Source of the DNA: a virus
Taxonomy: Duplodnaviria > Caudoviricetes
Direction: 5' to 3' (one strand)
Virus record (IMG/VR): IMGVR_UViG_3300025018_000432
Location: 1 to 29,615 of that record
DNA: 29,615 bases
A model generated the notes under the pieces. That model was given only the letters and a program-made list of their open reading frames with translations, searched no databases and had not been told where the DNA came from. Below are positions 1-29,615 of this stretch, piece after piece. Numbering within the stretch: position 1 is the stretch's first letter; each line of letters starts with the position of its first letter. The translations under genes and the position numbers were made by a program.

Positions 1-3
1 AAG

Positions 4-45
4 AAAAGGAATGTCAATTTAGTTGTTGACATTCCTTTTTTTATT
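4..45 (+). terminator. Stem-loop (putative intrinsic terminator) overlapping a -35 box
   Basis: AAAAGGAATGTCAA (4-17) is the exact reverse complement of TTGACATTCCTTTT (26-39) and is followed by a T-rich tract. Confidence 0.65.
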
Positions 46-76
46 TGTTATACTCTTTATATAAGATTGATTGAGA
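26..76 (+). promoter_or_regulatory. Sigma70-type early promoter cassette, extended class
   Basis: TTGACA 26-31, 17-bp spacer, TG-T-TATACT (49-54), then CTTTATATAAGATTGATTGAGA. Confidence 0.85.
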
Positions 77-101
77 TTAAAAATAAATGATGAGGTACAA
101 A

Positions 102-413
102 ATGGGTCTTTTCAAAGAGCAGGTATATCAGTTACAGTTTTTAGCAAATCAGCAAACAAGAATTTATCAGTATGCCTGTGATTCTGGCATTATCATCAAG
201 AATTTTGATTGTTCTGTTGTAAAAGAAATTAAGGAGATCCTTGAATTTCTTCCTTCTGACATGAAGAAGAGAACAGAACACAGAGCACCTGGAAAAATTT
301 ATGTCAGGTGGGAGTTGTCTTTTACATGGGATGATGATAACATTGAAAAATGGTACATCGAATATATTGACCTCAGTAAGAAGAAATTACGATATATTCA
401 GGTTTACAAATAA
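102..413 (+). CDS. Hypothetical protein
   Basis: ORF 87..413; GAGGT RBS favours ATG at 102; lies directly downstream of a promoter. Confidence 0.65.
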   Translation: MGLFKEQVYQLQFLANQQTRIYQYACDSGIIIKNFDCSVVKEIKEILEFLPSDMKKRTEHRAPGKIYVRWELSFTWDDDNIEKWYIEYIDLSKKKLRYIQVYK

Positions 414-421
414 GGAGAGGA

Positions 422-700
422 ATGAGTTACACAAAATTACCGTACGAATTTGATTTATTGTTTGACATCAAATCTGTGGAAGAGCTTCATAGATTGATTA
501 TCGAGGATAGATTTGATTGCTTTCAGGATGAATATAAAGTGTTCTCGTTGATGGAAGATCATAACATCCCATTTCCAGAAGGCTTCAAGAACCCTATTAA
601 ACTAGGTTTCCCTAAAGTAGTCTGGATTGACAAGAATGGAGGGTATGTTACTGAATGCCCAAAGGATGCTGAAAATTATCAAAGAATGAGATTATCATGA
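422..700 (+). CDS. Hypothetical protein
   Basis: 92-aa ORF with AAGGAG RBS; ATGA overlap with the next gene. Confidence 0.7.
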   Translation: MSYTKLPYEFDLLFDIKSVEELHRLIIEDRFDCFQDEYKVFSLMEDHNIPFPEGFKNPIKLGFPKVVWIDKNGGYVTECPKDAENYQRMRLS

Positions 701-1146
701 ACAAAGAACAAACATTAATCCTTATTAGAGGTCTTCCTGGGTCGGGTAAAACCACAAAGGCATTTGATCTTTGTAATAAGGATCCTGATCTTGTCCATCT
801 AGAGGCTGATATGTTTCATTGTGACCTTGAAGGTAAGTATAATTACAAGGATGAATTGTCTTCTTTGGCTCATCAATGGTGCCTCTCCTCTACTGCCTTA
901 TATCTCAACAGAGGAAAATCTGTTGTTGTCTCTAATACATTCATTACAGCAAAAGAAATGGAACCATATTTCAGGATGGCAAAGCTCATGGATGTTAATG
1001 TACAAATAATGGCATGCCATGGTGATTTTGATTCTGTTCATAATGTCCCTAGGCATGTTATTAATTACATGAAAGCAAGGTTGCAACCACAGCACAAAAT
1101 ATTAGCAAAATATACAGAAATATTGATTGACAAAGAAGTTTTTTAA
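697..1146 (+). CDS. P-loop kinase (AAA_33 / polynucleotide-kinase-like)
   Basis: LILIRGLPGSGKTT Walker A, EADMF, VVVSNTF and SVHNVP motifs typical of this phage kinase family. Confidence 0.8.
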   Translation: MNKEQTLILIRGLPGSGKTTKAFDLCNKDPDLVHLEADMFHCDLEGKYNYKDELSSLAHQWCLSSTALYLNRGKSVVVSNTFITAKEMEPYFRMAKLMDVNVQIMACHGDFDSVHNVPRHVINYMKARLQPQHKILAKYTEILIDKEVF

Positions 1147-1155
1147 TGTTATAAT
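1127..1155 (+). promoter_or_regulatory. Sigma70-type promoter for uvsX
   Basis: TTGACA 1127-1132, 17 bp, TG-T-TATAAT 1150-1155; AGGAGG RBS before ATG 1197. Confidence 0.85.
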
Positions 1156-1196
1156 ATATCTTTACACAATAGTATTATAACTCTACAGGAGGATGC

Positions 1197-2339
1197 ATGG
1201 CAAAGAAGATTACGAATGATAATGGGTTTGGTTTCCTTAATGATATGTTCAAATTGAACGAATATGCCACATGTGCAGAGGATGGCATTGTTGCAGGTGA
1301 TAATGAAGGGTTTATGGATTCAGGTTCATATACTCTAAATGCTGTTTTATCAGGGTCCATATATGGAGGGTATGCAAGAAATAAAATTACTGAATTAGCT
1401 GGACCATCTTCTGTTGGTAAGACCTTCTTTCTGCTTACATTGATCAAATTGTTTCTTGAGAAAGAAAAGGAAGGTGGTGTGTTTCTATTTGAATCGGAAT
1501 CAGCTATCTCTAAGAAACAACTTGTTGAATTCGGTATTGATGTAACAAGGGTATATGTATTCCCTATTGATACAGTACAGAAGTTCAGGCATCAAGCTCT
1601 TACCATTCTGACCAAGTATATTGAGCAGCCAAAGAAAGAAAGAAAACCTTTGCTTATAGGCCTTGATTCTCTAGGCATGCTTTCTACTGAAAAAGAGATG
1701 ACCGATATCGGCGAAGGTAAAGATACAAGAGATATGACGAGGTCCCAATTGGTTAAGGCTGCTTTCAGGGTATTGACTTTGAAATTAGGCATTGCTGGTG
1801 TACCATTGATCATGACCAATCACACATATCAAACAATGGATCTTTTTTCTAAGACAGTTGCTTCTGGTGGTTCAGGAAGAGCATATGCAGCCAGTTCAAC
1901 TATTTTCCTTTCAAAGAAGAAAGAAAAGATTGGGACTGATGTTGTTGGTAATGTCATTCATTGTAAAATGGAGAAAGGACGCCTTACAAGAGAGAATTCA
2001 AAAGCCGATACCATTATCCGATATGATTCTGGTCTTGATCGATGGTATGGTATGGTTGATTTTGCTCTTGAATCAGGCGTGTGGGTTAAGGAAGGGAATA
2101 AAATTCGTTTGAATCCCAAAGAGGAACCCGCAGTTCTTGCTACTGCAAAAGTAATATATAATTCGCCAGAGAAGTATTTTACTCCTGAAGTAATGAAAGC
2201 AATTGATGAATACGCAGGAAGAAAGTTTCTTTATGGGTCTGCATTCGATGATACTGATGCTGAAACACCTGACATCGAGGACGAAAACCTTGATGATGAA
2301 GGCGATAGTTATTTCACCAAACAATCTGCGGAGGAATAA
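1197..2339 (+). CDS. uvsX: RecA-like recombinase UvsX
   Basis: DSGSYTLNAVLSG, Walker A GPSSVGKT, FESESA, Walker B LDSLGML, DMTRSQ, TNHTY, SGGSG; acidic C-terminal tail; position upstream of the gp41 helicase as in T4. Confidence 0.93.
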   Translation: MAKKITNDNGFGFLNDMFKLNEYATCAEDGIVAGDNEGFMDSGSYTLNAVLSGSIYGGYARNKITELAGPSSVGKTFFLLTLIKLFLEKEKEGGVFLFESESAISKKQLVEFGIDVTRVYVFPIDTVQKFRHQALTILTKYIEQPKKERKPLLIGLDSLGMLSTEKEMTDIGEGKDTRDMTRSQLVKAAFRVLTLKLGIAGVPLIMTNHTYQTMDLFSKTVASGGSGRAYAASSTIFLSKKKEKIGTDVVGNVIHCKMEKGRLTRENSKADTIIRYDSGLDRWYGMVDFALESGVWVKEGNKIRLNPKEEPAVLATAKVIYNSPEKYFTPEVMKAIDEYAGRKFLYGSAFDDTDAETPDIEDENLDDEGDSYFTKQSAEE

Positions 2340-2579
2340 ATGTTTTCCAAGCAGAAAATAATTGAAGGTATGTGTCTAACATATCGACATGATTATGGTA
2401 TGTTACTAATACAAGCACAAATACCAATTAAAAATATTATGACTCAGTTATATGAACACAATATAATTCCTTTGTTGAAGGATTTGTATGATGATATATC
2501 ATGTAGCTGCGAACAATGCAGGGCAGTGGTGCCCAAAACAATATTAAAGGCTATAGGTGACTCTTATGGAAGACAATAA
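2340..2579 (+). CDS. Hypothetical protein
   Basis: 79-aa ORF starting right after the uvsX stop, with GGAGG upstream. Confidence 0.55.
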   Translation: MFSKQKIIEGMCLTYRHDYGMLLIQAQIPIKNIMTQLYEHNIIPLLKDLYDDISCSCEQCRAVVPKTILKAIGDSYGRQ

Positions 2580-2868
2580 AAAAGATTCTTGTATTGAATC
2601 CACAATCAACATGATATCGAGTGAAGGTAATGCTCATGAATTTCGGATTGTGGAAGGTTTACTTGCTGGTGTTGAATATACAATATACACTTCGGATGGT
2701 CTAATGGAGGATGACTTTTCTGTTGATTATACAGTGAACAATCCAGAAGTCCTAATGAAGATTATGGAGAACCTTGTATCTGCTGTTGTCAAGAATGATT
2801 TTGAGGCAAGGCTATCACAATTTATTAATGAATACGACGAATCAAAAGAAGAAACAGAACAAAAATAA
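2566..2868 (+). CDS. Acidic protein, possible gp40-like head-vertex assembly chaperone
   Basis: About 100 aa, acidic, located between uvsX and gene 41 as T4 gene 40 is; assignment rests mainly on synteny; AGGTG RBS favours ATG at 2566. Confidence 0.4.
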   Translation: MEDNKKDSCIESTINMISSEGNAHEFRIVEGLLAGVEYTIYTSDGLMEDDFSVDYTVNNPEVLMKIMENLVSAVVKNDFEARLSQFINEYDESKEETEQK

Positions 2869-2872
2869 GAGG

Positions 2873-3493
2873 TCAATTTGTCTGAAAAGGAAGGGCCCTT
2901 CCTTTCGAGATATTCTTTTTTCTTTCTTCTGTATGAGGGACGCCAGTTAATGCTTTTCGGATGCTTTCTTTGTGCTTATATGAATGTTTTAAACCTGTAT
3001 GTGATGTTTTCATTTTATTTTTTGTTTTTTCTGATAATTTATGGGACAATCCTAGTCTGTTACCAACTAATTCCCCAGATATCCATCTAGGGTCTTTTTT
3101 AGTAATTCTATATGTGTTGTTATTAGCATCTTTAGCTGTAAAAAATCCTTTATGAGATTTTGATAATTTCTTTAAGGATTCTGGCGTTCTGGCTTCTAGG
3201 TGACCAGAATATCCTCCTATAACTAAATTATATGAGTTTCTATTACAAACAATGGCTCTATTAACAATTTTTTCTTCCATATCATACGCATTTTTGCAAT
3301 CATCAAATACAAAAAGGACATCGCGCATAAAATTTTCTTTGGTATATTTTTTTATTGCTAATGATATTAATTTTCCGCTACCTAAATAGCCATCAAATTC
3401 AAGCCCAATTTGTTTATGTGCACCGATATAATATTTACCGTTGACAAGATTAGTTGTTTCGTATATAATATAAATAGGCTTAGATTCAGGCAT
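2873..3493 (-). CDS. Free-standing GIY-YIG (Seg-like) homing endonuclease with NUMOD3-type repeats
   Basis: IIYETTNLVNGKYYIGAH, GYLGSG and SYNLVIGG, plus C-terminal HSEETKxKMS-like repeats (LSEKTKNKM, HSYKHKESI, HTEERKKNIS); only convincing minus-strand gene in the window. Confidence 0.88.
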   Translation of the reverse strand: MPESKPIYIIYETTNLVNGKYYIGAHKQIGLEFDGYLGSGKLISLAIKKYTKENFMRDVLFVFDDCKNAYDMEEKIVNRAIVCNRNSYNLVIGGYSGHLEARTPESLKKLSKSHKGFFTAKDANNNTYRITKKDPRWISGELVGNRLGLSHKLSEKTKNKMKTSHTGLKHSYKHKESIRKALTGVPHTEERKKNISKGRALPFQTN

Positions 3494-3525
3494 GTTCTTC
3501 TCCTAGAAAGAAATGTTTGGGTTTA

Positions 3526-3558
3526 GGCTATGTATGATGCTATAACATCTACATAGCC
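3526..3558. other. Hairpin in the 5' region of the GIY-YIG gene
   Basis: GGCTATGTA...TACATAGCC inverted repeat with inner GATG/CATC pairing. Confidence 0.6.
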
Positions 3559-3566
3559 ATTTTTAT

Positions 3567-3574
3567 TATTTATC
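3567..3574 (-). promoter_or_regulatory. T4-type late promoter variant (GATAAATA) for the homing endonuclease
   Basis: Minus strand reads TAAATGATAAATAATA, identical to the plus-strand sequence at 20592-20607. Confidence 0.55.
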
Positions 3575-3593
3575 ATTTAAAAAAGGAATTACA

Positions 3594-4250
3594 TTGTCAG
3601 ATAAAAATTACAATATAGCCTTTCAATCCTCTATGATTTTCAACCAGCTAATTCACAAGGATGAATTCTTCTATAAGGTCTTTCCTTTTCTGAACATAGA
3701 ATACTTTTCTGGACCAGAAAAGGCAGTTTTTGCAGCTTTAAAGACCCACTATGATAAGTACGAAAAGCCTGCAACTGCTGAAATGCTTGAGGTGTACCTA
3801 TCCAAAAATAAAAATGTAAATCTAAAACTTTTTGAAGGGGCTATTGGTTACGTAAAGGAACATCTTCATCAAAAGAAAGATATAGACCTAAAATGGATAA
3901 TCGACCAGACTGAGGAATTCTGTCAGACAAAGGCATTGTATAATGCCCTGTCAAAATCCGTTGCAATCTATGATGAGGGTTCAGTTACTGATAAGAATAA
4001 CATTCCTGATATTCTTAATGAAGCATTATCAATATCATTTAATACCGATATTGGTTTGGATTATATTGATGATGCACTTGAAAGATTCAAAAGGTTGAAA
4101 TCCAAAGCTGATAAACTCCCTTTTCTTTGCCCTATAATGAATAACATTACAAAGGGAGGATTTGAGAGAAAAACTGTCAACGCAATATTAGCCGCTTGTG
4201 TTACAGAGGATACTTTGGTTCGTATAAGGATTAGGAAGGTTGACAAGTAG
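3594..4250 (+). CDS. 41: gp41-like replicative helicase, N-terminal part fused to a 17-aa split-intein N-fragment
   Basis: WIIDQTEEFCQTKALYNAL, IPDILNEALSISFNTDIGLDY and NNITKGG match gp41; ends AILAA|CVTEDTLVRIRIRKVDK; TTG start with AAGGA RBS. Confidence 0.9.
   Translation: MSDKNYNIAFQSSMIFNQLIHKDEFFYKVFPFLNIEYFSGPEKAVFAALKTHYDKYEKPATAEMLEVYLSKNKNVNLKLFEGAIGYVKEHLHQKKDIDLKWIIDQTEEFCQTKALYNALSKSVAIYDEGSVTDKNNIPDILNEALSISFNTDIGLDYIDDALERFKRLKSKADKLPFLCPIMNNITKGGFERKTVNAILAACVTEDTLVRIRIRKVDK
4197..4247 (+). mobile_element. Split intein N-fragment (IntN, 17 aa)
   Basis: Block A pattern C-V-x-x-D-T-x-V interrupts the Walker A loop, followed by a stop codon. Confidence 0.85.
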
Positions 4251-4301
4251 AACTCAATTGGTGTTATGTTATGTGTGAAATTGGTAATTCATTTTAACCT
4301 A

Positions 4302-4326
4302 TGTTATAATATTAAATGATCGAGGT
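4302..4326 (+). promoter_or_regulatory. Extended -10 element and RBS for the helicase C-terminal gene
   Basis: TG-T-TATAAT 4302-4310 and GAGGT 4322-4326; a TTGACA also lies at 4240-4245. Confidence 0.55.
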
Positions 4327-4329
4327 AAT

Positions 4330-4713
4330 ATGTATGAAGAATATGAAGAGATAGACGTTCCAATTTCAGACATAGAACGTTTATTGGAAGAAGGTGTTGA
4401 TTTTGACATTAATACCCCAGATGGATGGCAAAAAGCCATAGCTTTTGTTGATAAAGGCGAAATGGACATTTATCATTTAATGAATGATAGAGGAGAAGAA
4501 GTTAAATGCGCTGGTAGACATAAATTTGATACGAATTTTGGATGGCAAACTGCTGAGGATATGGTCGATTGGTTCGGAATTAAAGTGTTGTGTGATGATG
4601 GCTTTTACCATCCATGTAGAGTTGTGCGAGCTGGATATAAACAAAAAGTTGTTGATATATCTATTAACCATCCTAATCATAGGTATTTTACTAACAGAAT
4701 AAGCTCAAAAAAC
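4330..4713 (+). mobile_element. Split intein C-fragment (IntC, 128 aa)
   Basis: TPDGWQ, block B KCAGRHKF, block F VVDISINHPNHRYFTN, block G ISSKN followed by Thr at +1. Confidence 0.87.
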
Positions 4714-5556
4714 ACCAACGTAGGTAAATCTGCCTACATGTGCCATTATGCTGCTGAAATGGTATCACAAGGATATAATGTACTCTATGTATCAATGGAG
4801 ATGGCAGAAGAGAAGCTAGGCACAAGGATCGATGCTAACTTGATGGATGTGGCGATGGATTCTGTTCTTGCCATGTCTGAGTTAGAATTTATGAAAAACA
4901 TTAACCTACTCAAGACCAAAGTAGGGAAACTAATCATCAAAGAATTCCCTACAGCTTCAGTTCATATGGGTCATGTTGAAGCGATGATTCGGGAATTGAA
5001 AAACAAAAAAGGATTTGTCCCTGATGTTGTTTGTCTGGATTATCTTGGTATCTGCTTATCAAGAAGAGTTGGACTCGGAGCTGGTACGTATTTATTTGTA
5101 AAAGCAATTACTGAAGAGTTCAGGGGATTGGCAGTAAAATACAATTTTGTAGGAGTAACTGCTACTCAAGGAACAAGGTCAACAATCGAAGCTAGTGATA
5201 TGAATATGTCCGACACAGGCGATTCTAAAGGTATCAATGATACAGTCGATTTCTTGATGGGTATGATGGCTCCTGAAGAGATAGCTAAAGCAGGATTGAT
5301 GCTGTGTAAGCAATTGAAGTCAAGGTATGATGATGTAAACCGAAAGAAAAGATTTGTCATGACCTTTGATCGCCAGAAAATGCACTTCGAGGAAGCAACT
5401 GATCCTGGGGTTGCTGCTGGTTTCTTGGGTCAGACAGTGGATAATTCAACCGCTCCTGGAGTGATTGATGAGGACAAGCCATTGTTCGATGCTTCAACAG
5501 GAGACAGATATCTTGGGGAAAGGGTAAAAGGAACACTGACAGGAATATCTTTTTAG
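4330..5556 (+). CDS. 41: Split-intein C-fragment fused to the C-terminal part of the gp41-like helicase
   Basis: After ISSKN the sequence continues TNVGKS (Walker A), VLYVSMEMAEE, RIDANL, LIIKEFPT, LDYLGIC, EEFRGLA, TATQ and KQLKSRY, all DnaB/gp41 motifs. Confidence 0.92.
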   Translation: MYEEYEEIDVPISDIERLLEEGVDFDINTPDGWQKAIAFVDKGEMDIYHLMNDRGEEVKCAGRHKFDTNFGWQTAEDMVDWFGIKVLCDDGFYHPCRVVRAGYKQKVVDISINHPNHRYFTNRISSKNTNVGKSAYMCHYAAEMVSQGYNVLYVSMEMAEEKLGTRIDANLMDVAMDSVLAMSELEFMKNINLLKTKVGKLIIKEFPTASVHMGHVEAMIRELKNKKGFVPDVVCLDYLGICLSRRVGLGAGTYLFVKAITEEFRGLAVKYNFVGVTATQGTRSTIEASDMNMSDTGDSKGINDTVDFLMGMMAPEEIAKAGLMLCKQLKSRYDDVNRKKRFVMTFDRQKMHFEEATDPGVAAGFLGQTVDNSTAPGVIDEDKPLFDASTGDRYLGERVKGTLTGISF

Positions 5557-5583
5557 ACATTTTAGGCATTTTAGGCATTTTAG
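5551..5583 (+). repeat. 9-bp tandem repeat (TTTTAGRCA)x3 plus a partial copy
   Basis: TTTTAGACA TTTTAGGCA TTTTAGGCA TTTTAG, starting at the helicase stop and ending just before the next -35 box. Confidence 0.85.
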
Positions 5584-5586
5584 TTG

Positions 5587-5651
5587 TTGACAGCACCACA
5601 GAATAATGTTATACTCTTTATATAAGATGCTGAAAGAGAGTAATTGAGAGA
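5587..5651 (+). promoter_or_regulatory. Sigma70-type early promoter cassette, extended class
   Basis: TTGACA 5587-5592, 17 bp, TG-T-TATACT 5610-5615, CTTTATATAAGATG...GAGAGTAATTGAGAGA. Confidence 0.85.
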
Positions 5652-5677
5652 CAAATTTAGAATGAGTGGTAAATAAA

Positions 5678-5770
5678 ATGAGCAATGATTTTGAGATGCC
5701 TACTGACAATGACTCGATTGATAGGTTTAATGCTATAGCAGCAGAGCAATTAGACACAACTAAAAGGTAG
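5678..5770 (+). CDS. Possible 30-aa peptide MSNDFEMPTDNDSIDRFNAIAAEQLDTTKR
   Basis: Translated by hand; fills the gap between the promoter and the next gene; weak RBS. Confidence 0.35.
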   Translation: MSNDFEMPTDNDSIDRFNAIAAEQLDTTKR

Positions 5771-5774
5771 CAAT

Positions 5775-6545
5775 ATGAAGAGAATTGGATATATAAGTGA
5801 TGTTCATGCAGATCATTACCCAAACCCTTATGAAGCAATCGATAAGGTGTGTAATTCAGCTTTATTTTTTGAAGTTGATTGGCTAGTAATTGCTGGTGAT
5901 CTTTCAGGCATCGACAAAGCAAAAGAATACCTCGCCTATATGGGCGGTAAATTACATGGCAAGAAAATATTTTTTGTCTGCGGTAACCATGAATTGTATG
6001 GATTCAAGATGCATGATATACATGATTTTGCTAAAACACAAATGCCTGATAATGTGTTTATCCTTAATAGGAATTATCATTTTGACATTGAGGATCCTGA
6101 TATCTGCATTATTGGTACCACAGGATGGATTGATGGTTCCTGGGCTAGCATCTATGGCGACAAGAAATTCTATAAATCCAGGTTGAACGATTTCCGATTC
6201 ATTCAAGGATATGACCAGAATGGTTTGGAATACGGTCAGGCTGATTATAGATCATTGAAGAGAAGCCTCGAGGCATGTAATGATGTAAAGACTAAAATTG
6301 TTGTTACCCATTATCTGCCTTTGATGGATTGTATTCAGGTTCAGCATCTAGGCGATCCTATCAATCATTGTTACGCCAACAATTGGTTTGACATAGTAAA
6401 AGAAAATGATATCAATTATTGGATCTATGGCCATGACCATTCAAAGAGCATAATTACAGTAGAAGGAACAAAATTTGTCACAAATGGCGTTGGGTATCCA
6501 AGCGTATACGGTTGTGATGTAAAAATCCATGTAATAGAGGTGTAA
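5775..6545 (+). CDS. Calcineurin-like metallophosphoesterase
   Basis: SDVH, AGDL, GNHE, VTHY and GHDH metal-binding motifs in canonical order. Confidence 0.9.
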   Translation: MKRIGYISDVHADHYPNPYEAIDKVCNSALFFEVDWLVIAGDLSGIDKAKEYLAYMGGKLHGKKIFFVCGNHELYGFKMHDIHDFAKTQMPDNVFILNRNYHFDIEDPDICIIGTTGWIDGSWASIYGDKKFYKSRLNDFRFIQGYDQNGLEYGQADYRSLKRSLEACNDVKTKIVVTHYLPLMDCIQVQHLGDPINHCYANNWFDIVKENDINYWIYGHDHSKSIITVEGTKFVTNGVGYPSVYGCDVKIHVIEV

Positions 6546-6546
6546 A

Positions 6547-6771
6547 ATGAGCAAAGAGAAATTAGACAAGTATCATTGGCATGAGGCGCTGGACAGAGCC
6601 TCAGTTGCTCAGGAAATGTTTGATGAACATGTAAGGCAGCATCCTGCAGTAGAAAATACTCCTGAATTAGAGGAAATGGCTGATAAAATTCTTGATGACA
6701 TGTATGCTTTGTATAATAAGATATCTTCCATCAGGTTCAGCAAGAAAGCTAGGAAATTGAGGAATCTATGA
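6547..6771 (+). CDS. Hypothetical protein
   Basis: 74-aa ORF, GAGGTG RBS, ATGA overlap with the next gene. Confidence 0.7.
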   Translation: MSKEKLDKYHWHEALDRASVAQEMFDEHVRQHPAVENTPELEEMADKILDDMYALYNKISSIRFSKKARKLRNL

Positions 6772-7691
6772 AAGTATTATTTAGTCATTGGGACTTAGAC
6801 GGGGTGGTATCTGGCATTATCCTGTCTCAGGGCATGAAATTCGATATGATCCTTAGAGGCGGGTACCAGAAATTTGATGCTTTGATTGAGAAGATTCCAA
6901 TGGGAGCCGATGTTGTTGTCGCTGATGTTTGTCTTACTGTTGAGCAATTCACAAGAGTAAAATATAGGGCAAGGAATGTAATCTACATCGACCATCATCC
7001 TAATTCTCTTGCTATCAAAGAAACATTCACTAATGATGTTATTGTATTTGATCATGCCAAAGCAGCTTCAGGGTTGTGTCTTGATTTCATAGGGAGCAGG
7101 AAACCTCTCTCTAAACCGATCAAAATGCTCGGTAATGCAGGTAATTTCTATGACTTGTATCAGCAAGAAGAACAGCCGGATTGGTTCAAATTTGGCTATG
7201 ACCTCAACATCCTGTTTTGGGAATATCATTACGATAAATTCAGGCAACGATTCATCAATGGGTTTGATAAATTTACACCTGAAGAAAAATTATTTATCAA
7301 GACATCAAAAGCAAAACGAGATGAATTCATACAAAATTCCGTCTACATGGAAATAGGTGAATCTGTCAAAGGTCTTGTATGTGTTCCTGCTGATAATGGA
7401 ATACAGAATGACATATCAAATATCATCAAAGGATATCAGGTTTATTACATCATAATGCGATACCCTAAAAGTATATCAATAAGCATCCGTAGTAAAGGAA
7501 TTGACCTGAACGAAACAGTTCCTTTCTTGAAAAGCCCTTACATTCAATCAGCCGGAGGACATCCACAAGCATCAGGTCTAAATTTTTATGGAACGCCTGA
7601 AGATGAAATTATCCTTGGCACTATCAATGAGCTACACCACAACATAGAACACCCTGTAAGTGAATTTGATTATGATGATATTCCTTTTTAA
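6768..7691 (+). CDS. DHH/DHHA1-family phosphoesterase
   Basis: SHWDLDG, VVVAD, YIDHH, YDLY, SISIRS and GGHPQASG motifs; C-terminus EFDYDDIPF. Confidence 0.88.
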   Translation: MKVLFSHWDLDGVVSGIILSQGMKFDMILRGGYQKFDALIEKIPMGADVVVADVCLTVEQFTRVKYRARNVIYIDHHPNSLAIKETFTNDVIVFDHAKAASGLCLDFIGSRKPLSKPIKMLGNAGNFYDLYQQEEQPDWFKFGYDLNILFWEYHYDKFRQRFINGFDKFTPEEKLFIKTSKAKRDEFIQNSVYMEIGESVKGLVCVPADNGIQNDISNIIKGYQVYYIIMRYPKSISISIRSKGIDLNETVPFLKSPYIQSAGGHPQASGLNFYGTPEDEIILGTINELHHNIEHPVSEFDYDDIPF

Positions 7692-7706
7692 AAATGAAAA
7701 TAATTG

Positions 7707-7757
7707 TTGACAAGAGTATTTCCTTATGTTATACTCTTTATATAAGATTGATTGAGA
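7707..7757 (+). promoter_or_regulatory. Sigma70-type early promoter cassette, extended class
   Basis: TTGACA 7707-7712, 17 bp, TG-T-TATACT 7730-7735, CTTTATATAAGATTGATTGAGA. Confidence 0.85.
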
Positions 7758-7776
7758 AACAAAATAAACTAAGGAG

Positions 7777-8016
7777 ATGCGAATGGATTGTGTCAAGGAA
7801 GCGAAAGCTGGACTGTTACGATCAATGAGAAATGCAATTGTATTTTTTACAATTATATGTGCTCTAAATTTTTATTATGGAGCTGCTCATAATAATATAA
7901 TAGTAATTTTTCTGTGCTTGTGTTTATCATGTGTTATATCGGCAATGATGTGTCTTTATGCTGAAGTAAAATTTGATGGTAATGGAGATTCTGACAATGA
8001 CGAAATCGCAGGTTGA
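7777..8016 (+). CDS. Small membrane protein (two predicted TM segments)
   Basis: Two hydrophobic stretches; AAGGAG RBS, so the start may be 7783. Confidence 0.6.
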   Translation: MRMDCVKEAKAGLLRSMRNAIVFFTIICALNFYYGAAHNNIIVIFLCLCLSCVISAMMCLYAEVKFDGNGDSDNDEIAG

Positions 8017-8623
8017 GGTAGTACAAATTATTTTTGATTCATTGACAGCAAGAAACGTAAAGCCAAATAAAGTATCCGACAAGGATATTAAAGTTGCTCT
8101 CGAGGATTCTGGCAAAAGAGCACCTTGGAAATTAATTACTGGTTATGAAAAGGATGGTTCCTTCGATCTAACCGAATTATTTAATCAGGCGTTGGGATTG
8201 ACATTTGAGTCTTTTGAAACAGAGGTCAGCGTCCCAACGCCTGACCCTGTTTCTGAGGAGGAAATAATCTCCTCAGATATATTTGAAGAGATTGCTGTTG
8301 ATGCTGTTCAAAGAGATACCACAGTAAAGAAAAAGAGAGATTCAAGGAAAGTAGCTGATCTTCCTGAAAGCAAGAAGCTACAATTTAAGGATCCTGTGTA
8401 TCTTGTTCAGTCCATTGATTGCTCAGGTGAATATACTGTTGTTGGTATTACTGCTAGCTTCACAAAGGTTTGGGATAAATTAGTATACAGAGCCTTAAAA
8501 GATCATGGCACAATTGACAGAGAAGAAGCTCAATATGAAGTAGAAACAAAAGGTGCAGTTATGTTTTCCTCAGCTAATGCACGCATTCTTAAATGCGTTA
8601 TTGAAAAAAGGGAACTTGAATAG
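7997..8623 (+). CDS. Hypothetical protein
   Basis: Long ORF 7973..8623; GGAG RBS favours ATG at 7997. Confidence 0.7.
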   Translation: MTKSQVEVVQIIFDSLTARNVKPNKVSDKDIKVALEDSGKRAPWKLITGYEKDGSFDLTELFNQALGLTFESFETEVSVPTPDPVSEEEIISSDIFEEIAVDAVQRDTTVKKKRDSRKVADLPESKKLQFKDPVYLVQSIDCSGEYTVVGITASFTKVWDKLVYRALKDHGTIDREEAQYEVETKGAVMFSSANARILKCVIEKRELE

Positions 8624-8624
8624 A

Positions 8625-8843
8625 ATGGATGAACATAAATTTATTTTGATAGGCCTAGGGGCACTTGCTTGGGCTATTCTAGGGCTTCTGCTCGCCGACA
8701 AATATATGATGTATGAAATGCCTTGGTATAAAAGAATTCTGCTCATTGTAATTGGCGGTCCTTTTCTTTGGACCGCCGGTTCTGTGTACGGCACAATTCG
8801 AGGAATCAATGCTGCATTAGATAAATTTTTTATTGGGAGATAG
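8625..8843 (+). CDS. Small membrane protein
   Basis: ATG at 8625 just after the previous stop; two hydrophobic segments. Confidence 0.6.
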   Translation: MDEHKFILIGLGALAWAILGLLLADKYMMYEMPWYKRILLIVIGGPFLWTAGSVYGTIRGINAALDKFFIGR

Positions 8844-8844
8844 A

Positions 8845-9408
8845 ATGAGAAAAGGCGATTGGATGCAAACTTATACTGGTCTGAAGTTTTATCCTTTGGA
8901 CCCAAGACCAGATGAAATAGACATGTTAGACATCATACACTGCTTGTCCAGGGTATGCAGATACTCTGGTAACACAAATGCCTTTTATTCAGTAGCGGAG
9001 CATTCACTGCTCATGGCGAGACATTTTAAAGAACATGCCAGGATAGCCTTATTACATGATGCTGCTGAGGCATATTTTGGCGATATCCCTCGACCAATAA
9101 AAAATGCCATCCCTGATATCAAGAAATACGAGCACAATCTTTTAGCTATTATTTTCAAGAAATATAGTGTTGGTCCATTGAATGATTCAATACTGTATCT
9201 TATTGAGACAATGGATCTGGAGATGCTCTGGCAAGAGAAGAATCATTACAATGTTATGGGCAATAATAACAAATTTGGTTGGGGAGTAGTTCCTAATTAT
9301 CCTCCTTCCACTAAAATTGATATAAGATGTACTATACCAGAGCTGGTTGAGATTAAATTCAGGGATGCAATTGAAAAGAATTTTAATTTATTTATAAAAA
9401 TGTGTTGA
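8845..9408 (+). CDS. HD-domain phosphohydrolase (YfbR/YfdR-like deoxynucleotidase)
   Basis: TYTG, LSRVCRYSG, YSVAEHS and LLHDAAEAYFGDIPRPIK. Confidence 0.88.
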   Translation: MRKGDWMQTYTGLKFYPLDPRPDEIDMLDIIHCLSRVCRYSGNTNAFYSVAEHSLLMARHFKEHARIALLHDAAEAYFGDIPRPIKNAIPDIKKYEHNLLAIIFKKYSVGPLNDSILYLIETMDLEMLWQEKNHYNVMGNNNKFGWGVVPNYPPSTKIDIRCTIPELVEIKFRDAIEKNFNLFIKMC

Positions 9409-9433
9409 CAAACAAGAAAAAATCCTGTATAAT
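9405..9433 (+). promoter_or_regulatory. Sigma70-type promoter for the queD-queE-folE operon
   Basis: TTGACA 9405-9410, 17 bp, TATAAT 9428-9433. Confidence 0.85.
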
Positions 9434-9484
9434 GTTTATATACAGTAAATAAAGAAGGTATAGGTAGTCAACAGGAGAAAGGAT

Positions 9485-9667
9485 ATGATTGGTTCTGATA
9501 TTGATATAATTATTTTGTGGGTAAGCATGATTACTTTTCTTTGGACAGGTGCTGCTTTTGTTAAGAGGGCAAGAGATGGCAAGCCAGGATCAGCTATAGC
9601 TATTTTGTGTATATGGTCTATATGTAGTTTTTTCATTGCTGCTTTAATGCTTTATAAAATAAATTGA
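9485..9667 (+). CDS. Small membrane protein (60 aa)
   Basis: AGGAGAAAGGA RBS; two hydrophobic segments around a basic loop. Confidence 0.65.
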   Translation: MIGSDIDIIILWVSMITFLWTGAAFVKRARDGKPGSAIAILCIWSICSFFIAALMLYKIN

Positions 9668-9677
9668 GGAGAATAAA

Positions 9678-10823
9678 ATGCAGGATACGTTTTTAGTAAC
9701 AAGGAAGTTGGAGACTGGTCAATGTCCAGTCTGTGATAAAAAAGTAAAATCAGTAATGATACATTTATCCAGAAAAGTGGATGGAAATCATGCCGAATAT
9801 CTCAAAAGCCTGAAATTAGGATTGAGTGGGATCATTATGAATAAATTTCATGAAGGTAAATTTGTTATTGAAATTATTAATGAACTAAAGAATGAAATAG
9901 AAAATATTAATGTATTATTCCATACAGATGTTTCTTTGAATAATTTAATCCGCGAAGTGTATACACAAAATAATGTATCCTCAAGGGATAATGTTTCTAA
10001 AAAAATGAGAGGAGAGAATAATCCTTCCAATGATGTATCTGTTAAGAAAAAAATATCATTGTCAATACATAAATTGTGGGAAGAAGGTGTTTACGATAGC
10101 AGGATTAATAACATGGATTTAACAGCCATGGAGAATCATCATACCTATAAGGAAAGCGATCATTACATTGAAAATTTTGGAATTAACAAATATAATGTTC
10201 TATATCATTATCTGTTTGGTGATGATAAATGTATTAAATGTGATAATGAAACAAGAAAAAGGAATATTCATCATATAGATGAAAATCGAAATAATTTTCT
10301 GCCTTCAAATCTTGAAAATTTATGTGTGCCATGTCATACTACACAGCATTATTCAAGACAAAAAGAACCTTTTTGTACAATAAGTAAGGATTTTTATATA
10401 CCTGCAGCTCATTTTTTGCCAAATCACCCTAAAAGATGTCAATATATACATGGCCATGAATGGAAACTGACAGTCTATATTAAAAAGAGAATAGACAAAA
10501 AAACTGGTATGGTTATGGATTTTTCAGAGCTTAAGAGGGTTGTTAATGAATTTGTTATTGATGAATTAGACCATAATTATTTTAATAATTTTTTAATTAA
10601 TCCTACCGCTGAAAATATTGTGTTTTGGATTTGGGATCAATTAATGTATAATGGATTAAAAGGAATTGATAAAATTGAACTCTGGGAAGCTAAGGATTCT
10701 TTGTGTAGGATTGATAAAAATGACATGTTGGGATATTTTATAAAATCATTCTCAAATAAATTATTTTTTGATAATGAAGGAACCCTTATTTTAAAGGATA
10801 TAATTAAAAAGGAGAATGACTAA
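9678..10823 (+). CDS. queD: Fusion of an HNH homing-endonuclease-like region and QueD (6-carboxytetrahydropterin synthase)
   Basis: N-terminal CPVC...H, HNH motif CIKC...IHHIDENRNNFLPSNLENLCVPCHTTQH; C-terminal QueD motifs AAH, CQYIHGH, GMVMDF, LDH, PTAEN, ELWE. Confidence 0.85.
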   Translation: MQDTFLVTRKLETGQCPVCDKKVKSVMIHLSRKVDGNHAEYLKSLKLGLSGIIMNKFHEGKFVIEIINELKNEIENINVLFHTDVSLNNLIREVYTQNNVSSRDNVSKKMRGENNPSNDVSVKKKISLSIHKLWEEGVYDSRINNMDLTAMENHHTYKESDHYIENFGINKYNVLYHYLFGDDKCIKCDNETRKRNIHHIDENRNNFLPSNLENLCVPCHTTQHYSRQKEPFCTISKDFYIPAAHFLPNHPKRCQYIHGHEWKLTVYIKKRIDKKTGMVMDFSELKRVVNEFVIDELDHNYFNNFLINPTAENIVFWIWDQLMYNGLKGIDKIELWEAKDSLCRIDKNDMLGYFIKSFSNKLFFDNEGTLILKDIIKKEND

Positions 10824-11476
10824 TGGCATTAATCGTAAATGAAATATTTACTTCTTTTCAGGGAGAGGGTGCCTTTATTGGTCGAAAGTCTCTTTTTATT
10901 CGGCTGCAAGGGTGTAATCTAGCTTGTAGCTGGTGTGATTCAAAATACTCCGTTTCTAAACAAGGTGGGATTGAATTATCTTTTCAGGAAATGCTTAATT
11001 ATTACATCAAAGGCGAATTCAATAATGTTGTTATTACTGGCGGCGAGCCTTTGATCCAACAGCATGATCCTGAATTCAATAAGATGATTGATTATTTTAT
11101 CAGCGCTGATAAAACTATCGAAATTGAAACAAATGGTACTATCATACCTGATTTCCCTGGTAAAGATACTGTAATGTTCAATGTGTCACCTAAATTAGAA
11201 AATTCAGGTATGGGAGAACACTTTTCTTATGAAGCCTTGAAATGGTTCGCTGATAATTATCAGCACTTTAAATTTGTTGTTGATCCTTATGATGAAAATT
11301 GCTTAGGCGAAATTTATGCTCTGCAGGATGAATTCAAGATAGAGGATGCAGAGATATACCTTATGGCTGAAGGCGTAACAAAAGAAGAAGTCACAAAAGG
11401 CACTATTGAATTGATGCAGATGGATCATCCTTTCAATGTTACGACAAGAGCACATATTCTCTTTAATGTTAAGTAA
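10823..11476 (+). CDS. queE: 7-carboxy-7-deazaguanine synthase QueE (radical SAM)
   Basis: EIFTSFQGEG, FIRLQGCNLACSWCDS, VITGGEPL, IETNGT, VSPK, FKFVV. Confidence 0.92.
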   Translation: MALIVNEIFTSFQGEGAFIGRKSLFIRLQGCNLACSWCDSKYSVSKQGGIELSFQEMLNYYIKGEFNNVVITGGEPLIQQHDPEFNKMIDYFISADKTIEIETNGTIIPDFPGKDTVMFNVSPKLENSGMGEHFSYEALKWFADNYQHFKFVVDPYDENCLGEIYALQDEFKIEDAEIYLMAEGVTKEEVTKGTIELMQMDHPFNVTTRAHILFNVK

Positions 11477-11485
11477 GGAAATACT

Positions 11486-12091
11486 ATGTTTATTACAAAA
11501 AATAGTCAAGAAATAATTACAAGAGAAGAAAGGATTAAAAAGGTCTCATTCTGGGTAGAAGGAATGATTCGTGATTTGGGATTGGATATGGACTCAATTC
11601 ATCTTAAGGATTCGCCTGAAAGAATTGCTCGGATGTATGTTGATGAAATTTTCTCTGGCATATACAATGATCAACCCAAATTTACTGTGTTTGATAATGC
11701 CAAGAAAGTCGATGAGATGGTATTCTTGGGTGGGATTGACTTGTTCTCTACTTGCAGTCATCATTTCAAGAGTTTCCAGGGCAAAGCGTATATAGCATAT
11801 CTTCCTGGAGACAAGCTTGTTGGTATCTCAAAGCTGGCAAGAATTACTGATTGGTTTGCTCGTCGTCCTCAGGTTCAAGAAGATTTGACTGCTGAAATTG
11901 CGAATTTTCTTGTGGACAAATTACAGCCTAAAGGACTTGGTGTCCATATTACTGCTATTCATAATTGTATCAGGGTACGTGGTGCAAAACAATCTACCTC
12001 TGAAATGAAGACTACAGCATTACGCGGTTGTTTCCGATCCGATAAAACTGTGTCTGATGAATTCATGTGGATGATTAATCAAATGAAATAG
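11486..12091 (+). CDS. folE: GTP cyclohydrolase I FolE
   Basis: SPERIARMY, STCSHH, GISKLAR, RRPQVQEDLT, HNCIRVRG, TTALRG. Confidence 0.94.
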   Translation: MFITKNSQEIITREERIKKVSFWVEGMIRDLGLDMDSIHLKDSPERIARMYVDEIFSGIYNDQPKFTVFDNAKKVDEMVFLGGIDLFSTCSHHFKSFQGKAYIAYLPGDKLVGISKLARITDWFARRPQVQEDLTAEIANFLVDKLQPKGLGVHITAIHNCIRVRGAKQSTSEMKTTALRGCFRSDKTVSDEFMWMINQMK

Positions 12092-12100
12092 GATTTTATA

Positions 12101-12583
12101 ATGAAAAATTTTGATGCTAACCTTGCAAAAGGTAAATATTTTGAGAAGAAAATAAAGCCTTATTTGGATTTGATGAATAAGGCTTATGTTGTTCGGGATA
12201 CTTCGGATACTCATAGAATTATGGGAAAGAAGTATCCCGATTTTGAAATCTTGAAGGATGGAAAAATAAAATTGCTTATTGATGCAAAGTACAAGAAGGC
12301 ATATTATAAAGAAGGTAAGTGGTATCTCCCTGTCTCAATTGATTTCATCAATGATTACATTTTTCATTCTGACCGATTAGGTGTTCCTTGTGCTATTGTG
12401 TTTGGAGTTTCTGCTGAATCAAGAGAGCATAAAGGTAAAGTATTTTTTGTCAAGGACATTAAGAAGGTTCCTTATCTTCTAGTTCCTCAAAACAATGAGC
12501 ATGGCTCTGCCCCTTCTTGTTGGTATGATGTATCCAGTTTAATACCTTGTGACTTCAAATTGAATCCTCCTGAAGAGATATAA
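12101..12583 (+). CDS. PD-(D/E)xK-superfamily nuclease (putative)
   Basis: GKYFE helix, YPDF and IDAKYK fit the E...PD...D/ExK pattern. Confidence 0.6.
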   Translation: MKNFDANLAKGKYFEKKIKPYLDLMNKAYVVRDTSDTHRIMGKKYPDFEILKDGKIKLLIDAKYKKAYYKEGKWYLPVSIDFINDYIFHSDRLGVPCAIVFGVSAESREHKGKVFFVKDIKKVPYLLVPQNNEHGSAPSCWYDVSSLIPCDFKLNPPEEI

Positions 12584-12586
12584 ATA
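12579..12586 (+). promoter_or_regulatory. T4-type late promoter TATAAATA
   Basis: Exact T4 late consensus 38 bp upstream of ATG 12625. Confidence 0.65.
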
Positions 12587-12624
12587 ATATAAAGAAAAAT
12601 TATTATTCCAAAAGAGGATACGAA

Positions 12625-13479
12625 ATGAAAAAATTTAATGATATAGTAGAAAGTTTGGTACTGCTGAATGAGAAACTTATTACATTAGGAGGCAAAGCAT
12701 ATCCTCCTTTCGGTAATGTTGTCATTATGGCGGGTGGTGCGGGTTCAGGAAAAGGATTCATCAAGAGCAATCTTATTGGCCTTGAAGGCGCCAATTTTGA
12801 TGTTGATGAATTGAAAAAACTAGCCATCAAATCAGACAAGATTGAACAGAAAGTCAAAGAAGAAATGGGGATTGATTTTACAGAATTACGTAAACCTAAT
12901 TCTCTAAAGAAACCTGAGAACGTGGCGCTTCTTCATGACATTATCAAGACATTGTTAAACCTTGATGATAAGAAGAAAGAAACAATGTTCACTAGTATTC
13001 TTATTGCTGCGCCTGATCGTAAACCGAATATTATATTTGATACTACATTAGCTTCAATTTCTAAATTAGCAAACCTAACAAGAAGTTTGGCAAAGATTGG
13101 TTATGATTCAAAGAATATTCATATTGTATGGGTTGTGAATGATATTGAAGTTGCCAAAATACAAAACCTGAAAAGATCAAGAACGGTTCCTACTGAAATT
13201 CTTGTCAATACCCATCGAGGTGTGTCGCAAACAATGAATGACATTCTTTCAATGGGTAAGGATCTTTCCAAATACATGGATGGGGATATTGTCTTTGCTT
13301 TCAACAAAGTAAATGTTGATGCTACCCTTGCTAAATCCGCTGCAGGAGGACATTACATCAAGGATGCTGCTTTCTTTTATGTGAAGAAATCAGGTCATCT
13401 TGTTACATCGCCTGATAAATTGAGTGACACAATCAAGCAGAAAATAAAAGCATACGTACCAAAAGAAGTTCAATGGTAA
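12625..13479 (+). CDS. P-loop kinase-like protein (zeta-toxin/AAA_33-like), probably late-expressed
   Basis: VVIMAGGAGSGKGF Walker A, FDVD, IIFDTT and NLKRSRTVP lid motif. Confidence 0.75.
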   Translation: MKKFNDIVESLVLLNEKLITLGGKAYPPFGNVVIMAGGAGSGKGFIKSNLIGLEGANFDVDELKKLAIKSDKIEQKVKEEMGIDFTELRKPNSLKKPENVALLHDIIKTLLNLDDKKKETMFTSILIAAPDRKPNIIFDTTLASISKLANLTRSLAKIGYDSKNIHIVWVVNDIEVAKIQNLKRSRTVPTEILVNTHRGVSQTMNDILSMGKDLSKYMDGDIVFAFNKVNVDATLAKSAAGGHYIKDAAFFYVKKSGHLVTSPDKLSDTIKQKIKAYVPKEVQW

Positions 13480-13480
13480 A

Positions 13481-13525
13481 AGGAAAAGAGACACAAATTG
13501 ATTTTTGTGTCTCTTTCCTGCTTTT
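13481..13525 (+). terminator. Intrinsic terminator
   Basis: AAAGAGACACAAA / TTTGTGTCTCTTT 13-bp stem directly after the stop, with T-rich tail. Confidence 0.8.
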
Positions 13526-13530
13526 AATGA

Positions 13531-13559
13531 TTGACAAGTGATTCTATATATGTTATACT
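13531..13559 (+). promoter_or_regulatory. Sigma70-type promoter for the dpdA-like pair
   Basis: TTGACA 13531-13536, 17 bp, TG-T-TATACT 13554-13559; AAGGAGG RBS. Confidence 0.85.
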
Positions 13560-13604
13560 TATGTTTTATTATATTAATTTAACAAAAGAGAATGAAGGAG
13601 GCTG

Positions 13605-14828
13605 ATGTTTAAGAAATACATACAACCAATTGAGACAAGAAAGTCAGTATATTTTAATGTTCTGGCTGGCTCGGTGTTTACATCCTTGAATCAAGTAACT
13701 GATGAGGATTTTAATACTGGGAAAATTGTTAATATAACCCAGAGCCCAAGGTGGTTCAATAAGGAAGCAAATCCATACATCTATGATCCTCATGTTCTGG
13801 TTTCTTCTGCTCATTATAGCGGAGTTAAGGATCTACGGGCAAAGATGAAAGCTGATGATGATACGATAATTTTTGTGGACTCAGGAGGATTCCAATTAGC
13901 TACAGGAGTAAAGCCTAAGCACACAAGAGAGAAGGCATTGATTTGGTCAGAAACAAATGGAAACATTTTCCCTATTCTTGACCTTCCTGCAAATACCAAA
14001 TTCTCTCTGCAGGATTCAATTGATTTTAGTGTTGAATCAGCTAAATATTATGCTGATAATAGGACAAATCATGATTGCACTATAATGAATGTGCTGTCCG
14101 CAAAAGATTATAATGGCATGGAAAAGTGGTATAATGCTATTAAAGATTTTCCTTTTGATGGCTGGTGTTATGGTGGCCATGGCAATTTCCTGAAGTCCAT
14201 CATTCAATCAATTTTATTTCTTGAGATGAAAGGTGAATTTAAAAAGACCTCTAATCTGCATATGTTCGGGACAACCTCTTTATCAATAATCCCTTATATC
14301 ATATATGCACAATATTTACTGAACCAGAAAGGGATTGATTGCCAATTGTCCTTTGATTCCAGTTATGCTTTCACATATGCAGGATACGGTAAATATTTCA
14401 TATTTCCTTCATTCAAAGGAATGTCCGCTCTTATCATATCAAACAAATATGATTGGTCAGGCTTAAGTGAATTTAGTCATTTTGGATGTGATTGTCCTGT
14501 ATGTCAAGGCGTTACTGATGTTAAGAAATTATTTGATGGATCGATGGGTTCTCATTTCTATAGCATCATTGGTATACACAATTATATAATGATTGCTCGG
14601 TTCAAAGAAATCATTGAAGGATTGCTTTCAATGAATATCCCTTGCACTGACAATGACCATGGTATATTTGAATCATTGCCCACTGAAATGAAAAACAATT
14701 TTAAATATATGAGAGAGGCGTTTGATGTAATGGGGAAAAAAGGTATCAATATAATCAATGACAAATTTGCCAATTCCGTTGTGAAGAAAGGTCTTGTCAA
14801 TAAAAAAATATCTTCCTTCTTTGGATGA
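13605..14828 (+). CDS. dpdA: TGT-fold guanine transglycosylase, DpdA-like (paralog 1)
   Basis: FVDSGGFQ, PILDLP, LHMFGT, SFDSS and zinc site CDCPVC...HN; folE/queD/queE context. Confidence 0.82.
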   Translation: MFKKYIQPIETRKSVYFNVLAGSVFTSLNQVTDEDFNTGKIVNITQSPRWFNKEANPYIYDPHVLVSSAHYSGVKDLRAKMKADDDTIIFVDSGGFQLATGVKPKHTREKALIWSETNGNIFPILDLPANTKFSLQDSIDFSVESAKYYADNRTNHDCTIMNVLSAKDYNGMEKWYNAIKDFPFDGWCYGGHGNFLKSIIQSILFLEMKGEFKKTSNLHMFGTTSLSIIPYIIYAQYLLNQKGIDCQLSFDSSYAFTYAGYGKYFIFPSFKGMSALIISNKYDWSGLSEFSHFGCDCPVCQGVTDVKKLFDGSMGSHFYSIIGIHNYIMIARFKEIIEGLLSMNIPCTDNDHGIFESLPTEMKNNFKYMREAFDVMGKKGINIINDKFANSVVKKGLVNKKISSFFG

Positions 14829-14833
14829 GGTGA

Positions 14834-16051
14834 ATGATGAAAAATAGAACAGCACACTTTTATAATGTATTAACCGGAACTCTCAACCTACTAGGGAAGA
14901 AAGATTCATATTTTCTTGACCCAGAGACACCAAATTTCAAGAAGAGTCCAAGATGGTATACGAAAGAATCAGACCCTTCATTTTATGAACCAAGAATTCT
15001 TGTTTCTGGTCCTCATAATAGAAACAAGGATGTCTGTTCGGATATTAGTGTAGGAAAGGATACTACTGTGTTTGGTGATTCAGGAGGATTTCAATTAGCA
15101 ACAGGAAAGATATCTCCTCAGGAATGGACATTTGAGACCTCCTTAAATTGGTTGGAAAAGAATGCTAACATTTTTCCTATTCTTGATTGGCCTATAGGTG
15201 GTCTTGCTAAAGATTTAAAAGGTAAGGTGAGCTTCCTTGATGCTATATCTCATACAACAGAGGCAGCTAAATATTTTTATGAGAAGAGAACAAGAGAAGA
15301 CAGAACAATTTTGAATGTACTTTCTTCATCCAGAGCTTCACATATGCAAGGATGGTATGATGGAGTAAAAGATTATAAATTCGATGGTTGGGCTTTTGGT
15401 GGTCATGCTAATCATTTGAAAACCATTCTTGAAGGGATAATGTTTCTGGTCAGTAATGGTGAATTTAATACAGACAAGCCTAGACCTCTGCATGTGTTTG
15501 GTACTACATCTATGGGAGTAATTCCTTATATTGTATATGCGCAACACCTGCTGAATGAAAAGGATATCAACATCCAATTGTCCTTTGATTCTTCCAGTGC
15601 TTCTGCAATGGTGAATTACGGGAATTACATTCAATTTTGTACACCAACAGCAATGACTAATACAGGCGTATCAAACAAATATGATTGGTCTAAATTGAAC
15701 GAATATTCAAGATTTGGTTGCTCCTGTCCAATCTGTAGGGATGTTGATAATATGTCTTTTCTTATGTCCGAAGAAGGTAAAGGACAGTTTTACATGATTA
15801 TAGCAACGCATAATTACTATCAAATGCTGCAATACAAAAGGACATTCGATGGAGTGGTTTCATTAAATTGTCAAGAAGTAAATGACTCATTGCCTTTGGA
15901 ATTGAAAGAAAATTTCAAGATTATGAAAAAGGCTTTTGATGTCATGGGAGAAGGCGGGTTATCAATTCTTGAGAACGGTATCAAAGTGGCAAGAAAGAAA
16001 AACCCAACAGCTAATTCAGGTAAAGGAAAAGGCGTATCAAATTTTTTGTAG
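14834..16051 (+). CDS. dpdA: TGT-fold guanine transglycosylase, DpdA-like (paralog 2)
   Basis: FGDSGGFQ, PILDWP, LHVFGT, SFDSS and CSCPIC...HN; colinear with paralog 1 along its length. Confidence 0.82.
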   Translation: MMKNRTAHFYNVLTGTLNLLGKKDSYFLDPETPNFKKSPRWYTKESDPSFYEPRILVSGPHNRNKDVCSDISVGKDTTVFGDSGGFQLATGKISPQEWTFETSLNWLEKNANIFPILDWPIGGLAKDLKGKVSFLDAISHTTEAAKYFYEKRTREDRTILNVLSSSRASHMQGWYDGVKDYKFDGWAFGGHANHLKTILEGIMFLVSNGEFNTDKPRPLHVFGTTSMGVIPYIVYAQHLLNEKDINIQLSFDSSSASAMVNYGNYIQFCTPTAMTNTGVSNKYDWSKLNEYSRFGCSCPICRDVDNMSFLMSEEGKGQFYMIIATHNYYQMLQYKRTFDGVVSLNCQEVNDSLPLELKENFKIMKKAFDVMGEGGLSILENGIKVARKKNPTANSGKGKGVSNFL

Positions 16052-16058
16052 GAGAAAA

Positions 16059-16457
16059 ATGAAAGTATTTTTAGGCGGTACATGCAATAATTCTAATTGG
16101 CGGTCATGTATCAAGCCATTACTACAGATTGATTATTTTGATCCAGTTGTTGCTGATTGGAACATTGAAGCAATGAAAGAAGAGATTAAACAGAGGGAAG
16201 AATGTGATGTTGTCTTGTATGTCATTACACCAGAATTGACTGGTGTATATTCAATAGCAGAGGCTGTTGATGATTCCAACAAGAGACCAGAGAGATTGAT
16301 TTTTGTCCCGCTGAGAGAATGGAGTTGCTTTAAGTTCAATGATGCTGCATGGAAATCAATGTGTTCAGTCTCTGACCTGATCAAAAGAAACAAAGCAAAG
16401 GTAATCTTCTCCTTAGGTGATGCTGCTCTGGCGTTAAATAGTTGGGAAAGATTGTAA
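16059..16457 (+). CDS. Nucleoside 2-deoxyribosyltransferase-like protein
   Basis: KVFLGGTCNNSNWR, YFDPVVADW, CDVVLYVITP, GVYSIAEA; AGGAG RBS places the start at 16059. Confidence 0.78.
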   Translation: MKVFLGGTCNNSNWRSCIKPLLQIDYFDPVVADWNIEAMKEEIKQREECDVVLYVITPELTGVYSIAEAVDDSNKRPERLIFVPLREWSCFKFNDAAWKSMCSVSDLIKRNKAKVIFSLGDAALALNSWERL

Positions 16458-16465
16458 TTTAATTG

Positions 16466-16530
16466 TTGACAAGAAGCCTCCTTAATGTTATACTCTCTAT
16501 ATAAGATTGATTAATAACATTACAGGAGGT
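16466..16530 (+). promoter_or_regulatory. Sigma70-type early promoter cassette, extended class, with AGGAGG RBS
   Basis: TTGACA 16466-16471, 17 bp, TG-T-TATACT 16489-16494, CTCTATATAAGATTGATT. Confidence 0.85.
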
Positions 16531-16536
16531 TTACCT

Positions 16537-16575
16537 ATGAATATACAGAAAATTTTAGTCTTAGGAGAAAAATAA
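16537..16575 (+). CDS. 12-aa mini-ORF MNIQKILVLGEK coupled to the next gene
   Basis: AGGAGG RBS, ATG 16537, TAA overlapping the next ATG (TAATG). Confidence 0.4.
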   Translation: MNIQKILVLGEK

Positions 16576-17000
16576 TGAGTAAAGAACCTACGTATCATGT
16601 AAGATATGAAACAAGCACTATGGTTTGGGTGACTTTTGAATTTGAAGGCTTCCATAAATACAAGGATGCTGATGATGAAGTTTCATATCTAAGGAAACGC
16701 CATAGACACATTTTTAAGGTCCGTGCTGAAGTAGAAGTCTTCCATGATGACAGGGAAATTGAATTCATAAGCCTGAAGAATTTCCTGCAGCGGTATTCCA
16801 ATCATGTTAATTTGAATAATAAATCTTGTGAGATGCTGTGTGATATTTTTGCTGATGCTATTATTGAAAAGTATAAATTGGCTGAGCTATATGATACCTT
16901 AGGCAAGAAAACAAGAAGGATTATGATTGAGGTGTCTGAGGATGGCGAAAACGGAGCGTATAAAATTTATCATCCATCTATTATAAAGGAAATGGCATAA
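16575..17000 (+). CDS. QueD-like T-fold protein, DpdL-type (candidate CDG decarboxylase)
   Basis: EGFH, LRKRHRHIF in place of the QueD CxxxHGH motif, DREIEF, KSCE, VSEDGENGA. Confidence 0.65.
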   Translation: MSKEPTYHVRYETSTMVWVTFEFEGFHKYKDADDEVSYLRKRHRHIFKVRAEVEVFHDDREIEFISLKNFLQRYSNHVNLNNKSCEMLCDIFADAIIEKYKLAELYDTLGKKTRRIMIEVSEDGENGAYKIYHPSIIKEMA

Positions 17001-17003
17001 CAT

Positions 17004-17927
17004 ATGAATGATTTTAAAAGTGGAGAAGTTTTTAACACAAAGTTGAATTTTCCTCAGATTTATCAAATTGAATTAACAGAAAAGTGCAATCTAAACTGTC
17101 CTATGTGTATCAATGATCGTATTGAACACAAAATACACGCGGAAAGCACTCTCCTTGACACCGTAGTGAATAACGGATACCTACGCAACACATTGTATAC
17201 GGAACTTCAATTCTCTGGTGAGCCTACATTATCGCCTATTTTAGAGTATGCTATTGATTCTATCCATTCACAGAATACTTTAGTAGGGTTGTCAACTAAT
17301 CTTACCACTATTAATCAGCCTGGTATGATTGAAATTTTAAATAAACTGGACTGCATTACTATTTCCGTTGATTCTTATGATAAAGAAACATATGAGAAAT
17401 CCAGATTCCCTGCGAAATTCAGTGCCTTTAAAGATAATCTTGAAAAGGCAGTATACTTTCTTAGCAATCCGCTGATTCAATTACAATTAATAAAAACAGA
17501 ATGGACTAAGGATTTATTTGAGAAATCCAAAGAAAAGTTGACTGCTGAATATGATTGGTTAAGCAATGTGATTATTCGTGAGGTTGAGGATTGTTTTGTT
17601 GGATATCATGAAAATGGAGAGAAGAAAGTCAATAAACAAATGTGCTTGAATCCTTTTATTGCTGTGAGTATCAAAGCTGATGGTACTGTTGTTCCTTGTT
17701 GTTTTGATTTCTTCAAAAATTTGCCTTTAGGTAATATTCTTAAAGGCGATAATCTACTTGATATTTGGAATGCTGATGATACAGCATTGGATTATTTAAG
17801 AGAAGCCCACAGATTTCAGGAAGGTCTTCCGAATAAATGTAAAGAGTGTTATGCTCGGTCACCAATTACATTTATGAACAATGAGTTGATACCTTCTATT
17901 ATTCGTTATAAATTAGGAAAGGTATGA
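17004..17927 (+). CDS. Radical SAM enzyme with SPASM/twitch domain
   Basis: IELTEKCNLNCPMC, SGEPTL, STN, ISVDS; C-terminal CLNPF...IKADGTVVPCC...LGNI...CKEC. Confidence 0.9.
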   Translation: MNDFKSGEVFNTKLNFPQIYQIELTEKCNLNCPMCINDRIEHKIHAESTLLDTVVNNGYLRNTLYTELQFSGEPTLSPILEYAIDSIHSQNTLVGLSTNLTTINQPGMIEILNKLDCITISVDSYDKETYEKSRFPAKFSAFKDNLEKAVYFLSNPLIQLQLIKTEWTKDLFEKSKEKLTAEYDWLSNVIIREVEDCFVGYHENGEKKVNKQMCLNPFIAVSIKADGTVVPCCFDFFKNLPLGNILKGDNLLDIWNADDTALDYLREAHRFQEGLPNKCKECYARSPITFMNNELIPSIIRYKLGKV

Positions 17928-18808
17928 AAAAAATAATTGCCTGTATAATATCTTACTTTGGTGAAGGAGAAATAAGAGAAAAACGCCTTGAGATGCACTG
18001 GAAGCAATTAGAATGGATAAAGGAGATTCCTATATTTGAAAGCATCAACATTCTTGCTATGGAATATACCGAAGAGGAAATACAGACCTTTAAAGATTTT
18101 GACCCAAGAATAAATCTCATTCATTATGATAAAAAAATGCCTCAAGGCATTGCAAGGAATATTCTCCTTAAGGATAATGTATATAAATCTAATACGGACT
18201 GGTGTCTATTTCTGGATAATGATTCCTCTCTTTACAATCAGCATATGTCAGGAATTAATTTCTTTAAGGAATTATGTGAAACTAACATGGATAAGTTGAA
18301 ACATGTTGACATAATAGTTCCTATTGATCCTGTGCAGGAGCCTTTTACTGCTGAATACATGAAAAATAAAACCACTATAGATAATAATATTGTGCTGAAA
18401 AGTAATCCTGGGTTGAAAACCAGTTTCTTTGTTATGAAGAATTTTTATAAACACCACAGTATCCCGATGTATTTTGATGAACGGTTTATTATGCTTGAGG
18501 ATCTTGAGTTGGCTTGCCAATGTGCCTTCCTGGGGTATGGTGTGTACAAGACAAAGAATATGGTCCTCAAGGAATACGGAAAAGGCCTGAGCACTCTTCC
18601 TTATGATGAAAATGGTGGAAGGAAAGCATTTAATGATTTTTGGGCTCTTGAGATATACAACAAATGGAAAGCTTCTGGCATGACAATCAAGGATGGCAAA
18701 GCTGAGCCTATAAAATTCATACGAAAATTCTACACAAGCAGCCAGAAGCCGAAAAAAATCATTATCACGAAAGGAAATAAAAGTACACCTCTGGGTAATT
18801 TCTTTTGA
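17924..18808 (+). CDS. GT-A fold (family 2-like) glycosyltransferase
   Basis: GIARNILL, WCLFLDND (DxD), FDERFIMLEDLEL; ATGA overlap with the radical SAM gene. Confidence 0.75.
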   Translation: MKKIIACIISYFGEGEIREKRLEMHWKQLEWIKEIPIFESINILAMEYTEEEIQTFKDFDPRINLIHYDKKMPQGIARNILLKDNVYKSNTDWCLFLDNDSSLYNQHMSGINFFKELCETNMDKLKHVDIIVPIDPVQEPFTAEYMKNKTTIDNNIVLKSNPGLKTSFFVMKNFYKHHSIPMYFDERFIMLEDLELACQCAFLGYGVYKTKNMVLKEYGKGLSTLPYDENGGRKAFNDFWALEIYNKWKASGMTIKDGKAEPIKFIRKFYTSSQKPKKIIITKGNKSTPLGNFF

Positions 18809-18833
18809 CAAATAAATGACAATGTTGTATAAT
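18805..18833 (+). promoter_or_regulatory. Sigma70-type promoter
   Basis: TTGACA 18805-18810, 17 bp, TATAAT 18828-18833. Confidence 0.8.
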
Positions 18834-18852
18834 GAAAAGAAAAGGAGAAATT

Positions 18853-19884
18853 ATGAAAATATTTGTGGTTGATATTGAGAATGTCCCTACAAGATACACA
18901 GCACAATGGAAGAAATGGTACCCAGAATTTTTCAACATGGAAGGGTACGAATTTCAATGGATTGGGTATGATGATGTATGTATTGCTAAGAAGGATGAAT
19001 TCTTGTCCTTCATTCCTTCTAATAGATATAAAGCTAAACAGACACAGGAACTGGCTAATCTACTTGATAATGGATTAATCAATGAAGGAGATATGATTCT
19101 ATTTCTTGATGCATGGCACCCAGGGATTATTAGTGTCAGGCAAATGCTTCTGTCATATGATAAAAATGTTAAACTGGCTGGCTTCTGGCATGCGGGTTCT
19201 TGGGATCCTCATGATATGCTAGGCAGAAATACCAGATACTTTATTGATTTTGAAGCTGCTGTTCACAATTGCTTGGATTATAATTTATTTGCTACTAATT
19301 TCTCAAGTGATTTATTTATTATCCAGATGTCAATTTATAATCATCTGGTTGATATCAAGAAAAATCATATCGTAGGTTTCCTTTATGACATTCATCATTT
19401 GAGCTCAAACATACACAAGAAGAAACAAATTCTTTTTCCCCATAGGATTGCTCCTGAGAAATGTCCTTACATGTTTGATGAGTTGGAGAGGTATTGTGAA
19501 AACACAGGTCGATTGCAAAATTTCTCATTCATCAAAACTATGGATGCAACCAAAAATAAAGCTGAGTATCATACACTTCTTGCTGAATCAAAATATGCTG
19601 TGTCCTTTGCAAAGCAGGAAACATTTGGTATCTCAATGATGGAGGCAGCTTTCTCAGGGTGCGTACCAATAGTGCCTAATTGTCTGTCCTATGTAGAATT
19701 ATATCTTGATGATCTGCGATATGATCATATGCAAATATCAAGGGACACAATTTATGAAGAGATAGTCTCCAAAATAGAGGCTATGGAGCATAGCAAGTAT
19801 CCTATTTTTTCCGCTCAATACAAATTGATGGATTACATCAACGGCTCAAAATTCTCCAATTTTCTTTCAGTAATAAAGGCTTGA
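18853..19884 (+). CDS. GT-B fold (family 4-like) glycosyltransferase
   Basis: FPHRIAPEK and QETFGISMMEAAFSGCVPIVP (E-x7-E signature); FWHAGSWDP; AAGGAG RBS puts the start at 18853. Confidence 0.82.
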   Translation: MKIFVVDIENVPTRYTAQWKKWYPEFFNMEGYEFQWIGYDDVCIAKKDEFLSFIPSNRYKAKQTQELANLLDNGLINEGDMILFLDAWHPGIISVRQMLLSYDKNVKLAGFWHAGSWDPHDMLGRNTRYFIDFEAAVHNCLDYNLFATNFSSDLFIIQMSIYNHLVDIKKNHIVGFLYDIHHLSSNIHKKKQILFPHRIAPEKCPYMFDELERYCENTGRLQNFSFIKTMDATKNKAEYHTLLAESKYAVSFAKQETFGISMMEAAFSGCVPIVPNCLSYVELYLDDLRYDHMQISRDTIYEEIVSKIEAMEHSKYPIFSAQYKLMDYINGSKFSNFLSVIKA

Positions 19885-19922
19885 CAAGACCTCAGGATAA
19901 TGTTATACTCTTTATATAAGAT
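19881..19922 (+). promoter_or_regulatory. Sigma70-type early promoter cassette, extended class
   Basis: TTGACA 19881-19886, 17 bp, TG-T-TATACT 19904-19909, CTTTATATAAGAT. Confidence 0.85.
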
Positions 19923-19950
19923 GAATAATTTTTCACGGAGATCATAACAT

Positions 19951-20598
19951 ATGAAAATAGACCTGGATTATCTGCATTCAAAATTGTCTGAGCTTGAGCA
20001 TGAAATTATTGATGCGCCTCTTTCTCCAAAACAAATATGTAACAGGATCAAAAAGGCATTGACTGATGTGCCCATGAAAATGTATATAGAACGTAAATAC
20101 AATGTTATGTATGATACGATAAGAATAAATGGCTGCAATGATCCTAACAAGAAGCCAGCAATAAGGATTTTTGTTATGTTTCATACTGATCAGGCAACAA
20201 TCAGGCTGAAAGAAGATGATTGGATTGATTTCAAGCACAGATTGGTTGGTGCTATTCTTCATGAACTTAGACATGAAGAACAGAGAAACAAAAGAAGAAG
20301 GAGAGGACAGCGAGAGGTATCATTAAAGGAGATAAAGGAGATAAATAGTACTGTTAAGCTGGACGATGCGATTTACATGGGTGACCCAGATGAAATTGAT
20401 GCCTATGCTTATTATGTGGCTAATCTCTTGCTCTTGAATTTTTCTGCAATCCAGGTCAATGATATTTTTAGTAACATCCGAAGAGCAGGAGAGGAGGATA
20501 TTACGATTAATCGGTATTTACATTTCTTCAAGAATTCCTCCTCAATAAGAAAAAAATTCTTCAAGAAAGTTTATAAATTTTATAATTCTTGTAAATGA
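19951..20598 (+). CDS. Zincin-like metallopeptidase-motif protein
   Basis: ILHELRHEEQ (HExxH) plus downstream YMGDPDEIDAYA. Confidence 0.7.
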   Translation: MKIDLDYLHSKLSELEHEIIDAPLSPKQICNRIKKALTDVPMKMYIERKYNVMYDTIRINGCNDPNKKPAIRIFVMFHTDQATIRLKEDDWIDFKHRLVGAILHELRHEEQRNKRRRRGQREVSLKEIKEINSTVKLDDAIYMGDPDEIDAYAYYVANLLLLNFSAIQVNDIFSNIRRAGEEDITINRYLHFFKNSSSIRKKFFKKVYKFYNSCK

Positions 20599-20604
20599 TA
20601 AATA
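20597..20604 (+). promoter_or_regulatory. T4-type late promoter variant GATAAATA
   Basis: Precedes two probable virion genes; same context as the site at 3567-3574 (minus strand). Confidence 0.55.
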
Positions 20605-20638
20605 ATAGAAACATTCATCATATTACACAGGGATAAAT

Positions 20639-20929
20639 ATGAAAACATTTAAGGAAATGGTAACAGAAGTAAAAGAGGGAGATGCATTATCAATTAGTAT
20701 TGATGATATTAAGCCTTCGAAGGCTGCTATGGCATCTGCCGAGAAAGTAAAAAAATTGCTTGATAAAGGAATGGGAACCGAAGAAGCTATTGATTCAATT
20801 CTTTTTCCTATAGTTAATGGAGTGAAAACCTCTAAGCACTCAACTCCAGGTGGTACAAGCAAACACAGAAGAGATATACTTAATGCCCTAGGCTACAAAT
20901 GGGGACACAAATTCAATAATAAAGTTTAA
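20639..20929 (+). CDS. Small protein, candidate internal head protein
   Basis: N-terminus MKTFKEMVTE resembles the T4 capsid-targeting sequence; late-type promoter upstream. Confidence 0.55.
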   Translation: MKTFKEMVTEVKEGDALSISIDDIKPSKAAMASAEKVKKLLDKGMGTEEAIDSILFPIVNGVKTSKHSTPGGTSKHRRDILNALGYKWGHKFNNKV

Positions 20930-20943
20930 TCAAAGGAATAAAA

Positions 20944-21456
20944 ATGACTACAAGCAGAATTACCCCATCAAAATGGATGTATACAGACGGGACTGACCTT
21001 ACTGAGGATAAAATTATCAAAAAGCCTGGTGGCTTTTATAAAGTAAATAAAAAAGGTCTTCTTGAATTGATTCATTGCCTTTCCACCCTCGGCGATGTTG
21101 CTCCTACTATTCTTTCAGTAACAAATCAAATTGACGGCGATTATGCGCCGTCGGCTGTATTGTCCTTTAGTCTGGTTTTCTCTGAGGTAGTAACTGTTAC
21201 TACAACAGGCGGTACTCCATCTATTCAAGTTTATACTGAAGCGGGAACTTTGATTGATATTCCTTATGCTTCTGGTACTGGTACTGATACCTTAGTATTC
21301 TCTGGCGCAACAACCGGAATTGCTGATGGTACCTTGCTTGTTGATCTAATCATGGACGACAATGGCGGCGATGTTGAAGATTCCGCTGGCAATAATGTTG
21401 ATCCTCGATTCCCTGAAAATTATGTACAGCCTACCATCACAATCACAACTATATAA
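20944..21456 (+). CDS. Ig-like beta-sandwich protein, probable virion surface/decoration protein
   Basis: Thr/Gly-rich FSEVVTVTTTGGTPSI...YASGTGTDTLVF...VEDSAGN pattern typical of bacterial Ig-like repeats. Confidence 0.6.
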   Translation: MTTSRITPSKWMYTDGTDLTEDKIIKKPGGFYKVNKKGLLELIHCLSTLGDVAPTILSVTNQIDGDYAPSAVLSFSLVFSEVVTVTTTGGTPSIQVYTEAGTLIDIPYASGTGTDTLVFSGATTGIADGTLLVDLIMDDNGGDVEDSAGNNVDPRFPENYVQPTITITTI

Positions 21457-21467
21457 TTTTAATTTGA

Positions 21468-21505
21468 GAAAAGTCTTTGTTTATTGTTGACAAAGACTTT
21501 TCCTT
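21468..21505 (+). terminator. Stem-loop terminator overlapping the next -35 box
   Basis: GAAAAGTCTTTGT (21468-21480) / ACAAAGACTTTTC (21490-21502). Confidence 0.7.
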
Positions 21506-21549
21506 ATGTTATACTCTTTATATAAGATGAAAAGAGAGTAATTGAGAGA
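21487..21549 (+). promoter_or_regulatory. Sigma70-type early promoter cassette, extended class
   Basis: TTGACA 21487-21492, 17 bp, TG-T-TATACT 21510-21515, CTTTATATAAGATG...GAGAGTAATTGAGAGA. Confidence 0.85.
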
Positions 21550-21566
21550 AAAATCAATAGGATCAT

Positions 21567-21749
21567 ATGATAGCAACTGAAGAACAGCAAAAACAATTTG
21601 ATGATACAATAAAAGGCATTCTTACTCCTGATATAAGATTAACTCCAAGTACTTGGCTTGATTTGTTTTGTCTAATCTATCAAGCAGAAAAAACAGACAT
21701 TAGTATTGATTCACTTTCAGTCATGACCAAATATAATTATAACTTATAG
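21567..21749 (+). CDS. Hypothetical protein
   Basis: 60-aa ORF with AGGA RBS after the promoter. Confidence 0.55.
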   Translation: MIATEEQQKQFDDTIKGILTPDIRLTPSTWLDLFCLIYQAEKTDISIDSLSVMTKYNYNL

Positions 21750-21759
21750 AAGGACAAAA

Positions 21760-21948
21760 ATGAAAACATTCGATGAATTTGTAAACAATGTAGACGAAAA
21801 AGTAAAAGAAATTCCTTATAAGGATATTCTTCAAAAGATCAAGGATGGTGAATATGAAGCAGACCAAGATGTTGTTAAAGGAAAATTGGTCTCTATGCGA
21901 AAATACAATGGAAAGAAATCAGTGCAATTTATGGTTCGTGTACTTTAG
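21760..21948 (+). CDS. Small protein, candidate internal head protein
   Basis: N-terminus MKTFDEFVNNVDE; AAGGA RBS. Confidence 0.55.
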   Translation: MKTFDEFVNNVDEKVKEIPYKDILQKIKDGEYEADQDVVKGKLVSMRKYNGKKSVQFMVRVL

Positions 21949-22008
21949 CCTGTATAATTACTTGTGGGTCGATATTTTATGCAAGTAATTTAACCAATAG
22001 GCGGGAAC

Positions 22009-22365
22009 GTGATAACAAACGAAAAAGAATTCCAACAGACAGCCAAAGCCTTTTATGATAATTCGGAATGTAATTCCATAGAGGCGTTTGATGATGATAT
22101 AAAGAAGATTGATTTATTAAAAACCCATTTCTTCAGGTATGATTTTAAAGGCACGACAAATTTCCAATTGCTTTTTAACCATTTCATTAGTTTCGTGAAT
22201 TGTTTTGGTATAATGAGCAGGGAATTAATGATGTATAAAACACCAAAGGAGCACCATCTTAAAGTCAATGCCTTGTTTATTCTAATAGGGCAATTGAAAT
22301 TTGATGGGACAACTGAAATTGATGAGGATTTTTTCATAGCATTAAGAAAGACAGTAATGAGGTAA
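22009..22365 (+). CDS. Conserved T4-like phage hypothetical protein
   Basis: YDNSEC...FDDDIKK...LLFNHFISFVNCFG pattern, recalled from T4-like phages; GTG start. Confidence 0.6.
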   Translation: MITNEKEFQQTAKAFYDNSECNSIEAFDDDIKKIDLLKTHFFRYDFKGTTNFQLLFNHFISFVNCFGIMSRELMMYKTPKEHHLKVNALFILIGQLKFDGTTEIDEDFFIALRKTVMR

Positions 22366-22367
22366 AA

Positions 22368-23090
22368 ATGTCACTTAAAGGTACTTTTGGCGCATTCGCA
22401 GTTTATCAATTCATACGAGAATTGACTAAATCATGGGCAGACACCAAAGCATACAAACTCGGCATCATTGATGATAAAGGGAAGCTACTCAAAAAAGCCT
22501 CAGAGCTTAAGACACAAGCGGAAAGAGAAGCCTATACCTTATTTGACCGATTAATATGGAATGTAAAGAGAACATTACAAGCACTACCTGGTGGAGAAAG
22601 TAAAATTAAATCTTATGCTGCTGCTGCATACCTCCTTAAGGAGAATGCTGATGCTGTTTATACTGATATTGTAAATTTATTTGAACACAATGAAAAATCC
22701 CAAATCAAACTAATGCTTGAAGAGATTACTGGACCAGTTAATGTAACTGCTGGTGTTGCTATAAAACAAGAACCACTTAACAAGAAAAAGAAGAAGGAGC
22801 GTAGTATGGAAAAAGAAACAGGGTCCGTAATCCGTTTAAGAACAAAGATTGCAGAAGCTAAACTACTTAAGAGAGTAGTGCGACAAGGCGTTGTGAAAAA
22901 GAAAGCAACTTGCCCTATTGGACAAATCCTTAAGGATGGCCGATGTGTTCCTGAAACATCAAGAGATAAGCAAAGATTTGTTAAGGCAGCCAAAATCCGC
23001 AAACGATCAATGGCTGGTAAATCACTTTCTGGCGCTTTGAGAAAAAGAGCAAGATCCTTGAGAAAAAGAACTTCTACTGGGTTGGTGTAA
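22368..23090 (+). CDS. Conserved T4-like protein with a C-terminal basic prohead-core (gp68)-like region
   Basis: AYKLGIIDDKG...YTLFDRLIWNVKR...YAAAAYLLKE N-domain; Arg/Lys-rich C-terminus ending RKRARSLRKRTSTGLV. Confidence 0.6.
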   Translation: MSLKGTFGAFAVYQFIRELTKSWADTKAYKLGIIDDKGKLLKKASELKTQAEREAYTLFDRLIWNVKRTLQALPGGESKIKSYAAAAYLLKENADAVYTDIVNLFEHNEKSQIKLMLEEITGPVNVTAGVAIKQEPLNKKKKKERSMEKETGSVIRLRTKIAEAKLLKRVVRQGVVKKKATCPIGQILKDGRCVPETSRDKQRFVKAAKIRKRSMAGKSLSGALRKRARSLRKRTSTGLV

Positions 23091-23098
23091 AATAGTTC

Positions 23099-23127
23099 TT
23101 GACATTGATAGTACCTTATAGTATAAT
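23099..23127 (+). promoter_or_regulatory. Sigma70-type promoter
   Basis: TTGACA 23099-23104, 17 bp, TATAAT 23122-23127; GGAGG RBS before TTG 23176. Confidence 0.82.
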
Positions 23128-23175
23128 GTTATTATAAGAATTTGAAGCATAAAATTTAAAGTTACGGAGGCAACT

Positions 23176-23646
23176 TTGAAATCACAACATGAATCAACAC
23201 CAAAAAGAAATTATGGTGTGAAGGTCCATATTTTCACTGAGCAATATCCTATGAAAAGTGGAATGAATGCAACTTGCTATTCAGCAATCAATAAGGAGGA
23301 TATTCTGCATTCCGAAAGATGTGTGTGCGGAAATCCTTATGATTGTAGATGTAAAAATATTGTGCCAGATTATCTTCCTGCTGCTGATACAATGCCTAAT
23401 TCTTTATTCAAACATCCTCGCCCTATGCTTATGTTCACTATGCAAAGAGGTGGCGATATCAAAACAAGATTTTCCTTTTTCTGTAAACTAAAAAAAGAAG
23501 CTGTTGAAGAAATAAAAAGATTGAATTCCTATATTCCTCATGCCATTATGAAATGGAATTGTGTTGAAGAGGAAAAATATAATTCTGCGGCGCTTTCCGA
23601 TTATCAATATTTTCTAATGAACGAAACGAATTCAAACTTTGCTTAA
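23176..23646 (+). CDS. Hypothetical Cys-containing protein
   Basis: 156-aa ORF, GGAGG RBS, CVCGNPYDCRC cluster. Confidence 0.65.
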   Translation: MKSQHESTPKRNYGVKVHIFTEQYPMKSGMNATCYSAINKEDILHSERCVCGNPYDCRCKNIVPDYLPAADTMPNSLFKHPRPMLMFTMQRGGDIKTRFSFFCKLKKEAVEEIKRLNSYIPHAIMKWNCVEEEKYNSAALSDYQYFLMNETNSNFA

Positions 23647-23656
23647 TGGGTAGGTT

Positions 23657-24682
23657 GTGGATTATCTTGCAAGAGACAGATTTTTTATAAATCGCCTTTC
23701 TTATAGATTGAATCTAACTAAGAAAAAAGATGATCTATGGAATACCAGGTGCCCTATCTGTGGCGACAGTAAGACCTCTAAAACTAAAAAAAGATTCTTT
23801 ATTTACATTAAGGAAGGTAGAGCTACTACTGTATGCCACAACTGCGAATGGTTTGGATCAATCGAGGATTTTATCAAACAACAATTCCCAGATTTACTTG
23901 ATGAATATAAGTTCTGGGGATTCTCTCCTAAAAAACAATCTCTTGCTAATGAAACACTGAAAGCTCTTGAAGCAATGCCTATTGAGGAAATCAAAGAGAG
24001 CAAACCTTTGTTCATTAGCAAGGGAGAGTTCTTTTCTTTGACTGCTGATATTGCTTTATTATCTAATGAACATCCAGCAAAGAAATATACCATACATCGG
24101 CAGATTCCATTTAATTTGGTGCGATATCATAAAAACTTCTATCAATTAACTACGGAAATACACCCTGACGATGTTTTCAAGAAATATGCGATACCATGTT
24201 TGCTCATTCCTTTTTATCGCATAGACGACAAAATAGAGATTATTCAGGCACGGTTCTTTGATCCAAAAGTGAAGCCTAAATATATTACATTGAAATTAAA
24301 TCCTGATGCTCCAAAAATCTATAACAAGGACTTTGTAGATGTAAACAAACCGATTTATATTCTGGAAGGTCCTATTGATTCTATGAGTGTTAACAATTCA
24401 ATTGCTCTTGGTGGGTCTGATGGTTCAATTGATTATCCCGATAGGATATGGTGTTGGGATAATGAACCTGATAATCAACAGATAAATGCTAAACTGCTCA
24501 AGAAAATTAAAGCTGGAGAGAAGGTAATCATCTGGAGAAAAACTGATGCGTATAAAGATATCAATGAAGCCATTGTCGGCGGCCATGTGGAGAAAAAGGA
24601 CGTGGAAAAATTGCTTAAGGAAAGAACCTTCAGTGGGCTAAAAGCCCAATTAGAATTCACAAAATACACAAAAAACTGTTGA
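23657..24682 (+). CDS. 61: gp61-like DNA primase
   Basis: Zinc ribbon RCPICGDS...CHNC, IQAR, KYIT, Toprim YILEGPIDS, WDNEP, KDINE. Confidence 0.92.
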   Translation: MDYLARDRFFINRLSYRLNLTKKKDDLWNTRCPICGDSKTSKTKKRFFIYIKEGRATTVCHNCEWFGSIEDFIKQQFPDLLDEYKFWGFSPKKQSLANETLKALEAMPIEEIKESKPLFISKGEFFSLTADIALLSNEHPAKKYTIHRQIPFNLVRYHKNFYQLTTEIHPDDVFKKYAIPCLLIPFYRIDDKIEIIQARFFDPKVKPKYITLKLNPDAPKIYNKDFVDVNKPIYILEGPIDSMSVNNSIALGGSDGSIDYPDRIWCWDNEPDNQQINAKLLKKIKAGEKVIIWRKTDAYKDINEAIVGGHVEKKDVEKLLKERTFSGLKAQLEFTKYTKNC

Positions 24683-24734
24683 CAAGCCCTTGAGGATTAT
24701 GTTATACTCTTTACACATAAGATTGATTGAGAGA
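24679..24734 (+). promoter_or_regulatory. Sigma70-type early promoter cassette, extended class (variant)
   Basis: TTGACA 24679-24684, 18 bp, TG-T-TATACT 24703-24708, CTTTACACATAAGATTGATTGAGAGA. Confidence 0.8.
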
Positions 24735-24763
24735 AAAATTAAACAGGAGCAAAAGGTGAAATA

Positions 24764-26008
24764 ATGCAAACAATCAATTACACGAAATTATATAAAAGAG
24801 CTACTAATCGTAAATCAGACAAGCTCGGGAAAATTCAGGAATGGTCTTGCTGGCTTGAAGATTGTGGTAAGGATGGAATAGCTATCTGTAGACAATCAGG
24901 TCAAATAGATGGCAAGCAGAGCCTGAAAAAGAAATATATCAAGAAAGGTAAGAACATTGGCAAAGCCAATGAAACTACTGCCCTTGCGCAAGCTGCCTTT
25001 GAATTGAACAACATGGTGCAAGCTAAACTCGAGGACAATTGTGTTCTTGACATCCATGATGTTGATAATGATCCTACGTATCTCTATCCTGCTCTTGCTG
25101 TGTCGCATGATTTAAAGAAAACCAAAGCATTGCTGAAGAAGAGAGGATATCTTTACGTACAGCCTAAATTCAATGGCGCTAGGTGTTGGCATATAGGTCA
25201 TCTTGATGAATTTCATCCTCATGTAAATACGCCTACACATATTATGATGTCCAGAAATCTCAAACCGTTTGATACCATAGAGCACATTCATAATGCAGTG
25301 CATGAATGCTTTGGTGATTATACGCCCGATGGAGAAGTCTTCAAAGAGGGTTTTGATTTCCAGACTATCATTTCTCTCCTGAAGAAAGAATATCGGATAG
25401 GCGAAAATACTGATTATCCTAATTTTTGTACTGGTATGCTAGATTATCATGTATACGATTTGGCATTGCCTCGTATGACATATGAAGAGAGAAAAAACCT
25501 GCTTGATGGTCTTATTGAGGATTATTACATCAACAATCCAGGTGCAGTTCTTCCTATCATCCCTGTAAAGACCTTTAAGGTTACATCGATGGAAGAGATT
25601 GATGATTATAACAGCCAATTTATTCTTGATGACTATGAAGGTCTGATCATTCGTGACCCAGAATCATTGTACGGATTTAATGACCGAAACGATTCGCTGA
25701 TTAAGTTCAAGAAATTTTATGATGCTGAATTCAAGATCATTGGTCATGAGGTAGAAATTTGGGATGATTTTCTTTGTGGTATTCACAGAGAATTGGTAAT
25801 CTGGCGATGTGTTACTGATAAAGGATTTGAATTCAGGTCAAGACCAAAAGGATCCTTTCTTGAGCGTGAAAGATTGTGCAAGAATGCCTCAGATTATTAC
25901 GGTAAATTTCTTACTGTAAGATATCAGGAATTGTCCCAAGACGGTGTACCGATCATGAACATTGGCAAGGGAATTATTGATGCTGAAGGAGTAAGGGATT
26001 ACGAATAA
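24764..26008 (+). CDS. ATP-dependent DNA ligase
   Basis: Motif I QPKFNGARC, PDGEVF, YHVYD, YEGLIIR, LIKFK and OB-fold GKFLTVRYQELSQDGVP; N-terminal extension KGKNIGKANETT. Confidence 0.9.
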   Translation: MQTINYTKLYKRATNRKSDKLGKIQEWSCWLEDCGKDGIAICRQSGQIDGKQSLKKKYIKKGKNIGKANETTALAQAAFELNNMVQAKLEDNCVLDIHDVDNDPTYLYPALAVSHDLKKTKALLKKRGYLYVQPKFNGARCWHIGHLDEFHPHVNTPTHIMMSRNLKPFDTIEHIHNAVHECFGDYTPDGEVFKEGFDFQTIISLLKKEYRIGENTDYPNFCTGMLDYHVYDLALPRMTYEERKNLLDGLIEDYYINNPGAVLPIIPVKTFKVTSMEEIDDYNSQFILDDYEGLIIRDPESLYGFNDRNDSLIKFKKFYDAEFKIIGHEVEIWDDFLCGIHRELVIWRCVTDKGFEFRSRPKGSFLERERLCKNASDYYGKFLTVRYQELSQDGVPIMNIGKGIIDAEGVRDYE

Positions 26009-26022
26009 TGGTCATTTTACTC

Positions 26023-26073
26023 TTGACATCGCCTGAGGATTATGTTATACTCTTTATATAAGATCAATTGAGA
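26023..26073 (+). promoter_or_regulatory. Sigma70-type early promoter cassette, extended class
   Basis: TTGACA 26023-26028, 17 bp, TG-T-TATACT 26046-26051, CTTTATATAAGATCAATTGAGAG. Confidence 0.85.
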
Positions 26074-26102
26074 GCAAAATTACATTTTAAGGAGTATAAC
26101 AT

Positions 26103-26267
26103 ATGATTGAATATCTAGTCATTTTTTTACAATACAGCATTTTCTCCGAAAAAGTTGAAACATATTATGATTTCTTCATGGCTGATTCTAAGGAAATGGC
26201 AGCATCAATGTGTAGATGGAAGCATGGTGATGGTATTGGTGTCGAGGAAGTTATTGTATTTGAATAA
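26103..26267 (+). CDS. Hypothetical 54-aa protein (absent from the ORF track)
   Basis: AAGGAG RBS, ATG 26103, MIEYLVIFLQ...EEVIVFE, translated by hand. Confidence 0.55.
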   Translation: MIEYLVIFLQYSIFSEKVETYYDFFMADSKEMAASMCRWKHGDGIGVEEVIVFE

Positions 26268-26283
26268 ACATAAGGAGAATATA

Positions 26284-26445
26284 ATGCAATACGATCATGA
26301 ACATAAATGGAAGTATAAACCTGAAAGGGAAGGTTACATGGGAGAAATTGTTCTTGAATGCGAAGGTTGTGGAGAAGTTTTCTACAATGCGCAAGAATGG
26401 TTCTCTGAGGAAGAAATTCAGGCGATTAAGGAGCAAATAGATTGA
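26284..26445 (+). CDS. Small zinc-ribbon-like protein (53 aa)
   Basis: AAGGAG RBS before ATG 26284; HEHKW...CEGCG. Confidence 0.6.
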   Translation: MQYDHEHKWKYKPEREGYMGEIVLECEGCGEVFYNAQEWFSEEEIQAIKEQID

Positions 26446-26792
26446 AAGATTGGTTTCAAGAACAAATAGTAGGCCCGGTTCGAGAAGTAGCAAAGAACAT
26501 AGGACCTGAAAGAAGTTCAGGTTGGTCTTCTTGTCGCAAAAAACATATTACTAAAAACAACTTTTGTGCTGTGTGTGGCACAAAGAAATCTTTACAAGTA
26601 CATCATATTGTGCCTTTTCATCTAAGGCCTGATCTTGAATTGGAAGAATCAAATCTAATAACCCTTTGTCTCAAGGATCATTTTTTATTTGGTCATTTGA
26701 GAGATTGGAAGAGTTGGAATTCTGCTGTTGATGTTGATGCTAATAATTGGCTGTCAAGAATAAAAGAAAGACCATATAAAACAAAGGAGTAA
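26442..26792 (+). CDS. Small HNH endonuclease
   Basis: CAVCG...LQVHHIVPF...SNLITLCLKDHFLFGH. Confidence 0.85.
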   Translation: MKDWFQEQIVGPVREVAKNIGPERSSGWSSCRKKHITKNNFCAVCGTKKSLQVHHIVPFHLRPDLELEESNLITLCLKDHFLFGHLRDWKSWNSAVDVDANNWLSRIKERPYKTKE

Positions 26793-26793
26793 T

Positions 26794-27312
26794 ATGCAGG
26801 AAAAAACATTGATAATTGTAAATGGTTTCCCAAGAGCAGGCAAAGACACATTCATAGATTATTACAGTGAATTATGGCGACAGGCTGGATTAAATGTTGT
26901 AAAGCATTCCACAATTGATACTTGCAAGTCAATTGCAAGTAATATGGGTTGGAATGGCGAAAAAACTCCTGAAATGAGGAATATGCTTTCTGAGCTTAAG
27001 GATCTGTATACAAAATACTTTGATGGTCCTCTTAATGAAATTAAGAAGCTCCTTAAAGAGCCATGTATTGATATGCTGTTTGTAGCAATGAGAGAGCCTG
27101 CAGAAATCAAACGTACTGTTGAATGGGCTGAAGCTAATGGAATCAGGTGCCAAACATTTCTTATCAGGAGCAAGAGAGAAGAAAGGAACCATGATTCTCA
27201 TTCAGACCAATTAGTTCTTGATTATCCTTATAGCCTGTATCTAGGTAATAATGGTACTGAGGAAGATTTTAAAAAAAGCATAGAGGATTTTTTCAATTAC
27301 ATGATTAAATGA
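26794..27312 (+). CDS. P-loop kinase, dNMP-kinase-like
   Basis: IVNGFPRAGKDTF, MGWNGEK, MREPAEI, NNGT. Confidence 0.7.
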   Translation: MQEKTLIIVNGFPRAGKDTFIDYYSELWRQAGLNVVKHSTIDTCKSIASNMGWNGEKTPEMRNMLSELKDLYTKYFDGPLNEIKKLLKEPCIDMLFVAMREPAEIKRTVEWAEANGIRCQTFLIRSKREERNHDSHSDQLVLDYPYSLYLGNNGTEEDFKKSIEDFFNYMIK

Positions 27313-27320
27313 GGTGAAAC

Positions 27321-27551
27321 ATGTTTGTTGATTACATATATTGCACACATTGTGGCTATGAAGATTGGGGCGTATTCATTGCGTACAGTCGAGCGACGGC
27401 TGATAGTGACTGAGTATACAAGATTCCATAATGGCAGCCTAGGTTTCTCTGGTATGCAATTTGGAATTTATGTTACTGTGTGCTATTTTTCTTAATGGGA
27501 ATACCTTTACTGCTATGGTCCATTACACCGCAAAGATGGTGGGAAGCATAG
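27321..27551 (+). pseudogene. Possible decayed gene or genes
   Basis: GAGGTG RBS, MFVDYIYCTHCG...; in-frame TGA and TAA, after which the same frame reads as a hydrophobic stretch WQPRFLWYAIWNLCYCVLFFLMGIPLLLW. Confidence 0.35.
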
Positions 27552-27582
27552 CAGCTCAATCTCTAATTTTACAGGAGTGATA

Positions 27583-27843
27583 ATGACAGAAAAGAAATAT
27601 ATGATGGCCACAAAAGCCTATCATAAATTAGGTGATATTTCATCGGATGTTCCTGATTTGTGTGTTGTGAAGAGAGAAACCGAAACAGATTGGTATGGCT
27701 CTTGGGTTACTGATTTTGGGATTGTCGATGTTAGGTTCCCGAAAGAAACTACAAGAGAGCTTACTACTGATGAAATTAATAACTACAATGCAATGTATGT
27801 GCAAATTGTCAATCCACTAGCAAGAAAACTAACCGTAAATTAG
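27583..27843 (+). CDS. Hypothetical protein
   Basis: AGGAG RBS, ATG 27583. Confidence 0.7.
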   Translation: MTEKKYMMATKAYHKLGDISSDVPDLCVVKRETETDWYGSWVTDFGIVDVRFPKETTRELTTDEINNYNAMYVQIVNPLARKLTVN

Positions 27844-27852
27844 GAGATTATT

Positions 27853-28086
27853 ATGACTGAGCAAAAAGTGTATGATAGATTTGGAAAACGGCTTCGCAAA
27901 GGTGACAAGGTAATTTACTTCAGGAAAACTGATGCTGGCGTTGATTCCTTTAAAGGCAAGATTGAAAGCTTTGGTGATAAGGTTGTGTATATTACTTGCA
28001 AGCCTCTTGCAGATGCCAGAGGACCACAGCCTGAGTCTGGGTGGGGAAAATCTCCTTCTAGTTTAATACGAGTAAAGAAATATTAA
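27853..28086 (+). CDS. Small SH3/KOW-like beta protein
   Basis: DRFGKRLRKGDKVIYF; AGGAG RBS. Confidence 0.6.
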   Translation: MTEQKVYDRFGKRLRKGDKVIYFRKTDAGVDSFKGKIESFGDKVVYITCKPLADARGPQPESGWGKSPSSLIRVKKY

Positions 28087-28104
28087 AAATAAGTATCTTT
28101 TCTG

Positions 28105-28157
28105 TTGACAAGCAACCTCCTAAATGTTATACTCTCTATATAAGATTGATTGAGAGA
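28105..28157 (+). promoter_or_regulatory. Sigma70-type early promoter cassette, extended class
   Basis: TTGACA 28105-28110, 17 bp, TG-T-TATACT 28128-28133, CTCTATATAAGATTGATTGAGAGA. Confidence 0.85.
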
Positions 28158-28180
28158 TAAACATTTAAGGAGGTTTTTTT

Positions 28181-28381
28181 ATGGATGATAAAGAAATGGA
28201 AATGAGTATGCTGCTTGATGATATTAAATTTCATGCCAAATCAGGCATAGATTGTAATTTAGATCCTGATCGTATCCGACGGATCATAAATTACATTCGA
28301 GTAGCAGTTGATGTTCTTGAAAGATTGGATGATGAGCGCAAAGTTGAAGCATTAACCAAAGCATATGAGAGAGCATTATAA
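28181..28381 (+). CDS. Hypothetical protein
   Basis: AAGGAGG RBS; TAATG overlap with the next gene. Confidence 0.7.
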   Translation: MDDKEMEMSMLLDDIKFHAKSGIDCNLDPDRIRRIINYIRVAVDVLERLDDERKVEALTKAYERAL

Positions 28382-28686
28382 TGAATGATTTCACTGAATC
28401 TCCAGAATTCAAGACATTTTACGAAGACCTTGTTAAAAGAATCACTGAGTATTTTGAAAGGGAATATCCGAAAATGGATCCTCCGAAGTATTCTTTCAAG
28501 AAAGGAAAGAAGTTTGTGAAAATTATCCGGGATACTTCTGTCTATGCTTTCATCCAGATTGATAACGGTGATGTGCTGAAACCTGCTTCTTGGAATGCTC
28601 CTGCGAAACATGCAAGAGGAAATATTTATGCTGATGATCATGGGCTTGATTGTTGCGGCCATTACAGTGTTGCTTACCTACGATAA
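28381..28686 (+). CDS. Conserved phage hypothetical protein
   Basis: GKKFVKI...SVYAFI...GDVLKPASWNAPAKHARGNI motif, recalled as widespread in large phages. Confidence 0.7.
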   Translation: MNDFTESPEFKTFYEDLVKRITEYFEREYPKMDPPKYSFKKGKKFVKIIRDTSVYAFIQIDNGDVLKPASWNAPAKHARGNIYADDHGLDCCGHYSVAYLR

Positions 28687-28700
28687 CAGGAGATTATAAA

Positions 28701-29123
28701 ATGAATAACAATGAAGATGCAAAAGAAGTTCGTGATATTCTTGATATGCTAGAAATGAATGTCAAAGAAGTGGAAACATTCACAGCAACAATTTATGTCG
28801 GCTCTTATGTTAATGAAACAAAAGAAACTATAAAGAGAAGTGTAGTTGAGGATACCCTTAAAGCCTACTGCGATTCTGTTGGTTTTTGTGTCACCCTCAC
28901 TGACACGCAATTCATATATACAGAAGGAAGCGAACCTGGATATATTGTTGGCTTGATCAATTATCCCAGGTTCCCTAAGGCAAAGAAGGATGTTCTTGAG
29001 AATGCATTTACAATTGCTTTCATGCTGAAAACAGTATGTAAACAGCAAAGGGTAACTTTTGTTACTGACAGTAAAACTTATATGCTTTCAGACAAAGAAA
29101 GTCTTGACAATGATCTAGAATAA
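28701..29123 (+). CDS. Hypothetical protein
   Basis: AGGAG RBS places the start at 28701; FIYTEGSEPG...LINYPRFP...KQQRV. Confidence 0.7.
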   Translation: MNNNEDAKEVRDILDMLEMNVKEVETFTATIYVGSYVNETKETIKRSVVEDTLKAYCDSVGFCVTLTDTQFIYTEGSEPGYIVGLINYPRFPKAKKDVLENAFTIAFMLKTVCKQQRVTFVTDSKTYMLSDKESLDNDLE

Positions 29124-29158
29124 TGTTATGCTCTCTATATATAAGATTGATTGAGAGA
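29104..29158 (+). promoter_or_regulatory. Sigma70-type early promoter cassette, extended class
   Basis: TTGACA 29104-29109, 17 bp, TG-T-TATGCT 29127-29132, CTCTATATATAAGATTGATTGAGAGA. Confidence 0.82.
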
Positions 29159-29187
29159 AAAAATAAATTCTGTGAGGAGAAAACAAA

Positions 29188-29586
29188 ATGGCTAAAGTAA
29201 TAAATTATACACCTAATTTCTGTAAATGTGGTGCAGAGCCTGTAATGGTTCAATGGGAAGATACACTGAAACCTAATGCAACATGGATTGAATGCAAATC
29301 ATGTGGTATGATGACGAAAACATATTACGATAAAGTGCCTTTGAAAGCAAAAGAGAAGGCACTGAAGGCCTGGAACAAGAAAGCAAAAACGAGAAAGAAA
29401 CTTGAGAATGGTTTCAAATCTTGTGAAAAATGTGGCTCTGAGGATGTCGTATTTGAGGTTCAGGAATTTGTATCTTTCAGTGTTAATTTGTTACAATGCC
29501 AAGGATGCGGTCTGATCCTTGATTCTATGGATGAAGAAGGCCATGAGTACACCAAAAAAGAAATGCAATCTCTTTGGAATAAATAG
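29188..29586 (+). CDS. Tandem Lar-like (restriction alleviation) zinc-finger protein
   Basis: Two units of C-x(1-2)-CG...CxxCG...WNK. Confidence 0.65.
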   Translation: MAKVINYTPNFCKCGAEPVMVQWEDTLKPNATWIECKSCGMMTKTYYDKVPLKAKEKALKAWNKKAKTRKKLENGFKSCEKCGSEDVVFEVQEFVSFSVNLLQCQGCGLILDSMDEEGHEYTKKEMQSLWNK

Positions 29587-29615
29587 GAGAATTTTCATAT
29601 ATATATATAAGTAAG

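Follow-up and report, generated by a model that had tools for sequence, protein, structure and literature searches.

Described systems related to the locus

Cellulophaga phage phiST is described as encoding FolE, QueD, QueE, DpdL and a DpdA3 enzyme (PMC10516641), and dDG has been measured in this phage. The stretch of DNA analyzed here (29,615 nt, hereafter the window) carries the same pathway genes and the same DpdL motif, and QueC was not found in it. However, phiST has a single DpdA3 of 259 aa (CGPG_00065) that lacks a CxCxxC site and is unmatched by our family profile, whereas the window encodes two zinc-bearing enzymes of about 405 aa (hereafter A and B) and adds radical SAM and glycosyltransferase-like genes. 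A one-gene DpdA3 of the phiST type is reported to replace every G, so that limits of sequence context may not apply.

The nearest isolate homologue is protein QCG76197 of Pseudomonas phage PA5oct, classified as DpdA3 in dataset DS1 of Cui et al. (tblastn E 3e-6, profile E 2e-56). Its gene adjoins a GT1-like gene and DpdL, both of which the window also has, but it is a single-copy protein of 540 aa that lacks CxCxxC and is less than 30% identical. PA5oct DNA resists restriction enzymes, which has been read as modified G in GA and/or GG (PMC12191111). The DpdA2 enzymes of Vibrio phage nt-1 and Acidovorax phage ACP17 have DSGG, ILD-type and YDS/FDS motifs in common with A and B; the ACP17 protein is reached by profile search (E 1e-14) and by hhalign (97%), and the nt-1 model gives a TM of 0.48. 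These enzymes are nevertheless distant and single copy, and the ACP17 protein has no CxCxxC. The DpdA of Salmonella Montevideo (PDB 7ui4; PMC10164549) carries H181-G182 where A and B have Ser-Ala and Ser-Ser, respectively. It is described as monomeric by SAXS and as needing DpdB, a family that gave no match among the 30 window proteins scanned.

Other described systems combine two related enzymes. Mycobacterium phage Knocker has two DpdA genes in one cluster, as here, but they belong to different subfamilies (DpdA1 and DpdA4) and, by accession number, QueF lies between them. Eukaryotic QTRT1 and QTRT2 are TGT paralogues, QTRT2 having kept the barrel and zinc site and lost the catalytic residues (PMC6165067). 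The likeness to our locus extends to a predicted heterodimer and to a zinc-keeping, degenerate B in one relative; the difference is that catalytic residues are present in both window proteins and that the substrate here is probably DNA. Finally, the alpha- and beta-glucosyltransferases of T4 (PMC13216743) are likewise a rare DNA-modifying pair of a T4-like phage, each of which may suffice and which bind the clamp unequally, although their chemistry is other and yields two known linkages.

Sequence and family of the tandem paralogues

As originally predicted, A (13605..14828, 407 aa) and B (14834..16051, 405 aa) are tandem genes on the + strand separated by 5 nt, with open reading frames at exactly the positions proposed. 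Translation of B may begin at the second ATG, which would give 404 aa, and the stop codon of A is overlapped by a Shine-Dalgarno-like GAGGTG. The two proteins share 43% identity over 411 columns (BLASTP, E 1e-113) and their codon-aligned genes 648 of 1170 nucleotides; of 39 fourfold third positions, 17 are the same, the agreement expected by chance being 0.33. Divergence at both DNA and protein level therefore indicates an old split and rules out an assembly repeat; 21 kb of this region also occurs, 99.97% identical, in a second assembly (L085). Judging from this divergence, the pair is the product of an old duplication or of an old lateral gain.

A TGT-type TIM barrel was found for both proteins by predicted fold comparison (for A, model pLDDT 88.5 and a match to TGT with E 1.6e-10), and every motif quoted in the original prediction is present. 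Three active-site aspartates (D92, D126 and D251 in A; D82, D118 and D252 in B) and the CxCxxC...H zinc ligands (C295, C297, C300 and H325 in A; C296, C298, C301 and H326 in B) occur in both, so that the description as DpdA/TGT paralogues of which neither is degenerate was borne out. The aspartates are invariant in 100/100 family rows. The claim that all catalytic and zinc residues are kept holds for these aspartates and zinc ligands and needs correction at the pair Q203-G204 of Z. mobilis TGT (H181-G182 of Salmonella DpdA), where A has Ser-Ala and B has Ser-Ser. Across the family rows, this position is Ser in 29/100, Gln in 40/100 and His in 31/100; on these counts, Ser is a subfamily trait.

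From their sequences, A and B would be DpdA-like, TGT-fold transglycosylases of a zinc-bearing branch outside the DpdA1-4 naming, and would probably work as DpdA enzymes do. The family has 1545 representatives in metagenomes (E 0.001), and the zinc site is common to about 89/100 family rows, mostly single-copy relatives. The Pfam DpdA model did not match A or B at E 0.01. Membership in bDpdA/DpdA1 was rejected on the conserved histidine (H181 of the Salmonella enzyme), which is Ser in both A and B; DpdA2 is reported to lack this histidine too. Likeness to the DpdA3 prototype of phiST was rejected on hmmsearch (E 0.25) and hhalign (3.8%), and tblastn with A or B returned none of the DpdA2 phages of the nt-1/ACP17 list among its matches. 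Assignment to bacterial or archaeal tRNA TGTs was rejected as well, A and B scoring 19.8 and 18.5 bits against the archaeal TGT model TIGR00432, the cut-off of which is 350 bits, and having no bacterial TGT model among the matches listed.

A 7-deazaguanine cluster surrounds the pair

The window appears to derive from an uncultured T4-like phage, judging from its RecA/UvsX-like, DnaB-like helicase, primase and ATP-dependent ligase genes; completeness of the record is estimated at 13%. The cluster, all features of which given below are on the + strand, is ordered QueD, QueE, FolE, an unassigned 160-aa protein, a P-loop kinase, A, B, a deoxyribosyltransferase-like protein, DpdL, a radical SAM/SPASM protein and two glycosyltransferase-like proteins. 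QueD (9678..10823) matches TIGR03367 above cut-off at residues 235-322, after an N-terminal extension of about 230 aa. The QueE-like radical SAM protein (CDG synthase; 10823..11476) matches phrog_2076 (E 8.6e-46), and FolE (GTP cyclohydrolase I; 11486..12091) matches PF01227 (E 3.6e-54). The DpdL homologue (proposed CDG decarboxylase; 16575..17000) shows the published motif LxxxHRHxF (PMC10516641) of the DpdL-type dDG pathway and has tblastn matches in phiST (CGPG_00067, E 1e-6) and ACP17 (E 5e-19). FolE, QueD, QueE and DpdL thus accompany A and B, a feature of phage DpdA in the broad sense. QueC gave 0 matches in the roughly 13% of the genome that the record covers, and the 29,615-nt window contains no tRNA genes.

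Upstream of A are a terminator-like hairpin (13485..13516) and a promoter-like TTGACA-17-TATACT (13531..13559), one of the repeated promoter-like words of this phage. A, B and a third gene lie between the latter and another promoter-like site at 16466 and may form one transcript; all these signals are consensus matches. The third gene (16059..16457), nucleoside 2-deoxyribosyltransferase-like (PF15891, E 2.6e-9), was not found in the fetched related loci.

Downstream of DpdL, the radical SAM/SPASM gene (17004..17927) also occurs in a single-copy relative (L086) and is followed by a weak glycosyltransferase-2-like gene (17924..18808; TIGR01556 E 4.7e-4, far below cut-off), the product of which ends in LGNFF. 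The glycosyltransferase-1-like (GT1-like) gene (18832..19884) travels with DpdL: it is present in 45 of the 46 DpdL-bearing fetched loci, the exception being phiST. Since phiST is the phage in which dDG was measured, the final base here may be other than plain dDG.

Rarity, age and conservation of the pair

Among 235 fetched loci, in which some contigs appear twice, the profile matches once in 224, not at all in 2 and more than once in 9. These 9 comprise this genome, two cases of one gene split in two, and six loci (L149, L183, L184, L154, L188 and L200) from a single distant virus lineage that has three or two copies, L149 having three and the near-identical L200 two. At least 1.5 kb flanks the gene on both sides in 132 single-match loci, which group into 56 clusters at 90% identity, and all five large related records searched whole (68-167 kb) gave one match each. 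By our count, DS1 of Cui et al. lists two DpdA in 1 of 76 DpdA-bearing genomes, that of Knocker. Tandem pairs, which would have counted against the original prediction if routine in characterised dpdA phages, did not prove routine, the one DS1 exception combining different subfamilies. Tandem DpdA paralogues were not found described in the openly accessible literature searched. Hence, multi-copy DpdA arrangements are rare and single copies are the rule. Single-copy relatives manage without a partner, which counts against the explanation favored below.

A-type and B-type relatives apparently occur together in four other contigs (7191, 3572, 24746 and 20326 bases), as inferred from equal contig size and source. 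In a tree of 48 rows chosen from 393 (the closest sequences and outgroups), the A group and the B group each have support 100/100. The inferred pairs branch alike: the window groups with the 7191-base contig in both clades, and the 3572-base contig with the 20326-base one (support 100/99 in A, 80/90 in B). This congruence supports the inferred pairing. Between intact pairs, identities of the A and B copies are 90.7/87.4, 68.2/68.2 and 67.5/68.8%, and pocket loops are identical at 27-28 of 30 positions within each clade in the intact lineages compared. Conserved pocket loops together with matched divergence indicate, at the level of sequence comparison, that both active sites have long been kept under selection.

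The pair is nevertheless not obligatory, since a B-like gene stands alone in L086 and an A gene apparently stands with a dead B in another relative. L086, a close relative, shares the operon of the window (QueD, QueE, FolE, one DpdA, DpdL, a radical SAM protein and a GT1-like protein); its single DpdA gene falls on the B side with support 100/99, the alternative placement not being rejected by the AU test (p 0.064). In addition, B-type P0178 lies on a 52.6-kb contig, and no A-type partner on a contig of equal size was found.

A and B differ more on the predicted nucleic-acid face than in the pocket

Pocket loops of A and B are identical at 23 of 30 positions, versus 130 of 301 elsewhere, the loop windows having been drawn after the alignment was seen. 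At the positions of C158, G229, G230, L231, V233 and M260 of Z. mobilis TGT, A and B both carry P, G, G, H, N and F. The sole difference in the pocket for the 7-substituent, G versus A, varies freely inside each clade. The Gly-rich loop is reported to set the choice of 7-substituent in TGT and DpdA. Furthermore, the three loop differences originally cited between A and B proved mostly not diagnostic of the clades; each clade is itself variable in the insertion that follows ILD and at the residue following GGH.

Clade-fixed differences between A and B amount to 22 columns, while 91 columns are fixed and equal. Six of the 22 lie in the 23-residue segment 254-276, which directly follows the nucleophile (Y254/S, F256/S, A259/V, F265/I, F270/P and L276/T, so that the helix reads Y-A-F in A and S-A-S in B), and three in the first barrel loop (S68-A69-Y71 in A against G59-P60-N62 in B, SAHY versus GPHN). 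The clade-fixed differences thus cluster on a helix and a hairpin that follow the nucleophile and are predicted to face the nucleic acid. In the matching region of Salmonella DpdA, Phe265 is reported to face DNA and to be essential (PMC10164549). Its candidate counterpart, Y261/Y262, is kept in A and B and is F, Y or W in 79/100 family rows. The helix after the nucleophile is highly variable across the whole family, and its fixed differences may be drift. The fixed changes in helix and hairpin would, as we infer, alter which neighboring bases are read. Single DpdA enzymes are reported to differ in motif, GA for iggy and GA/GGC for CAjan (PMC10484667).

C-terminal tails with candidate clamp-binding motifs

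A ends in a candidate sliding-clamp-binding motif, ISSFFG (14808..14825, + strand), at the tip of a low-confidence tail, and B in a weaker candidate that fits a loose pattern, VSNFL (16034..16048, + strand). The [IL]xxFF ending occurs in 7/7 A-clade proteins, and FF is kept in 0/7 B-clade proteins. Of the 47 window genes, 4 end in the loose pattern, namely A, B, the glycosyltransferase-2-like gene and one other, and three of these belong to the cluster; 46/100 family rows end in it as well. The pattern resembles the clamp motif SLDFLF that the T4 polymerase is described as carrying on a flexible tail (PMC12746103; PMC2988020). By this analogy, the tails of A and B would bind the phage sliding clamp, that of A having the canonical form.

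Predicted dimer and a dead B copy

Structure prediction of A with B gave 0.88, the best of 3 controls giving 0.00; 116 of 157 solved pairs attain the mark for a dimer, as do 2 of 215 mismatched ones. At least 94% of contacts are common to the runs, and the partner pLDDT is 88 or more. TGT dimers have been solved, the A and B alignments have 92 of their 100 rows in common, and proteins closely related to true partners pass this test as well. The result may therefore stem from a homodimer signal of the family itself, and shows at most that the family has a capacity to dimerize and that A is compatible with B; mixed A:B dimers are plausible. The predicted contact is symmetric, the zinc subdomain and hairpin facing the zinc helix of the partner, whereas in Z. 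mobilis TGT helix E is described as contacting Phe92' and loop-helix 47-62 (bioRxiv 2020.09.01.277731). The heterodimer put forward originally is thus backed by the prediction and by the dead B of one relative, and countered by the B-like gene alone in L086.

This dead copy, P0080, is a B-type open frame of 297 aa on the 20326-base contig, the inferred partner of which is the A-type P0005. An in-frame deletion of B residues ~81-183 has removed the DSGG and ILD aspartates, and FDSS has become FSSS. Among the 91 invariant columns, 27 are missing, 17 carry another residue and 47 are unchanged; all four zinc ligands belong to the last group. Changes in the 64 non-deleted columns affect 10/20 in active-site loops and 7/44 elsewhere (Fisher p 0.007, windows post hoc). 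In 2000 simulations of neutral decay, the frame stayed free of stops in 0.3% at 27% amino-acid change, 2% at 20% and 6% at 15%. Although P0080 retains 43 of 44 predicted interface positions, the interface is no better kept than the rest (25/43 versus 124/206 identical to its sister). P0080 resembles QTRT2 in that, as read from a single protein record, catalysis would be lost with frame and zinc site kept; such a subunit is absent from the window and was found in this relative only.

Explanations for two DpdA-like enzymes

Building on fold prediction, residues, gene context, age and conservation, we infer that A and B are both DNA guanine transglycosylases that insert one and the same base of CDG or DG type, travel with the sliding clamp, are able to pair and act in different sequence contexts, a reading that we hold tentatively, at a little under an even chance. 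It is preferred to a division by base or between DNA and tRNA because the pocket is where A and B are most alike, because their fixed differences lie on the nucleic-acid face and because both carry clamp-type tails. Of the roles originally envisaged, different sequence contexts thus receive indirect support. Insertion of different bases (CDG and DG, or host-derived preQ0), which would give a mosaic genome, is improbable: the cluster could make both CDG and DG, shifts of DpdA specificity and promiscuity of DpdA2 have been reported, and T4 is described as making two linkages with two enzymes, but the residues around the 7-substituent, including the Gly-rich loop, are the same in A and B, and the one that differs varies within clades. 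That one copy serves DNA and the other tRNA is less credible still. Both have a TGT-like zinc site that the phiST, PA5oct and ACP17 enzymes lack, and tRNA TGTs are among the nearest solved folds; however, this site is shared by most relatives, clamp-type tails are present on both copies, neither scores as a tRNA TGT and the window has no tRNA gene. Moreover, the residues that presumably read U33/U35 in bacterial TGT (K264, D267, R286 and R289) are absent from A and B.

Two further readings were considered. A heterodimer of the QTRT1/QTRT2 type may be in the making, with A as the main catalytic, clamp-bound subunit and B mainly as a binding partner, its catalysis optional. We consider this unlikely, even though P0080 has lost its three aspartates through changes concentrated in active-site loops while keeping an open frame, rare under simulated random decay, the A:B model passed, QTRT2 offers a precedent and two subunits of bacterial TGT are reported to act on one tRNA. 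Indeed, the B pocket is conserved in intact lineages, the P0080 interface is no better kept than the rest, L086 has a lone B-like gene and the dead copy is single. Redundant insurance is a slightly weaker candidate: the copies would put one base into identical or overlapping sites, and the second would increase the density of modification or serve as a backup. Each T4 glucosyltransferase is reported to suffice against RM, the second mattering only under combined defenses (PMC13216743), and copy number is fluid in a second lineage of the family (that of L149 and L200), single copies being usual. Pure dosage, however, would not require 22 clade-fixed differences across lineages about 68% identical, and that two genes of 1.2 kb have been retained for so long while diverging at matched rates speaks for distinct contributions.

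Under the favored reading of same base and different contexts, the FDSS aspartate would attack the sugar and the DSGG aspartate would act as acid and base, as in TGT and in Salmonella DpdA, for which these roles and loss of activity in D95A/D256A are reported (PMC10164549). Guanine would leave and the base made by FolE-QueD-QueE (CDG), or the product of DpdL (DG), would enter; the glycosyltransferase-like and radical SAM neighbors may modify it further. A and B would ride the sliding clamp through their C-terminal motifs on newly made phage DNA and dimerize through their zinc subdomains, and keeping both copies would widen the set of protected sites.

Significance

The pair is a real and rare arrangement, and a variant of known phage 7-deazaguanine DNA modification. 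The clamp-type tail, the pattern of which recurs in 46/100 family rows, suggests a route to DNA modification without the DpdB ATPase. DpdA motifs are reported for few enzymes, and DpdA3 and DpdA4 are described as having failed in E. coli tests. Near-identical pockets combined with different nucleic-acid faces make A and B a natural comparison for the determinants of motif, which are also relevant to site-specific DNA labeling. Moreover, the relative with one copy, the window with two intact ones and the relative with a dead B form a series bearing on how a homodimeric transglycosylase becomes a catalytic/non-catalytic heterodimer. A route parallel to that of QTRT1/QTRT2 could have been followed on DNA, a clamp-tethered dimeric DpdA being duplicated into an A:B heterodimer with two active sites that recognise different contexts and B becoming a dead scaffold in one lineage. 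We regard this proposal as rather unlikely; if it is true, each of its three stages, with a single copy, with two active copies and with one dead copy, is still represented among the relatives of this phage.

Variants and multiple copies of DpdA-like genes

Some relatives of the two tandem paralogues carry altered proteins. In a B-type relative (P0080, on a 20326-base contig), the catalytic half of the barrel is deleted and the nucleophile is substituted, the zinc site and both termini being retained. In an A-type relative (P0003, on a 3572-base contig), the pocket GG loop starts with Asp instead of Gly, although Gly stands there in 96 of the 100 rows of the family alignment; the putative B-type partner of P0003 is intact. 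Furthermore, a distant virus, possibly archaeal, harbors three tandem intact DpdA-like genes (L149:8709-12189) sharing 39-52% identity, and also encodes a QueC-like protein and what we read as clamp-like and clamp-loader-like proteins. A near-identical strain has two such genes and lacks the middle one (L200:1-1823).

Putative mobile elements and genome organization

QueD (9678-10823, + strand) carries an N-terminal extension of about 230 amino acids that includes a Cys/His-rich HNH-like stretch with a weak match to the NCBIfam IscB model at 178-230. This type of extension is possibly an inserted mobile element. A similar extension is borne by FolE of L200. The replicative helicase is split into two ORFs (3594-4250 and 4330-5556). 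Since 'ACV' lies close to the end of the first and 'SSKNT' precedes the DnaB domain of the second, these motifs suggest an interrupted intein. Upstream, the - strand carries a GIY-YIG gene.

A promoter-like repeat, TTGACA-17-TATACT then CTTTATATAAGAT, occurs at at least nine intergenic sites (20-29167). The CpG odds ratio of the whole window is 0.48, lower than the 0.88 of L086, a relative with a single copy, and the 0.62 of the Cellulophaga phage phiST locus.

Glycosyltransferase-like genes and DpdL

The window encodes a GT2-like protein (17924-18808, + strand) whose gene has no counterpart in L086. This protein also ends with a candidate clamp-type motif, LGNFF. Moreover, a glycosyltransferase-1-like gene (18832-19884, + strand) accompanies the DpdL homologue (16575-17000, + strand), as it does in 45 of the 46 DpdL-bearing loci among the related loci fetched. 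The sole exception is phiST, the phage in which dDG was measured. In most DpdL phages, the base may be further modified.
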